DNA of 64,000 nt from a virus: positions 64,001-128,000 of the IMG/VR virus record IMGVR_UViG_3300031754_000001; one strand, written 5' to 3'. The notes under the pieces were generated by a model. The model did not search any database and was not told where the DNA came from. It saw nothing but the letters and a program-made list of their open reading frames with translations. The translations under genes were made by a program, and so were the position numbers. Below are positions 1 through 64,000 of the stretch, piece by piece. Numbering within the stretch: the stretch's first letter is position 1; each line of letters begins with the position of its first letter.

Positions 1-1
1 C

Positions 2-3000
2 GTGGTAACCGTGATCCAGCAGGCCCAGGCGTCTACCGCCGCCCAGCTGGCCGCCGCTAACGTCAGACTCGCCAAGACCACGAAGGCGAACAGCGTGGAG
101 CAGCTGGCCGCCGCGAGGGCCGGCGGGAACGCGAACAGGGCCTACCAGCAGGCGCAGCTGTCCGCTTTCCAGTACCAGCAGGGCCTGCAGCAGGTAAACG
201 CCCAGGCCGCCCTGGTGAATGGCCGGGTCGGCGCGCTGTCCAAGACCTACGGCGGCAACACCGCCGCGCTCGGCATCCTCAATGCCGCCGGGATCACCAC
301 CACCCAGATCACCGACACGAACGCCGTGCACTGGGCGCAGGCGCTCATCCAGGTCAACTCCACGATTGCCGCATACCAGGCGATGGGCATCCAGGCCGGG
401 GTTCTCGGTAACGACCTGGACGTGCTCGGCCGGACCGTCACCGACCAGTACGCCGCCGTGCAGAAGCTGAACCAGGCCTGGGGCAGTTTCATCAGCGACG
501 TCACCGGGACCCAGGGCAGTTTTGACACGGTGGCGCAGGGCTTCTCTACCCTGGACGACCATTCCGGGAACCTGATCCTGCGCCTGGGCAAACTGCGAGT
601 GAGTTACAAGGATTCCCAGGCGGCCATCGACTCGCTGACCCCGGCCGGCGTCGCGCTCAACCAGGCGTTCGGGGATCAGGTCGTCAACATCGACAAGCTG
701 TTCTCCTCCTGGCGTACCGCGGGCGTGGCCGGCAACCTGTTCAACCAGGGTGTCGCCGCTGCCATCGCGCCGATGGAGAAATACGCGGTCGGAAGCCAGG
801 AAGCCACCGCGCAGCTGATCGCGCTGGCCCAGGAAGCCGGATACCAGGGACCTGTCTCCCTGCAGGCGATGAACAAGTACCTGGGCATCTCGAACAAGAT
901 GCTGGGCGACACTGCCGGGGCCACCCAGAAGGTCAAGGACGTCACCAACCAGGCCACAGTCCAGGAAGCCCTGCTTACCGGGGCGATGCAGAGTCAGGGC
1001 GCTGTCATCGCCAACCAGCTGATCGGGGATATCAACAGCGCGATCCTGGCCTACGACGGGGTGGCTAAGGCCGCCGCCGGGTACGGCACGGCGATCGCCC
1101 AGTACGGCAAGGGATCCAGCCAGGCGAACACCGCCCAGAGAACGCTGACCGACTCCATCATCAAGGCCGGCCTCGCCTCCAACAGCACGGCCGGGCAGAT
1201 CGAGGCCACCCTGGCCAAGGTGCTCGGCATCTCCATGCCAGCGGCGATCGCGATATTCAACGCGGGCCTGCTCGGCAGCACTCAGGTTTCCGGCAACGTT
1301 ACCCAGGCGATCGTCGGCGATTTCCAGCGGCAGCAGAAAGCCGCGGACACGGCCGGCGCTGGTATTAGCGCGTATACCGACGCGATCCGCGGTAACGGCG
1401 TCGATTCCGGCCAGGCTCATTCCGCGCGGGATCAGCTGATCAAGGACATGACCGACGCCGGGGTCAACGCCAGCACCGCATCCACGGACGTGGCCCACTA
1501 CACCGCCGCGGTCCTCGCCAACGGCATCGATTCCAGCCAGGCGGCGTCAGCTCGCGCGCAGCTGATCAGCGACATCCTCGGCGCCAGCAACAACGCCAAG
1601 ACAGGACAGGCAGACCTGGCGACTTACAACCAGATGATCAGGACCAACCAGCAGAACACCGACGCAGGCAAGTCCGCGCGGAACAAGCTGATCCAGGACC
1701 TGGTGAATGCCGGCTTGTCCGCTAAGGACGCTACCGCTCTTGTCCAGGGCCTGCAAACGAATATCGACAAGATGCACGGCACGACCGTCACGATCATCGC
1801 GACGGCCAACGGTACCGGGGAGATCGCGATCACCGGATCCGGCTGGGCGCTCGGGTCCGGCAATATCCGGTTCCACGCCGCGCAAGGCCTGTACGTCAAT
1901 CAGGGTACCGGGCCGACCGCCGACGACGTGCTGATCCGGGCATCTAAGGGCGAGCTGATCGTGCCCGCGAACATAGTCAGTTCCGGTGCGGTGGATAACC
2001 TGCGCGGCAGGATCCCTGGATTCGCCGGCGGCGGCTTCGTCGGCCTGGGATCCATGCTCGCCGGCGTTCCGGGGACGGCGGGCCAGATCGCCGGGGCGGA
2101 CGCGGGCCGGGCGGTGGCGGCCGGCATCACCGAGGCGATGGCCGCGGCGAAGGCAGCGGTAGAAAAAGCTGCCGCTGCCGCGAGCGGCGCGGGCGGCATC
2201 GTCAAGTTCGCCGAGTCGTTCATCGGCAAGATCCCGTACGTGTGGGGCGGAACCTCTCTCGGCCCGGCCGGAGCAGACTGCTCAGGGTTCACGCAAGCCG
2301 TCTACGGCCATTTCGGTATCAGGGCACCCCGTACTAGCGAGGCCCAGGGCGCATGGGTCAAGGTAGGTGCCCCGACGCCAGGTGGCCTGGCCTTTTATCA
2401 CAGCTCGCCGGGCGGCCCCGATCCTGGTCATGTTGCTATTGTGGCTAATGCTAGCAGTGTGGTCTCCCAGGGCGGCGGGATCGGCCCGCAGATGATGGCC
2501 CTCACCGGGCTGCCGCTGCTGTTCACCGGCACGCCGCCGGGCGGGTTCCCGGGCGGATCCGGCGGGACTGCCCCGGCAGGGGTTACCGGGCTGTATTCCC
2601 TTACGCAGCTGGAAGCGCTGTGGGACGCGGCGGGGGGCAACCCGCGGGCCGCGAACAATATGGGCAGGATCGCCCTCGCGGAAAGCGGCGGTAACCCGCG
2701 GGCGTTCAACGCGTCCGGTGCATCCGGGCTGTGGCAGATCCTCGGGCAGGTTGTCGCCGGCAACATATTCGACCCGTTCATCAATGCAGAGAACGCCGTC
2801 TCGAAATACAACTCGTCGGGGTACCTGCCGTGGGTGTCGGATCCGGTGGCCAGCGCTCTGATCGCCTCGGGCCTGACCTACGCGGCTGGCGGCATCGCCG
2901 GGCAGCGGGCGCCTTTCTCCCGGCATGCCCCCGCTGGTCCCGGGATTCCGGGAATGGCGGGCGGCGGTACCACGAGCGCACTGCGCGCAAGGCTGGCCGC

Positions 3001-4048
3001 CGAGCAAGCCGGGGAACGCGCCAAGTACTCCGGGCTGGGGCACGCGTTCGCGACCGGGCCGGCGAAGTACCGCACCAGGTCGGTCATGAATGAACTGGCC
3101 ACCCTGGCCAGGCGGCAGACTGCCGAGCAGGCCGCGTACGCATCCCTGTCCGGGGCCGGGCTCACTACCAGTGCCCTGCACCATCTCGGTGCGGAGGCGC
3201 GGGCTGAGCTGCGCACAGCGGGAGATAAGGCGCTGTCCAAGGCGCCGGGCGGCCACCCGGGGTTCGCAGCGGACCTGCGGAAGTACCTCAGCCAGCTGTC
3301 CGCGACGGCGAGCGGCACCGTGGCCGGCGGCGGTACAGCCGGCGCGCTGCCCGCGACGGCGGCCGGCATCGCGGCGCTGCGGAAGTCCCTGGCCGCCGCG
3401 CAGAAAGGCGAGCGGGCCAAGTACTTCGGGCTAGGGCATTCCTTCGCCATCGGCCCGGCAAAGTACCGCACCAAGTCCGTCCTGGGCGAACTGGGTACCC
3501 TGGCCGAACGGCAGGCGGCTGAGACGGCCGCGTACGCGGCCCTGGCCGGATCCGGGCTCACCAGGGCCAGCCTGTCGCATCTCGGCGCGGAAGCGCGGGC
3601 CGAGATGCGCACCGCAGCCGACAAGGGCCTGTCCAAGATGCCGGGCGGGCACCCGCTGTGGGCGCGTGACCTGGGCCGGTTCCTGGCCGCCCTGAGCACT
3701 TTGTCCGGCACGCCGGTACCGGCACCGGGCGGCGGCGGGGGCGGGACGGCGCATCCGCCCAACCCGCCGTGGAACCCGGGCAACCTCGGCCCGTCGCATT
3801 CCGTGCCCGGCGGGGTGCTCACGTTCGACAAGGGCGGCCTGTGGCCATCCGGCACCCTGGGCTGGAACGGGTCGGGCCGCACGGAAACGGTCCTGCCCGG
3901 CGGCGGCGGGGACATGCACCTGCACCTGACCGTGAACGGGCCGGTCGGCAGCCAGGCCGAGCTGGAAGACTGGTACGTCCGCACCGCGAACAAGATGGCC
4001 CGGACGGGCAGGCTGAGCCAGGCGGTCAAGCGGGCGCAGGGTCACTAG
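2..4048 (+). CDS. Tape measure protein (5'-truncated) with NlpC/P60 peptidase and lytic transglycosylase (SLT-like) domains
   Basis: Long Ala/Gly/Gln-rich helical ORF. NlpC/P60 motifs IPYVWGG..DCSGF..GHVAI (~2230-2440); SLT motifs AESGG..ASGLWQI..NAENAV (~2680-2800). Actinophage-TMP-like end FDKGG..WNGSGRTETVL; followed by a tail gene. Confidence 0.9.
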   Translation: MVTVIQQAQASTAAQLAAANVRLAKTTKANSVEQLAAARAGGNANRAYQQAQLSAFQYQQGLQQVNAQAALVNGRVGALSKTYGGNTAALGILNAAGITTTQITDTNAVHWAQALIQVNSTIAAYQAMGIQAGVLGNDLDVLGRTVTDQYAAVQKLNQAWGSFISDVTGTQGSFDTVAQGFSTLDDHSGNLILRLGKLRVSYKDSQAAIDSLTPAGVALNQAFGDQVVNIDKLFSSWRTAGVAGNLFNQGVAAAIAPMEKYAVGSQEATAQLIALAQEAGYQGPVSLQAMNKYLGISNKMLGDTAGATQKVKDVTNQATVQEALLTGAMQSQGAVIANQLIGDINSAILAYDGVAKAAAGYGTAIAQYGKGSSQANTAQRTLTDSIIKAGLASNSTAGQIEATLAKVLGISMPAAIAIFNAGLLGSTQVSGNVTQAIVGDFQRQQKAADTAGAGISAYTDAIRGNGVDSGQAHSARDQLIKDMTDAGVNASTASTDVAHYTAAVLANGIDSSQAASARAQLISDILGASNNAKTGQADLATYNQMIRTNQQNTDAGKSARNKLIQDLVNAGLSAKDATALVQGLQTNIDKMHGTTVTIIATANGTGEIAITGSGWALGSGNIRFHAAQGLYVNQGTGPTADDVLIRASKGELIVPANIVSSGAVDNLRGRIPGFAGGGFVGLGSMLAGVPGTAGQIAGADAGRAVAAGITEAMAAAKAAVEKAAAAASGAGGIVKFAESFIGKIPYVWGGTSLGPAGADCSGFTQAVYGHFGIRAPRTSEAQGAWVKVGAPTPGGLAFYHSSPGGPDPGHVAIVANASSVVSQGGGIGPQMMALTGLPLLFTGTPPGGFPGGSGGTAPAGVTGLYSLTQLEALWDAAGGNPRAANNMGRIALAESGGNPRAFNASGASGLWQILGQVVAGNIFDPFINAENAVSKYNSSGYLPWVSDPVASALIASGLTYAAGGIAGQRAPFSRHAPAGPGIPGMAGGGTTSALRARLAAEQAGERAKYSGLGHAFATGPAKYRTRSVMNELATLARRQTAEQAAYASLSGAGLTTSALHHLGAEARAELRTAGDKALSKAPGGHPGFAADLRKYLSQLSATASGTVAGGGTAGALPATAAGIAALRKSLAAAQKGERAKYFGLGHSFAIGPAKYRTKSVLGELGTLAERQAAETAAYAALAGSGLTRASLSHLGAEARAEMRTAADKGLSKMPGGHPLWARDLGRFLAALSTLSGTPVPAPGGGGGGTAHPPNPPWNPGNLGPSHSVPGGVLTFDKGGLWPSGTLGWNGSGRTETVLPGGGGDMHLHLTVNGPVGSQAELEDWYVRTANKMARTGRLSQAVKRAQGH

Positions 4049-4051
4049 CCG

Positions 4052-7000
4052 ATGGCCACGTTTCCCGGCAAGCCCCCCAACCCCCTCGGCGTCAAGGTCG
4101 AGCTGAGCCTGAACTCAGTCTGGACCGACATCACCGTCTACGTGATGCTCCGGGATCTCATCACGATCTCGAACATGGGCCGCGCTGACGAATCGGCCAG
4201 CATCACCGCGTCCCAGCTCACCCTCACCCTGAGAAACGACGGCCGGTTCACGCCCAAAAACGCGAGCGGCGCCTATTACCCGTATATCGTCCGCAACACC
4301 CAGATCCGCGTGTCGGTCAACGCGACCAGCCTGACAGGGGTGGCCTACAGCCAGTACCGGTATTCCGGGGAGATCGCCTCCTGGCCGCCCAGCTTCGACA
4401 TCAGCCAGCGGGACACCTTCGTGCAGGTCACCGCATCCGGGATCTGGCGGCGCATCTCGGCGAATCAGGCGAATATCGGCAGCGCCTACGCGCGGTACGT
4501 CAGCCTGCAGACCGGCACGCTGGTCCCGGCCGCGTACTGGGCCATGGAAGACGGCACCAACACCACCGGGTTCGTGCTGTCCGAGGGCACCGGGACCAAC
4601 TTCATAGCGACCGGCACGCCGTCTTACGCCGCCGACAACACCAGCTTCGCCGGGTCCAACGCGATCCCCCAGCTCAACACCGCCCGGCTGGCCGGGAATG
4701 TCTCCTCGGGTGCTACGCCGACGAACAACGTGGTCCAGTTCGCGCTGAGCGTCCCGGCCGCCGGGGACAGCACGGGCATCACTTACGCGGCCGGATCCGA
4801 GCTGTGCAAGATCCTGTCCGGCGGCACCATCGGCCGGATCGATATCTCGCTGATCGCCAACCAGCTTCATATCGCCGGGTACCTGACCTCAGCCGGCGGC
4901 ACTGCCCAGTTCTCCGGCACCGTCACGACCAAGGTCAACGGGGTCCCGGTGCTGGTGAGCGTGGAGATCACCCCGAGCGGCGGCAGCATCAACTGGGCGC
5001 TGCGGATCATCAAGCCGGGCGCCGGGTCGGTGCTGGACCAGGTGACCGGCACCCGCGCCGCCAGCTCGATCGCGGCGGTCACCCAGGTCCAGCTCAACGG
5101 CCAGGGCCGGCTGACCGACACCGCCTGCGGTCAGCTCGGCGTGTTCTACGCGGTGCCCACCCTGGTTTCCTCTGCTTTCGCGATCGGCGGGAACGCCGGG
5201 GAAGGCGCCGTGACCCGGTTCAGCCGGCTGTGCGCCGAGTCGAACATTCCCGCCACGGTCATCGGATCCGGCGGCGCCGCGATGGGGCCGCAGGCCGATG
5301 GCACGATGGCCAGCGTCCTGCAGAGCATCGAGGACGCGGACGGCGGGCTGCTGTACGAGACAAGAGACACCTTCGGCCTCGGCTACCGGACGCTGGCCTC
5401 GATGCAGAACCAGTCCGCCGCGGTGTCGTTCGCCTTCACCGCCGGCGTGCTCGGAGCCCCGCTGGTCCCGACGTACGATGACCAGCTCGTCGTCAACCAG
5501 TGGATGGTCACCAACTGGGACGGCTACGCGGCGCTGGCTCAGCTCACCTCCGGGGCCATCTCCGTCCTGCCGCCGCCGAACGGGGTGGGCAGCGGGTACT
5601 CCAGGTCCAAGACGATCAACGCGAGCACGCACGCCCAGGTCAACGCCATCGCCCAGCAGCTCCTGTTCGAGGGCACCGTCGATGACCTGCGCTTCCCGGT
5701 CGTCACGTTCAACTTCCAGCGTGCCCAGGCAGCCCCGTTCTTCGCCTCGGTTCCCGGCCTGCGGATCGGGGACTACCTGTCCGTCTCGTCCCTGCCCGGC
5801 TACCTCGGCGGCGGCACCGCCAAACAGCTCATCTGGGGCTATACCGAGCGGATGGGCGGCGAGATACCCGGCTGGACCATCGACTACAACACGATCAACG
5901 AAGCCCCGTTCGAGACCGCGTTCTCCCCCGGCGTGTTCTCAGTCACCCAGGTCCCGGCCGGAGCCGTTGCCGCCGGCAGTTCCGTGGGCAGCTCGGTGTC
6001 CGGGGCTCAGCTCGGGGCCGGGTCCGTGCCCGCCACCGCCCTGTCCAACACGATCACCGCGCGCACGATCGGGGGCACGCTCCAGATCATCGGCCCGGCC
6101 ACGCCATATGACTGGACGTTCGCCGTTTCCGGGACCCCGGCGGACGTCAATTACTTCATCTGCACCCAGGATCAGTCGCTTCCCATCGCGGTCGGGGATA
6201 CGTTCACCAACTCCGGCGGCCTCGGCGGCCCGTTCACGATCACCTCGGTCGATTCGCCGGCCGGCGGCAACGTCACCGTGCATTTCACCCCGGCCGCCAG
6301 CTCGGTCATGAGCACGGGCACGCTGACCGGCGGGAAGAACGGCGACCAGTGGATCAACTCCTCCGGCGGCAACCAGCTCAGCCAGTGGGCGGCGGGCGCG
6401 TGGACGCCGATCACCTGGGACGGCACGGCCGTGATCAACGCGGGCACGATCACCGCGACCCAGATCCTCGCCGGGACGATCACCGCGACGCAGATCGCGG
6501 CCGGGATCATCATCGCCGGGGTGGTCAACGGCACCACCATCACGGGCGCGACCATCATCGCGGACGGCGCGTCGGGGGAGTTCCTGGCCTATTCCGGGTC
6601 CCCGGCGACCGGGAACCTGATCGTGTCAGTATCCGGGGCAGCGGGCACGGACGGGTTCAGCAATGCCTACGCCCAGGGCCTGGAAGTCCACCTGGGCGGC
6701 ATCGTCCTGGACAACCAGTCATCCGGGCCGACCGCCGTGACCGGTGCCAGCGTCCTGTATTCCAGCACCGCGGGGCGTCCCCGGTACCTGTCGCAATCCG
6801 GGTCAGACTCGATCCTGCAGCGCTCCGGGACGAACGTATCCCAGTTCACGGTCGGGAACACCGCGACGAACACGATCATCTCCGCGCCGCTGGCCTACTT
6901 CGCCAATGAGGGCAACCAGAACAGCGAGTTCGAGATCCAGATCGACGGGACCGCCACCGGGGGGACATCCGGCCAGAACCTGAACTTCGCCCTGTTCTCG

Positions 7001-7351
7001 GACGGAGTGCAGATAGGCGGCGCGTTCACTGTCGGCAGCGGGATCATCGGTGCCGGCATCACCGCGGGCAAGGGATTCGGGTACACGATCCGGTTCCGGC
7101 TGACCGTTCTCACGACCGGAGCCGGGGGGACGGCCAACACCGCGTCCGATGGCGTTTTCTACATAACCGCCACCAACTTCGGCAACAACACGGCCTCGAT
7201 CGGCAACCAGACCCCGGTGGGAGCGGTCGGCCCCGGCAAGGCGTTCGACACGACCAGCGCGCACACGCTCCAGGCGTACGCCAGCTGGGGGGCCACCAGT
7301 ACCGGCCAGGCGCTGACCACCTACACCACCAGGCTGACCCGCAGGAACTAA
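4052..7351 (+). CDS. Minor tail/baseplate protein, probable LamG-like beta-sandwich region and fibre-like C-terminus
   Basis: Directly after TMP. N-terminus resembles actinophage minor tail proteins (WTDIT..GRADE..LTLRNDGRF; PAAYWAMEDG). Gly/Thr/Ser-rich, with AGTITATQI repeats near 6440-6500. Confidence 0.75.
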   Translation: MATFPGKPPNPLGVKVELSLNSVWTDITVYVMLRDLITISNMGRADESASITASQLTLTLRNDGRFTPKNASGAYYPYIVRNTQIRVSVNATSLTGVAYSQYRYSGEIASWPPSFDISQRDTFVQVTASGIWRRISANQANIGSAYARYVSLQTGTLVPAAYWAMEDGTNTTGFVLSEGTGTNFIATGTPSYAADNTSFAGSNAIPQLNTARLAGNVSSGATPTNNVVQFALSVPAAGDSTGITYAAGSELCKILSGGTIGRIDISLIANQLHIAGYLTSAGGTAQFSGTVTTKVNGVPVLVSVEITPSGGSINWALRIIKPGAGSVLDQVTGTRAASSIAAVTQVQLNGQGRLTDTACGQLGVFYAVPTLVSSAFAIGGNAGEGAVTRFSRLCAESNIPATVIGSGGAAMGPQADGTMASVLQSIEDADGGLLYETRDTFGLGYRTLASMQNQSAAVSFAFTAGVLGAPLVPTYDDQLVVNQWMVTNWDGYAALAQLTSGAISVLPPPNGVGSGYSRSKTINASTHAQVNAIAQQLLFEGTVDDLRFPVVTFNFQRAQAAPFFASVPGLRIGDYLSVSSLPGYLGGGTAKQLIWGYTERMGGEIPGWTIDYNTINEAPFETAFSPGVFSVTQVPAGAVAAGSSVGSSVSGAQLGAGSVPATALSNTITARTIGGTLQIIGPATPYDWTFAVSGTPADVNYFICTQDQSLPIAVGDTFTNSGGLGGPFTITSVDSPAGGNVTVHFTPAASSVMSTGTLTGGKNGDQWINSSGGNQLSQWAAGAWTPITWDGTAVINAGTITATQILAGTITATQIAAGIIIAGVVNGTTITGATIIADGASGEFLAYSGSPATGNLIVSVSGAAGTDGFSNAYAQGLEVHLGGIVLDNQSSGPTAVTGASVLYSSTAGRPRYLSQSGSDSILQRSGTNVSQFTVGNTATNTIISAPLAYFANEGNQNSEFEIQIDGTATGGTSGQNLNFALFSDGVQIGGAFTVGSGIIGAGITAGKGFGYTIRFRLTVLTTGAGGTANTASDGVFYITATNFGNNTASIGNQTPVGAVGPGKAFDTTSAHTLQAYASWGATSTGQALTTYTTRLTRRN

Positions 7352-7368
7352 CCGCATGCCAGGAGAAT

Positions 7369-7794
7369 ATGGTGACCACGAACCTGCCCGCGCTGGGCAC
7401 TACCACGCACGTATCCAGCGTCACCTACGCGTGCACGTTCGCGCCGACCACCGCGGGCGGCGGGACGGTGATGTTCTCGGTCCCGCAGCCGGTGCAGTTC
7501 CTGTTTACGTTCGACACCGGCCGTACCCAGCCCGACCCGGCCGTCGACCTGTTCAACGTGGTGACGGATTCCTCCTGGTTCGACCAGACCACGGAGGAGG
7601 CGAACATCAGGGCCGCGCTCAACACGATCTGCACGACGATCGGCACGCTGCTCGGCGTCACCCAGGCCGCCATCCAGGCCACGGTCACGGTCCGGCGGAC
7701 ATGGCGGATCGCGGCGAACCAGGCGGGCACCGCCGCGCCCGTGCAGATTCCCGCGTCCCCGGTCGCCTACACCGAGATCATGGCCTACCCGTAG
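7369..7794 (+). CDS. Hypothetical virion-associated protein (141 aa)
   Basis: AGGAG RBS before ATG 7369; phage-like codon usage; position in tail cluster. Confidence 0.6.
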   Translation: MVTTNLPALGTTTHVSSVTYACTFAPTTAGGGTVMFSVPQPVQFLFTFDTGRTQPDPAVDLFNVVTDSSWFDQTTEEANIRAALNTICTTIGTLLGVTQAAIQATVTVRRTWRIAANQAGTAAPVQIPASPVAYTEIMAYP

Positions 7795-7883
7795 CACCCT
7801 GCCGCTCCGGGCACAATAGAACCAGGCGTACCCGCGGCCGTCCTGGAGCCGGGATCACTGTCCCAGTCTCAGGGGAGCGGGCG

Positions 7884-8735
7884 ATGGCTGACGGCGAGGA
7901 CGAGCGCGCGTACGGCGGCGGTCCCGGGCGCACTCCCGGCGGCGGCTGGGTGCCCGTCCCCGACCCGACCACGCTCACCACCGAGGCAGTCGAGCGGGCC
8001 ACCGGGGTATTCCGGCGAGAGCTGCAGGCGCTCCGCGAGACCCTGGAAACCCGGCTGGACGCCGCCGACGCCGACCGCACCCGGATCTGGGAACGGCTCC
8101 GGGACCTGCCGGCCCTGTACGAGGTCGCCGCCTCTCATCTCCGGGATGAGATGATCCAGCGGGACGAGCACACCCGCGAGGTCATCACCCAGCGACTCAA
8201 CGACCTGGACGCCGCCGCCTCCGTTGCCGCCGGGCACATCGAGAAGATCCCCGTCGACCTGACCGGGGACTTCCGCAAGGCCCTGCACGCCGAACGAGAG
8301 TACCTGACCAGCCAGCTGGATATCGTCCGCGCGATCATGACCGAGAAATTCACCGCGGTCGACGGCCGGTTCGGGGAGTCCAAGGTAGCCGTGGATGCGG
8401 CGTTCTCCGCGGCGAAGGAAGCGGTAGCCGAGCAGAACAGGAGCAATGACCGGGCCATCACCATCGCCCAGTCCGGGACGAAAGAACAGCTCACCGCGCT
8501 GAGCAGCGTGACCGATGCCGGCCTGGGCGCGCTGACAGACAAGATCACCGACGCGCGGGACCGGCTGACCGCGATCGAGAACCTGACCCGGGGCATTAAG
8601 GAGGCCGGCGGGGAGGGCCGCGAGAGCCGCACAGAGCAGAAGCTGGGCACCGCCCAGGTCCTGCAGACGGCGGCCCTGATCATCGTGGGCCTCGGCGTCG
8701 TCATCTCGGTTATCGCCCTGATACTCCATAAGTGA
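7884..8735 (+). CDS. Coiled-coil protein with C-terminal transmembrane anchor (lysis-cassette associated)
   Basis: Start refined to ATG 7884 after GGGGAG. Long helical body ending in a hydrophobic helix (AALIIVGLGVVISVIALIL). Confidence 0.65.
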   Translation: MADGEDERAYGGGPGRTPGGGWVPVPDPTTLTTEAVERATGVFRRELQALRETLETRLDAADADRTRIWERLRDLPALYEVAASHLRDEMIQRDEHTREVITQRLNDLDAAASVAAGHIEKIPVDLTGDFRKALHAEREYLTSQLDIVRAIMTEKFTAVDGRFGESKVAVDAAFSAAKEAVAEQNRSNDRAITIAQSGTKEQLTALSSVTDAGLGALTDKITDARDRLTAIENLTRGIKEAGGEGRESRTEQKLGTAQVLQTAALIIVGLGVVISVIALILHK

Positions 8736-8836
8736 GCACGGTCAGGTCCAGGTGTCACGCATAGTTACCAGTATCGCCGGCCAGCTCAGCGTATGATCAT
8801 GACCGGGTGACAACCTGGCAACCGGGAGGGATGCTG

Positions 8837-9151
8837 ATGGCTAAGCTGCCTGTCACGCTCCACCCGGTGACCAACCCGACCGGTTACATGGCCACGGCCA
8901 GCGCGGTCTACGCCGCCGCGGTCATGATCTACAACGCCCTTCACCATCACGGCGTCATCGACGTCCCGGTGATCATCGCGGCCGTCACCCTGGCCAGCTC
9001 GCTGCTGACTCACCAGGTCGTCACCCCGGTAGCCCTGCCGAGAGACGGCAACGGCAACCCGCTGGTACCCGCTCCCGCTGCCCCGGCTCTCCCAGCCGGC
9101 AGCGGGAGCGCCGCGGGCGTAGCCGGGGCGGCACCGAGCGCGCAGCCATGA
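8837..9151 (+). CDS. Holin-like small membrane protein
   Basis: Two hydrophobic segments; GGGAGG RBS 7 nt before ATG 8837; located after tail genes. Confidence 0.5.
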   Translation: MAKLPVTLHPVTNPTGYMATASAVYAAAVMIYNALHHHGVIDVPVIIAAVTLASSLLTHQVVTPVALPRDGNGNPLVPAPAAPALPAGSGSAAGVAGAAPSAQP

Positions 9152-9318
9152 CCATGACCCGGCAGGAGTTCGAGGCTTACTGGGCCGTCAATTCCGGGCT
9201 CACTGTCTCTGCCGTCCGGGAACTGGGATTCCATGCCGAGTCCTGTGATTGCGGCGATAGCACGTGCCTGGGTTGGGTGATGACCCACTATCAGGAATCC
9301 GCACGGAGGATAACGTGA
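9148..9318 (+). CDS. Small Cys-containing hypothetical protein (56 aa, not in the ORF track)
   Basis: MTMTRQEFEAYWAVNSGLTVSAVRELGFHAESCDCGDSTCLGWVM...; ATGA overlap upstream and GTGA overlap downstream indicate translational coupling. Confidence 0.7.
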   Translation: MTMTRQEFEAYWAVNSGLTVSAVRELGFHAESCDCGDSTCLGWVMTHYQESARRIT

Positions 9319-9896
9319 ACACGCCCGTCAGCACCCTGCAGCCCGGAATTTTCGGGGTTAGTCACGGATCCGGGCTGGGCGGCATGGTCATCCGGGACGC
9401 CACCGGCAGCTGGGCCGGGCACGCCTTCCTGTACCTGGGCAACGGCATGATGGTGGAAGGCGCCCCGCCCGAGGCCCGGATCGTGCCGGCGGGTAAGTAC
9501 GATGACGCGATCTGGGCCTGGCGGATGTGGGATGAGCTGAAGACAGCCCGCGGCTGGACGGATGACGCCGGGACAGCAGCCCAGCTGGCTGTCGTCGCCC
9601 GCGGTCACGGCCTGGTCGGAACCGGGTACGACTGGCCTGCTTACATCGGCTTCGCCGCCGAGGTCGCGCACCTGCGTAATGGCGTTCAGCTTGACCCGGC
9701 GTTCTCCCACGACAGTTACCGGGTGTGCAGCGCGCTGGTCGCGGACGCGGAGGAGTTCGGCGGCGTGCCGCTCAATTTCGTGCCCGAGGACGGTCCCGGG
9801 CTGATCGCCAGTCCCGGCACCCGGGTGGCCATGCCAGTCAATCTCGTTGCCCCGGGCATGCTGCTCGGAATAGCACAGCGTAATGACTGGTGCTGA
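9315..9896 (+). CDS. Permuted papain-like (YiiX/YebB-type NlpC/P60) amidase/peptidase
   Basis: His motif before Cys motif: GHAFLYLG...GYDW...VCSALVA. GTG start at 9315 with GGAGG RBS. Confidence 0.7.
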   Translation: MNTPVSTLQPGIFGVSHGSGLGGMVIRDATGSWAGHAFLYLGNGMMVEGAPPEARIVPAGKYDDAIWAWRMWDELKTARGWTDDAGTAAQLAVVARGHGLVGTGYDWPAYIGFAAEVAHLRNGVQLDPAFSHDSYRVCSALVADAEEFGGVPLNFVPEDGPGLIASPGTRVAMPVNLVAPGMLLGIAQRNDWC

Positions 9897-9947
9897 ACTG
9901 GGCGTAATCCCTGACGGCCCGGGGCGGTCATGCTACGTTCGGAAAGC

Positions 9948-10214
9948 ATGACCACTGCTAACGGAACCGATCCGGTCACCGGCCCGCTGAAAATCCTTCT
10001 CGGCAGCACTGATTCAGAGCTGTCTACCAGGGATATTGCCCGGCAGCTGCACGTCAGCCAGACGACCATCGTCCGGCGGCTAGAGCAGGCCCGGCAGATC
10101 TGGGACCGCACCCGGCGGCGAGATTTCTGGCGAGACGTGATGTATGCCCTGCTCACGGTATCCGCGGTCATCGCCGCGGTGTCGCTGGCCGTGATAGCGG
10201 CGACTCAGCCCTGA
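9948..10214 (+). CDS. Small HTH protein with C-terminal transmembrane helix
   Basis: LSTRDIARQLHVSQTTIVRRL HTH, then a hydrophobic tail. TACGTT -10 at 9934-9939 suggests a leaderless start at 9948. Confidence 0.65.
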   Translation: MTTANGTDPVTGPLKILLGSTDSELSTRDIARQLHVSQTTIVRRLEQARQIWDRTRRRDFWRDVMYALLTVSAVIAAVSLAVIAATQP

Positions 10215-10329
10215 CTCAGGAGCGCATTTTCCGCGGTTCATCCCGGCCGTAAATAGGTTCAGCGCCGTTATTGCCCGGCGAGACCGGCGCGTGCCAGGCT
10301 TCCCGGCGTCGCCACTGCCGGGAGATCAC

Positions 10330-11229
10330 ATGCGCCATTGCGCCGCGGGCCGTCACGCACGGTACCGCACACCCACGTCATTCCCGTCCTCGCTGATCGC
10401 CGCCATGGCCGCGCTCGCGATGGTCCTCGCGATCGGGAGCGCAACCGGTACCTTCGCCTCGGCGGGTGCCCGGCCGCTCGCCGCGCTTGCCGTCCGGGCA
10501 CCGGAGACCAGCAGTGGCGTGAGCGCGGCCATGGCCAGGACCCGTATCACCCAGATGACGATGGCGGCCAGGATAGTCGCCGGGGCCGCCACTGCCGCGC
10601 AGGCCGCCGCGCGTACGTACACGGTCCGGGCCGGCGACACCCTGTCCGGCATCGCGGTGCGGCTGTGCGGCCCGGCTAACGACTGGACGGGCATCTACGC
10701 TGCCAGCAGGGCCGTGATCGGCGCGGACCCGAACCTGATTACCGCCGGGCAGCGGCTTACCGTCCGGTGCACCGATCCGCCCGCCCTGCTGCGCCTGGGC
10801 CGCAATCCCGCCCGGCATGCCGTTTCCGGGACTGCCGTCATCCGGGCCGGCCGTTACGGCCATCCGTACTACTGCGGCGACGGCGACGGCGACGGGTGGG
10901 ACAGGCCCTGCCGCGGCACCGCGCCCGCTGTCACGGTCCGGCCCGCCGGGATCATCTCCTACAGCGGCACCTATTCTTACGCCGGCCTGGAAGCACTCTG
11001 GGAGTCAGCCGGCGGCCCGGACTGGGCAGCACCGCATGCCGCGGAAATCGCCGACTGCGAATCCGGCGGCCGGGTTAACGCGTATAACCCGAGCGGCGCG
11101 ACCGGTCTCTGGCAGATCCTCGGCTCCGTCGTTGCCGGAAGCCTGTATAACCCGTACGTCAACGCGCTCAACGCAGTCGCGAAATTCCGGGCTAGCGGTG
11201 ACACCTTCGCGCAGTGGGTGTGCCAGTGA
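10330..11229 (+). CDS. Secreted LysM + lytic transglycosylase (SLT/Rpf-like) protein
   Basis: N-terminal signal/TM segment; LysM YTVRAGDTLSGIA..DPNLITAGQRL; SLT CESGG..ATGLWQI..NALNAV. Confidence 0.85.
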   Translation: MRHCAAGRHARYRTPTSFPSSLIAAMAALAMVLAIGSATGTFASAGARPLAALAVRAPETSSGVSAAMARTRITQMTMAARIVAGAATAAQAAARTYTVRAGDTLSGIAVRLCGPANDWTGIYAASRAVIGADPNLITAGQRLTVRCTDPPALLRLGRNPARHAVSGTAVIRAGRYGHPYYCGDGDGDGWDRPCRGTAPAVTVRPAGIISYSGTYSYAGLEALWESAGGPDWAAPHAAEIADCESGGRVNAYNPSGATGLWQILGSVVAGSLYNPYVNALNAVAKFRASGDTFAQWVCQ

Positions 11230-11738
11230 GTGCTGAGACGATGCCTGCTGGCACGACATCCGCACAGCGGGTGATCCCCCGCGTCGTGACCGTTCTCCTG
11301 CTGATCATCGCAGGACTCGCGGTCATCCCGTCGCTTGCGGTGCCGGCACAGGCGAGCACCCGGTACGTCGGGGCGCGCATCCTGGACCAGGCCGAGACCC
11401 GGCTCAATGACCCGTACAGCTACGGCTCGGCCGGTCCCTACTACTTCGACTGCAGCGGGCTGGTGGACTGGTCAGCCGTCTCCGTCGGGGAGCGGAACTG
11501 GCCCCGCGACACGTACGGCATCGCCGCCCAGATCGGGTACCGGTTCGTGCTCACCTCGCACCCGGTCCGCGGTGACCTGGCGCTGTGGGGCACCGTACGG
11601 GCGCCGTACCACGTGGAGATCGTGACGGCGTGGAGCGGATGGACATTCGGCGCTGAAACGTCAACATGGGCCGGCCGGGTGACATGGCATTCCAGCGCGT
11701 GGTTCCCGCCGTCGTTCTACCTGCACATCCTCTGGTGA
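11226..11738 (+). CDS. Secreted NlpC/P60 cell-wall peptidase
   Basis: Signal peptide ending AQA; PYSYGSAGP..FDCSGLV..PRDT..GDL..HVEI; GTGA overlap with the upstream gene. Confidence 0.85.
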   Translation: MSAETMPAGTTSAQRVIPRVVTVLLLIIAGLAVIPSLAVPAQASTRYVGARILDQAETRLNDPYSYGSAGPYYFDCSGLVDWSAVSVGERNWPRDTYGIAAQIGYRFVLTSHPVRGDLALWGTVRAPYHVEIVTAWSGWTFGAETSTWAGRVTWHSSAWFPPSFYLHILW

Positions 11739-11858
11739 GCCGCGGAGTGCGGTCTGGCCCCCCGCTTACGGGCCGCGCTCCGCATCCAGTCGCGCGGTAG
11801 GCTGGCCGGGACACTATACAGAGTCCGGACCTGCCTAGCGCGGCAATGACAATGACGG

Positions 11859-11889
11859 AAGCCCCGTACCTCGGCCGGGTACGGGGCTT
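11859..11889. terminator. Bidirectional intrinsic terminator between convergent blocks
   Basis: Inverted repeat AAGCCCCGTACC / GGTACGGGGCTT with a 7-nt loop, between convergent ORFs. Confidence 0.75.
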
Positions 11890-11902
11890 TCGCCGTGCGC
11901 GG

Positions 11903-12637
11903 CTAGCCGACCAGGGTGATCAGGTCGGCGGCGATTTCCTCCGGGTCGGTCACCGAGTCGAACGAGACCACCTTGACGTGGCTCTTGCCGAACTTGTCCT
12001 GGGCCTGGTTCTTCCTCGCGCCCTCCTGGTAGGCCGCCACGGTGGCGTCGTGCCTCTGCCCGTGCCCGACGATCGCGACCGCGAACACGCACTTGGCGGT
12101 GGCCTTCTCCAGGACTGGCTCGAACTCCATCCAGTCGTCGGCCTCGCCGTCCGTGAGCACGACGACCTCCATGACGGGCTGCTCGTCGGGGTCCCGGTCG
12201 CCGAACTCCTCGTCGTAGTCGGCGAGCGCCGCCTTCCAGGCCGGCATGATGTACGTCCGGCCGCCCCAGGCGATGGAGCTGAGCCGGCGCTCCAGGTTCG
12301 CGGAGTTCAGGTCGCCGATCTCCACATGGGTGTTGGCGAACCCGTGCGTCATCAGGCCGCCGCGCTCGTCGCTGCCCTCCGCCTGCTCGGCCGCCGCCTC
12401 GGAGTCCTCGGTCTCCAGGGAGCGCACGAGGATGCCGAGCGCGCCGATGACGATGGCCCGGCGGCTGCCCGGGTCCGGGAAATCGTGTCCGGCGTCGCTG
12501 GCGGCCGGCCAGTCCATGGACGTGGACAGGTCAAGCAGGAGAACGGGCTCCCTCTTGCGGTTAGCCGAGACGGCCGGGCCGATCTCGCTGCGCGGGGTGC
12601 GGGCGGGACCGCCGGTCTCGGTACGCGGTGCAGTCAT
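11903..12637 (-). CDS. von Willebrand factor A (vWA) domain protein
   Basis: MIDAS DLSTSM, GGRT, VVLTDGE. Start refined to ATG at 12637 after AAAGGA RBS. Confidence 0.8.
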   Translation of the reverse strand: MTAPRTETGGPARTPRSEIGPAVSANRKREPVLLLDLSTSMDWPAASDAGHDFPDPGSRRAIVIGALGILVRSLETEDSEAAAEQAEGSDERGGLMTHGFANTHVEIGDLNSANLERRLSSIAWGGRTYIMPAWKAALADYDEEFGDRDPDEQPVMEVVVLTDGEADDWMEFEPVLEKATAKCVFAVAIVGHGQRHDATVAAYQEGARKNQAQDKFGKSHVKVVSFDSVTDPEEIAADLITLVG

Positions 12638-12732
12638 GATTCGTATCCTTTCCCCGGAGGACCGTCCTCCGGCACGTGCCAGCGTGGCCGTCCTGATCCG
12701 CGCTGGCACGTGCCGGGCTACGGTACCGCGGT

Positions 12733-12771
12733 GCGAGGCCCGTGCCAGTTCCGGCCAGGCACGGGCCTCGC
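12733..12771 (-). terminator. Hairpin, probable terminator after the 12776-13081 gene
   Basis: 14-bp perfect inverted repeat GCGAGGCCCGTGCC / GGCACGGGCCTCGC. Confidence 0.55.
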
Positions 12772-12775
12772 GTCG

Positions 12776-13081
12776 TCATCCTGGCTGGTGCCCGTGCCGC
12801 CAGGCGGGGTGCCCGGGAACATCGAGCCCGGATTCGTACGCCTGTGCTGCCTGCTTCAGGTGGCCGGTGACACCCTCGGCAGCGCTAGGGACCGCATCGT
12901 ATGCGCCGCCGAGCTGGATAGCGTACAGCGCCGCCTGACGGGCAGCTGAGACCACCACGTCGTCGTGCTCCCACCGGGTGAGCACGACATTCCGGTCATC
13001 GACGGCGATGAGGTATGTCCAGTCCGTCCCATGAGCCACGGACCACCCGCCAGGATCATCCATCCAGTTCAGGGTGGTCAT
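12776..13081 (-). CDS. Hypothetical protein
   Basis: Coupled to the upstream ORF; phage-like codon usage. Confidence 0.6.
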   Translation of the reverse strand: MTTLNWMDDPGGWSVAHGTDWTYLIAVDDRNVVLTRWEHDDVVVSAARQAALYAIQLGGAYDAVPSAAEGVTGHLKQAAQAYESGLDVPGHPAWRHGHQPG

Positions 13082-13431
13082 CAGTCCGTCCCCGCCCGCA
13101 CCCAGATCCGGCCTTCCGTGTCCGGGATGATGACCAGGCCACCGGACGGGATTAGCTCGATGGTGATGCCGTCCGCGTCGTTAGCCGAGGGGGTGACCTC
13201 GAACTTGCCCTGAAGGATCACGGTGCTGTCCTCCGGCAGCGCGATCTCGATGTCATCGGCCGACAGCCGGACATTAGTTTTCGTTTCCGCGTGCGTGCTG
13301 GCAGCCAGATCGAGCTGATCTCGCAATCTCCTGTTCCCCTCCGTCAGGTAGCGGTTATGCCGCTCCAGGCTGGCGATGTAATCCTTGACCCAGGCCTGGG
13401 AGATCTTCGCTATCCGCTCGGGCGTGACCAT
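13081..13431 (-). CDS. Hypothetical protein (N-terminal coiled coil)
   Basis: Packed in an operon with its neighbours. Confidence 0.6.
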   Translation of the reverse strand: MVTPERIAKISQAWVKDYIASLERHNRYLTEGNRRLRDQLDLAASTHAETKTNVRLSADDIEIALPEDSTVILQGKFEVTPSANDADGITIELIPSGGLVIIPDTEGRIWVRAGTD

Positions 13432-13434
13432 TGA

Positions 13435-15339
13435 CTACGCCCCGGCCTTCACCAGCGGATGCTGGGCGTCGGCGAACGACTGGACCTGCTGCTGGCTATT
13501 GCCGGCGGTCACCCTGAGCACCCTGAACGTGACGGCATCACCGGCCTTCGCCAGGACGATGGCCGGCCCGGCCGCGCTAGTGCCCGTGTAGACCCTGGTG
13601 TAGTCCGGCTTCCCGCCCGCACCGCACAGGGTGAGATAGTAGACGGTGTTGCCGCCGGAGGTGTCCGGGTCCTTCTCGCACAGTTTCCCGGTGACGATCA
13701 CCTCGGCGGCCCCGGCTCCGGGTGCGTTGCCGTTGGCGTTTGCCTGGCCGGCCAGCTGGGTGAACAGGTTAGCCAGCGCCTGCGCCCGGGTGCTGCCGAA
13801 GACGGCGTTGGCCGCGGTCGCGGAGTAGGCGGGCACGAACCCGACCCCGGAGAAGGTGGGGTTGTCCGCCGGCGCCTCGCCGTTCCCGCACGGGTCACCG
13901 TTATCACCTTCCTGCTGGGTACTCGCATCGGCTTGCGCGCCGTTGTTCTTGGATGATTCGTAGCTGGCCATCCAGACCAGCGTGCCGTCGATGACGTGCA
14001 GGCTCATGTGCTCCGGGACCAGGTGGTTGGACCGGACGTTGCCTGCCCCGGTGCCCTGGGCGTTGCAGAAGGCCGACGCGACCGAGGTCTCGATACCCAT
14101 CGGGCCGGCCGGGCGGTAGATCTGCATGGCCCCGGTGGCGGAGTTCATCTCCACGATCCGGTAGACGGACGTCTCGGAGTTGAACGAGGTGAGCAGCATC
14201 CGCCAGGACGGGTTCTCGTTCCCGGTGTAGGTCAGGACGGGATCGCCGGAGACCTGGAACCGGTTGGCGTTGGTGCTGCCGATGCCCGGCCAGCCGCCCT
14301 GCGCGTACAGGCCGTACCAGTTCGCGATCTGCGCGGCCATGGCCTGGCTGTAAACCCGGTCCACCCAGGGCGCGTGCGCCGACAGCAGGTTGCTGCCGTG
14401 GCCCGGCAGGTCGTACCGGGCGATCACCCCGGTGTGCGCGTTGATCAGCAGCACGCCGACCGGCGCCATGAAGGTCTCGCCGAGCTGCGGCCGGAGCAGG
14501 GTGACCGTGAAGTACGGGTCGCCGGTCCCGTCCTGGATTTCCAGGGTCGGGTCGTCCAGGAGATACCCGGCGTAGCCGTGGTCACGCGCGTAGCGCAGCG
14601 GCTCGGAGCCCTGCCCGCCGGCCAGGCTGACGATCATGGAGTACTGGCCGTCATAGCGCTCTACCGGTTCCGCATTCGGGTCCTCGGCCGAGATCATGAT
14701 GTACCCGGGAACGATCCCGTGCAGCCGCTGCTTGTTGCCCGCGCCGTCGAACTCCAGCTGGAAGACGTACCACATCTTCCCGTCCACCCGCTGCAGGGTG
14801 GCCGGGCCGGGGTTCGTGTAGGTGGCGAAATTGCGGGTCGCCGCGATTCCCGAGGACATCGCCTGAGATGCCCGGGTCGCCGCCTCATCCGGGGTGACGG
14901 TCACCAGGTCGGCGGTAGAGCTGGCCGGCAGGGCATCGCCCGGTTCCTGGGTGACGGACACGATGCCGGACGCGGCCTTGTGCGCGTCATGCGGGCCGTT
15001 GACCCCGGCGACCCAGCCGGACCCGGAGGCGAGCACGGCCGCGAGCATGACGAACGGCGCCACGGACAGGCCGCCGGCAGCGCCATCGGCGATGGCCGCG
15101 ATGACCAGGGCGAGCACCAGGTCAGCGAAAATCAGGGGCAGCACCCCGAAAAGGGTCGCGGTCGGCAGGGCGAACCCGACGACCGGCCAGGTGACGATGA
15201 ACCCGGTGATGATCAGGTTCCCGAAGAAATTGACGGCTGCTGCGGTGCCGCCGTCGCCTTTCGACCTGGCGAGCGAGGACACAGCGGTGATGATGCCGAG
15301 GACGAGCCCGGCGATCAGCCCCGCGACGATTGCTGGCAT
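13435..15339 (-). CDS. Membrane protein with several N-terminal TM helices and a large extracytoplasmic domain (634 aa)
   Basis: About 4 hydrophobic segments in the first 110 aa, then a soluble domain (VPGYIMISAEDPN, PWVDRVY); CAGGAG RBS. Confidence 0.75.
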   Translation of the reverse strand: MPAIVAGLIAGLVLGIITAVSSLARSKGDGGTAAAVNFFGNLIITGFIVTWPVVGFALPTATLFGVLPLIFADLVLALVIAAIADGAAGGLSVAPFVMLAAVLASGSGWVAGVNGPHDAHKAASGIVSVTQEPGDALPASSTADLVTVTPDEAATRASQAMSSGIAATRNFATYTNPGPATLQRVDGKMWYVFQLEFDGAGNKQRLHGIVPGYIMISAEDPNAEPVERYDGQYSMIVSLAGGQGSEPLRYARDHGYAGYLLDDPTLEIQDGTGDPYFTVTLLRPQLGETFMAPVGVLLINAHTGVIARYDLPGHGSNLLSAHAPWVDRVYSQAMAAQIANWYGLYAQGGWPGIGSTNANRFQVSGDPVLTYTGNENPSWRMLLTSFNSETSVYRIVEMNSATGAMQIYRPAGPMGIETSVASAFCNAQGTGAGNVRSNHLVPEHMSLHVIDGTLVWMASYESSKNNGAQADASTQQEGDNGDPCGNGEAPADNPTFSGVGFVPAYSATAANAVFGSTRAQALANLFTQLAGQANANGNAPGAGAAEVIVTGKLCEKDPDTSGGNTVYYLTLCGAGGKPDYTRVYTGTSAAGPAIVLAKAGDAVTFRVLRVTAGNSQQQVQSFADAQHPLVKAGA

Positions 15340-15363
15340 GAGCGTGTCTCCTGTTCGTGGGTT

Positions 15364-16227
15364 CTAGAACGGCTTGCGCACGGCGATCGCGTGCGGTCCG
15401 GGCATGGACTGGACGGTGGCATCGCGGAGGACGCGGAGTACCACCTGGGGATTGCCGGAAAGGACGAACGGCTGGCCGACGCTGACGGTCCAGGTAGTCC
15501 CGTCGCTGTCGGTCACGTCCGCCTGGCCGCCGCTGACGGTGGCGGTAACGCTGCCCGTGGTGTCAGCCGCCCAGCCGGGATCTCCGGCCGGGATCGCCCA
15601 GGGCGCCGGGTAGTACAGGCCGTCCTGAAGCAGCACGAGCTGCGCCTGGCTGGTCCCGGCTGACGGGCTCGCCGCGGCCGGGACGTTCCAGTCGGCCCGG
15701 AACTGCTGCAGGCCGGTCAGCGGTCCCTGGGCCGGCTGCTGCGCCGGGTTCACCGGAGCCCCGGCCGCGGGCGGGCTGCCCTGACTGGAACCTGCTATCG
15801 CATGCCAGATGAGCACGCTGGCGCACAGGCTGACCGCGATGACCGCGAGCGTGATGACGACCTGCACCGCATGGCGGGCCAGCCAGGTACCGGATGACGG
15901 ATCCCGGCTAACTGAACTCTTCTCTAGCTGCCACCACTCACGGCCGTCCTGGAACCCGCCGATCACCGCGTCCAGCTCGGCGCGCTGGCTGTCCGTCAGC
16001 GGCGGGTTCGCCTCCCGGTACCCGATCAGCCAGAACCGCGCCCTGGCTTCCAGGTCCGCCGTGGCTCCCGGATGCGGGCCGCGGAACTGGGCGAGCAGCT
16101 GGCTCAGGGTCCTGCTGTCACTGTCCGGCAGGGCGACGGCCAGCCCGGCCGCCGTCCCGGTCTGATCCTGCTGCCACATCTCCACGCGGCGCAGGAAATC
16201 CAGCGCGGGGGTAGGTGATGCGCTCAC
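15364..16227 (-). CDS. Single-pass membrane protein
   Basis: Central TM helix VQVVITLAVIAVSLCASVLIW. Confidence 0.65.
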   Translation of the reverse strand: MSASPTPALDFLRRVEMWQQDQTGTAAGLAVALPDSDSRTLSQLLAQFRGPHPGATADLEARARFWLIGYREANPPLTDSQRAELDAVIGGFQDGREWWQLEKSSVSRDPSSGTWLARHAVQVVITLAVIAVSLCASVLIWHAIAGSSQGSPPAAGAPVNPAQQPAQGPLTGLQQFRADWNVPAAASPSAGTSQAQLVLLQDGLYYPAPWAIPAGDPGWAADTTGSVTATVSGGQADVTDSDGTTWTVSVGQPFVLSGNPQVVLRVLRDATVQSMPGPHAIAVRKPF

Positions 16228-16568
16228 CGGTTCCTCCGGTCATCTAGGTACGACAGGTCCACGTCATCGAGCCCGCCGGCACTCGCGGCGATGTCGTCGT
16301 GCAGCTTGGGCACCTCAGCTTCCAGGCTGGCTATCTCGGCTAGCAGGATCCCGATCTGGCCCTGGCGGAGATCATGGCCGTCCCAGTTCGGATGCTGGGT
16401 GACGGTGCGGCGCAGCGCGGTCAGCTGTTCCTGGTCGCTGGCCAGCAGCGCTTCCTTGCGGGCGATGGCCAGGCGCAGCGACAAGATGCGCTGCAGCCGG
16501 ATCTCGGTACCCGCGACCGGGTGCGGCTCGCGCGGTGGCGGCGAAACCGGTTCTCTCTTGCGGAACAT
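16224..16568 (-). CDS. Hypothetical coiled-coil protein
   Basis: Coupled to the next gene by a 4-bp overlap. Confidence 0.6.
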   Translation of the reverse strand: MFRKREPVSPPPREPHPVAGTEIRLQRILSLRLAIARKEALLASDQEQLTALRRTVTQHPNWDGHDLRQGQIGILLAEIASLEAEVPKLHDDIAASAGGLDDVDLSYLDDRRNR

Positions 16569-16581
16569 GAACGATTTCCCC

Positions 16582-17487
16582 CTAGTGCGGCCGAGCCGGG
16601 CCGGCCAGGTTCAGCCAGGCGCCCGCACCGGCCGCGGCCATGACCAGGAACCCGATGACGAGCAGCCCGCGGACCAGCCACGGGTTACGGGACGGCAGCC
16701 CGGCCAGGGTGACGTGATCAAGCAGCCAGTGCGTGCGGAACCGGTGCGCGGGAGTGCCGATCACCTTGTCGCCGCGCAGTGCGTTCAGGCCCTGGGTGCT
16801 ACGGACCTTGGCGGCCGAGCGCTCGGCGAAGAACCACTGGATGTCATCGGCGATCCGCTGGACTACCTTCGTGGCCGCAAGGCCGCCGGCGATGCCCATG
16901 GCCACCGTGATCCAGGTCCCGGCGGCCACCCACCCGTTCGCCTCAGACGCCAGCACGCCGAACCGGGCGGGCACCTCCAGGCCGTGCTGCTGCAACCAGG
17001 CGACTTTCCAGGCCAGCACGCCGATCACGGCGATGGGAATCAGCGCAACGCCGATCGCCAGCGGGACGCGAGTCAGGTACGCCTTCAGGCCCGGGTTGTC
17101 GTCAGCCGGGTATTTCGGCTTGGCGAACAACAGCCGGACGATGATGGTGGCGATCACGGCGATACCGACGTCGCGGATGTCATGCCGCCAGGCCACCCAC
17201 CAGGCCGGAGCCGCCTGGCTGGCCCAGTGGTACCCGAGCAGGTTGGAGGCATGCACCGGCAGCCGGTCCCACGGGTCTTTCAGGTACAGGACCGTCCACA
17301 GCCCCTGGCCGTAGCCGACCGCGTACCGGACCTGGAAGGCGGCGAAATAGCCGAAGCTGACCGCCCATTTGATCAGGTGCGCGATGACCACACTCCAGAG
17401 AACGGATTCCAGGCCCAGCCAGGACAGCAGGCGGATCTTCGGGATGTCCAGCCGGGTTTCCTGCTGGGTGACAGGGATGGCGGTCAT
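16582..17487 (-). CDS. Multi-pass membrane protein
   Basis: About 5 hydrophobic helices; strong RBS; ATGA overlap. Confidence 0.7.
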   Translation of the reverse strand: MTAIPVTQQETRLDIPKIRLLSWLGLESVLWSVVIAHLIKWAVSFGYFAAFQVRYAVGYGQGLWTVLYLKDPWDRLPVHASNLLGYHWASQAAPAWWVAWRHDIRDVGIAVIATIIVRLLFAKPKYPADDNPGLKAYLTRVPLAIGVALIPIAVIGVLAWKVAWLQQHGLEVPARFGVLASEANGWVAAGTWITVAMGIAGGLAATKVVQRIADDIQWFFAERSAAKVRSTQGLNALRGDKVIGTPAHRFRTHWLLDHVTLAGLPSRNPWLVRGLLVIGFLVMAAAGAGAWLNLAGPARPH

Positions 17488-18032
17488 GAGATGATCTCCT
17501 GTTCCGTGTTATCCGCATGCTGCTCAGCTTCGCGCAGGGCAGCGATGACAGGACCGGATACGAAGCTGACGATCGCGGACCATTCCTGCGGGTCCATGTC
17601 CTTGATCAGCTTGTGAATGACAACTGATTCCGGCGAATCCACGGCCTTGCGGAACGCGGTGTGGAAACCCTCGCCGATCATGGACCGGATGTCCTCTTCG
17701 GTCACCCCGTGCAAGCCGCCGATCGCATGCAGCTGCTCGCGCAGGACCAGGATCTCGCTGATCAGGGCCAGGGTGCCAGCCGGGGAGGATAGCCCGTTCT
17801 CCGCGTGACGCCGGGCGCGGGCCAGGTCCTTGTCACTCATCCCGCCCGTCAGCGGCAGCGGTCCCGGCGGGGTGTCGGGGATGCTCGCGCCCAGTTCCCA
17901 CAATGCCGCGTGCGCGGCCCGGACACGCCGGCGTCCGTCGTACCCGATAGGCCCGGACGCGTTCTCGTAGACGTCCTTGATTTCGGTTATGGCGGCCAGG
18001 AACTGCTGCCGCTGGGTCGGCTTCCCGTTCAT
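17484..18032 (-). CDS. Hypothetical protein
   Basis: 4-bp overlaps on both sides. Confidence 0.6.
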   Translation of the reverse strand: MNGKPTQRQQFLAAITEIKDVYENASGPIGYDGRRRVRAAHAALWELGASIPDTPPGPLPLTGGMSDKDLARARRHAENGLSSPAGTLALISEILVLREQLHAIGGLHGVTEEDIRSMIGEGFHTAFRKAVDSPESVVIHKLIKDMDPQEWSAIVSFVSGPVIAALREAEQHADNTEQEIIS

Positions 18033-18496
18033 GCCGGGCTCCCGGCCGTCGCACTCGGGCTTGCATTAGCCGCCAGGGCCGCGGTGTAAGCCGCCTGGGC
18101 GCACGGCTGCCAGCCGGACTGGCGGAGCGCGGCCACGCTGCCCAGCTTCTGGTAGGCGGCGGCCAGGCACTTGCCCAGGCTGATCTCGATCGCGTGCCGG
18201 GCGTGCGCGTCCTGGACGGCCGGGATCTTGCCCTCGGCGCAGGACCTGGCCGTGGTCACCGGGTGCGGCTGCGCCATGGCCTGCTGGGTGAAGCACGGGC
18301 TGAAGATTTTCTCAGCCTGCCGCATGTCCGCCGATGCGGTGGGGTTGGCCATGGCCGAGCTGGCCCGCGCGGCGGCGGAACTGGCGTTACCGCCGGCCTG
18401 CCCGCTGTGCGAGGAGCCGCAGGCGGTCATCACCGCCAGGATTACCGCTGCGATAACGGCCGCCGTCAGCCTCGCGAGGATCTTCGTGCTCATCAT
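18029..18496 (-). CDS. Lipoprotein
   Basis: Signal peptide with lipobox-like VMTA-C followed by GSS; four further Cys; start at MMSTK after CAGGAG. Confidence 0.7.
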   Translation of the reverse strand: MMSTKILARLTAAVIAAVILAVMTACGSSHSGQAGGNASSAAARASSAMANPTASADMRQAEKIFSPCFTQQAMAQPHPVTTARSCAEGKIPAVQDAHARHAIEISLGKCLAAAYQKLGSVAALRQSGWQPCAQAAYTAALAANASPSATAGSPA

Positions 18497-18594
18497 GATC
18501 TCCTGTCTGATTCCGTGGTCTGGGATCTTAGGTGCCGGGTACCAGTACATGCGCGGGATTACCCTGGCCCGGCCGGCCGCGTGCCGCTAAGCTG

Positions 18595-18717
18595 TCAGCC
18601 GCTCTTTTCCCTGTCCTCGTATTTAGCGGCGTTCTTCCTGTCCTGGTCAACGCGGGCCTGCTGGGCCGTGTCCTTCCGGATCTGCTGCCGGGCCAGTTCC
18701 TTCGCCCTGTTCTTCAC
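18595..18717 (-). CDS. 40-aa charged peptide (not in the ORF track)
   Basis: GAGGAGG RBS, GTG start; KNRAKELARQQIRKDTAQQARVDQDRKNAAKYEDREKSG. Confidence 0.55.
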   Translation of the reverse strand: MKNRAKELARQQIRKDTAQQARVDQDRKNAAKYEDREKSG

Positions 18718-18730
18718 GGGTTCCCTCCTC

Positions 18731-18892
18731 TCAGGGATCGCTGCACACCTGCGTAAAGTGCGGTTTCCCGGCCATGGACGGAGCCAGGTGGCAGGTCGGC
18801 TGCGGGCTCATCGCCAGCCAGGTAATCAGGCCGGTCAGCACCCCGATGGCGAAAATGAGCAGCAGGCCGGCCCAGTCCCGGATGAACCTCAT
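18731..18892 (-). CDS. Small membrane protein
   Basis: MRFIRDWAGLLLIFAIGVLTGLITWLA; ATGA overlap. Confidence 0.55.
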   Translation of the reverse strand: MRFIRDWAGLLLIFAIGVLTGLITWLAMSPQPTCHLAPSMAGKPHFTQVCSDP

Positions 18893-19206
18893 GCCAGCGG
18901 GTTCCGTGCTTCCGTCCGCCGGAGCGTGACAGACTTCGGGCTGGTGTAATCGAGAAGCCACCGGAACAACCCCTCGAACGGATTAATGATATTGAGTGAT
19001 ACCCGGACGGTCTCGCCTTCCATCTGGACGCCCTCCCCGATCTCCTCGTTGAGGAAACCCCACTCGCTCTCCGCCTGCTCGCGGCAGAACTTGTAGAATT
19101 CCGCGGCCTCGCCCAGGCCGCCCTCGTACATTCCCGCGTCGATGGTGTCCTGGACGGAATCGAATTCCGCGGTCATCAGCCACCGCTCCTCCAATAGCCT
19201 GCTCAT
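18889..19206 (-). CDS. Acidic hypothetical protein
   Basis: Overlap-coupled operon member. Confidence 0.55.
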   Translation of the reverse strand: MSRLLEERWLMTAEFDSVQDTIDAGMYEGGLGEAAEFYKFCREQAESEWGFLNEEIGEGVQMEGETVRVSLNIINPFEGLFRWLLDYTSPKSVTLRRTEARNPLA

Positions 19207-19505
19207 GCCGGGTCCTCCGCGGCTTGCGCTTTCAGGTGCTGGACGGCCATCCCGGCGATGAGCCCGTCAAGCCAGACCGCGGCGAGCTGAACTTCCCGGC
19301 GCTGAGTCCCCGGATTCCGGGCCATGCGCCTTACGGCGACGAGTGCCCGCTGGCCGGCCATGTAAGCAGCAGAATCCGGGTCCAGGTACCGGGCGATCAT
19401 GTCCGTGACGGGCTGCCCGGATTCCGCCTGGGCGTCCTGGCGGATCAGCACCTGGGACAGCAGCCAGAAATCCGGGTGGTCCGGCCGTCCCGGGAACTCG
19501 CTCAC
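19203..19505 (-). CDS. Hypothetical protein
   Basis: Overlap-coupled operon member. Confidence 0.6.
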   Translation of the reverse strand: MSEFPGRPDHPDFWLLSQVLIRQDAQAESGQPVTDMIARYLDPDSAAYMAGQRALVAVRRMARNPGTQRREVQLAAVWLDGLIAGMAVQHLKAQAAEDPA

Positions 19506-19888
19506 GACAGCGCCGCCGTCAGCCGCCCGAGCGGGCTGTCTGGCGCGATTTCCGCCGGCATGCCCAGCGCGGCCCTGGCCCAGGGCTGGTTCAGGACCTC
19601 GATCAGCGGGGCCAGGTCCTCGCGGACGCCAGCCGGGATCTCGCCGGCATCCAGGACGGGTTCGCCGGCATCCAGTGCGGGTTCGCCGTCAGCGAGCGCA
19701 TCGATCGTACCGAGGGCAATCCGCGCGTGCTCGTACTTGATGACGCTGGCCGTGAACCCGTCCCTGGGCACGTCGCCGGCTTCGAGGGCCGCCTGGTGCT
19801 CAGTGATGGCTTCCTGGATCAGCTTGAGGGACCGCTTCGCCGCGGTGAGATTCCGCGTTCGCCGGGTCCTGGCGGGATTTGCCGTCAT
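19502..19888 (-). CDS. Hypothetical protein
   Basis: Strong TAGGAG RBS; short LDAGE repeat. Confidence 0.6.
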   Translation of the reverse strand: MTANPARTRRTRNLTAAKRSLKLIQEAITEHQAALEAGDVPRDGFTASVIKYEHARIALGTIDALADGEPALDAGEPVLDAGEIPAGVREDLAPLIEVLNQPWARAALGMPAEIAPDSPLGRLTAALS

Positions 19889-19901
19889 GATCGTGTTTCT
19901 C

Positions 19902-20204
19902 CTATCGGGGCAGCGAAGACAGGGTTCCGGTTACTGCCGGGCACCAGTCCTCGTGCAGCTTATTTTCCGGCTGGGCACAGCCAGCGCAAATGCGGTCGCG
20001 CACCAGGCTTCCGTAGCCGGGCCGGGCCGGGATTTCCAGGGCGCCGCCGAGAATGGCCAGCCCGACCGGGACGACCGCGGCCACGGGCTCGCCGTCATCC
20101 GTCAGCCAGGTGATCCGGTCCTGGTTCCTGGCCAGGCCGATAGCCTCGCGCAAGGCCTGCTCGTTGTCGCCGAGACCGTACAGGCTGATGTCCAGCTCAT
20201 TCAT
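19902..20204 (-). CDS. Phd/YefM-like antitoxin domain protein with C-terminal Cys/His motif
   Basis: LREAIGLARNQDRITWLTDDGEPVAAVVPV matches the Phd/YefM helix then V-I-T-x-x-G-x-P-V-A-V pattern; no toxin adjacent. Confidence 0.55.
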   Translation of the reverse strand: MNELDISLYGLGDNEQALREAIGLARNQDRITWLTDDGEPVAAVVPVGLAILGGALEIPARPGYGSLVRDRICAGCAQPENKLHEDWCPAVTGTLSSLPR

Positions 20205-20359
20205 GACGGCCCCTCCGTCCGGGCTGAGGGCAGCGGGAGGTCATGGCTGGGTGCGTCGTAGCACACATCGGTCTGGCCGCAGACCTCGCAGGGACCCGCG
20301 CTCCGGGTCATGGTTTCCGGCCAGCCGTTCTTCCTCTGGCACTCCGGGCAGTAGAACAT
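20201..20359 (-). CDS. Small zinc-finger protein
   Basis: MFYCPEC...CEVCG..C; TAGGAG RBS. Confidence 0.6.
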   Translation of the reverse strand: MFYCPECQRKNGWPETMTRSAGPCEVCGQTDVCYDAPSHDLPLPSARTEGPS

Positions 20360-20369
20360 CGTGTTTCTC

Positions 20370-22631
20370 CTATCGGCTGAGCCGGTGCAGGGTGCGGTCT
20401 TTCGACGGCTGCTTGAGCGGCAGCCAGGACGGCCCGCGGATGTGCCCCCGGACCGGGGTGATGCGGATCGTCTGCCCGTTGGCCAGGCACACCGCGCAGA
20501 TGTCGTGGTCATCGTCATCGGCGTAACCGGTACGGCCGGCCGGGACTGCCTCGTGCCGCCGGCGCCTGCCCTCGCCGTCCTCGTCGGTGTAGGGATCGAT
20601 ATGCCGGTGAAAATCTGCCACCCACCACTTGCAGGTCCGGCTGACGTCGCGGTGGCCGGGCAGCTCGTCGCTGATATAGGTGATCCGGCGCAGGGTGATA
20701 ACGTGCACCTGGCTGCCGTGCTTGAGCGACTTCTGCGCCCGGCGCGCGGTGTGCGGGCTGGCCGCCGGAGTGCTCCGCGTCGCGGTCAGCTCCATCACCA
20801 GGTATGCCCACAGGATGTGGATAAGCGCGATCATGGCCTCGCCCTGCGCCTCGAACCCGGAGTTAACGGTGAACCGGCGGTCGAACGGGATCACCGAGAT
20901 GTGCTGCGGGACGAGCTGCCCGGTCAGGCTGGCCGCCCGGTCCGCGCGCCGGGGATCATCCCAGCGGCCGAACGCCACATCGTCGCTGATCAGGGTCCAC
21001 AGGATGACCCGGGCAGCATCGACGGAGGTCATCCGGCCATCCGGACCCGGATAGGCGACGGTGACTTTCTCCCAGGACAGCGCGCGGAACGGCATGAAGT
21101 ACCCGGACGATTCCAGCATCACCCAGGGCCGGTCCAGCCAGGCGAACCCGGCGTGACCAGGCAGCTCGCCGGCGTCCAGGTAAGCGATGCCGAGCCCGAT
21201 CCGGTCGAACACCTCCCGCATCCTGGCCACCATCGGGGCGGTCACCTGGTAGGTCCGCGCCTCGCGCAGGCTGTGCGCGATGATCCCGGCGAACTGGGCG
21301 CCCTCATCCGGCCCGGCCGGGACCTGGCTCAGGTCGGCCGGCCAGAACATCAGGGCCGACCGGTCCGGGTCATCCCACTGAGCCTGGGAATCGCGGATCA
21401 GGTACCCGAGGTAGTCGGCCAGGTCACCGCTGCCTGAGGCGTAGTGCCGGGCCAGCCAGGCGTGCATGTCGAGTACCTGGTCCGCGGTCCAGCTCGTCCG
21501 CACCGGGATGGCCTGCGCCTGCGCGGCGTCGCGGATCAGATGGCGGGGGTCGGAATTGGCGATCAGCTGCCGGGCACGCTCGTGGCTGGCTTTCAGCGCT
21601 TCCTCACGGCGGTGCGCGGCAGTCAGCGCCCTGGCGATTTCCGGGGCCAGCCGGTTCAGTTCTTCCCTGCCAACGCCGGCGGCCAGCCGCGCGGTCAGGC
21701 CGGGGGAAGCCGCCTCCAGCACCCGGGCAAACCGGGCCGATTCCTCGCTGACGCCCTCCACCGTGACCTCGGAATAGCCCTTGTGCTCCTGCACCGTGAC
21801 CTCATCAGGCAGCGGGACACCGGGAACGAGGCCGGCCCGGCCCCTGCGGAGAGCCGCCACGATATCGTCCTCATCCGCCCTGGCGGTGGCTCCGGCATGC
21901 CGGGCGGCCAGCTCCGGCGCGCCTGTCCCGGCTACGGCAGTCCGGGATTCGCCGAGCGTGCGCGGCAGGCCCAGGTCGATGTTCGCCCCGCGCAGGAGCG
22001 CATCGCTCTCCGCAGGGGTCTGCGGCCCGGTAGGCAGGCGGGTCCCGCCCCCGCGCTCGCCGAAAGCCTGGTTCGCGCCACTGGCGTACCTCGCGGGCAG
22101 CGGCTGGTCAGGGCGCCGGAACGCCGCGGGGATCTCCGGCAGGCGCCCTTTCCCGGTTTCCTCCGGGTCGCCGTGGACTATATGCCCGCTGGGTCCCGGC
22201 TTGATGATCCGCGGATGCAGCTCGTCTTGCTCGCGGTACCCGACCGTGATTTCCCCGGCATCGAAATGCTCCTCGAAAGACAGCTGGTCCAGCTCGCCGG
22301 ACGTGATGACCTGGCTCTCGCCAGACAGCCGGAGGTTCTGCCAGACTCTCGCCCCGGCCGCCACCGGGGTACCGTCCTCCATCACCATGGGCCTGTTCAA
22401 GGTACCCAGCAGTGCCCCGGCGCCATCCGGCCTGCCCTCCTCCGTCGTGATGATCACGTCGATCTCCGCGTCAAGGTCCTTCCCGCGCAGCGACGGATGC
22501 AGGTTCTCCTCAGCCAGGGCGTTGCCCTTCAGCTCAGAGAGCGAGCCGAACCCGCCCTGGGCCAGGGCCGCCTGGCTGCCCGGGGATTTTTTCCCTTGCC
22601 GGCGATCCCGGCGCTTCCGGCCCTTGCTCAC
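20370..22631 (-). CDS. Large hypothetical protein (753 aa)
   Basis: Long ORF with typical codon usage; C-terminal WWV..H..RGHIRGP segment of a type seen in uncharacterised phage proteins. Confidence 0.7.
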   Translation of the reverse strand: MSKGRKRRDRRQGKKSPGSQAALAQGGFGSLSELKGNALAEENLHPSLRGKDLDAEIDVIITTEEGRPDGAGALLGTLNRPMVMEDGTPVAAGARVWQNLRLSGESQVITSGELDQLSFEEHFDAGEITVGYREQDELHPRIIKPGPSGHIVHGDPEETGKGRLPEIPAAFRRPDQPLPARYASGANQAFGERGGGTRLPTGPQTPAESDALLRGANIDLGLPRTLGESRTAVAGTGAPELAARHAGATARADEDDIVAALRRGRAGLVPGVPLPDEVTVQEHKGYSEVTVEGVSEESARFARVLEAASPGLTARLAAGVGREELNRLAPEIARALTAAHRREEALKASHERARQLIANSDPRHLIRDAAQAQAIPVRTSWTADQVLDMHAWLARHYASGSGDLADYLGYLIRDSQAQWDDPDRSALMFWPADLSQVPAGPDEGAQFAGIIAHSLREARTYQVTAPMVARMREVFDRIGLGIAYLDAGELPGHAGFAWLDRPWVMLESSGYFMPFRALSWEKVTVAYPGPDGRMTSVDAARVILWTLISDDVAFGRWDDPRRADRAASLTGQLVPQHISVIPFDRRFTVNSGFEAQGEAMIALIHILWAYLVMELTATRSTPAASPHTARRAQKSLKHGSQVHVITLRRITYISDELPGHRDVSRTCKWWVADFHRHIDPYTDEDGEGRRRRHEAVPAGRTGYADDDDHDICAVCLANGQTIRITPVRGHIRGPSWLPLKQPSKDRTLHRLSR

Positions 22632-22736
22632 AGCTTCCTCCTCTCCTGGGCATCATCTGTGCTCACCGGCAAGCCGCGCTTCTCCCGGACCAGTACCCCC
22701 GGGCCGGCGCGGAATCGTACGCATCGCGGATCATGG

Positions 22737-23078
22737 CTAAGACCGCCCCCGGGATTCCGGGTACAGCGACTCTGGCGGCGCGAACGGGTCCCGCTCATGC
22801 GGGTGGCCGTCATGCGCCGTCTCGCCGGCCGCGTGCTCGTGCTTATGCGCGTGCAGGAGACGGCGCCCGTCCGGTCCCGTGTGATAGTGATACTGATCGT
22901 GCGAGACCAGCGGGTTGCCGTCCCGCTCCCGGGCGATCTCGTCACACCGGTCGGCCTGGGCATCCAGGATCTCGGCGGCCTGCTGCCGGCCGCTGTTGTG
23001 CACCCAGCCGCGAGCGCGACCGGCCCCGGCACGGAACACGCTGGCCAGGTCCGCCCAGTCTCGCGCGTCCGTCGGCAT
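22737..23078 (-). CDS. His-rich hypothetical protein
   Basis: HDQYHYH..HAHKHEH..HDGHPH; GGAGG RBS. Confidence 0.55.
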   Translation of the reverse strand: MPTDARDWADLASVFRAGAGRARGWVHNSGRQQAAEILDAQADRCDEIARERDGNPLVSHDQYHYHTGPDGRRLLHAHKHEHAAGETAHDGHPHERDPFAPPESLYPESRGRS

Positions 23079-23082
23079 GGCC

Positions 23083-23355
23083 TCAGCCCTCCGGATTCTC
23101 CGCGGCCGGCATCTCTCCCCGCTCCAGCACGGCGAGGTCCGCGGGATCCGCGTAGTAGTCGTAGTCCAGCAGCTCGCCCAGCACCGCGGCGAAGGCGGTC
23201 TCGCGCAGCTGCATCAGGTGCTCCTCCTGCGGGCTGGCCCCGGAATTAACGATCCCGGCGGTGGCGAACGGCAGCGGCATGGCCGCGCTGACGGCAAGGT
23301 ACGCGTGCCGGACGCTCCTGGTCAGCTCGCCCAGGTCCTGGATCTCGCGGGCCAT
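23083..23355 (-). CDS. Hypothetical protein
   Basis: AAGGAG RBS. Confidence 0.6.
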   Translation of the reverse strand: MAREIQDLGELTRSVRHAYLAVSAAMPLPFATAGIVNSGASPQEEHLMQLRETAFAAVLGELLDYDYYADPADLAVLERGEMPAAENPEG

Positions 23356-23375
23356 GGTCTCTCCTTCTCAATCGC

Positions 23376-23561
23376 TCAGAACAGCGGGTCTTTCAGCTGG
23401 CCGTTCTCATCCAGCAGGTCATCGCACAGCTTGTCAGCCAGCTCGCGGCGGGTCATTGTCACGATCCTGCCGCCTATGCTGACTTCGATCTCTTCATCCC
23501 ACCGCGGGCTGCTCCACAACGGAGAATCCCCGGCGAACCAGTCCTGCGGCCTCGCTGCCAT
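23376..23561 (-). CDS. Small hypothetical protein
   Basis: AGGAAGG RBS. Confidence 0.55.
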   Translation of the reverse strand: MAARPQDWFAGDSPLWSSPRWDEEIEVSIGGRIVTMTRRELADKLCDDLLDENGQLKDPLF

Positions 23562-23589
23562 CAGGCCTTCCTTTCCTGCCGGTGGTCCG

Positions 23590-23624
23590 GCCCGCCGTCC
23601 CGGCTGGATCCCGGGACGGCGGGC
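23590..23624 (-). terminator. Hairpin downstream of the DUF932-like gene
   Basis: 14-bp perfect inverted repeat GCCCGCCGTCCCGG / CCGGGACGGCGGGC. Confidence 0.55.
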
Positions 23625-23640
23625 TGGCGCTGGTGACGGC

Positions 23641-24960
23641 TCAGCGGGCCAGCCGGGCGGCGTGGGCCATCACGTCCAGCGCCCTGGCGTCCAGCTCGGC
23701 CGCGCGGTCGGCACTGTCCAGGGTCTGGCTGACGGAGGTGACGGCGTTGGCCACCCCGCCGGAGGTGTACGAGCCGCCGCGCAGGAAATGCGCCAGGATG
23801 TCAGCCGCCTCGCCCTGGGTGAACCCGGCTGCCTTGGACACGTCCCTGATAACCTCCTCGGGCTTGCCCACCGGGGCGCCGGCCAGCGCCTCGATCTCGG
23901 TCACCTTGCCGAAGAACCACTCGGGGGTGAGGAACTGCTGCACGGCGTCGGCGGCCTGGCTGGTGATCAGCTCCAGTTCCTTCTCCATGGTCTCCGCGGA
24001 CCAGGCGATGATGCCCTCATCCTTGAGCGAGCCGAGGTGCACCGCGCGGTCAGCCGAGGCGGTGAGGGTAAGCCGGTTGCCGCAGATCTGCACGACGATC
24101 TCCGGCGCGATCGAGCGGGCGCCCTCGCCGACGTCGGAGTTGGTGACCTTCAGGCCGGCGAACACGACCGGCTCCTGGCCGGCCGGGTAGTCCTTGCCCT
24201 CGCGCTTAGCCGCGGCCAGCGCCCGCTGCAGGGCCTCGCCTCCGGCACCGAAGTGGCCGGCTTGCAGCTTCATGCCGGGGCGGTCGCCGTGGCCGGCCCG
24301 TCTGACGCCGCCGGGGCCGTCGAACGGGGACCGGTAGCCGTCTAGCAGTTTCGGGGCGTAGGCGGCGATCTCGGGCACTGAGAACCGGACGTGCATCCGG
24401 CGGTCGGTCAGGTCGGACACGTCGGGAACGGCATTGACCCCGGCCTTGCGGAGCCCGTCCATGACCGCGAGCAGGACGTCCAGGTTATCGATGATCTTGT
24501 ACCGGGGGGATAGCACGGCGCGCAGCACGCCGTCCGTTACCTCATCGCCCTTGAGCAGCCGGAGCAGGATCGCCCCGTCGAACGGCGGGTAGTTCCGGTC
24601 CTCGCCGTCGATGGTCTCGCTGCCGCCGTGCAGGAAGCCGCTGACGTTGGCGTCCCACAGGTCGGTGCGGGCCGGGTCCAGGCGGCGGAGTTTCTTGAGG
24701 TAGCCCCCGTCGATGCCGAGCAGCCCGGCCAGGCCCTCGTCACCGACCGCGGTAGGCCGGTAGACGCCCGCGGCCGAGGTGACGCCTTCCTCGCCGACCC
24801 ACTGGGTGGACTCGCCCGCGGCGACGGTGATGTTCCCGCCGTAGGCATCGATCATGCCGTGGCGGACCACGACGTCCAGGCGCCGGGCGCGTTGCTCCTG
24901 CAGGATGGCGAGGATGTCGGGCAGTCCGGCGTTCCTGGCCTCGGTGACGATCGCTGGCAT
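23641..24960 (-). CDS. DUF932-like phage/plasmid protein
   Basis: LRAVLSPRYKIIDNLDVL and NSDVG.GA......VQICGN motifs recalled from DUF932-family proteins; has its own strong promoter. Confidence 0.65.
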   Translation of the reverse strand: MPAIVTEARNAGLPDILAILQEQRARRLDVVVRHGMIDAYGGNITVAAGESTQWVGEEGVTSAAGVYRPTAVGDEGLAGLLGIDGGYLKKLRRLDPARTDLWDANVSGFLHGGSETIDGEDRNYPPFDGAILLRLLKGDEVTDGVLRAVLSPRYKIIDNLDVLLAVMDGLRKAGVNAVPDVSDLTDRRMHVRFSVPEIAAYAPKLLDGYRSPFDGPGGVRRAGHGDRPGMKLQAGHFGAGGEALQRALAAAKREGKDYPAGQEPVVFAGLKVTNSDVGEGARSIAPEIVVQICGNRLTLTASADRAVHLGSLKDEGIIAWSAETMEKELELITSQAADAVQQFLTPEWFFGKVTEIEALAGAPVGKPEEVIRDVSKAAGFTQGEAADILAHFLRGGSYTSGGVANAVTSVSQTLDSADRAAELDARALDVMAHAARLAR

Positions 24961-25010
24961 GTGGTTCCCTCCGGTAGCGGACTGATCTCGTGTCTGTGGC
25001 TGTCCTATTC

Positions 25011-25040
25011 AGTATACATCTACAATAGCGTCCCTGTCAA
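25011..25040 (-). promoter_or_regulatory. Sigma70/SigA-type promoter for the DUF932-like gene
   Basis: Minus strand TTGACA-18 nt-TATACT in an AT-rich intergenic stretch. Confidence 0.75.
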
Positions 25041-25080
25041 AACGAGCTGTGCAGCTAGTTTCTGGCAAGGCAGTAAAGAA

Positions 25081-25129
25081 CCCGGCCCAGGTCAGCGGGG
25101 ATGCAACAGGAAAACTAACCTGGGCCGGG
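25081..25129 (-). terminator. Intrinsic terminator
   Basis: Inverted repeat CCCGGCCCAGGT / ACCTGGGCCGGG followed by TTCTTT on the minus strand. Confidence 0.6.
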
Positions 25130-25134
25130 CTGGT

Positions 25135-26418
25135 TCAGCGCCGGTAACGCAGCGTCGTGCATGACTTGTAGTGCTCGTGCAAGTCCGGGACCTGGCGGTG
25201 GCAGTACCCGCACGTGGTTTCCGGCGGGGTGTACTGCGGGCTCGGCGGGTACTTCGCCAGCATCAGCGGCAGCGTCTCGCAGACCTCCGCGCCCGGGTAC
25301 ATCTGCTCCAGCCGGTCGCCGATCACCGCCATCCAGGCCTGCGCTGCGTCCTGCGCTGCCCGGATCTCCTCTGCGGAGGGTTCCGGCGGCTCCGGCGGGG
25401 GCGGAACATACCGGGGCGCGCCGCCCAGCGACGGGGGCACCGGGGGAGCGCCGGGGAAGCTGATGACCCTCCCGGTGAAACGGGGCGCCGGGCGCCAGGG
25501 CGAGAGCGGGGCGGACAGGGGCCGCCCGAACATCGCGTCATTGCCGTCCGTACGGGGCAGGTCGGGCTCGATCACGAGCGGCAGGTGCAGCGCCACGATC
25601 TCAGCCTTCTGCGCGCGGAAGCCGAGCGGGCCGGTCAGCACCTGGCCGGAGCCCTCGATCACGCCGACGACGGGCAGCGCGCCGTCCCGGCCCAGTTCGT
25701 GCGGCTGGACCTGCCAGTACGCCCAGAATCCGCAAGCGCACGAAATTTCCGGGATCTCGTCTCCGGTGTGCACCTCGTGCCCGTACACCGGCTTGCACAC
25801 GGCCAGGTTCTCGCCTGGCTGCCAGTCACCCCTGGCTCCGCACAGCAGGCGGGGATGCCAGTCCTGCTCTGCGCGGGCCGGGCTGCGATCCAGCCGCGGG
25901 GCGTCCAGCGTCCACCACCGGTAGCCGAAAACGGTCCCGGCGATGAAGTCGGCCCCGTCGAACCCGGACATGCCCCGGACGCCCGGCTTAGGCCCCGGCG
26001 GCTTCAGCGCAAACTGCGGGGGCGGCCATGGCCGGTGCCCGGACACTGTAACGGCACCTCCCCGGGAATACCCGGCCCCGCTCACCACGGTCGTGCCTGA
26101 CGGCTTCTGCGGCGGCGCCCCGGTAAAGATCCAGAGCCGCATGCTGTCAGCGCGGAGTACCGGGGGAAGCTGATGACCTAGGCAGGGGCCGGGGCTGCAA
26201 GTGCAGGGTCCGGCATGACCTGCGGGCCGGGCGCTTCCACCTGGGTGTCCAGCTCGTCGGGCAGTCTCTCGCAGACGACCTTGCGGATCTGCTCTTTCTC
26301 GCCGATGTATCCCATGACGTCTCCTCCATAGCAGGACGGCCCGGCGGTACCAGGCCGCGATGACGGTAATCCAGGTGATGACGAGCAGGACCCAGAGACC
26401 GGTTAGGACCGGGGCCAT
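25135..26418 (-). CDS. Hypothetical protein (N-terminal TM; GYRWW..C..H..CACGFWAY domain)
   Basis: Continuous ORF; a possible internal start at MSGFDG cannot be excluded. Confidence 0.6.
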   Translation of the reverse strand: MAPVLTGLWVLLVITWITVIAAWYRRAVLLWRRRHGIHRRERADPQGRLRETARRAGHPGGSARPAGHAGPCTCSPGPCLGHQLPPVLRADSMRLWIFTGAPPQKPSGTTVVSGAGYSRGGAVTVSGHRPWPPPQFALKPPGPKPGVRGMSGFDGADFIAGTVFGYRWWTLDAPRLDRSPARAEQDWHPRLLCGARGDWQPGENLAVCKPVYGHEVHTGDEIPEISCACGFWAYWQVQPHELGRDGALPVVGVIEGSGQVLTGPLGFRAQKAEIVALHLPLVIEPDLPRTDGNDAMFGRPLSAPLSPWRPAPRFTGRVISFPGAPPVPPSLGGAPRYVPPPPEPPEPSAEEIRAAQDAAQAWMAVIGDRLEQMYPGAEVCETLPLMLAKYPPSPQYTPPETTCGYCHRQVPDLHEHYKSCTTLRYRR

Positions 26419-26424
26419 ATCAGC

Positions 26425-27312
26425 CTACGACGCCAGGAGTTCCGTGCCGGTCCCGTCGCAGCCGCCCGCAAGCCCGGGAACGGTCTCGCCCGCGAGCGCG
26501 AACCCGGCCGCGGACAGCTGATCGCGGACCTCGGCCAGCGACGCCGGGCCGAAATTCCGGATGCGCCGGAGCGATTCCGCGTCGTGGGAGATCAGCTCCC
26601 CGATCGTGCGGATGCTGCCGGCGCCAGGCCGGCTGTCCGCGGAGAGGTCGCCCCGGAGCAGGGCGTTGTGCGTGCGGACGGTCAGGTCCAGCTCCCCGAT
26701 CTCGTCGTCCCCGGTCAGGTCGCAGATCGGGGCGATCTCCTCTTCGTCCGCCTCGGCCGGGCGGGCGGCGACGGCCTCGGCGATCGCGCCGCCGAGCACT
26801 TCGTCATCCGCGCCGGAGACCATCAGCTCGTACGCGTCCCTCAGCGGCCGGGAGTAGTACACGCGGCCGGACACCGGGTTCTTGTACCGGATGCCGTGCT
26901 CCCGGGCGAAAATCCGCAGGTCCCTGTTGTAATCCAGGCGGCTGCGGCGGGCGTTCTCGTTCTCGTGCGGGGGCAGCGGGGGACCGCCGGGGAGCAGGTC
27001 ACGCGGCGTGCACGGGTCACCCGGGCGGCTCAGCGCCGCGCAGTAGGCGCGCACGGTGCGGGCCTTCGGCTTGCGCCCGCCTGGCTGGGCTCCCGTCTCG
27101 TTCTTGGCGATGGCGTCCCGGCTGACGGTCAGCGGGGAGCCGTCGTCGTCCGTCAGGTTCAGCGCGGTGATCGCGTCCGCGAGATCCTGGCGGGACCAGC
27201 CGCGGCTTTCCCGCCACCAGGTCAGCCGGTCAGGATCGATGGCGATGCCTGATACCGGCCGCTTCGGGGGCGCAGGCCGCTGCTCCTGCCTTTCCTGCGT
27301 CATGGCTGACAT
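26425..27312 (-). CDS. Transcription regulator fusion: XRE-type HTH + Lsr2-like DNA-binding domain + RNA polymerase alpha-CTD-like domain
   Basis: HTH RLTWWRESRGWSRQDLA..VSRDAIAKNETG..RKP; middle LRIFAREHGI..GRV..LRDAYE; C-terminal IGELDLTVRTHNAL..IRTIGEL....LRRIRNFGPASLAEV closely resembles the RpoA CTD. Confidence 0.8.
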   Translation of the reverse strand: MSAMTQERQEQRPAPPKRPVSGIAIDPDRLTWWRESRGWSRQDLADAITALNLTDDDGSPLTVSRDAIAKNETGAQPGGRKPKARTVRAYCAALSRPGDPCTPRDLLPGGPPLPPHENENARRSRLDYNRDLRIFAREHGIRYKNPVSGRVYYSRPLRDAYELMVSGADDEVLGGAIAEAVAARPAEADEEEIAPICDLTGDDEIGELDLTVRTHNALLRGDLSADSRPGAGSIRTIGELISHDAESLRRIRNFGPASLAEVRDQLSAAGFALAGETVPGLAGGCDGTGTELLAS

Positions 27313-27644
27313 GGTATCGCTCCGTGGTTTGCGGGATAATACCCGATGATACGTCCTGATACAGGTAACACCCGGGGCGCAGGCAGTTGTTCCGGGACTC
27401 CTGGCTGGTCACCAGCGTCTGATGGCAATACATGAGGCTGCCCGTCACACGTGTGCACGCGATCAGCGAACGTGATCGTCACCGGACCGCCCGGCCAGGT
27501 CTCATCAGGCGGAAGCAGCCTGGTATCGATCACCTGGTAATACGGCCCGCACTCGTCCTCACCTACGAGAACGCGCCCGCAGCGGACGCACGTGCGATCC
27601 GGGGCAGGGCGGTACCTGCCGTCCCCGGTGAACAGCCTGCTCAT
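27300..27644 (-). CDS. Hypothetical zinc-binding protein
   Basis: CVRCG..HTC; ATGA overlap with the Lsr2-like gene. Confidence 0.5.
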   Translation of the reverse strand: MSRLFTGDGRYRPAPDRTCVRCGRVLVGEDECGPYYQVIDTRLLPPDETWPGGPVTITFADRVHTCDGQPHVLPSDAGDQPGVPEQLPAPRVLPVSGRIIGYYPANHGAIPCQP

Positions 27645-28102
27645 ATCGCGTTCCCCGTCGCCGGGTCGTAGTCCGGCTGCAGCTTGTGCTCGGCGGTCAG
27701 CAGGTGATCTTCGCCGGCCAGGTGATGCGCGTACGCCCGCTTGGTCTTGGCCGGGGGATAGTATCCGCCTTTGACCAGCGCAGTAAGGTTGTACCCCATC
27801 GCCTTCGCCCACTCAATCCGGGCCTTGTTGAACTCCTGTACCTCCCGGTTCTTGCTAGCCCGGCTAGCGGCAGGCGTATCAGGCGTGCCCATCTCACCAG
27901 GCTCGTGGCTGGCGTCCAGGAACGGGGCCATTGCCTCGCGCAGGGCCTTGGCCCAGTCCCGCGTCAGGTCTAGCTCGCGGATGTCCAGCTTGTCCGGGTC
28001 CGGGCCGATCGCGAGATAAAGGGTTTCCTCGGCCGGGACGTGCCGGTCAGGCTCCGTGGCCCGGGTCATGTCGCAGCTGCAGATGATCTGGATGAACTTC
28101 AC
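27641..28102 (-). CDS. Lsr2-like nucleoid-associated protein
   Basis: AEETLYLAI..RELDLT..AKALREAMAPFL (dimerisation domain) and EWAKAMGY..PAKTKRAY (DNA-binding domain); GTG start after GGAGG. Confidence 0.7.
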   Translation of the reverse strand: MKFIQIICSCDMTRATEPDRHVPAEETLYLAIGPDPDKLDIRELDLTRDWAKALREAMAPFLDASHEPGEMGTPDTPAASRASKNREVQEFNKARIEWAKAMGYNLTALVKGGYYPPAKTKRAYAHHLAGEDHLLTAEHKLQPDYDPATGNAI

Positions 28103-28266
28103 GGGATCCTCCACCCGCCGGGCACGGGCTCGGCCCAGTCCCGGTCGCTGGCCTCGCGCAGGAACACGCGGACGAAATGCTCGGTCTCGCCCGTCGCGGC
28201 GGCAACCTTCTCCGCGGTGACGACCTCGCCGACGTGCTCGTGCAGGTACCTGGTGATGCTGATCAC
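28099..28266 (-). CDS. Small winged-helix-like protein (55 aa, not in the ORF track)
   Basis: ITRYLHEHVGEVVTAEKVAAATGETEHFVRVFLRE..WAEPVPGGWRI; GTGA overlaps on both sides. Confidence 0.6.
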   Translation of the reverse strand: MISITRYLHEHVGEVVTAEKVAAATGETEHFVRVFLREASDRDWAEPVPGGWRIP

Positions 28267-28553
28267 AGCACGCCGTCTTTCTGCTCGTAGCCGCGATTGC
28301 CCGTGTCACTGTTCCCGATGGGGATCTTACTGAGATCGAGACTGGGATCTGCACGCGTCATCAGCTCGTCCAGGAGTTCCTGCCGGTCCGTGGTCAGCGC
28401 CGTCAGCAGGCCGCGGGCGTACGCGTCCTCAGCCAGTTCCGCGATCTTCCGGTGGAGCTGCCGGACAGCCCGGTGGCTCATGAAAGGCCGGGTCTCCAGG
28501 TCCTCCAGCCGGGCTTGCAGGTCATCCGGAAGCGGCGGGCGCGGGGCGTTCAT
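28263..28553 (-). CDS. Hypothetical protein
   Basis: Overlap-coupled; ends with a PIGNSDTGNRGY motif. Confidence 0.6.
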   Translation of the reverse strand: MNAPRPPLPDDLQARLEDLETRPFMSHRAVRQLHRKIAELAEDAYARGLLTALTTDRQELLDELMTRADPSLDLSKIPIGNSDTGNRGYEQKDGVL

Positions 28554-28780
28554 GACACGACCGTCCTCTCCTCGCAGAACCGGGACCGGCCGCTGAACTC
28601 GCGGATCTTGCGCATGTCCTCTTCCGAGGCGTACCACTCCGTGGCACCCGGATTAGTCAGCCAGCGCAAAACCGCGGATCCGTCGCTGAATACACAGGCC
28701 TCGGCCACGATCCCGGTAGGCCTGGTGACCTCTGACGGGCCGGGCACCTCACGTACCAGGCTGAGGATGCGGGCAGTCAT
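28550..28780 (-). CDS. Conserved-type actinophage hypothetical protein
   Basis: GIVAEACVFSDGSAVLRW pattern recalled from common actinophage small proteins. Confidence 0.65.
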   Translation of the reverse strand: MTARILSLVREVPGPSEVTRPTGIVAEACVFSDGSAVLRWLTNPGATEWYASEEDMRKIREFSGRSRFCEERTVVS

Positions 28781-29247
28781 GGCGCGATCCAGCGGATGCG
28801 CGGATGCCTGGCGTCGCCGTGATCCGCCGCTGCCTGGTTCTGGTGCGACAGGTCGTGGCTCACGTGCAGGAACTGCAGCCTGGCCGTAATGGACTGCCGG
28901 GCATCCCCGGAGTAGGGAGCCGTGTCCAGCAGGTAGAGCAGGCTGTTCCGGCAGAACCGGCAGGACCGCAGGCAGTTCCCGGTCCGGTAATCGGCCAGGG
29001 ACTGCTCAGCCACGACCGCGACCAGGATGTCCAGAACTTCCGCGGGCGGAGTGCGGACTTCCGGCCGGGATGCCGGAGAGCCGAGGATGGCCACCTCTGC
29101 CAGGATCTCCTGGATGTCCGGCTCATCATCGGGCCGCAGCCGGAAATGGATGGCGACCTGTTTCGCGGTCAGGGGCTCGGCCATGTTCAGCCGGATGAAG
29201 TCCCTGATCCTGCGGCGGGTGGAGTAGTCCAGGCCATGCCTGCTCAC
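28777..29247 (-). CDS. Hypothetical protein, N-terminal HTH-like and CxxxCxxC
   Basis: PLTAKQVAIHFRL; GTG start with GTGA overlap. Confidence 0.55.
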   Translation of the reverse strand: MSRHGLDYSTRRRIRDFIRLNMAEPLTAKQVAIHFRLRPDDEPDIQEILAEVAILGSPASRPEVRTPPAEVLDILVAVVAEQSLADYRTGNCLRSCRFCRNSLLYLLDTAPYSGDARQSITARLQFLHVSHDLSHQNQAAADHGDARHPRIRWIAP

Positions 29248-29810
29248 AGCAGCGTCCCGTCGCCCAGCACCGGCTCGTCGGCGAACAGCTCGCCGGCCAT
29301 CAAGACCGTGATGTAGTCGATGACGTCCAGCCGGGTGATCCGCGAGCCTTCCGGCCGGATCTCCCAGATGCTCATGTCGCGCTTGTACTGGCGGTGCCGG
29401 CCGCGCTCCATGAAGATGCCCTGCGCGCCCGTGTAGGTGGTGCGGACGGAGCCGCAGGTGCGCCCGGAGCCGTCCTCGTCGCGGGTGCAGGTCTCGGTGA
29501 TCAGGAACGCGCCCTCCTGCTCCGGGGCCAGCACCGCCCGCCATCCCCGCGGCCGGCCGCGGCCCGGGATGAGAACCGGCCAGGTATGCCCGTAAGCCAG
29601 GCAGAGCAGCTGCTGCAGGGTCAGCTTGTCCAGGTAGGCGACGACGGCCGCGCCGAGCCGGGCGGTCAGCATCTTGCGGGTGGGCAGCCTGGTCTTGCGG
29701 CCCTTGCGGCGGGGCGTGCTCCCGGCCGCGGTGACCCGGGGCTCGGTGACCTTATCCGTTTCCGCGATGGCCCTGGCGATCTTATCCCTGGCGGACGTGG
29801 CTGATGCCAT
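29244..29810 (-). CDS. Hypothetical protein
   Basis: CAGGAG RBS; first gene after a promoter-like intergenic region. Confidence 0.65.
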   Translation of the reverse strand: MASATSARDKIARAIAETDKVTEPRVTAAGSTPRRKGRKTRLPTRKMLTARLGAAVVAYLDKLTLQQLLCLAYGHTWPVLIPGRGRPRGWRAVLAPEQEGAFLITETCTRDEDGSGRTCGSVRTTYTGAQGIFMERGRHRQYKRDMSIWEIRPEGSRITRLDVIDYITVLMAGELFADEPVLGDGTLL

Positions 29811-29983
29811 CAGTTTTCTCCTGGTCTCGGTCTGGGATCTTTGGTATACGCTGTCCTATGCAGTCTACAAGACGCATGAACCAAGCTATCTATTCCTGCG
29901 GGTCACAGCAAGGCTGGCCTTCCGGCACTGCGAGCACGGATTGCGGTCCGGCGCATTCGGCCGGAAAGGCCAGGTGCTCACGG

Positions 29984-30532
29984 TTACATCGCCACGACCG
30001 GCTTGACAGCCCCGCGGAAAGCCGGGTCGTTCTCCGCGGCCTCGGCCAGCAGCTCGCGCATCGGCCCGGACACCGCCGCGCTAGACCCGCCGCCGGCCCC
30101 GCGGTGCCGGGCCACGGTAAGCCGCCGGATCACCGCGTCGTGAGTGGGCAGCGACCAGACCGTGTACTGCGGGTACTCGGTGATCACCTCCGCCGGGATA
30201 CGGCGCCGGGATTCCTCCAGCGTCATGGGCGGGCACTGCTCGCGGCCGGGCCGGGACGGCAGGACCCCGCAGTAGACCGTCTTCTCCGGCAGCTCATCCC
30301 GCGAGGTCCGGACCGGCTTGCGGACATGGGCAGCCCCGCCGGGCGCGTGCCACACCGTGCTGATGCTGGCCTGGACGAAGATGTACGTGCCGTCCGCCTT
30401 GCGGTAGAGGCTGGCGTCCATCCACCGGGCACGCTGCCGGTCTTTCGGGTCCAGCCTGGTGCTGACCGGCCCGGCGATGCGCTCTCCCTCGAACTCGTAC
30501 ACCACGGATTCGTCTTCGATGCGCACCTTCAT
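29984..30532 (-). CDS. Hypothetical protein (182 aa)
   Basis: Start refined to MKVRIED after a GGAG RBS; the upstream part of the 511-aa track ORF is a shadow of + strand genes. Confidence 0.65.
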   Translation of the reverse strand: MKVRIEDESVVYEFEGERIAGPVSTRLDPKDRQRARWMDASLYRKADGTYIFVQASISTVWHAPGGAAHVRKPVRTSRDELPEKTVYCGVLPSRPGREQCPPMTLEESRRRIPAEVITEYPQYTVWSLPTHDAVIRRLTVARHRGAGGGSSAAVSGPMRELLAEAAENDPAFRGAVKPVVAM

Positions 30533-30539
30533 GTCGTCG

Positions 30540-30637
30540 TTCTCCGTCTCTCCTGATCGTCGGCCTGCATCTGACAGCGTACCGGCGGCCGGGTTATCCT
30601 GGCAGGGCAGCACACGACCGACGATCAGGAGACCACG
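30540..30637. promoter_or_regulatory. Divergent promoter region (accessory arm vs replication arm)
   Basis: Strand switch; -10-like TATCCT on + (~30595) and TACGCT on - (~30578). Confidence 0.5.
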
Positions 30638-31018
30638 ATGAACGCGCACCCCGGCGGCATGCCCGTACCCCCGCAGCAGGCGCAGGAGCCAGCCCGGCTG
30701 GCGGTGACGCCCGTGCCCGGCAGCCTGCTGGATGACCTGCTCGGCCAGGAAGACGCCGCCGAGGCCGCCGCGCGGGAAGCCGCCGACCGGCTCCGGTCGC
30801 TGCGGGACCGGATCAAGGCCGAGCTGACCCAGGCCCATCCCGGCGTCGCGAAATTCGACATCGCGGGCACCCCGCACCGGCCGGCGAAAAGCATGACCTG
30901 GGTGGATACCGTCCGCCTGGACACCCGGGCGATGAAGGAGCGGGAGCCGGAAACCTACGTCCGGTACGCTGTCTTCGGCGGGCGGTGGGAACTGCGCACG
31001 GCCCGGGGCGGACTGTGA
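30638..31018 (+). CDS. Hypothetical protein at the start of the recombination/replication module
   Basis: CAGGAG RBS; coiled coil followed by RLDTRAMKEREPETYVRY. Confidence 0.65.
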   Translation: MNAHPGGMPVPPQQAQEPARLAVTPVPGSLLDDLLGQEDAAEAAAREAADRLRSLRDRIKAELTQAHPGVAKFDIAGTPHRPAKSMTWVDTVRLDTRAMKEREPETYVRYAVFGGRWELRTARGGL

Positions 31019-31206
31019 TGAGCGCCCGCCGGGGCGGCATTCCCGGTCGCCGCTGGTCTGACCCGGAACCCTGCGGCACGCCCGCGGCTTACCGGCGGCA
31101 CCTCCGGCACGGCGAGAATACCTGCCGGTCCTGCCGCCAGGCCGAGCAGCGCCGCCAGGCCGGACGGCCGAGGCCGCGGCGCCGGGCGCAGGAGCTGGCC
31201 GCGTGA
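31018..31206 (+). CDS. Small zinc-binding protein (CGT..AY.RH..E..C..C)
   Basis: Motif CGTPAAYRRHLRHGENTCRSC. Confidence 0.6.
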   Translation: MSARRGGIPGRRWSDPEPCGTPAAYRRHLRHGENTCRSCRQAEQRRQAGRPRPRRRAQELAA

Positions 31207-31430
31207 ACCGGGAACTGATGCCCTGCGGGACGCCGGGGGCGTACCGGCGGCACCAGCGCCGCCACGAGAAGATCTGCCGGGCGTGCAAGGACTGGTACAA
31301 CGCGAGCCGGCCGCGGACCCGGAAGGACGGAACCGGCCACTTGGTCCTGCTTCCCGGCGTCATCGAGCCCGCCGGGCTGTGCGACTGCCCGCTGAACGAG
31401 GCGCACTGGGCCGGCCAGGAGGCGTCATGA
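31203..31430 (+). CDS. Paralogous small zinc-binding protein
   Basis: CGTPGAYRRHQRRHEKICRAC; tandem paralogue of the previous gene. Confidence 0.6.
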   Translation: MNRELMPCGTPGAYRRHQRRHEKICRACKDWYNASRPRTRKDGTGHLVLLPGVIEPAGLCDCPLNEAHWAGQEAS

Positions 31431-31615
31431 TCCCCGGCTGGCTGGGCTGGGGAATCGCCCTGTTTGCCGCGGGCCTCACTGCCGCCTGCCTGCTCCTGCC
31501 CCCGCTCCTGCGCCGCCATCCGGTCCTGGCGTGGCCGGAGGACTGGCGGGTGGCATGGCGGCTGCGGCGGGGCCGCCGGGGAATGTCAGACCCCGGTGAT
31601 AGGCATGAGTCATGA
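31427..31615 (+). CDS. Small membrane protein
   Basis: One TM helix; 4-bp overlaps on both sides. Confidence 0.5.
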   Translation: MIPGWLGWGIALFAAGLTAACLLLPPLLRRHPVLAWPEDWRVAWRLRRGRRGMSDPGDRHES

Positions 31616-32436
31616 CGACTCCCCAGACCATGACCGCGGCTGCTTTCATGGGCACCGTGCCGGCGATGTCCGGCGGCAATACCCCGTTCGCCGCCCGGTA
31701 CGCCCGCGAGCTGCGCGACGTGATCCTCCGCCAGGCAAGCCGCCAGCCCCGGAACCTGCAAGTGCACCTCGGCCCATCCGAAATCGGGTCCGAATGCGAT
31801 CGCCAGGTGGTCGGCAAGTTCGCCGGCGAGCCGCACACCAACCACGTTGGTGACCCGTGGGCCTCGATCGTGGGGACCGCAGTGCACGCCTGGCTGGCTG
31901 AGAAGTTCGGCCTGGAGAACAGCCTGAACGGGTACCTTCGCTGGATTACCGAACGGCAAGTCGCCCCGCACCCGGCTTACCCTGGGCACGCTGACCTGTA
32001 TGACGGGATCGAGGAAGCCGTCGTTGACTGGAAGATCCTCGGCCCGACGTCGATGGCCAAGGTAATGTCCCCGGCTGGCCCGTCGCGGCGTTACCAGGTG
32101 CAGCTGCTGCTGTACGCGGCCGGCTACCGGAACCTGGGTGCCCCGGTAAAACGAGTAGTCCTGGCCGCGCTGCCCCGGACATCTCCCACCCTGGATTCCA
32201 TGTACTGCTGGGAGCACCTGTGCTCGCCCGCGGACGACCAGCTCATCGCCGGCGTCCTGGACGAGACCGCGTTCCGCCGGGAGCTGGCTCGGCATGTCCT
32301 AGCAGGTCAGATCAATATCGGCGATGTTCCCGTTACCCCCGGTGATGAGTGCATATGGTGCCCCTTCTACCGCCCGGAATCAGCCCGGGACGGTGCCCCC
32401 GGCTGCCCCGGCCACTCGCCGAGGATAGCCGGATGA
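31612..32436 (+). CDS. Cas4-like / PD-(D/E)XK exonuclease
   Basis: GPSEIG.EC, GTAVH, ADLYD..VVDWK, QLLLY, C..CPF...C Fe-S-type cysteines. Confidence 0.85.
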   Translation: MTTPQTMTAAAFMGTVPAMSGGNTPFAARYARELRDVILRQASRQPRNLQVHLGPSEIGSECDRQVVGKFAGEPHTNHVGDPWASIVGTAVHAWLAEKFGLENSLNGYLRWITERQVAPHPAYPGHADLYDGIEEAVVDWKILGPTSMAKVMSPAGPSRRYQVQLLLYAAGYRNLGAPVKRVVLAALPRTSPTLDSMYCWEHLCSPADDQLIAGVLDETAFRRELARHVLAGQINIGDVPVTPGDECIWCPFYRPESARDGAPGCPGHSPRIAG

Positions 32437-32570
32437 CGGCACATTGCCTGTCTCATGCCGTCTCGTGCTGTCTGAAATAACACATCAGTGGTGTAATGTG
32501 GGAACCCCCGGGTGCCACTGGCGCAGGGGCGACATTTCCAGTCTCAGTTCCCAGTCCGCAGGAGGAGCAC

Positions 32571-33731
32571 ATGACTTACCCCCAGCAGGGTTACGGCCAG
32601 GGCTACGACCCGGCCCAGCCTGGCTACGGCCCGGGTCCGGGCTACGGTCAGCCAGGCCCGGGTTACGCCCAGCCGCCCGCCCAGGGCTATGCCCAGCCAG
32701 CCCAGGGCTACGGGGCACCCCCGAACCAGGGCTACGGTCCCGGTTACGGGGTGCCCCAGGGTCCGCCGCCGCCCCGCGGCACCGTCACCGGTTTCTTCAG
32801 CCAGCCGGCCGCGTCCGGCGCGTCCCTGGCAAAGTTCTTCCAGAACCCCGGGCAGCAGATCGCCGGGATCGTCGCCCGCCCCATCACCGACGCCGACATC
32901 CGCGTGCAGACCAACATGCAGTCCGGTCAGGTGCAGACCTGGCGGGACGGCAACGCCAAGTTCCACATGGTCGTCCCGCTCCTGGTGCAGCAGAGCCAGC
33001 TGTTCCCCGAGGGCAAGGCCGCCTGGTACGTCAAGGGCCAGGCGAAGGAGGAGCTGGCCAGGGCGATGGCCGAGGCCGGCGTCCCGCTCGGCGAGGACGG
33101 CCTGCCGCAGCCGCCAGAGATGGGGGCCTGGATCCAGATCACCTTCACCGGCCTGCGCCAGATCCCGGGCATGAACGCGGCCAAGCAGTTCGCCGTGGTC
33201 TACCGCCGCCCGGATGCCCGCGCGAACGGGCAGCACCCGGCCCAGGGGCAGGCCCTGCAGCAGGCAACCGCCCCGGAGATGTCTCAGCTGGCCCAGCAGC
33301 AGTTCGCCCAGGCCGGAGTCCCGCAAGGCTACCAGGACCGGGGAGCCCCGGGGAACTGGGACAGCCCGCAATACGAGTACCAGGTCCCGCCGCAAAACCA
33401 GCCAGGTCCGTCCCAGGGTCAAGGCTGGCAGCCGGCCGCTACCGGTTTCAGCGGGCAGCCGCTCGGCCAGGCTCCGCAAGATCCCGGTCAGCCGGCTTAC
33501 CAGCAGCCCCCGGTCCAGGGGCAGGGAATGCAAGGTCCCGCCGCGCAGGTGGCCCAGGCTACCCAGGCCGCCACCCAGGCCGCCCAGCAGTACCAGCCGG
33601 CTTACCAGCAGCCCGCCGGCCAGGGCTGGCAGGGTCCGCCGCAGGGCGCTGACCCGGCGCAGATGTCACCCGAGCGGCAGGCACTGCTGGCCCGGCTGAC
33701 CCAGCAGGGCGCGCCACCGCAGCCGCAGTAG
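32571..33731 (+). CDS. Putative ssDNA-binding protein with Q/G/P/Y low-complexity tails
   Basis: Core ..WRDG.AK..MVV..YVKG..G.WIQITFTG..G.NAAKQF next to the exonuclease, as in actinophage recombination modules; GGAGGAG RBS. Confidence 0.6.
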   Translation: MTYPQQGYGQGYDPAQPGYGPGPGYGQPGPGYAQPPAQGYAQPAQGYGAPPNQGYGPGYGVPQGPPPPRGTVTGFFSQPAASGASLAKFFQNPGQQIAGIVARPITDADIRVQTNMQSGQVQTWRDGNAKFHMVVPLLVQQSQLFPEGKAAWYVKGQAKEELARAMAEAGVPLGEDGLPQPPEMGAWIQITFTGLRQIPGMNAAKQFAVVYRRPDARANGQHPAQGQALQQATAPEMSQLAQQQFAQAGVPQGYQDRGAPGNWDSPQYEYQVPPQNQPGPSQGQGWQPAATGFSGQPLGQAPQDPGQPAYQQPPVQGQGMQGPAAQVAQATQAATQAAQQYQPAYQQPAGQGWQGPPQGADPAQMSPERQALLARLTQQGAPPQPQ

Positions 33732-33740
33732 CAGGCCCGC

Positions 33741-33783
33741 GCTCCGGCCGGGGTCGCGGGTCATCCCGTGCCCCGGCCGGAGC
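33741..33783 (+). terminator. Strong hairpin after the SSB-like gene
   Basis: GCTCCGGCCGGGG / CCCCGGCCGGAGC 13-bp inverted repeat with an inner stem. Confidence 0.55.
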
Positions 33784-33837
33784 CATCTTCATACCCGCGA
33801 GTAACCCCGTGAGCCACTGCCAGCATCCGGAGTCCTG

Positions 33838-34447
33838 ATGGCGATCACTATTCCCCCCTGTGGCTCTCACTGCGGGATCACCGGCCCCCGCGAAGGCCAC
33901 TGCGATTGCGAGCTGTGCCACGACGGCATGGCGCCTATCGTCATCACCCGCGGCGACCTGCTGACTATCGTGCCGCGGCAGCCGATGTGCGGTCGCTGGT
34001 ACGAGCGCGCCGGAGAGTACCGTCCCTGGATGACCGGGAGCGACCCCGGCTGCCGGTGCGGGGTATCACCGCACGCGCTGCCGTACCAGCACGGCGGGCA
34101 CTGCCCGGTCCGCCAGGACTACGACCGGAAGCGGCTGGGAGACCCGGACGGCGGATGGTGCCCGTGATCTGCGAGACCTGCCCGAAATACGTCAACGTCG
34201 CCCTGTACCGCTGCCCTCACTGCGATCTGCTCTTGTGCCCGCGCTGCCGCAGGTGGTTCACTCCGCCTGCCCGGATCAGGGGCGCAGCATGATCATTCCC
34301 TGCCCGGAATGCCCGAAGGTGTTCGAGGTCAGCGACGCGGACCCGGATGCCACGCTGTCCGACCTGTGGGAACACCTGTACGAGCACGCCCCGGACCACG
34401 ACCGGCGGAAGCAGCTGTTCATCAAGGCCCAGGAGCAGGCGGCATGA
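33838..34447 (+). CDS. Three small Cys/His-rich proteins (33838-34167, 34164-34292, 34289-34447)
   Basis: CxxC/HxxC motifs; chained GTGA/ATGA overlaps. Confidence 0.55.
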
Positions 34448-36282
34448 CGGCCCTTCAGTTCACGCCCCGGAACCAGTGGCAGCCGGCCGCCCCCGCCACA
34501 GTGTTCGGCGAGCTGACCGCGGACGGCACCCAGATCGTCCTGATCGGCCAGGGCAGTGACTGGGACCTGGACCAGATCGCCGCGCGGTTGCGGATGCTGA
34601 CCGCGAATCCCGTGCTGGTACGCGACGCGGACGGCCGGGATACCGACGCCATGCTCGTACCCGCCAGCTGGGCGAGCGTGGTCCAGCTCGGCTTCTCGTT
34701 CAACGGCTTCCCCGGGTTCGCCTGGCTGCCGCAACCCCGGCTGAACGAGTGGATCATCGCCGAGACGGTCCGCCGGACCTCCCCGGTGCCGCCGCTGCCG
34801 GACGATCTCTGGCCGCCGTGGCTGGAACCGCGCCCGTACCAGCTGGACGGCGCCGCGCAGATCGCGGCCGAGGGGAAATTCCTGCTCCTGGACGATCCGG
34901 GCGTCGGGAAAACTATTTCAGCGATCCTCGGCCTGCTGGGACGCCAGCACGCGGGACACGAGATCTTCCCGCTGGTCATCGTCGTCCCGTCCTGGGAGGT
35001 CGGCCGGGCCTGGGCCGATGAGATCGCCGCGTGGGCACCGGGCTGGCCGGAACCGGTCATGCACAAGGGGCCGGACCGGTTCGGCAAGATCACCCGCAAG
35101 CGCGGCCAGCCGCCCGGTGACTCGGTGTTCATCACCACCTACGCCACCCTGCGGGCCGACGCCGCCAGCATGCGCGGCCCGCTAGTCCGGCTGGCGCCCG
35201 CCGCGATGGTAGCCGATGAGTTCCACCTGGCTAAGAACCCCCGGGCTCAGCAGAGCCTCGCGCTGCAGCGAGTCGCCCGGCAGGCCGGCACGTTCGTGGC
35301 CCTGTCCGGCACGCCCATTACCTACGACACAGGTGATGTGCAACCGGTGATGGAGGCTGCCTGGCCGGATGACTGGCCGAGCAAGAAACGGATGACCTCG
35401 CGGTACTGCGCGCGAATCGAAGAGGAGTACGGCGAGCGCATCGTGGGCCTGAACCCGGCTGCCGCGCCGGAATTCTTCGCGATCATGGACCGGAACATGC
35501 GCCGGGTCGCCAAGGCCGACGTGCTGCCCTGGCTGCCGCCGAAAATCTGGTCGGTGCGCCGCCCGGACATCCCGGATGAGTGGATGAAAGCGTACCGGAC
35601 TATGGAGGAGGACATGCTGGCGCAGCTGCCGGACGGCTCCGAGCTGCCGGTGATGTCCGTCCTGGTCAAGATGATGCGGCTGAGCCAGCTCGCGTCCTGC
35701 GCGGCCGACGTGGAGCGCACCGAGGAATGGGACGAGAACCTGCAGGCGGTCGTGCCGAAGTACGCGGTCACGCTGAAGCCGCCCAGCTGGAAGGCGGACT
35801 CGCTGCTGGAAGTCATGGCCGAACGGCCCGGGGCACCCGTCGTCGCGTTCACCGCGTCCCGCCAGCTGGCCATGATCACCGGGCAGGCGTGCGAGCAGGC
35901 GGGGCACCGGACCGGGTACATCACCGGGATCGGCGACGGCATCACCAGCAGAACCCGGCAGAAGGCGATCGATGACTTCCAGGCCGGCAAGCTGGACGTG
36001 ATCGTGGCCACCGCCAAGGCCGGCGGCACCGGGATCACGCTCACCCGCGCGGGCACCGCAGTGTTCCTGCAGCGGAACTGGGAGCTGTCCGCCGGGGTCC
36101 AGCCGGAAGACCGGCTTCATCGCATCGGCCAGGAGCACGAGTCCGTGGAGATCATCGACATTGTGGCCGAAAACACGGTCGAAAGCAGGGTAAGGCAGCG
36201 ACTCAGGGAGAAGGCGGGCATGCTGGGTGAGCTAGTACGAGACCGGCGTATCGTGACTGAACTTCTCGGGGGGATCAGGTGA
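34444..36282 (+). CDS. SNF2-family (SF2) helicase
   Basis: RPYQ, DDPGVGKT, DEFH, LSGTP, GGTGITLT, QPEDRLHRIGQ. Confidence 0.9.
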   Translation: MTALQFTPRNQWQPAAPATVFGELTADGTQIVLIGQGSDWDLDQIAARLRMLTANPVLVRDADGRDTDAMLVPASWASVVQLGFSFNGFPGFAWLPQPRLNEWIIAETVRRTSPVPPLPDDLWPPWLEPRPYQLDGAAQIAAEGKFLLLDDPGVGKTISAILGLLGRQHAGHEIFPLVIVVPSWEVGRAWADEIAAWAPGWPEPVMHKGPDRFGKITRKRGQPPGDSVFITTYATLRADAASMRGPLVRLAPAAMVADEFHLAKNPRAQQSLALQRVARQAGTFVALSGTPITYDTGDVQPVMEAAWPDDWPSKKRMTSRYCARIEEEYGERIVGLNPAAAPEFFAIMDRNMRRVAKADVLPWLPPKIWSVRRPDIPDEWMKAYRTMEEDMLAQLPDGSELPVMSVLVKMMRLSQLASCAADVERTEEWDENLQAVVPKYAVTLKPPSWKADSLLEVMAERPGAPVVAFTASRQLAMITGQACEQAGHRTGYITGIGDGITSRTRQKAIDDFQAGKLDVIVATAKAGGTGITLTRAGTAVFLQRNWELSAGVQPEDRLHRIGQEHESVEIIDIVAENTVESRVRQRLREKAGMLGELVRDRRIVTELLGGIR

Positions 36283-36533
36283 GCCGGCAACCCCGGGACC
36301 CTATCCCGCACCTGGCCGCGCTCATCGACGGGCTGCACCGGGCAGCTCTGCAGAATAACCGGGACGGCACGCTGCTGATCCTGGCTGACCTGCTAACCGG
36401 GCCGTACGCGGCATTGCGCGGCGGCCTGCTGCTGGACGAGCCGGGCTGGGAGAACATGAGTACCAAAGACGCCATCCGCGAGGCGCTAAACGCGAAAGCA
36501 CGACAGGACCACGATCAGGAGGACACGACATGA
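36279..36533 (+). CDS. Hypothetical protein
   Basis: Overlap-coupled. Confidence 0.5.
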   Translation: MSRQPRDPIPHLAALIDGLHRAALQNNRDGTLLILADLLTGPYAALRGGLLLDEPGWENMSTKDAIREALNAKARQDHDQEDTT

Positions 36534-37096
36534 ACCAGCACACGCATTACCACGACGACCTCGCCGCCCTGCGAGAACTGGACATCACCGACGACAGGCT
36601 GGCTACCGCGGAAACCGTCCTCACCGTCATGCGGGAGTGCTTCCGGGCGGCGAGGGAACGTCAGCGGATCCGGGTCACCGAAGACGGCCAGACGATCGCC
36701 TGGATCGTCCCGGCCCAGGAGCCTGACGGACCGGACCTGGAGATCGGCAGGGATCCGGGCGGGAACACCGATTTCGGCCAGTACATCCTGCAGGCGATCC
36801 GCGCAGCCCGGGACGGCCGGCGAACCCGGATCGTCATGCACGGCACGCCCGTCGCCACGATCAGCCCGTACCGCCCGGACGGCCCGGACCTGCTGACAGC
36901 CCTCGTCTACGGCGACGGGATAGACGACCTGAAGACGGCGGCCCTGCGCAAGGCACAGCGGCTGTACGGAGACGCGGCCCCGCTGCAGATCATCCGGATC
37001 AGCACCCTGCGCACCTCATCTGGCAGCCAGGGAAAGTTCACGGCGGACATCACCGTCTGGTGCCGCCAGCTGCCCGCGGGGTGGGATGTCCCGTGA
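36530..37096 (+). CDS. Protein with two tandem Phd/YefM-like domains
   Basis: RAARERQRIRVTEDGQTIAWIVP and AIRAARDGRRTRIVMHGTPVATISP. Confidence 0.55.
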   Translation: MNQHTHYHDDLAALRELDITDDRLATAETVLTVMRECFRAARERQRIRVTEDGQTIAWIVPAQEPDGPDLEIGRDPGGNTDFGQYILQAIRAARDGRRTRIVMHGTPVATISPYRPDGPDLLTALVYGDGIDDLKTAALRKAQRLYGDAAPLQIIRISTLRTSSGSQGKFTADITVWCRQLPAGWDVP

Positions 37097-37752
37097 ACGG
37101 GACCGATACCATCATCGAGCTGACCAGGCGCGGGTACGGGAGCCTCATCGCCGCCGACGCGATACGCCAGGCCGCCGCGAGCGAGAACGGGACCTTCTCG
37201 CTGGACCGGCACCGGGTGTCCGTGGACGCGAACGGGAACTGGGCGATCACGCCGCTGCCATGGCCCGAGGGCGCGGCGCGGCTGCCGTCACAGGCAATCT
37301 GGCGCAGCAGCCATGGCGCGACAGCCCTCATCCCGCCGCCTCACGTCCATGATGATGACGGCACGGCAGAGGGCTGCCCCGGCTGCTTCACCGATCCCGC
37401 CGGGCTGGCCGACGTCCTGCACGTCATCGAGGCGGTCGACGCGTACCTGGATGACGCCGGCCCGCAGTGGGCGAAGGATTGCCCGGAGGCGAATATGCAG
37501 CGCCGGATCGGCAAGGCCCAGCTGGAAGCGGCTGAGGCCATGGAGGAACTGAGCCTGCTTACCGGGGAGAACCCGCGCAAGGGCCGGCACCCCGAGGCCC
37601 GGGAGCGGATGCTGGGCGAGCTGGGCGATACCGCGTGCGCCGCGCTGCTCGGCATCCAGTCGGTCACCAAGGACACAGGCGCCACCTGGACGGTCTTCCT
37701 GGAGGCCCTGGAGAAGGCCTGGAGCCGGGTGCCGCCGGAGGCCCGGCTGTGA
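37093..37752 (+). CDS. MazG-like nucleotide pyrophosphohydrolase (C-terminal) fused to an unknown N-terminal domain
   Basis: K..LEAAEA....TGENPRKG....ELGD..AAL, typical of actinobacterial MazG-like proteins. Confidence 0.65.
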   Translation: MNGTDTIIELTRRGYGSLIAADAIRQAAASENGTFSLDRHRVSVDANGNWAITPLPWPEGAARLPSQAIWRSSHGATALIPPPHVHDDDGTAEGCPGCFTDPAGLADVLHVIEAVDAYLDDAGPQWAKDCPEANMQRRIGKAQLEAAEAMEELSLLTGENPRKGRHPEARERMLGELGDTACAALLGIQSVTKDTGATWTVFLEALEKAWSRVPPEARL

Positions 37753-38793
37753 GCGGCTGGCAGGTGCAAGCCCGGCTGCCGGACGGCGCGATCACGATGT
37801 TCGGCGTCTACGCGGACACCGGGCACGCCGCCACTGTCAAGGCCCTGCAGCAGCTGGCCGCCTTCCCGCAGCCCTGGCACGCCGCGGAGATTACCGTAAC
37901 TGCCGCCAGGTCACCGGACCGGAGCCCGTCATGACCAGGCTGACGGCCGTGCTGGCTGATCCCTCGCTGCCGCACCAGGTCGTGCTCGGGACCTTCAGCG
38001 GGGCGATCACGGTGAGCTGCAACTGCCTGGCCCCGCGGAAGGGACCGCAAGCTGGCCGGGGCTGTCCGCGGGGGATCATCGAATCCAGGGCCGGGGCCTT
38101 CCCGGCGGCTGAGGCGATCGCCGCCTGGCGAGCCTGGCACGCAGAGCGGAGGATCGGGCTATGACCACCTCATGGAATATCGAGCCGGCCACGTACGATC
38201 ATGCGCCCGGATGCCGCTGCCCGTCGTGCACGGCCACGCGGACCCGGCTGGTGCCCGTCCTGCGGGCCTGCACCCGGGATAACGGCAATTCCTGGCAGAC
38301 GATGACCTGGCAGGCCATGCCCGGCGTCAGCGGTCCGGCTGGCTGCGAGGGCTGTCACGCACCACCCTCGGATGACCCGCGTGCCCATGCTGGCGATTGC
38401 CCCCGCCGCGCGGCACCGGAGAAAGCCGCTAGCGCGGTCAGCAAGCCGGAGCCGGATCCGGTGCGGGAGATCCTGGCCGTGATCGGCGAGCCGCTGGGCC
38501 TGGATGACGCATCATTGCCGTCGTACGCCAGCGCGCCCTCCGGGACCTGCGGATCCTGTCATCGCGGGCCGCTGTCCCGGGGTAACCGGTGCACCTACTG
38601 CGCGGCGCTGGACGGCTTGCAGGCAGCTTCCGCCAGCCGGCGCCTGTCCGGGGCCGTCCCGCCGCGCGATCACGCGGAACGCGACTGCGATTATCCCCGC
38701 ACGGCCGGGCTGCGCCTGCTGACCGCCTGCGCGGCGGTCGCCGCCGTCCTGGCCGTGGTCCTGGCGATCCTGCAGAAGGTGCCGCTGCCATGA
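37749..38793 (+). CDS. Three hypothetical proteins (37749-37934, 37931-38164, 38161-38793; the last Cys-rich with a C-terminal TM)
   Basis: Chained 4-bp overlaps. Confidence 0.5.
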
Positions 38794-39377
38794 CCGGATC
38801 CGGCAAGCTGCCCCGGGTTCCCACCGGGAACAGCGACACGGGAATGGCGGGCTACCGGCTGCGCGAGGTGCGGCGGCCGGAGCCCGTCGCGTTCGCCCTC
38901 GGCATCGACCCCGGCCCTATCCCGGGTATCGTGCTGCTGCACCTGGCCGGCGGCGGCAAGCTGGGCAAAACCGCGGAGATCTTCCAGTGCAACGCGGCGA
39001 CGGCGCCGTGGCTGCTGCGCCAGCTGCTCGGGAAGGACGGCATCGCCGGCGGCCGGGCCAGATGCGGCATGGAGGCGTTCGCTCCCGGCCGAGGTCCCGG
39101 CGCCCGGATGCAGACGGGCAAGGTCACCCGGGATCAGGTGGAGGAGCTGGCCGGGATCTGCGCGGAGCATGACGTGCCCGTCTCGGCCCGGAACGCGGGC
39201 ATGGTGAAGCCGTGGGCCGAGGGAAACGACTGGAAGCGACTGCGGGCCTGCGGGCTGTACGACCTGACTGCCGGGAGCACCCACGCGAGATCTGCCGCCG
39301 CGCAGGCGCTGTACTGCGCTGTCTGGGACTGCGGTTACCCGGATCCGGTTTCCCGTCAGGGAGGTTCCGGGTCATGA
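38790..39377 (+). CDS. RuvC-like Holliday junction resolvase
   Basis: ALGIDPG..GIV, ME.F, AG.VK, HARSA: RNase H-fold resolvase motifs. Confidence 0.7.
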   Translation: MTGSGKLPRVPTGNSDTGMAGYRLREVRRPEPVAFALGIDPGPIPGIVLLHLAGGGKLGKTAEIFQCNAATAPWLLRQLLGKDGIAGGRARCGMEAFAPGRGPGARMQTGKVTRDQVEELAGICAEHDVPVSARNAGMVKPWAEGNDWKRLRACGLYDLTAGSTHARSAAAQALYCAVWDCGYPDPVSRQGGSGS

Positions 39378-39592
39378 CGGCCGGCGAGGAGGCACGCGAT
39401 GCCGCGCGCGAGAAGCCCGGGTAGGCGGGCCGGGACCTGCAGCCACTGCCAATGGCGATCGATCACATTCCCGGCAGGTCCCGGCCGCCAGACAGACCGG
39501 GGTACCTTTCTCCCCCCGCGAGTGAACGTGTCGGGCGCTTACACGATACCCCGCGGGCTCGCCGGCTACTCCTGCCAGACCCAGGGGGACAG

Positions 39593-40087
39593 ATGAACAG
39601 CACGGAAATCAGCGGCACGTCATGCCCGCAGTGCGATGACGGCAACTGGAACGACCTTGGCTGCATGACGTGCGGCCTGGAATTCTTCCCGCCGTCCGAG
39701 GCGTACCAGGCTGCGGTACCGGTAAGCCTGCGCATAAAACGACTTCGCGCAAGCTGGGCTCCGGCTCCGCGCCTGACCCCGGCTGAAGACTGTTTCTGGG
39801 GGGCTTGTCTCGCCCGGGGTTACCCGTGGACTGACGATGTACTGCCGCAGGCTCGCATCGGTGCCTACCGGGCGGATTTCCTGCTAGCCGGAGCCAGGAT
39901 CGTTATCGAGATCGATGGCTTCAGCAATCACGCGAAAACCGCTGACATCACGCGCGACCGGCAGCGGCAGCGCTGGCTGCAAGGTCAGGGCTATCAGGTC
40001 ATCCGGTTCAGTAACACCGAAATCCAGCAGGCCCCGGAACGATGCGCGGCTGAAACTGACGCGCTGATTCGCGGGATGCTGTCATGA
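39593..40087 (+). CDS. DUF559 / Vsr-like endonuclease with N-terminal zinc ribbon
   Basis: TPAE..W, Q..IG.YRADF, IVIEIDG..H, D..RQ.WL..GYQVIRF. Confidence 0.85.
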   Translation: MNSTEISGTSCPQCDDGNWNDLGCMTCGLEFFPPSEAYQAAVPVSLRIKRLRASWAPAPRLTPAEDCFWGACLARGYPWTDDVLPQARIGAYRADFLLAGARIVIEIDGFSNHAKTADITRDRQRQRWLQGQGYQVIRFSNTEIQQAPERCAAETDALIRGMLS

Positions 40088-43000
40088 ACGCCCAGGTCCG
40101 GCAGGACGCGCCGGTCTACGCGTCGGCCTGCGCGGATTACTACCTGGCCGGGTGGACGTGCGTGATCCCGGTGCCGCCGGAAGCCAAGTTCCCTCCGCCC
40201 GGCGGGTTCACCGGGGCTGGCGGCCGGGACACCACCCCAGAGGACATCGCCGGCTGGGCGGAGCAGCTGCCCGGTTACTCGATCGCGCTACGGATGCCGG
40301 ACGGCGTGATCGGCATCGACGTCGATGAGTACGCCAAGGGCGAGACCGTCAAGCATGGCGCCGCGACCGTAACCGGGGCCGAGGGGGAATGGGGCGCGCT
40401 GCCGCCGACATGCTCATCGACTGCCCGCGGCCAGGATCAGCCGAGCCGCATCCTGTTCTACCGGGTGCCGGCCGGCCGGTACGCCAGCCAGCTCGGCCCG
40501 GATGTCGAGATCATCCAGCGGCATCACCGCTACGCCGTGGTCGCGCCGTCGCCGCACTCCGCTACCGGGACGCCGTATCAGTGGTACGGCCCGGACGGTT
40601 CCCCCCTGGGCGGGAAAGTCCCGGGACCGGGAGAACTGGCCGCTCTGCCGGAAGCGTGGATCCAGGGCCTGGCCGAGGGCGCCGCGGCAGCCAGCCCGAT
40701 GGCAGCCAGTATCGGCGAGGCCGGGCAGCTGCTGGCCTGGCTGGAGGCTGAGACCGGGCAGGTGTGCACCGACATGGCGCACGCGACGGCGGCGATCCTG
40801 GCCGAGACCACGGCCGCGCACCCCGGCTCCCGGCATGACCTGATGACCAGGGGCATCTACGAGCTGGTCCAGCTGACCGCCGAGGGCCACGGCGGTTACG
40901 GCACGGTCATCGCCCAGCTGCGCGGGCTATGGGGCGAGCTGACCGCCGGGGAAGACCGGGACGCCGAGTTCGGCGACATGATCACCACCGCGGCGCGCAA
41001 GGCCGTCACTGCCCACGGCCCGGTCCCGCAGGCAGCCGATCCGTGCCGGGTGTTCGGCCGCGGGCTGCCCCGGTTCGCCGCGCCCGCACCGGACGTGCCG
41101 CCGGGTGCGGGCCTAGATGATGACGAGCTGCCGCCGCCCGAGGCGCCGAGGTTCTGGTCGCCGTGGGGAGAAGACGGGATCGGCGTGCTGCCATTCGACC
41201 CGCCCGCCGGGCTGGACGGGATGCTGGCCCGCGACGTGCTGGGCCGTACCTGGCCGGTACTGCGGTACGCCCCGGACGCGGGCGCGTGGATCAGGCGCGG
41301 CCCGGACAAGTGGGACGTGATCAAGGGCGACTTGTCCAAATGGGCTGTCGACCTGGTGAGCGTGCTCATGCCGCCCGGTGACCCGGACGCCGCCCAGGGC
41401 AGCCCGGAACGGCTTCAGGCTGACCGGCGCAAGCGGTTCATGTCGAACTCCCCGGCCAACGCGATCGCCGGGAAGATGAACGCGCAGGTCGCCGCCGGGC
41501 AGCACCCGTCCGCAGTGGAACTGGCCGCGCTGGACACTGACCGGGAGATCCTGTGGGCCGGGGGCATGCCGTTCGACCTGCGGAACTCCGACGAGGCTCC
41601 GGCGATCTCGCGGTGGACCGACCCGGGCACCCCGCACCTGCACAGCGCGGGCGTGGTCCCGGAGCTGCGCCCCGTGCCGCGATGGGACGCGTTCCTGGCC
41701 GCGGTCTGGCCGGACGAGGACGTGCGGGCCTGGGCACTGCGCATCCTGTCGATCTCGTTCACCGGCTACCCGGACAAGGCGCTGCCCATCCTGCTCGGCG
41801 ACACCGACCGCGGTAAGACCTCGCTGATCATGCTGCTGATGTCCGTGCTGGGCAGTTACGCCCACGTGGCCGATGCCCGGCTGCTCGCCCCGGCTGACAA
41901 GTCACACGCCTCGATCGTGTACGCGCTGCGGGGCCGGCGGCTGTCGTTCATCGATGAGGCACCGCGCACCGGTCAGCTGGCTACTGAACGGCTGAAGCAG
42001 ATCACGGGCGGCGCGGACCTGACCGGCAACCGGATGGGCGAGAACCCCATCACGTTCCCCACCACTCACACGCTGATCCTGACCGCCAACCCCGAGCACG
42101 AGCCGGTGCTGACCGACGCGGCCATTCGCCGCCGGGTCCGGCTGATCCCGTGCAACGGCGATCCCGCCGCGGTCATCGCGGCCAGGGCGGCGATCGGCGC
42201 GGAGCACGGTGCCGCGTGGCGGGCCGAGGCACCCGGCGTGCTGGCCCGGATGATGGCCGAGACAGCCCGCTGGCTGGCTGACCCGCACAGCTCCGGCAAC
42301 GAGTCCGCGCCGGAAGCAGCGGCCCTGGCGGCGAGTGAGATCATGGCGAGCCAGGACCTCACGCTGCAGTGGCTGCGCGAGGAATGCGAGGATTTCGAGC
42401 GCGGCACCAGGAGCCGTGATCTCTACCTGGCGTTCACGGAGAGTTGCCGGCGGATGGCGGTGAACCCGGCTACGATGCCGTCCGAAACACGGTGGGGACG
42501 GAGGCTGACCGAACTCGGCTACCCCCCATATAAGCGGACGGACGCCAACTACCGGACCCTCCGGATCAAGCCCCCGCAGGTTTTCATGCCCGGACCAGCG
42601 GCACTGAGCGGTCAGAGCGGCGGTTCCGCCCGGCCGCATGGAGGGTCTGAGCCTGAAAATGGAGGGTTCATGGAGGGTTCGGGGTCAGGGCCTCAACCCT
42701 CCATGAACGGAAACACAGCAGGTCAAACCCTCCATGAAACCATCCATATGGAGGGTATGGAGGGTCAGTCAACGTATATAGCACACACACACGCGCGCAC
42801 ACGCGCGCACACGCAGGGGGGTAAAGACCAAACCCTCCATACCCTCCAACCTTCCATACCGCCCCCGGCGGACCCCCCCGCAGCGGAAAACCCCGGTTCG
42901 TCACCGGGCGTGACATCACCGGATGCCGCCAGGGCGGGCAAGCCCCGCAAGGCAGCCAGGCCCAGGGCCGTGAAGGTGCGGCCGGACCCGGTGCTGGAAG

Positions 43001-44871
43001 GCCCGGTGTACCAGCTGCCGGTCATCGTGGCGCGGAATCCGGACGGCGGCGAGCCGCTGGTGCTGTCGTGCTCGCCGGACGACGCGAGGGCGGCGGCAGA
43101 GGGCGCGCTGGCCGGCATGCACGTGGACTGCGAGACCTCGGGGTACCCGCCTGGTCACGCGGATTTCGCGTTGCGTACCGTCCAGCTGGGTGATGAGCAG
43201 ATGGCGGCGGTACTGGACCCGGCTGATCCGGAACAGGCGGCGGCAGTCACGGATCTGGTGGCGCGGGCGCGGGTACTGCACGCGCATTCGGCGGCGGCTG
43301 ACCTGGTGCCGCTCGCCGCAGCCGGGCTCGGCGACGCCGAGGCGATGTGGGCGAAGATGACCGATTCGGTGCTGATCGCCAAGCTGGCCGATCCGTCGCT
43401 GGCCGGGTCGGATGAGAACGAGCTGAAAAAGCTGGCCCGCGATCTGCTGGGAGGCTATGCGGTCAGCCCTCCTGCGGAGAAGGCCCGCAGCGCCCTGTTC
43501 AAGTCCGGTGGCTGGCTGACCGATACCACGGCGCTGACCCCGCCGGAGAAATCCGGATGGGGCCAGGTCAAGTCCGGTTGCGAGGTCATGGCCCGGTACG
43601 CCGGGTCCGACGTGCTGGACCTGGCCGCGGTGCTGCGCGTGCTGCCGGAGCCCGACCAGGCCGTGCTGGCGCGCGAGCGCGAGTTCCAGCGGATGTGCGC
43701 CCGGGTGAGCCATGCCGGGTTCCGGCTGGACCCGGTGCACATCCGGGCCAAGATCGCCGAGTACACCGCAGCCCGCGAAGCTGCCCGCGAGCTGGTGGCC
43801 GGCCTGTGCCCGGATATCACCAACCCGTCCTCCACCAAGGACGTCCCGGCCGCCCTGCTGGGCATGGGCATCCCGCTCGGCCGCACGAAGGACGGCAACC
43901 CGAGCGCCGCCAAGGCCGTGCTGGAGCCGCTGGCGGCCGACGAGAGCTATGAGCATCACGAATTGCTGCGCGGCATCCTGGACTACCGGCATGACGTGAC
44001 CACGCTCGGGCTGCTGCTGGAGCCCCTGGGAAGGCTGTGCGAGCACGGCGACGGCCGGATGCGCCCGGTGGTCTACACGATCAACGCCGACACCGGCCGG
44101 ACCAGCTGCGTCCGTCCCAACGGGCAGCAGTTCTCCCGGCAGGGCGGCATCCGCGCGTGCGTCATCGCGGATGAGGGCATGGCCGGAGTCTCGGCTGACT
44201 TCTCTGGCGTGGAGATCCGGGTCGGCGCCGCGCTGTCCGGTGACAGGGACCTGCTCGCCGCGGAGCTGTCCACGTACTGCCTGGCGTGCGCGTCCGATCC
44301 GTGTGCCTGCGGGCAGGGCCAGACCGGGCTGCACTGGATGGCCGCGCGGATGGCGTTCGGCGCGGGCGCCACCAAGGAAGACCGTTACAACTCCAAGCGG
44401 ATCATCTTCTCCAAGATGTTCGGCGGCGGCCCGAAGTCCGGTGCGGCCCAGGTGGGCGTGCCGGTGGAGGCGGCGTACGCGGTGCACAGCGCGTTCGAGC
44501 AGATCGCGCCTGCGTTCACCGAGTGGGATAAGCAGATGCGCGCCTACGCGGAGGCCGGCAACCGCGGTTTCCGGGCATATTCCGGCCGGGTCATCTGGCT
44601 GCCGCGCGGGCGCAGTCACGCGGCCGGCAATTACGCGATCCAGGGCTCGGCCCGGGAGCTGCTGGTGGACGGGTGCCTGCGCTGGCACCGGACCCGCTGG
44701 GGCCATCTGCCGCTGCTGCCGATCCATGACGAGATCCTGGTATGGGTTCCGGCTGAGGAGGCGCTGGAGGCCCGGGAGACGCTGAAGGCGTGCATGGCCG
44801 GCGAGCTGTACGGCGTGCCGATCGAGGCCAAGGCCGACGAGCCGTTCCTGGCCTGGCCGGATTCTTCGTGA
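40084..44871 (+). CDS. Fusion: bifunctional Prim-Pol + D5-like SF3 helicase + family A DNA polymerase with 3'-5' exonuclease
   Basis: Prim-Pol IGIDVD..YAVVAPS.H..G.PY.W; helicase GDTDRGKT/FIDE/ILTAN; exonuclease DCETSG..YAGSD; PolA TGRTS..PN.QQ, ADFSGVEIR, R...K...F, NYAIQG, IHDEI. One uninterrupted 1595-aa ORF. Confidence 0.9.
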   Translation: MNAQVRQDAPVYASACADYYLAGWTCVIPVPPEAKFPPPGGFTGAGGRDTTPEDIAGWAEQLPGYSIALRMPDGVIGIDVDEYAKGETVKHGAATVTGAEGEWGALPPTCSSTARGQDQPSRILFYRVPAGRYASQLGPDVEIIQRHHRYAVVAPSPHSATGTPYQWYGPDGSPLGGKVPGPGELAALPEAWIQGLAEGAAAASPMAASIGEAGQLLAWLEAETGQVCTDMAHATAAILAETTAAHPGSRHDLMTRGIYELVQLTAEGHGGYGTVIAQLRGLWGELTAGEDRDAEFGDMITTAARKAVTAHGPVPQAADPCRVFGRGLPRFAAPAPDVPPGAGLDDDELPPPEAPRFWSPWGEDGIGVLPFDPPAGLDGMLARDVLGRTWPVLRYAPDAGAWIRRGPDKWDVIKGDLSKWAVDLVSVLMPPGDPDAAQGSPERLQADRRKRFMSNSPANAIAGKMNAQVAAGQHPSAVELAALDTDREILWAGGMPFDLRNSDEAPAISRWTDPGTPHLHSAGVVPELRPVPRWDAFLAAVWPDEDVRAWALRILSISFTGYPDKALPILLGDTDRGKTSLIMLLMSVLGSYAHVADARLLAPADKSHASIVYALRGRRLSFIDEAPRTGQLATERLKQITGGADLTGNRMGENPITFPTTHTLILTANPEHEPVLTDAAIRRRVRLIPCNGDPAAVIAARAAIGAEHGAAWRAEAPGVLARMMAETARWLADPHSSGNESAPEAAALAASEIMASQDLTLQWLREECEDFERGTRSRDLYLAFTESCRRMAVNPATMPSETRWGRRLTELGYPPYKRTDANYRTLRIKPPQVFMPGPAALSGQSGGSARPHGGSEPENGGFMEGSGSGPQPSMNGNTAGQTLHETIHMEGMEGQSTYIAHTHARTRAHTQGGKDQTLHTLQPSIPPPADPPAAENPGSSPGVTSPDAARAGKPRKAARPRAVKVRPDPVLEGPVYQLPVIVARNPDGGEPLVLSCSPDDARAAAEGALAGMHVDCETSGYPPGHADFALRTVQLGDEQMAAVLDPADPEQAAAVTDLVARARVLHAHSAAADLVPLAAAGLGDAEAMWAKMTDSVLIAKLADPSLAGSDENELKKLARDLLGGYAVSPPAEKARSALFKSGGWLTDTTALTPPEKSGWGQVKSGCEVMARYAGSDVLDLAAVLRVLPEPDQAVLAREREFQRMCARVSHAGFRLDPVHIRAKIAEYTAAREAARELVAGLCPDITNPSSTKDVPAALLGMGIPLGRTKDGNPSAAKAVLEPLAADESYEHHELLRGILDYRHDVTTLGLLLEPLGRLCEHGDGRMRPVVYTINADTGRTSCVRPNGQQFSRQGGIRACVIADEGMAGVSADFSGVEIRVGAALSGDRDLLAAELSTYCLACASDPCACGQGQTGLHWMAARMAFGAGATKEDRYNSKRIIFSKMFGGGPKSGAAQVGVPVEAAYAVHSAFEQIAPAFTEWDKQMRAYAEAGNRGFRAYSGRVIWLPRGRSHAAGNYAIQGSARELLVDGCLRWHRTRWGHLPLLPIHDEILVWVPAEEALEARETLKACMAGELYGVPIEAKADEPFLAWPDSS
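42638..42857. repeat. Iteron-like ATGGAGGGT/ACCCTCCAT array with alternating purine-pyrimidine tract: probable replication origin
   Basis: Five forward copies (42638, 42659, 42670, 42748, 42757) and six exact or near reverse copies (42696, 42727, 42739, 42832, 42841, 42849), flanking TATATA and a (CA)n(CG)n tract. Confidence 0.7.
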
Positions 44872-44874
44872 CAA

Positions 44875-45523
44875 GTGAATAGGAGGAACGAGATGACGGA
44901 GGAGACGATCCTGGTCCTGGCCGGGGTGACCCGCGAGCAGCTCGGCCGGCAGGTCCGCCGGGAATGGGAGGCGTGGGCGCGGGAGCAGCCCGACGTGGCG
45001 GATCACCCGGCCTGGACGCGCCCCTGGCATGCCCTGGACGAGCGTGACCGGGAGGCGGACCGCCGGATCGGCGTGGCGTTGTTCCGCGCGGGCTGGCTGG
45101 CCGGGCACAGCCTGCACGGCGGGCTGCCGTCTTCCGGTCGACCGGAACGTTCATGACCGCCGGCTGGGTCCCGGTCACCAGTTCCGCGTTCGCGCGGATG
45201 AGCCAGGCCCGGCGGAATGAGTCCCTGGCCTGCGCGATAGCCGAGCTGGCGGTCATCCAGGCCGCGGTGAAGACGGCGGGGCCGGGGCCGGGCGCCCTGC
45301 TGTACGCCATGCTCAGCGTGACCCGGTACGGCTGCGTCCGGGTTGACGGCGACGGGCGGCTGGCAGTCTGGGCGGGTGACCCGCGGTGACCGGCACGCAG
45401 TGGGTGCCCGAGCTGGCGGACGACTGCGCCTGCCGGTGGACGTCGCCGTCCGGGCAGCCCGGCTGGATCCTGGAGAAGCGCCACGACGGGTGCAGGTCCG
45501 CCGTGCACGGGAAGGGACCGTGA
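44875..45523 (+). CDS. Small hypothetical proteins (44875/44893-45156, 45153-45389, 45386-45523)
   Basis: AGGAGG RBS for the first; chained overlaps. Confidence 0.5.
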
Positions 45524-46014
45524 CCCGCAGTGCGGTGATCAGCGGCGACCGGGTGTACCGGTACGTGCTGACCCGCCGCTGGTCCGCCGCCCCGGCCATG
45601 CCGTGGATGTGCCTGAACCCGTCGACCGCCGACGCGGATACCGACGATCCGTCGATCCGGCGGATGTGCGGGTTCGCCCGGCGCGAGGGCTGCGGAGGGA
45701 TCTGCGTGCTCAACCTGTACGCCATGCGCTCCCCGGATCCGGGTGCGCTCCGGGACGGCGCCAGCCTGGACCCGGTAGGCCCGGATAATGACCGGTGGAT
45801 CGCCGGCCTGCGGATCGAGTTCGCCGTCCGTGCGGTTGTCCCGGTCACGGTTGCCTGGGGCGCGAACCCGCTGGCGGCGGCCCGGGTTCCGCGGGTCATG
45901 GAACTGCTGGCCGGGCTGCCGGCGGTGTGCCTGGGCACGACCAGATCAGGTGCGCCCCGGCACCCGCTGTACGTCCGCGCCGATGCTCCGCTCGTGCCGT
46001 GGGTGATGTCGTGA
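45520..46014 (+). CDS. DUF1643 family protein
   Basis: YRYVL.R.W..LNPSTAD..DDPSIRR..F..NLYA..S.DP..AWG..PRHPLY. Confidence 0.85.
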   Translation: MTRSAVISGDRVYRYVLTRRWSAAPAMPWMCLNPSTADADTDDPSIRRMCGFARREGCGGICVLNLYAMRSPDPGALRDGASLDPVGPDNDRWIAGLRIEFAVRAVVPVTVAWGANPLAAARVPRVMELLAGLPAVCLGTTRSGAPRHPLYVRADAPLVPWVMS

Positions 46015-46208
46015 CGGGCGAGCGGCATCAGGAACGGGAACTCCGGGATGAGCCCTGCGGGTGCCAGCTCATCTGGTCTCGCGGGCGGTGGCACCCGGTC
46101 GTGACCTGCCGGGAGCACTGGCGCGGAGAGCCGGATGGCATCTGCTGGACCGGGAGTGATTCCCCGTGATTATCCTGTTGCTCGCTGGCATGCGGTAAAC
46201 TGGTAACC

Positions 46209-46436
46209 GTGACGAGGGTACAGGTTCCGGGGGCTTACCGCATCCTGATCGGGCTGAAGGTGAGCCAGGACATGGCCGCGCGGATCGACACTGTGCGCGG
46301 GGATGTCACCCGGGCAGACTGGCTGCGGGCGGCAGCGGATACCGCGCTGGCCGCGCAGCGTGCTGGAGAGGACTGGGAGCGCCGGGCGCGCGACGCCGAG
46401 GATCGCCTGGCCCTCGTAGCCAAGGCGCTGGCGTGA
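46209..46436 (+). CDS. Ribbon-helix-helix (CopG-like) protein, probably leaderless
   Basis: ILIGLKVSQDMAARID..RG.VTRADWLR; TAAACT -10 at 46196-46201, 7 nt before the GTG. Confidence 0.6.
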   Translation: MTRVQVPGAYRILIGLKVSQDMAARIDTVRGDVTRADWLRAAADTALAAQRAGEDWERRARDAEDRLALVAKALA

Positions 46437-46437
46437 T

Positions 46438-46701
46438 ATGCCTGGTCTTCTGCCTGCGGGTATGCGCTGTACGGCTTACTGGTTTGCACGAGCCCGGGGG
46501 TTGCCTCAGGACCTGGACTACCTGAAGGCGCTTGGCTTGACGGCGTACCGGATGGCTCGCTGGGAGGGCCTGGAGGAGTGGAGAGTTCCTGAAGGTCCCT
46601 ATTTTTGCTGCATGTGGCCGGAGCGGATCTGGGATGCCGCCGCGAACGGCGTGGTGCGGGGGTACTCCGGTAATCTTTACGGCGCGAGCGGCGGGGCCTG
46701 A
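46438..46701 (+). CDS. Hypothetical protein
   Basis: Follows the RHH gene directly. Confidence 0.5.
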   Translation: MPGLLPAGMRCTAYWFARARGLPQDLDYLKALGLTAYRMARWEGLEEWRVPEGPYFCCMWPERIWDAAANGVVRGYSGNLYGASGGA

Positions 46702-46897
46702 CCGTGAGCAGGCGCGGTGGCCCGGGAGGGCTCACGTCGGCGTGGCGGCTGCGGGAATGTCCCGCCTGCCAGGGTCCGCGGCCGGATCCGGTGATCGCGT
46801 ATGGCGATGACTGGTACGGGAGGAATCCGTACGGCTGAGGCGGGTCCGGACGTTCCGATCGATCGGAAGTCCGGCCGTGCTGGGCTATCCTGCCGGT

Positions 46898-47005
46898 AAG
46901 AGCCCGCGGCCGGCGCCCCGGAGCCGGGGTCCCCCTCCCTACCCCCGGGGGAGGCCTGGCAGTGCCCGGGAATCTTCCTGCCATTTCCCGCGCCGGCCGC
47001 GGCTC
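46898..47005 (+). ncRNA. Candidate structured small RNA (four-way junction)
   Basis: TATCCT -10 at 46886; 16-bp closing stem 46900-46916/46990-47005 enclosing three hairpins, one with a C-rich loop; no convincing ORF. Confidence 0.45.
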
Positions 47006-47090
47006 GGATGTGCTGGGTTAGGCTGAGCCTGTAAGCCTGCGGCCGTGTGCATGCGGAGCCAGGATCCTGACGTCACGAGGGAGCCCGGAT

Positions 47091-47927
47091 ATGCCGCTGC
47101 GGGACGCGGGCGCGCCGCCCGGTTACGTGATCGGGTACGACGCCATCCGGGTGAACGCCGCCAGCCTGCCGAAGGGCGCGCAGGCGTACGCGGGGTACTC
47201 CACCGGTTCCGGCGTCGTGCCGTGGCCGGATTCGCTGTTCGCCTCCTACGCCACTGCGCTCGGCCCGTGCCTGCGCATCGACCAGGACCCGGCCGCCTCG
47301 GATCCCACCGCGGACTACCTGGACGTGGAGCGCGGCGCGGCCACGGTCGCCGACTGCCCCGGCTGGGCCAGGCAGGCGATGGCTGACATCAGGGCGGTCC
47401 GGCGCAGGGGCCAGCGCTCCCCCGCCATCTACGCGTCCGCCTCGGCCGTCACCTCCGTGGTCAACGCGCTCCTCGCCGGCGGCATCCCCTCCGGGGTCGG
47501 CCTGATCATCGCCGACTGGAACCTCACCGAGGTGACGGCGATCGCCGGCGTGCTGGCCGCGGCCGGGCCGTTCCCGGTGGTCGGCATCCAGTTCGCCGAT
47601 CCCGGGCCGTACGACGTCAACATCTTCAGCCGGGCGTGGCTGGCCGGCCAGGCCGGGGGCGCGCCCGCGCCTGCCCCGGTTCCCGTCCCCGTCCCGGCCG
47701 CGGTGATCACGCTCTCGCTCACGCTGCCCGTCCTGGTCCTGGACGCCGCGGGCGAGGACGTGAAGTCGGCCCAGGGCCTGCTGAACGCCCGCGGCTACCC
47801 GGTGACCGTCGATGGGACGTACGGCCCGGCCACCAGGGCGGCGGTCACCGCGTTCCAGCATGCTGCCGGGCTGGCCGCGGACGGGATTACCGGGCACGAC
47901 ACCTGGCTGGGGCTGCACAAGCGCTGA
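47091..47927 (+). CDS. Endolysin: glycoside-hydrolase-like (GH25/DUF1906-type) domain + peptidoglycan-binding domain
   Basis: AGY..DVERG..PAIY..IADW..IQF..YDVN; Pro/Val linker; GEDVKSAQ.LL..VDGTYG.AT..AV..FQ..GL.ADGI.G..TW. Confidence 0.8.
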   Translation: MPLRDAGAPPGYVIGYDAIRVNAASLPKGAQAYAGYSTGSGVVPWPDSLFASYATALGPCLRIDQDPAASDPTADYLDVERGAATVADCPGWARQAMADIRAVRRRGQRSPAIYASASAVTSVVNALLAGGIPSGVGLIIADWNLTEVTAIAGVLAAAGPFPVVGIQFADPGPYDVNIFSRAWLAGQAGGAPAPAPVPVPVPAAVITLSLTLPVLVLDAAGEDVKSAQGLLNARGYPVTVDGTYGPATRAAVTAFQHAAGLAADGITGHDTWLGLHKR

Positions 47928-47957
47928 GGTGGCTGTCTCATCCGGTATTGTTGACAT

Positions 47958-48179
47958 ATGCCGAGAAGTGACTGCGGGGCCTGTAAGCGCTGGTTCAGCG
48001 GCGTGTCCGCGTTTGATCTTCACCAGGCTCTCGGTCCGGATGGCCTGGTGTGCCGGGATCCGGCAGTGCGAGGTCTCGAACTCGGGAATGACGGAATCTG
48101 GCGCTGGCCACGCCGTGGGGATGGCCCGGAAGCGCGGCGGGGCGATCACAGGGCTGTTTTCAGGGATGTCCTGGTGTGA
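47958..48179 (+). CDS. FDXHR-type zinc-binding phage protein
   Basis: CGAC...FSG..AFDLHQ...C.DP...GL. Confidence 0.65.
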   Translation: MPRSDCGACKRWFSGVSAFDLHQALGPDGLVCRDPAVRGLELGNDGIWRWPRRGDGPEARRGDHRAVFRDVLV

Positions 48180-48217
48180 TGGGCTAGGGTCAGGGTTCCG
48201 GGTCCTTAGAATCGCGT

Positions 48218-48586
48218 ATGGGCACGCCGCACCCGAGGGGCCACCGCTGGGAGGCTTTCGCCCGCGCGGTCATCTCGCATTACGGCGGCTTGTGCCACAT
48301 CTGCGGGCACGGGGGAGCCCGGCAGCCGGACCACGTGATCAGCATCGCCGACCGGCCGGACCTGGCCTGGAAACTGGAGAACTGCCGGCCGGCCCACGGT
48401 GCGCCCGGGAACCCGTGCCCGGTCTGCACCGCGGAGTGCGGTCGGCGGGTGTTCTGTAATCAATTGCGCGGCGCCATGTCAGTGGGCAGGGCTCAGCGGA
48501 TCATCGCGGAGTGGCGCGAGGCGAACCGCGGTGCCCGGCCGCCGGGCCGGCCAGAACCGGACACGGCGGCCGGGCGGCCGTGGTGA
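48218..48586 (+). CDS. HNH endonuclease
   Basis: CHICG..DHV....PDL....N.RPAH...CN; TAGAAT -10 at 48207, probably leaderless. Confidence 0.85.
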   Translation: MGTPHPRGHRWEAFARAVISHYGGLCHICGHGGARQPDHVISIADRPDLAWKLENCRPAHGAPGNPCPVCTAECGRRVFCNQLRGAMSVGRAQRIIAEWREANRGARPPGRPEPDTAAGRPW

Positions 48587-48822
48587 TCACCTGCTCCGCG
48601 AGGATCGTTCGCAGTCGCGGCAGAGATAGTCCCCGGCCGGGATCTCGTCTCCGCAATCGGCGCAGTAGTCAACCGCGTTTTCCAGCATGTCCTGTGACTG
48701 GTTGGCCTGGGGCGTGCGCGTTCTCCTGATGATTCCCACGATGGGCTGCACCTCCCTCCAGTTGAAGGCGGCCTGCTCGTCCGGTGGCCCGCCAGGTCCT
48801 GCCTGGGCTGCCATGCGTCCTC

Positions 48823-49587
48823 CTAGGAGTCTTGCCCGGGTAACTCCCCCGGGTTCACGGTTTCGTGCCGTTCGTGCGGGGAATCCGGGCACCGGACTGC
48901 TGCGTCGTACCCGTCTCGGGCCTCGGTTAGCCCGCGCACTATCACGTCCACCTGGTTGGCGGCCACGGTTACCGGCTGCCCGCACCACTGGCAGGTGCTC
49001 GCGCCGGGTTCGGTGACAGGCTCGCCGCGTTTGCGCCGGGCAGCGGTCATCCCGGTTTCGAGGCTGACGATGACGGGCATGGCCGCCACTGCCAGCTCCC
49101 GGGCCGTGTTCTCGCCGAGCCCCCGCGCGGCCAGCGCGCTCTTGAGGTTCGCGACGTCGGTGGCGATGTTCTCGATCTCGCTGATAGTCAGTGCCATGGT
49201 CAGTTTCCTGTCTCGATCAGGCTCGCCTGATCCGGGCGTTATCCCGGTGAAGTGCGCGCTGCTGCGAGCCCGGCCGGCTACCGCCGCCTTGATCTGGCTC
49301 TCGATCTCGCGTAGCGGCGTGTCCAGCCGCTCGATGCCCAGCGCGGCGCAGGCCGCCCGGCGGGCCTCTAGCACGGAAGCCGGCAGCTCCTTCCGGATTA
49401 CGCTTAGCATGGCGTTCTGGTTCGCCTCGTGCAGCAGGGTGGCCAGCGCGGTGATCAGGGCCGGGTCCGGCTCGGCCAGGGCTACGGTTTTGATCCAGTC
49501 CCTGGCGAGCGCCAGGACCGCTGTTCGCGCCTCTGCCGTAGTCCGTACGGCCGGGTCTGCCGGGCCGCCTTCGGCGAAGGCTTCCAT
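48823..49587 (-). CDS. Hypothetical protein (possible internal start MALTISE at 49198)
   Basis: Continuous ORF with an internal CAGGAAA RBS. Confidence 0.5.
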   Translation of the reverse strand: MEAFAEGGPADPAVRTTAEARTAVLALARDWIKTVALAEPDPALITALATLLHEANQNAMLSVIRKELPASVLEARRAACAALGIERLDTPLREIESQIKAAVAGRARSSAHFTGITPGSGEPDRDRKLTMALTISEIENIATDVANLKSALAARGLGENTARELAVAAMPVIVSLETGMTAARRKRGEPVTEPGASTCQWCGQPVTVAANQVDVIVRGLTEARDGYDAAVRCPDSPHERHETVNPGELPGQDS

Positions 49588-49963
49588 GATGTCGCCGGCC
49601 AGGGCTCGGCGGCGGCGGTGACCAGACCGGAATCCCCCCCGGGCTCGCGGTACCCGAGGAACCGGAGCATTCGCCCGGCCACGGTGTCGCTAGCGTAGAT
49701 GATGACGCTGCCGCCCAGTCCGGGCTCGGCGCTGATCCCGGCGGCCAGGAAGCGGGTGGCCAGGCCCCGCGCGGTCTCCATCCAGGCTGCGGTCCCGGTC
49801 TTTCACGGGTTTCCCTCCAGGAGGGTCAGGTCAGATTCGGGCCAGCTCACCGGCTGGGCGGCGCAGTCAGCCAGCACTACCCAGCGCCCGGGGGCGGCGG
49901 CGGCCTTGCGGATGATGATGCCCTTGACCCCGAGCGGGCCGATGAGCACCTGGTCCCCGGTTT

Positions 49964-50746
49964 TCATACCGGGCTGTCACCCAGCAGGTCAGCAGCTTCG
50001 GACCGCCATTCGTCCATCTGGTCATCGGCCGGGTTATCCGGCGTGACTGTGCCAGCGCCCTTGCAGTTCTCGCAGTCCGGTGCGCTGGCCATCAGGTCAT
50101 GGGTAGCCTTGCCGGTGCCCTCGCAGGATTCGCAATCCGTTTCCCCGGGCTCGGGCAGGTCCGGGACCACGGCGTTGCGGATCTCGTCAGCCCAGTCGCG
50201 CAGGCGCTCGGCGGCGTCCTTGAGATCCTGGGACTGCCCGGTCTCGTGCTGGAATCCCTCCTCCACGTTCTGGCCGGCCTCGTCCTTCTCGTCCGCGATC
50301 TCCTCGACCAGCCCGGCCGCGTCGGACAGCGCGTTCTCCACGTCCTCGGTGCAGGTGGCCGAGGAGATGTCCTCGCGGTAGACGTGCTCGATCTCGGCCA
50401 GCCGAGCCCACAGCGCGCTGGTCAGTTCCCAGGGCTGCCAGCCGGGGCAGCTCGCGCAGCGGACCCGGCGCTGCCCGCCGTACGGGCCGGACTTGGGCTG
50501 GACCCACTTGTACGGGTCACCGGGGTGTTCCGTGTTGCGCGGCCGGATGACTGCCTGGCAGCGCTCGCAGGTCTCCGGATCCAGCGGCTGGTTTTTATCA
50601 GCTGCGGTGATGGTCATGGTGACCGGCTGGCCGGTCTTGGTGGTCCGGGCAATCGGGGTGACTAGCGGCTCGCCGGTCGTCTCGTCCAGGACCGGTACGC
50701 GGGCGTAACGCGGCTGGGCGTGCCCGATGTGGTGAATTCTCGGCAT
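49964..50746 (-). CDS. Hypothetical protein with CxxC pairs and DnaJ-like CxxCxGxG repeats
   Basis: CESCEGTG and CENCKGAG; acidic coiled coil. Confidence 0.65.
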   Translation of the reverse strand: MPRIHHIGHAQPRYARVPVLDETTGEPLVTPIARTTKTGQPVTMTITAADKNQPLDPETCERCQAVIRPRNTEHPGDPYKWVQPKSGPYGGQRRVRCASCPGWQPWELTSALWARLAEIEHVYREDISSATCTEDVENALSDAAGLVEEIADEKDEAGQNVEEGFQHETGQSQDLKDAAERLRDWADEIRNAVVPDLPEPGETDCESCEGTGKATHDLMASAPDCENCKGAGTVTPDNPADDQMDEWRSEAADLLGDSPV

Positions 50747-50935
50747 CGTGATCTCCGGATCTTTGCTCTCAGGTTGTGCTGCAGGGCGGGCTATTCAGCT
50801 CGGCGGCCAGGATCTCGGCGTCACCCTCGTCCATCTCGTCCTGGCCGCCGTCCAGCTCCTCCCAGCGGAGCAGGTACCGGTCCCATACGCCGTGCCGGCC
50901 GTTCCGCTCGCGGATCTCGAACCGGGCGGTGCCGG

Positions 50936-52454
50936 TCATCGTGCTTCCTGCTTATCCAGGCCCAGCCGGAGCCGGTACACGTGCTCGATGTGGGCGACGT
51001 CGGCCCGGTAGCGGCGCGTCTCGGTCTCGATCCGGTCCAGGTGATCGTTCATCGCGTTCTGGAGCAGGACGTGACGTTCCTTCTCGGCCGCCTCGGCGGG
51101 GGTCAGGGGCAGGGCGTCATTCATGGCAGTCTCCGTTTTCAGGCCCCGTTGCAGGGCGGGTCATTCAGGCTCAGGCCGGGCCAGGACACCTGCTCGCGGA
51201 CCCGGCGTCTCCGTCCGGCCAGTCCGGTGATCCCGGCGGCGGGCTCGGGCGGCGGCGGCGGGACGGCCGGGAGCAGTTCCGCGCCCGAGCGGAAGGTCTC
51301 CCGGCCATCGGCGTACTCCCGGACCGTCCTGGTCACGCGCCCGTCCGTCCGGGTGATCACCTGGGTGAAACCGCCGGCGGACAGCTGGACGGCGCGCTGG
51401 AGGGCGCCGTGCTTCCCGCACAGGCCGTCCAGGGTGGCCGGGAAGTACTCCGGCTCGCCCTGGCCGGGAGTGACCGCGTAGAAGCTACCCAGCCGGGTGA
51501 CGGATGCGGTCATGACCAGCAGCCTCCTCGCGGGTTTCCGGCCGGATTTCAGCTGGCGGGTCGCAGGCCTTGCTCAGCTCCCGGTGGATCGTGACGAACT
51601 CGGAGTGCAGGGATCTCAGCGCCGGGTTCAGGTCGGCCCACAGGCCGAGCTGGCGGACCAGGTATTCCAGCCTGGACAGGGGCGGGCGGGTTCGCTGCAG
51701 CTCATTCGCATGACCGTAGCTGGTCATGTCAGTCCACCTCCGGGTTGGCGATTCCGTATACGTCCACCTGGTTGTCGCTGGTTGTGCCCGTTTCCGCCGG
51801 GCGGGCGCAGTCCTGGTTATGCCTGGCGGCCCGGATGCCGTTAGCCAGCGCGGTCTCGGAGGAGCCCCACATGTACCTGGATGCGTGCTCGCGCTTGTCC
51901 GGGCCGGTCAGGATGTAGCGCCACGTCTGCCGTCCGTCCGGGGCCTGCTGCGTGTCCAGCTCGTACCCGCGTGGCAGGCCGGGGATGGCGGGCCGTTCCT
52001 GGCCGTCCAGCAGGATCGCCAGCGCGGTCAGGACGTGCGCGATCGCCGACTGCGCCAGCCCGTGGTAAGCCGCCTCGCCGGGTGCGCGGGAGCGCAGGGT
52101 GCGCAGGTCAGCCTGCGCCTGCGTGATGTGCTGGGCGATGGTCACGGTCTCGGTCATTGGTCAGTTCTCCTTGCTTGTGCCCGCGCGGCCGGTCATCGGT
52201 TATCTTCCGCCGCGCAGGGTCCGGCGCTCATCTTCGCGGATTTCCCGCTCCCGGACCTTCTCGCGGACTTTGCGGTAGACGTTGTTGAGCGCCATGGTGG
52301 TCAGCCCCCACCCGCCGACCAGCAGCCACGTCGGCAGCGAGTTGTCCGGGGCCAGTGCCGCGCCGGCGAGAACCAGCCCGATCCCGGCCAGGATCAGGAG
52401 GCTCGTCCAGCCGGTGAGTTTTCCGTTGTCGTTCATGTCAGTGCTCCTCGTCAT
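50936..52454 (-). CDS. Run of small hypothetical proteins (50936-51124, 51139-51513, 51485-51727, 51729-52157, 52200-52454 membrane)
   Basis: Same-strand packed ORFs with GGAG-type RBS. Confidence 0.55.
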
Positions 52455-53442
52455 TATCGTCTTCTGGTTCGGCGTAGCCCTGGTCCCGCAGGTACGCCAG
52501 CACCTCGTCCCAGTTCTGGGTCAGGGCGCGGAGCTGCGCTTTCTCCCGTTCTTCGCGATCCAGCCGGGCCTGGCGCAGGGCCAGGTCCACGTGCCCCCGG
52601 ATGGCCTCGTCTACCAGGGCGTCCAGCGCGGCGGGTTCGATCGCGTCCAGCTCCCAGCACCGGGCCTCGCCGGGCTCGTCCACGTCCGGGTCGTGGAACC
52701 GGTCGATGTAGTCGGCGGCCCGGCTGTCGGTGATCTTGGCCGGGCTCGGCGGCGGGTTCAGCGCGAGCACCTGGTCCATGTTCAGCGCGATCCGGTCCAC
52801 CGTCACGACGGCCCGGAACATCGCCAGCCGGTCCTCGATGTCCCGGGTCATGTCCAGCCCGGACGGGTCATGGTCGCCCAGGTGGATGATCGTGCACTTG
52901 CGGCCGTCCCGGGTCCGGCGGCGCAGCCGCAGTGCGGCGTCGTGCATCGCGGACTGGGAGACGTAGCCCTTGCAGGCGAACGTGGTCACGTCCCAGCGGC
53001 TAGCCGGGCGGCTGATGACTTCGGCCAGGGCTTCCTTCTCCACCCACGCCTCGACGTACTCGGGCTGGCCGTCCCAGTGCGTGATGCCGTACTGGTCCGC
53101 GCTGGACTCCACGATGTCGCGCGGGCTGTCCCAGCCGGAGTCCCCGCCCGCCGGCCGGCGCCCGCGGTCGGTGAGGTGGCTCCAGTCGATCATCCCGGCG
53201 ATCCGCCCGTTGGACACCAGGTCCCCGAGCCATTTGTAGTTCCGCTCGGTGTTCTTGGTGCCGGACACCGGGTCGGCCCGGCTGTCCGGGAAGGCATCCG
53301 TGGCGATGAAACGGTAATAAAGCTGCCTGAGTGTCAGCTGGTAACCCTGGTTCGCGTAGTCCTGGCAGATCCGCTCGGCCTCGGTGACGACATCACGGGC
53401 AGCGGCGGTGAACGTGCGCGGTTCGTACAGGACTTTGCTCAT
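52438..53442 (-). CDS. Topoisomerase VI subunit A / Spo11-like Toprim protein
   Basis: LTLRQLYY winged-helix with Tyr; VEK.A; KGY.S; LGDHDPSG Toprim DxD; WELDA. Confidence 0.75.
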   Translation of the reverse strand: MSKVLYEPRTFTAAARDVVTEAERICQDYANQGYQLTLRQLYYRFIATDAFPDSRADPVSGTKNTERNYKWLGDLVSNGRIAGMIDWSHLTDRGRRPAGGDSGWDSPRDIVESSADQYGITHWDGQPEYVEAWVEKEALAEVISRPASRWDVTTFACKGYVSQSAMHDAALRLRRRTRDGRKCTIIHLGDHDPSGLDMTRDIEDRLAMFRAVVTVDRIALNMDQVLALNPPPSPAKITDSRAADYIDRFHDPDVDEPGEARCWELDAIEPAALDALVDEAIRGHVDLALRQARLDREEREKAQLRALTQNWDEVLAYLRDQGYAEPEDDNDEEH

Positions 53443-53714
53443 GTGTTTCTCCTGGTATCAGCCGGGGCCTGGTCGGGCAGCGTATCCACGTAGGCTGCCT
53501 TGGTGCGCCAGCATCGCCCGCAGGTGCCGCATTCCACCAGCGAGTAATCGCTGTACGTCCAGTGGTAGCCGTTGAAGGCCGAGAAGTTGCATTTGCGGTT
53601 CACGACTGTCCAGGCGGCCCGGTGCTCGCGCATGCAGGTCACCGTGCGCTCGCGCTCCCGGGCGGACTGGCCGTACTGCGTCGGGAACGAGGCTGCCGGG
53701 ATGAAGTGCGTCAC
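53439..53714 (-). CDS. Small zinc-binding protein
   Basis: FSAFNGY...SDYS.V.C..CG..WRTKA.Y. Confidence 0.6.
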   Translation of the reverse strand: MTHFIPAASFPTQYGQSARERERTVTCMREHRAAWTVVNRKCNFSAFNGYHWTYSDYSLVECGTCGRCWRTKAAYVDTLPDQAPADTRRNT

Positions 53715-54394
53715 GGGGCATCGTCTCCGTACCGGAGCCACCGGGCTATCTCGGCCGGGCTGCGCTGGGACATGCCCGCTGCATCGCAGGTGATCCCCAG
53801 TGTGCGGATCAGTTCAGCCAGCCGGCGGGTCATGGCGGTCAGTTCCGGGGCCGGGTCCCGGCTCGTGGGCGCAGGCGGCGCGAACCGGGCCAGGATGCCG
53901 GCCTTCGACGGGCCGGCGCCCGGTCCCTGGCGGATCTGGTCGCGCAGTGCGCGCAGTGCGGCCTGGGCCTGGATGATCCGCGTCACGATGTGATCCGGGC
54001 TGTTCAGGCCTTCCAGGATCATGCCGAGGGCCGTGTAGACGTCCGGCTGGTTCCGGTAGTCCAGTTCGGCGCGCAGGTTTGCGCTGGATGCGTTGACGAC
54101 GGTGATGTCCGGGCTTACCGGGCTCTGCATGCCATCTGACCGGATTTCCCGGCTGATCACGTCTGGTTCCGGCCGGCCGGAAGTTCCGGGCTGGCCGGAC
54201 AGTACCGCCGCGTCCAGGGCCTGGAGCCGGGTCAGGTCCCCGGCAGGGACGATCGCGGCGACGGTCCGGCCGCCGGATACGACTGCGGTGCGCTGGTCCT
54301 GATCGGAAGCCAGGTCCAGTGCACCCTCCAGTTCCTCCAGGCGGATCTCGCTGTCGCTGATATCGGCGTTCAGGGTACGGATGCGGTCAGTCAC
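53711..54394 (-). CDS. Protein with N-terminal Phd/YefM-like domain fused to an unrelated C-terminal part
   Basis: LEGALDLA...QRTAVVSGGRTVAAIVPAGDLTRLQAL. Confidence 0.55.
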   Translation of the reverse strand: MTDRIRTLNADISDSEIRLEELEGALDLASDQDQRTAVVSGGRTVAAIVPAGDLTRLQALDAAVLSGQPGTSGRPEPDVISREIRSDGMQSPVSPDITVVNASSANLRAELDYRNQPDVYTALGMILEGLNSPDHIVTRIIQAQAALRALRDQIRQGPGAGPSKAGILARFAPPAPTSRDPAPELTAMTRRLAELIRTLGITCDAAGMSQRSPAEIARWLRYGDDAP

Positions 54395-56815
54395 CGGGTG
54401 TCTCCTCATCGATGTCGTTCTGGCTTGCGCCGTAGCGCGGGTACGGATCCTGGCCGCCTAGGTCATTCACCTGGTGTCCCATGACCGCGTAGCTGATCGT
54501 CAGCCGGAGCAGCCAGTCTGCGGCAGGTTCGCCCGGCTCGCGGACTGCCCAGGCAGGCAGCTGGCCCGGGGCAGGTTCGCCGCAGGCCCGGACGGCCCGG
54601 TACGCTGGCTCCGCCCTGATCGCGGTGGTCACGGTGTCCTCCTGGGGCGGCAGCTGGCGCTGCTGCGGTACCCGGCAGGATCCCGGGCCGGACGGCGGGC
54701 GGCGGCGGGTCCTGGTGCTGGTTCTGGTGCCGGGGCGGGTGCGGCCGGCTCTGGCGCCGGGGCAGCCAGCGCGGCCGGCACCTGGCCGTCGCCGAACTGG
54801 GCGAGGACCCGCTTCCGGGACACGAGGCCCGCGGTTACCGCGACTGCTGCCCGGTCCGCGTGGATGAGCAGCGGCGGGTCCCGGTCCAGGCAGACCATCT
54901 CGGTCCAGGCCGGGTGATCCCGGTCGCAGCCGGTCCCGGCCCCGGCCTCGCAGACCGGGCAGGACGGCGAGAGCAGCCCCCGGACCAGGCTGGCCCGCTG
55001 GCGCTCCCGGGCAGCGGCCTGCCAGCCGGGCGGCTGTTCCAGCCCGGTCAGCCGGGCGAGAAACCCCATGTCAGGTCTCCTGTTCCGCGGCGGCGGCCCG
55101 CGTGCACGGGCATTCGCCGTCGCATGAGATGATCGCGGCGGTCAGGGCAGCGGTGAATTCCGGCTGCATTGCCGCCAGCAGCTCGCGGACGATTGCGCAG
55201 TTACGCTCAGCCTGGCTGGCCGAGTCCGGGTAAGGGTGGCAATTCGGCCATTCGCCGAAGCAACGGGTTGAGCGCCCGTGATGCTGACAGCCGGTATCGG
55301 CGTCGCCGTCCGTGGCACGGTAACGGATTTCGTGTTCGCGTGTGCAGATTTCCCTGACCGTGCGGGGCTGGTGATCCTGGCTCATTGGCAGTGGCTCCAG
55401 GGTTATCGGGTCTTACCGTTCCGGGCGCGGGAGTTCAGGCCCGGAACAGATAATGCAGGCGATCGCCCAGATCGCCAGGACTATCGCGCCGGGCGCGGGC
55501 AGGACGCAGGCGGCGAGCAGGCTGACGGGGATCATGATGGGCGCTTTCGCACGGAGCTGAGGAACACGCTCACGCGCCGGCCGCTGGTTGAGAGCACGAT
55601 GGCGTCACCGGACCGGTTCGGGTCGCCCGGGTTATCCACCGGGCTTTCGTAGGTGCCGTTGAACCAGCGCTGCTTCCCCAGTTCCTGGAACTGCACGGGC
55701 TCGCCCGGGACGAGCGGGATCAGCTGGTTCTCCAGGTCGCGGAACACGCTTTCGTCCAGTCGTCCTGATGGTCCCCAGCGTGCGCGGATCTTACCCAGGA
55801 TGCGCAGTACTTCAGCGTGACTGATGCGGGTGCCTTCGGGCTTTTTCGCGATGCCAGGGCAGTTGAGGGTCAGTCCGCCGATGGGTGAGTGGAAGTGCTG
55901 GTCGTGCGGCCAGGTCATCCAGCAGTTGGGGGGTTCGCAGGCCTGCCGGTTTACTCCGGCGTTACCGGGACTTGGCATGTCAGTTCTTCCTGGCCCGGTC
56001 GTTGCGGTGCAGGATGGCGAGGGTGGCGTTCAGCATTTCGGCGGCCTGTGCCCAGTCGCCGGGGATATGCGTGATGGTGCGCGCGATCTGCTCCAGCGCC
56101 TCGCCGTCGTCCAGGTAGTCATCAGGCAGCGGCTCGAAGTCCTTCCCGAGTGTGTGGTACCGGACCGGGGTGGGCCGTGGCGAGAACTGGTCATCCATGG
56201 TCACGTCCACCCCGGACTGGGGCGGGAAGAATTCGTCGCCCGGGTGCTGCCAGGTGCCGGTGACACGCCCGGTTGTCCGGCTGTCCTGGCGGCGTACTCG
56301 TTGCCCAACGTTAAATCTCGGTTCGGTGGTCTTGTCGGTCATGATCGCGGTTCTCCCTGTTCGCAGTGCCCTGCTTGATCACCTGGTGTTCGCGAGGGCG
56401 GAGATCGCCGGGAAACGCTGCGGTCAGTCCACCCGTTCCGGTAGGCCGTGTGGACAGCCTGGGCAATTCCCTGCGCGCCCGGGTTCGCGGCGGCGGTCGC
56501 CTGCCACACCGGGTCAGAGCCCCCGGTTTCGACAATGGTGGGGATTGCGTTGCCGGGTCCGTAGTAGGCCCATGGCCCGCGCCCGTCTTCGTCCGGGCCG
56601 GCTGTGTCGTAGTGCACGCTGATGATCAGCTGGCCGTCCCGGGCGTAGGCGTACACCTGGATGCCGCCGTTGCCGTCTTCGTCGCCGGCCAGCACGATGC
56701 AGGGCAGCGCCTCGGCGTCATTGTTCCCGGTGGCCGGCTGGTACGGCAGGAACATCGCGTACTGGTTGATCTGCTTGTCGGTCAGGGTTCGGGCGGGGGC
56801 GTGCGCGTCAGTCAT
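54387..56815 (-). CDS. Run of small hypothetical proteins (54387-54632, 54629-55069, 55071-55385, 55532-55978, 55980-56342, 56339-56815)
   Basis: Packed minus-strand ORFs; 55980 begins with an SH3/KOW-like RFNVGQRVR..TGRV. Confidence 0.55.
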
Positions 56816-56858
56816 GATCGTGGCTCTCCTGTCTGGGATGTTCCGACTGGTCGGAAGG

Positions 56859-59800
56859 TCAGGGACTTGCGAGCCGGAACCGGGCCATCAGGCTGGCCGG
56901 CACGATCGCGGCTGGCGTCAGGCCTGCCTCGGTTCGGAACCAGATAATCATCCCGGACCCGATGACCTGGGCGATGTCGTAGTTCTGGCTGAATAGCCAG
57001 CTGAGCTGTTCGCCCGGCGGCAGGTCGGCCAGGCCGGGCGGCGGCAGGTCGCTGATCGCGACGGGGTGCCCGGCGGCGTAAAGCTGCCTGTTCAGTGCCG
57101 TGAACTCCTTGTTGGTCATGTCAGGCCCGGTGGCAGGCGTGGCCTTGGCCATTTCCGTGTAGCGGCGTACTGCGCGGGCCAGCGCGCGGGCCGCCGCGAT
57201 CTCCTCGGCGGTCGTGCCCTCGATGGCGGCCTGGTCGAATGCGCTGAGTGCGCCGGACAGCGAGCCGGCAGCTGCGCCGTGCACGGTCCCGGTGTCGATA
57301 TCACGGAAGGCCGAGGCCAGCCGTTCAGAGGCGTCCCGGAGTTCGCCTGGGTCCAGGTCGGTGTCCAGGATCAGCGCTGCCTGATCGCGCATGTGCGTCC
57401 AGGCATCGTCGCGGGTGACGTCGTTCATGATCGTTTCTCCTGATCGTCGGCCTGCACGGCGGTGACGGTGATCCGCCAGCGGAGCCGGCCCTTGGTTTCG
57501 TCCAGCACGGCGTCCCAGTCGGCGGTGATCAGGCCGGCTGCCTCCAGCGCCGTGATCTGGCTTGCGGCGCGGTAGTTGTACGTGCGTGGTCCTTCAGCGC
57601 GTACCCGGTCCAGCATCCGCTGCTGGGCTGGGGTGAGCTGGGTGGTCATGTCAGTCGTCCTTCCCGTCCCAGGCCAGCCAGTCGGTGCCCGAGGCAATTA
57701 GCCCGGACAGCTCACGGCGGCTGATGTTGTCTGCGATCGTGAGCCGGGTGGCAGGCTTTTCGTCTAGCCAGATCTGGCTCCGGCCGTCTCGCCGCTGCAG
57801 GTGGATTACGGTATCCAGGCGGAATTCCTGCGGCAGTTCGCCGTCGCTGGTGTTTACGGGCTGCCATTCCAGCTCGCGGTGGGTGCGGTGCTGGACAGCC
57901 ATTGTCAGCCTTCCTCGCAGGTAATGTCCCGGCTCTCCAGGCGATGGAGCATGTTCGCCACCTGGGAGTACGCCTTGATGTTCTCGGGTCCTATCTGCAG
58001 GGCCGGGATCGCGCCCAGCAGGTCAGCCAGCTCGCGGTACCGGAGGACTACCCGGGCTTCGCGGCCGGTGCCGAGACCGGGGCCGGTGACATCGGTGAGC
58101 GTGGCGAACAACTGGAATGCGTGCTGGCCGTCAGGACGGCCGACGATTACCTGCGCCAGGGTTTTCGCGACGACCGGCTGTTTGCGGGTGCTCATGATGC
58201 TGTCTCCTGCCTATGTTCTGACTGGTCGGAAAGTCAGAGACCGGGATGTATCGGGCAGGGCAGCTCGTTCTGGCGCTCTCCCGGCTGGATGATGATCTCG
58301 CTGGGCTCCAGCGTGAGGATGTACTCAGCGAGTCCTCCGACGTGATCAGACGATGCGATGAGGCTGTCATCGCCGTAAGCGCCCGTGATGCCGTCGCCGC
58401 TGAACGCAGACCAGCCCCAGCGGGTGCGGCGGATGACCACGGCGTCCGGGGAGAAGGCGCGATCGGGTCCTGATGTCATGTCAGCTTCCCAGGTAACGGG
58501 TTTGTCGCCGAACCCGCGCGCCAGCTCGGCCTGTTGCGTTTCGGTTAGCTTCACGTGCGGGGAGTGGTGCTGGTATGGCGCTTTCATGATTGCGAGCCCT
58601 CGCGTTCGGTTTGCAGTTCAGTCAGGATGGCGGTGACCAGTTCTTCCGCTTCGGTGTCCGCCGGGGTTTCCGGCCGCTGGAGCGTGGTGACCCGGCCGGT
58701 CCGCCCGTGCTCGTCGTGCGGGTAGTGACTGTGGTTCCAGTCAGGCCGGGTCATGCTGTCCGGGGTCATGTACCGCTCGGGCAGTGCCAGGAACCACCGG
58801 CTGGCCGTGGCGGTCTGCCAGGACCAGATGAGTTCATGCGTCATGCAGATCGCCGCAGTGCGGCCGATTCCGAGCAGCCGGTGCTCCTCGTCCAGCCGGT
58901 CGTGCTGCGCCTGGCAGTTTGCGTGCCAGCGGTCCATCTCAGCCTGGCGCTCGGCGCGGGTCATGCCCTCGGTGATGACCGGCTCAGCGATCTGGCGGTT
59001 CAGTTGCGCCCGCCGGCTTTTCACGGTCATGTGCTCTCGTTACGGACTGTGGCCTGACTGTCTGCCCTGCGCCGCCTGGGCCGCGCGGAGACGGGTTCCT
59101 GGCCGAGCGCCACCCGGCGGAATAGCACCGGGTCGAAGATGTACGGCTGTCGCGAGCCTGAATCCTTGCTGTCCTGGGTGAACTCGGCGGTGAACGCGGA
59201 GATGAGCCGGTTCAGGGCCGGGTTCAGGCCGTTCGCGGATCGCTCGGCCGCCAGGATCGCGGCGACGGCGCGGAAATGCTGCTGGGTCCAGCGGCGGCTC
59301 TGTCGTGCGGGCATGTCTCAGCCCTCCTGTCCGGGGGTCTTGGTGATGCGCCTGGCCAGTTCGTCCTGGATCTTGCGGGGAGGGATGAGCCGGGGTACGC
59401 GGTGCAGCAGATCCATGGGCGGGGCGAACTCGCTGCCGGATTCACTCCGGTGCCCGAACCGCATGATGCCGGGTCGCAGATCGCAGTCGTAGCTGTCATT
59501 GTTGCGGAACTGGCCGCGCGTGATCAGGCAGACACCGCCCATCGACCAGACGTGATCACCTTCGGCGATGTCCGCCCAGGTGACCAGCTCGAATAGCTCG
59601 GGCACGGATGTCCAGGCCGGGCTGTCCCCGCGCGCCTCCAGCTCAGCCCGGCCCGCGTCAGTCAGCCGGTACGCGGCGCTGCCCGGCACGGGCTCGATCA
59701 GCCCGGCGTCTGCCAGGGTCGCGACTTCGGGCATCAGGGCGGTGGCGTCCCAGATTTTCGGCCCGCTGGCGTAGCTGCGGAGCAGGTCCGTATTCTGTCG

Positions 59801-60454
59801 TGCGGGCATTTTCTTAGCCCTCCTGTTCCGGGGTCGTGATGGAGGCTGCCCACTCGCGCATCCGGCGCAATTCCCCGGCCGTGTCCGCGGTGTGCTCGTA
59901 GGCTTTCAGGTAGGCGGACCGGACGTCGTGCTCAGCGGACCGGGCGGCAGCCAGCTTGGCTTCCAGCTGGGTGATGCGAGCCTGGGCGGCGGGCAGTGGT
60001 TCCAGGATGGTGACGCAGCTGACGTGCGCGGATTCGCTGCCGTCGTCCAGGCAGAGGAACAGGTCCCATTCCCCGATTGGCTTACCGCAGTCGGTGCAGT
60101 CGTCCAGGCTCTCGCGGGGCTCGGTGTACGACGTCCGGGTCCATGCGATGTCCTGGAGAGGCTCGGTGCAGGTGCCGTCATCGTTCCTGGTCAGGATAAT
60201 CATGAGGGTTTTTCCGATCGGTCGGAGGTTTCCGGGCGGCGGCTGTCCGTGGCGTGGCCGTCCGGGTGCGTGGTGACCGCGAAGTACCGGCCGTTGCGTA
60301 GCCAGCGCATCCGGTAGGCGGTCATTTTCCCGGTTTCGCTCACGGGGAACAGGGCAGGCCGGACGGCCAGCGACTCATCTTCGCGGTCCAGGATGAACAG
60401 CTCGATCTGGTCCCGGGTTTGCCGTATGACGGCGGCCGGGAAAGCGCAGGGCAT
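56859..60454 (-). CDS. Run of small hypothetical proteins (56859-57428, 57425-57649, 57651-57902, 57905-58195, 58234-58587, 58584-59030, 59027-59314, 59318-59809, 59814-60203, 60200-60454)
   Basis: Packed ORFs with strong CAGGAG-type RBS; 57425 and 59318 have winged-helix-like L..AGLI segments. Confidence 0.55.
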
Positions 60455-60472
60455 GGTGGCCTCCTAGATTCC

Positions 60473-60502
60473 AGTGTATCATGCTGTATACATATCGCAC
60501 AA
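60473..60502 (-). promoter_or_regulatory. SigA-type promoter
   Basis: Minus strand TTGTGC-18 nt-TACACT in an AT-rich patch, upstream of TAGGAGG RBS and ATG 60454. Confidence 0.6.
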
Positions 60503-60739
60503 CTCCGGGCATGCCCGCTGGAGTATAATCCCAGGTCAGGAGCCGGTAGGTTGTGCCGTTACTATGTGTCGTTCGGCGGAATCCGCACGGCATCCCAGGT
60601 GGTTAGCCAGTCACGCCGGGCCTGGCCGCGCCCGTAGGCGGTCTTCACAGGATGCGTGTCCCGGCGTCCGGCCGGCATCCCGCGCCAGGCCCGGCGCTGG
60701 CTCTTGCGCCAGCACCGGGTCCGCCCGGCGGGCCGCATG

Positions 60740-63700
60740 TCAGGTCCCTTCCGCGTCAGGGGGCAGTACGGCCACGGCGTCCGAGAACGTCTCCATCTCG
60801 GCGTTGTCACTGTCGCGGATGACGGTGATATGGCGGTAAGCGCAACCGGGGTATGGCGGCTCGATCAGCTGGACAGTGCCTGTGTACCTGGCACCGTCCC
60901 ACCAGGCTTCGACGCGGGTGCCAACGGCCAGCGGGCGCTTGTTCATGTCGGCGGGCTGCATGTCAGTACTCCGGTGGGCACGGGTGCCCGTTCAGGTAGG
61001 CCGTCCTGGCTCCCGTGTGGAATGGCGGCTCGCCGGGCGTGGACCCGTAGTAGCCCACGGTGTCGGCCATGTCCAGCCAGTAGCCCGTGATTCCCTGGGT
61101 GCGGTCCGGGTTCTCGGCCAGCCGGTTGCACGTCCAGGCCTTCCCGGTGGCCTTGAAGGTGACGATCCGGCCGTTGCGCCGGTTCAGCGCGACATCGGTC
61201 ACCCAGAAGTCTCCTCCGGCCAGCCGGTCGGCGAACTGGCGGGCGTAGGCGTGGCACGGGAACTCGGCGGTGAATTCCCCGCGGCGCGCGGCGGCGACCT
61301 GCCCGGCGGTCGGTATTCCGGTGGTCATGATCGTGCTTCCTGTTCGTGAGATCTTTTGCCAGTTTTGGTAGTTACCTGGCCGGCGCGAAGGTCCATGACG
61401 ATCTCCAGCAGTCTCCTGCCGATGACCGTAGATGTCGTTTTGTCCCATTCCAGCAGGCGGCTAGCTAGATACTCACTCGCGCTCTCGGTGCGCGGCGTAC
61501 CATGTTCGCCATGCTGGATCTGGTACAGGGCGGAAGCGTCGGACCAGTAATGTTCGGGCATAATCGTGGTCCTTTCAGGTCATCCGGGTTTCAGGCGCAT
61601 CGGTGGTTACGCCAAGGATGTCCGCGACGATCTCGCGGATGCGGTAGAGCGCGTCGTGCTCGGCATCATTGGAGTCACCGCCCAGCGCCTCGTCCGCTTC
61701 GGCTAGCGCGGTGCAGAGCGCGTCCCGGGCGTCGGTCAGCGGCTCGGTGAAGGTCTGGTAGTCCTCCGCGGGTACGCTTTCGTCGTCGGGGCTGGCGCCT
61801 GCGAATGACGCTTTGCCGCGCGGCGTGACGACCGTCAGCTCGTAGGTGAGGCCGGGCGGGTCGTCTATGCCCTCGTCTACGGTGTTGTCGCGGACGTTGA
61901 ATTCCATCAACCCCTCGGCGGCGCGGCGCGCGGTGAGGTAGTCAGGTGCTCCGATGTGGAATGTGGCGACAGCCACGATGTCGAATGTATACTCAGGCAT
62001 GATCGTGTGTTTCCTGTCTCAGGTGCGGTTGCCGATGGCCAGCAGCGCGCCGCGCAGCGAGTGCGTGACGGTGATGTACCGGCCCCGGCTGTCATAGGCC
62101 TCGTAGGGCTGGGCGGCCTCGTTCCCAGGCATGATCTCGGATGGCTCGCCGCCGGCGTCGGCCCGGTTGTCGGTGATGTAACCCAGCGGGTGCGTGCTGC
62201 CGGCCGTGACGGCGATCCAGTCGGCTTGCACGGGCGCGGTGCTGCCTGGTACGCGGGCCGCGAACTCGGCGCGGGGCATGGCTTCCATCAGGCCGGCTCG
62301 CATGTGCTGGTAAGTGATTGGCATGATCATGGTCCTTTCAGGTGTTCCGGTTGGCCGGAAAGCCTCAGTGCTCGTACGGGTCTTCGGCCAGCTGGGGCTT
62401 GACGTAATCGATCTCGCGGTCGGTGTCGGGGCTCCAGCCTTCCAGCAGGTCAGGGCGCGCTTCGAGCAGGAGCCTCGCGAGGATATGACCTAGCTGGGCG
62501 CGGAACATGTCGGCCAGGCCTTCGGTGTCCACGGTGTGCTCCGTGCGGGAGAACGGCTCCTCGCCGTGAACCTGCGAAGTGACATGGTGCCCGAGCAGGG
62601 GGTGAGCGGCCAGGGTCCACGGGTCGGTGTAGAGAATGCGCTGGTCCATGATCTCCAGGTACACCCGCGAGTTGCCTTTGTAGTTGTCGGCCTGCACGAC
62701 CCGGATCTGGTCCAGGTCTATGGTCCGCTTCATTGGTGCCCTTTCAGATGTTCCGGTCGGTCGGAAGATCAGTACTGCGCCCAGCGGCGCACGTCCGGGC
62801 TGAAACTCTCCGGACCGCCGGCGGCCTCGATTAGCGTGATGACCAGCCGGGCCAGCGACTGGCTGCGCGAGAGGCAGCCCAGCCGCTCGCCGGGGCTGCT
62901 GAACGGGTCGGAGGAGTTGTCCATCCAGATGTCCCGGCTGGACGTGATCCGGTACAGCGCCCGGTCGCGTGCCTGCCGGGTGCCGGCGATGACCAGCCGG
63001 GCGCGGCGCTGGCGCCTGCCGGTGAATTCCAGCCGGCCCCAGTCCTCCTCGTCCGGGTGGTCGGCTGCGTCGATGTCCAGGCCATGCTCGACTTCGCCGG
63101 CCTGGAACTCAGTCAGGGTCAGGATGATCTCGCCCATGGTCAGGCTCCGTCCGCGATGAACTGCGCCCAGCCGCCGTCGTAGTGGACCTGGATGCCCGCG
63201 CGTACCGCGTCATCGGACAGCTTGGCTACGTCGATGTCCCCGGCCCACTGGCAGTCAGCAATCCAGTCCCGTGCCGCGTTCAGCAGCCCGGCCTCGCGTG
63301 CTTTCCGCTCAGCTTCCTGGTTCCAGGCCAGCCAGCCGGGAAGATTGCGCGTTACGTGTTCGTTCTCGATACGCGGTTCTACGTGCGGGTAGCCGTGATT
63401 TGCTTCCAGCCAGCACTGGATGAGCATCAGGTCGCGGAAGATGTGCCCTTCACGTGAGTTACCGGGTTCTAGAGCATTGCGGTTGTAATCGGTTTCTTCA
63501 TCGCGCCAGTTGTAGGCGACGAGACGACCGATGGCTGTGACCAGCGTGCTCGTATCTAGTTCGGTGTTAGTCATGGTCGTTGCTCCTTGTCGTTTGCGGG
63601 CGGGGTCCGGGTCTGCCTGTCCGCGCCGCATTCGGCGCACGCGTAGATGTGCAGGTCCTCGAAGCCGCCGTCCGCGGTGTGGCGGGTGTCGGTGCCCAGG

Positions 63701-63954
63701 TAGACCCGGCGGTGCCGGCGCCGGGCCTTGGGCAGGTCGGTCCGCAGCCCGCAGCTCACGGGCACGGGCTGGGGCAGCGGGAAGATGAATTCGGGCGGCA
63801 GGACGGCACCGGGCTCGCCGAGGATGATCGCGCGGAGCCGGGCCGCGCACGTTTCGCAGACGGTGCTCGGGCCGGCTACCCCGGTCACGGTGACCAGCGC
63901 GCCGCATTCGCACTCGCGGGTCCAGGTCTGGATTGTGCCGTGGAATCCGGCCAT
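60740..63954 (-). CDS. Run of small hypothetical proteins (60740-60961, 60963-61328, 61325-61561, 61575-62000, 62019-62330, 62365-62733, 62769-63137, 63140-63574, 63571-63954)
   Basis: Packed ORFs with GAAAGG/CAGGA RBS; 60740 is Tudor/SH3-like (VGTRVEAWWDG..Y.GTV). Confidence 0.55.
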
Positions 63955-64000
63955 CGGCTTCTCCTGTCAGTGATCTGGGGGCCCAGGCCGGCCCTCGCGT

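Follow-up and report, generated by a model that had tools for sequence, protein, structure and literature searches.

The window, the whole 64,000-nucleotide stretch of DNA that was analyzed, derives from a large phage that was found in soil and infects high-GC bacteria, and it contains a fused replicase gene whose first 4 bases are also the last 4 of the open reading frame before it (Table 1). The earlier note had described the replicase as a single open reading frame without an internal stop, and this is the case over its full length. From the N-terminus, the chain comprises an AEP primase, an SF3 helicase of the D5/P4-alpha type with its collar, a winged helix, a linker of ~170 aa, and a PolA with a 3'-5' exonuclease.

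Table 1. Features at the replicase locus, in window coordinates.
Feature	Position	Strand	Evidence or remark
DUF559/MTES_1575 endonuclease-like gene	39452..40087	+	directly upstream; stop overlaps replicase start
Fused replicase ORF	40084..44871	+	ATG start, 1595 aa, 0 internal stops
AEP Prim-Pol domain, aa 18-189	40135..40650	+	Pfam PF09250, E 3.2e-20
Conserved region, primase to helicase collar, aa 190-379	40651..41220	+	covered by phrog_1156
D5/P4-type collar and SF3 ATPase, aa 380-734	41221..42285	+	DUF5906, PDB, Foldseek
Winged-helix domain ending the helicase half, putative origin-binding, aa 735-832	42286..42579	+	AF2, VIA-align
Linker, aa ~833-1005	42580..43098	+	Pro/Gly/Ser/His-rich, poorly conserved (alignment of 21 homologues)
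Origin-like iteron array	42638..42860	.	ATGGAGGGT 9-mer, 8 exact copies plus degenerate ones
ATGGAGGGT, exact copies	starts 42638, 42659, 42670, 42748, 42757	+	
ATGGAGGGT, complement copies	starts 42696, 42727, 42832		
Degenerate iteron copies	about 42739, 42841, 42849		
GTATATAG, then 35-nt alternating purine/pyrimidine (CA/CG)n tract	42774..42815	.	between iteron groups; candidate unwinding element
3'-5' exonuclease domain, aa ~1012-1200	43117..43683	+	phrog_17 and NF011539 matches begin at aa 1012
Family A polymerase domain, aa 1241-1583	43804..44832	+	PF00476, E 1.1e-32

The claim that this frame joins a Prim-Pol, a D5-like SF3 helicase, and an exonuclease-bearing PolA is borne out by Pfam, by PHROGs (phrog_1156 'DNA primase' at aa 8-824, E 1.1e-94; phrog_17 'DNA polymerase' at aa 1012-1586, E 8.7e-73), by the motifs that had been quoted, and by residues that are invariant in an alignment of 21 full-length homologues at 49-70% identity. 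The Prim-Pol domain scores 73.6 bits with PF09250 (curated cut-off 22.8), and D79, D81, H147, and H148 are invariant; we take the D79/D81 acidic pair and the conserved His to be the catalytic AEP motifs. The region from aa 190 to 379 had no family match in the Pfam search and contains the invariant residues C228, H251, D252, H269, and C321. DUF5906 matches the helicase at aa 572-678 (E 6.1e-7; 30.5 bits against a cut-off of 27.6), the SF3 motifs are present in the translation (Walker A GDTDRGKT, 572-579; Walker B FIDE, 622-625; motif C ILTAN, 665-669), and K578, D624, E625, and N669 do not vary. With TIGR01613, aa 530-788 reach 90.9 bits (E 6.7e-26), below the curated cut-off of 108.7, and by that rule the helicase is, on sequence grounds, a relative of this P4 family and not a member of it.

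A sequence search of the PDB matched the helicase to ASFV C962R (E 4.5e-8), and with the AF2 model of aa 380-835 (pLDDT 89.7) Foldseek retrieved ASFV PrimPol (E 2.3e-17, TMq 0.63-0.69) as well as vaccinia D5 and MPXV E5 (E about 1e-13). As modeled, the collar and ATPase fold like solved D5-type helicases. Because the helicase core models onto hexameric helicases of this type, it is plausible, as the earlier note had proposed, that a ring helicase tethers several polymerases.

In the polymerase half, PF00476 (DNA_pol_A) scores 113.9 bits against a cut-off of 34.3, and the PDB sequence search matched the domain to Taq and Klenow (1e-16 to 1e-13). D1372, R1434, K1438, H1548, D1549, and E1550 are invariant and presumably represent family A motifs A (D1372), B (R1434/K1438), and C (H1548/D1549/E1550). 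Likewise invariant are D1015, E1017, D1073, Y1172, and D1176, which we assign, by assumption, to Exo I-III, and the 3'-5' exonuclease of the PolA is predicted from these residues to be active. The domain-by-domain check thus recovered Prim-Pol, D5/SF3, and DNA_pol_A; the DNA_pol_A_exo1 model (PF01612) had no match in the replicase at E <= 0.01 in Pfam, and the same model does match relatives of the replicase.

The segment that closes the helicase C-terminally is, in the structural model, a winged-helix fold. In the AF2 model of this segment, means of pLDDT over 10-residue blocks are 88-96 from model residue 31 onward and 80 for the block 21-30. In VIA-align, the best match to aa 735-832 is the origin-binding domain of phage P4 (1ka8_A; Z 9.0, rmsd 2.0, 74 residues aligned), followed by the C-terminus of ASFV PrimPol (Z 8.7) and the RFX DBD (Z 8.6), and the top rows are all winged helices; a Z of ~9 is modestly above the background of 7-8 stated for this tool. 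Foldseek E-values for the domain were all greater than 0.001. Members of the D5 family are described as binding the origin through their C-terminal domain (PMC4889955). P4 gp-alpha, with which the replicase shares its helicase family over the TIGR01613 region, differs from it in having a DnaG-type primase (PMC4889955) and no polymerase.

Past the winged helix lies the linker, which is presumed to be disordered. It is more than a tether: its DNA forms a conserved iteron array beside the putative origin-binding domain. The array begins ~60 bp beyond the winged-helix coding region, with copies spaced 21, 11, 9, and 9 bp apart. Among the 9-mer clusters of the window it ranks first, and it holds all 8 exact copies of the 9-mer found there, against 0.42 expected and with none of 100 shuffles reaching 8; in the whole 139.6-kb record, all 8 likewise fall in one 203-bp stretch of the linker, and a reversed control pattern occurs 0 times. 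Since the iterons stand in both orientations and in several reading frames, selection acts on the DNA. The same arrangement recurs among relatives. When 41 non-identical related loci were scanned in full for 8-mers clustered in both orientations, the top cluster fell in the linker, on average 4% of the locus, in 35 of them; the other six carry degenerate versions of the array on inspection. An AT-rich dip or alternating tract is found at the same place in 20 related loci inspected and in the 6 degenerate cases. The sequence of the iteron varies by lineage and its layout is kept.

Origins of the SaPI initiators of Staphylococcus aureus have the same layout: beside the initiator coding region, iterons of either orientation flank an AT-rich center. 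SaPI Rep and PriRep5 are helicase-initiators that load themselves and similarly end in a winged helix at the C-terminus, which binds iterons lying just downstream of rep in opposite orientations on both sides of the AT-rich center, and in PriRep5 a primase is fused as well (PMC9371898). The difference is that the SaPI frame ends before the origin and includes no polymerase, whereas translation of the replicase crosses the array into the exonuclease and PolA. From this arrangement we infer that the array functions as an origin, and our main reading, to which we assign a probability of about 0.68, is that the linker-coding DNA is the replication origin of the phage and that the gene encodes a one-chain replicase with a putative origin-binding domain. 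In such a mechanism, the winged helix of the protein would bind iterons inside its own gene, protomers would form ring helicases flanking the unwinding tract in the manner of SaPI Rep/PriRep and P4 alpha, the N-terminal AEP domain would synthesize primers, and the tethered PolA domains would elongate and proofread them.

That the protein recognizes the repeats is suggested by covariation between residue 822, which is N822 here and lies in the wing of the winged helix, and base 5 of the iteron. Asn822 occurs with T in 14 of 14 rows and Lys or Trp with G in 20 of 20, with the iteron classes of L035, L003, L033, L038, L040, and L041 assigned by eye. The residue and the base switch in concert in all seven independent pairs (starred branches), for which a sign test gives p 0.016, the minimum attainable with 7 pairs. 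Of the 451 columns tested, column 822, which was chosen after a mutual-information scan, predicts the base best, making 1 error over 40 rows, followed by column 817 with 5 and all others with at least 7; the scan itself, in windows of 30 residues, gave no clear peak outside the linker. At the level of aligned sequences, this covariation indicates that the protein recognizes the repeats and does not speak for initiation, and it would also suit repeats that are operators, through which the winged helix autoregulates the gene or blocks transcription of the polymerase half while replication starts elsewhere. Cumulative GC skew, which is confounded by a switch in gene orientation, reaches its lowest point in the record at ~98-101 kb, 6-8 kb from the array at 106.6-106.9 kb, and the record is 66% complete (CheckV), so a second origin or more replication genes may sit in the missing part. 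We nevertheless regard operators as quite improbable, given that phased iterons in both orientations flank AT-rich and alternating DNA in the 35 loci noted above (and in degenerate form in the other 6), that iteron origins published for self-loading initiators of the SF3 type are laid out in this way (PMC9371898), and that the fold of the binding domain is that of an origin binder in P4 alpha.

The linker is repeat-rich and odd in composition, as is typical of sites where assembly fails, and the frame might have arisen by the joining of two genes through a mis-assembled repeat or might be a decaying pseudogene. Against this, positions 41800-43600 are matched without a single difference or gap by a 30,507-nt Logan contig from run X1 at a depth of 10.4; thus, in the 42.5-43.0 kb region, where an artefact had been considered, the re-assembly is identical and contains no stop or frameshift. 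Run X1 is the sole run found and may be the source sample, so the re-assembly is not independent. Database relatives of the replicase number 314 matches, and 99 of the 119 non-self matches listed reach a coverage of 95% or more. In 40 of 42 full-length related loci the whole match lies in one open frame, and in 49 of 100 fetched loci a single frame runs from the winged helix through the linker into the beginning of the exonuclease domain. The AT-rich DNA of the linker is free of stops in all 49 loci that pass the anchor filter, and breaks are seen only outside it; in L003, the nearest relative, and in L081, they lie further on, within the exonuclease/polymerase part. The same fusion is present in isolate genomes of several genera, the catalytic residues are all invariant, and the polymerase of relatives carries inteins, which implies that the genes are under selection. 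With the coverage of relatives, their open frames, and the identical re-assembly all in agreement, we consider an artefact or pseudogene extremely unlikely.

A further alternative is that the protein is a polyprotein in name only, its halves separating through internal initiation or cleavage of the linker and its polymerases thereby untethered from the ring. Conservation of the long linker is poor, related phages use separate adjacent genes, and the iteron of this phage contains GGAGG, with in-frame ATGs at 42670, 42748, and 42757. Most iterons of relatives, such as ACCCGTCAC, contain neither ATG nor GGAGG, which indicates that an internal start is not conserved, and an open frame through the AT-rich DNA, as seen in each of the 49 loci, is not needed for separate translation. 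We therefore judge separate halves improbable and retain the one-chain replicase as the preferred reading.

The fusion family is widespread among actinobacterial phages and prophages. The earlier note had treated the architecture as rare and new, which is not supported: at least 99 relatives share it at 95% coverage or more, and a layout of this general kind was published in 2016 (PMC4889955). The fusion is one more example of a known theme and should for that reason not be presented as a unique 'single-polypeptide replisome'. The fused form, at 80% coverage or more, was found in 0 of 2402 matching cultured phage records and, among plasmids, in 0 of 489. Within the 139.6-kb record, no other replicative enzyme was found (neither DnaB_C, Pol III alpha, a beta clamp, nor a second PolA), and the replicase is the sole DNA_pol_A match in its 139,583 bp.

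The published example nearest in outline is Pas55 of Actinoplanes phage phiAsp2, named in 2016 by Kazlauskas, Krupovic, and Venclovas as an SF3 helicase, a DnaG primase, and a PolA in one polypeptide (PMC4889955). Both proteins are from actinophages and follow the order primase, SF3 helicase, and family A polymerase in a single chain, and both have a helicase gene and a small gene just upstream. They are not orthologous, as only the C-terminus of PolA aligns (31% over 280 aa, E 1e-18), and Pas55 has 1415 aa and a DUF3854/Toprim-like N-terminus in place of AEP. With BLASTP aligning aa 1323-1591 of the replicase only, and with DUF3854 in Pas55, a fusion of the Pas55 type was rejected, and the replicase is regarded as having arisen independently of Pas55. 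A scan of pas55 in phiAsp2 for an iteron cluster found none, nor was an iteron array found between the split, adjacent primase and PolA genes of Streptomyces phage Attoomi, which leaves the idea of read-through of an intergenic origin without direct support.

The 'four-in-one replicase' gp55 of Lactococcus phage 1706, also named in PMC4889955, is a PolB analogue with biochemistry from 2025 (PMC12205980). It, too, combines a polymerase with a helicase and an AEP primase in a single polypeptide, and direct hand-off from primase to polymerase has been demonstrated; unlike the replicase, it uses a family B polymerase, and its helicase is listed before the primase (PMC12205980). The abstract of that paper and its passages on polymerase family, fusion, and PrimPol mention no origin-coded linker. 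In apicoplast PREX and the AEP-PolA fusions of the Hot Spring 1 PolA cluster, as in the replicase, a family A polymerase carries an N-terminal module for priming or unwinding (PMC10201439). The Hot Spring 1 fusions are reported from Verrucomicrobia, Planctomycetota, and Nitrospirae, with no SF3 helicase named in the relevant passage, and an actinobacterial fusion is likewise unmentioned in the passages of PMC10201439 concerned. PREX joins Toprim and a DnaB-type helicase to PolA (PMC10201439); these families are absent from the replicase and DnaB_C from the record, so a PREX-type fusion was rejected, in agreement with the proposal that the replicase was assembled independently of PREX. Poxvirus D5, MPXV E5, and ASFV C962R resemble the replicase in their AEP N-terminus, hexameric D5-type SF3 helicase, and C-terminal winged-helix-like domain, and differ in being proteins of eukaryotic viruses without a fused polymerase, at 12-16% identity.

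A literature search found no description of an origin for this actinobacterial phage and prophage family. The array offers a concrete, testable candidate for these widespread elements, including large phages of ~140-210 kb, and the predicted binding domain with its single residue-to-base pairing can be checked by experiment. Possible but doubtful is the stronger proposal that the one ORF is a complete replicon: it would supply the initiator, the primase, the helicase, and the proofreading polymerase as well as the origin, which would be translated as the tether, and residue 822 and base 5 would form a simple, evolvable recognition code. If so, this code (Asn with T, Lys or Trp with G) would keep the protein of each lineage matched to its own origin, the ORF alone might drive the replication of any DNA bearing it in actinobacterial cells, replicons of lineages that differ in their iterons would be mutually orthogonal, and a compact module for orthogonal replication in Streptomyces-type hosts could result.

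As a separate observation, the DNA of the linker is under a double constraint, having to maintain the continuity of the protein and to serve as a cis-acting element.

The fused replicase, P0001, is encoded by one ORF of 1595 aa that begins with ATG, runs from 40084 to 44871 of the window on the plus strand, and overlaps the stop of the upstream ORF with its first bases. Matches to Pfam and PHROGs confirm the earlier note's proposal that primase, SF3 helicase, and PolA are joined in a single ORF, and the motifs it cited are found in the translation. Besides the Pfam domains (listed in the table), two PHROGs profiles lie over the protein, 'DNA primase' at aa 8-824 and 'DNA polymerase' at aa 1012-1586, and the catalytic residues of the primase, ATPase, exonuclease, and polymerase are all invariant across 21 full-length homologues. 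Between Prim-Pol and the helicase collar (aa 190-379, window 40651-41220), a region without any family match in the Pfam search of P0001, residues C228, H251, D252, H269, and C321 are also invariant and could make up a metal site or a helper domain for the primase.

Features of P0001, its linker, its gene neighborhood, and selected related loci
Feature	Position	Strand	Remark
Prim-Pol	P0001 aa 18-189		Pfam, above curated cut-off
DUF5906	P0001 aa 572-678		Pfam, above curated cut-off
DNA_pol_A	P0001 aa 1241-1583		Pfam, above curated cut-off
GTATATAG and 35-nt alternating purine/pyrimidine tract	between iteron groups		
SNF2-type helicase	window 34309-36282	+	neighbor gene
DUF559/MTES_1575 endonuclease-like gene	window 39452-40087	+	immediately upstream of replicase
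Peptidoglycan-binding endolysin-like protein	window 47091-47927	+	neighbor gene
phrog_6247 'DNA topoisomerase' homologue	window 52438-53442	-	neighbor gene
Intein-like insert, L019	after S1341 (P0001 numbering)		242 aa
Intein-like insert, L002	after F1442 (P0001 numbering)		349 aa, within motif B region
Intein-like insert, L008	after Y1517 (P0001 numbering)		259 aa
TrwC relaxase/AAA_30 gene, L080	2832-7085		1417 aa
Stand-alone exonuclease/PolA, L080	7635-9803		722 aa, downstream of the relaxase gene

It is clear from our searches that the fused form is widespread. In a large protein collection, 314 proteins match P0001 at E <= 0.001, and of the 119 non-self matches listed, 99 span 95% or more of the query, with identities of 46-69%; among the named sources are Nocardioides, Micromonospora, Jatrophihabitans, Labedaea, and Prauserella, where the fused homologues are annotated just as 'DNA polymerase'. 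A viral contig scan with a single-protein query gave no matches, and alignment-based scans yielded 64 viral and 36 genomic loci. Among the 42 of these 100 fetched loci with near full-length matches, 40 maintain a single open frame across the whole match. The exceptions are L003, which at 78% identity is the nearest relative and sits on a viral contig of 210 kb, with a break near 11330-11368 (aa ~1190), and L081, an isolate-genome copy with a break near 11333-11338 (aa ~1085), both within the exonuclease/polymerase part and outside the linker. These were considered as natural split forms and rejected because the breaks do not fall at a domain border; we read them as errors or decay, with sequencing error, decay, and a programmed event all conceivable. 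The linker of P0001 itself is spanned by a Logan contig of sequencing run X1 that covers 41800-43600 with zero differences, a check on the assembly rather than an independent sample, as X1 may be the source sample; no RNA dataset was listed as carrying the sequence. For practical purposes, the fusion being an assembly artefact is excluded. The fused form was found in 0 of 2402 cultured phage records with a match and in 0 of 489 plasmids.

Related arrangements are already in print. Kazlauskas et al. 2016 name two polypeptides that join primase, helicase, and polymerase: the gp55 protein of Lactococcus phage 1706, a PolB form, and Pas55 of Actinoplanes phage phiAsp2, which combines a DnaG-type primase, SF3, and PolA (PMC4889955); a characterization of gp55 followed in 2025 (PMC12205980). 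The homology of Pas55 to P0001 is limited to its last 280 aa, at 31%, and its N-terminus is DUF3854, unlike that of P0001, so that, judged from sequence, the two are parallel inventions. In the passages searched, the 2023 PolA reclassification mentions AEP-PolA fusions solely for its 'Hot Spring 1' cluster, whose members belong to other phyla, and also mentions PREX (PMC10201439). The literature searched yielded no description of an AEP, D5-type SF3, and PolA fusion in Actinobacteria or of an origin translated as a linker; the supplements of PMC4889955 and PMC10201439 tabulate domain architectures and may contain AEP + SF3 + PolA cases. The earlier note had presented the architecture as unusual and independently assembled. 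The fused form and its separateness from PREX and Pas55 stand, but neither its rarity nor its uniqueness as a 'single-polypeptide replisome' does, given a common family and a published theme. The fusion is neither rare nor conceptually new, and the part worth following is instead the linker, a putative origin within the coding sequence, together with its matching winged helix.

The linker DNA carries an array of iterons (window 42638-42860). The 9-mer ATGGAGGGT has eight copies in the window against 0.42 expected, all within 42638-42840, a count reached in 0 of 100 shuffles, and the whole record holds the same eight copies and no others. Five copies are on the plus strand and three on the minus strand, accompanied by three degenerate copies, with spacings of 21, 11, 9, and 9 bp, and the cluster ranks first in an unbiased repeat scan of the 64-kb window. 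The copies translate variously as HGG, NGG, and MEG, and on the complement as QPSM and QTLH; because they are read in different frames, selection operates on the DNA and not on the peptide, and repetition at the protein level was rejected, the copies being spread over several frames and both strands. Weak support for an origin there comes from the cumulative GC-skew minimum, 6-8 kb away from the array.

The array recurs among relatives. Winged-helix and exonuclease anchors lie in one open frame in 49 of the 100 loci, or 41 without identical proteins, and the frame is maintained through the linker DNA in every locus of this set. For 35 of these 41, the highest-ranking both-orientation 8-mer cluster anywhere in the locus falls in the linker, which averages 4% of the locus, and the remaining six, read by eye, have the same layout with degenerate repeats. 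The iteron sequence is lineage-specific, ACCCTCCAT in this phage and ACCCGTCAC/G, ACCCTCCAC, ACCCTGCAC, ACCCTTCAC, ACCCGCC, and AACTG-types in others, while the group order, the CA/CG tract, and an AT-rich dip (20-mers of 25-50% G+C in genomes of ~65-70%) recur. These sequences also bear on whether the two halves could be made separately or cut apart in the cell: GGAGG and in-frame ATGs occur inside this phage's iteron, but the iterons of most relatives have neither. Streptomyces phage Attoomi encodes, in order, a resolvase, a primase (813 aa), and, after a 96-bp gap, a DNA polymerase I (619 aa). Repeat scans detected no iteron cluster in this gap between adjacent genes, at phiAsp2 pas55, or near the stand-alone PolA genes of loci L078 and L080. 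An originally intergenic origin between primase and polA genes is unsupported, and the test is a limited one because the relatives scanned are distant.

The helicase half ends in a putative origin-binding domain. An AF2 model of aa 380-835, built from a 31-sequence alignment (pLDDT 89.7), matches the hexameric/dodecameric ASFV PrimPol C962R (E 2.3e-17, TMq 0.63-0.69) as well as MPXV E5 and vaccinia D5; a PDB sequence search agrees with these D5-type matches, and TIGR01613, the model for the C-terminal region of P4-family primases, aligns with aa 530-788 at a score below its cut-off. Modelled separately, the last ~100 residues (aa 735-832) form a winged helix whose Foldseek E-values are weak (best 0.016); VIA-align re-ranking puts the origin-binding domain of phage P4, 1ka8_A, first (Z 9.0, rmsd 2.0, 74 residues), ahead of the C-terminus of ASFV PrimPol and the DNA-binding domain of RFX.

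Variation in the winged helix tracks variation in the iterons. We asked which of 451 columns in a 40-row helicase and winged-helix alignment best predicts whether iteron base 5 is G or T. Position 822 was the best predictor, with one error in 40 rows, the iteron classes of six rows having been assigned by eye; column 817, in the same hairpin, gave five errors and all remaining columns at least seven. Position 822, Asn in P0001, lies in the wing two residues ahead of the invariant Arg824. Asn accompanies T in 14 of 14 rows, and Lys or Trp accompanies G in 20 of 20. When the wing columns are omitted from tree building, there are seven independent pairs differing at 822 on starred branches, or eight on all branches, and the iteron shifts in the matching direction in all seven starred pairs (sign test p 0.016, the lowest value attainable with seven pairs). 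Some switches separate very close relatives, such as L009 and L011. Left out of the pair test were L023, L025, and L031 (AACTG... iteron type), L034, which is truncated, and L036, whose iteron could not be determined; six rows in which residue 822 is H, V, R, or A were included in the tree but stood outside the test. Column 822 was first noticed in a mutual-information scan that preceded the column-wise test; that scan, which compared iteron class with the protein in windows, had no clear peak other than in the linker, and only the column-wise test singled out 822 and 817. The protein thus appears, from this covariation, to read the iterons in its own linker.

A comparable arrangement is known from SaPI Rep/PriRep5, in which, according to the published account, a self-loading helicase uses its C-terminal winged helix to bind iterons directly downstream of rep that flank an AT-rich centre on both sides (PMC9371898), and this matches the winged helix and linker array of P0001. 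P4 alpha, whose origin is described as bound by the same C-terminal domain (PMC4889955), matches the C-terminal winged helix of the helicase half. Unlike in both systems, translation of P0001 passes across the array and on into a PolA with proofreading. We infer that P0001 would bind the iterons in its own gene, open the AT-rich/alternating tract, and assemble rings, whereupon the AEP domain would prime and the tethered polymerases would extend the primers handed to them. The repeats could instead be operators and not an origin, a reading to be weighed against the likeness to the SaPI and P4 systems.

The virus record is linear, 139,583 bp long, and 66% complete by CheckV, and the window corresponds to its bases 64001-128000; it is probably from a large phage infecting a high-GC actinobacterium, as the nearest relatives are on viral contigs of 158-210 kb. 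The absence of DnaB_C, Pol III alpha, a beta clamp, and a second PolA from the record fits a self-sufficient replicase, although a third of the genome is missing. A helicase and a small gene lie directly ahead of pas55 in phiAsp2, likewise as upstream of P0001. Elsewhere in the window, a minus-strand gene (26425-27312) encodes a protein whose N-terminus matches HTH_31 below cut-off and whose C-terminus resembles the C-terminal domain of RNA polymerase alpha (E 1.6e-10).

Several relatives depart from P0001 in content. L022-L024, L035, L038-L041, and L082 are fused ORFs of 1547-1732 aa whose first ~340-970 residues do not align to P0001 by tblastn. In a Pfam scan that left out L022, L024, L041, and the neighbors of Pas55, Prim-Pol was absent from all seven ORFs covered (among them L023, L035, L038-L040, and L082), with DUF5906, exonuclease, and PolA present in seven and D5_N in three; the primase module of these ORFs may have diverged or been swapped. 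The linker array is the top cluster in L022-L024, L039, and L040 by the same 8-mer criterion, L035, L038, and L041 have degenerate versions as read by eye, and L082, a locus outside the 41-locus set, has a mid-ORF repeat cluster. The polymerase domains of L019, L002, and L008 contain three different intein-like inserts, each with Cys as first residue and ending in HN or GN followed by Cys or Ser, and HNH_3 is present in some long database homologues. In L080, a Pseudonocardiaceae MAG, the exonuclease/PolA belongs to the polymerase lineage of P0001, which suggests that this module is also carried on conjugative elements. Finally, a single MAG contig of 101,680 bp carries one and the same replicase locus twice, as L074 and L077, at a distance of ~47 kb, and may represent a concatemer-type assembly of a ~47 kb phage.
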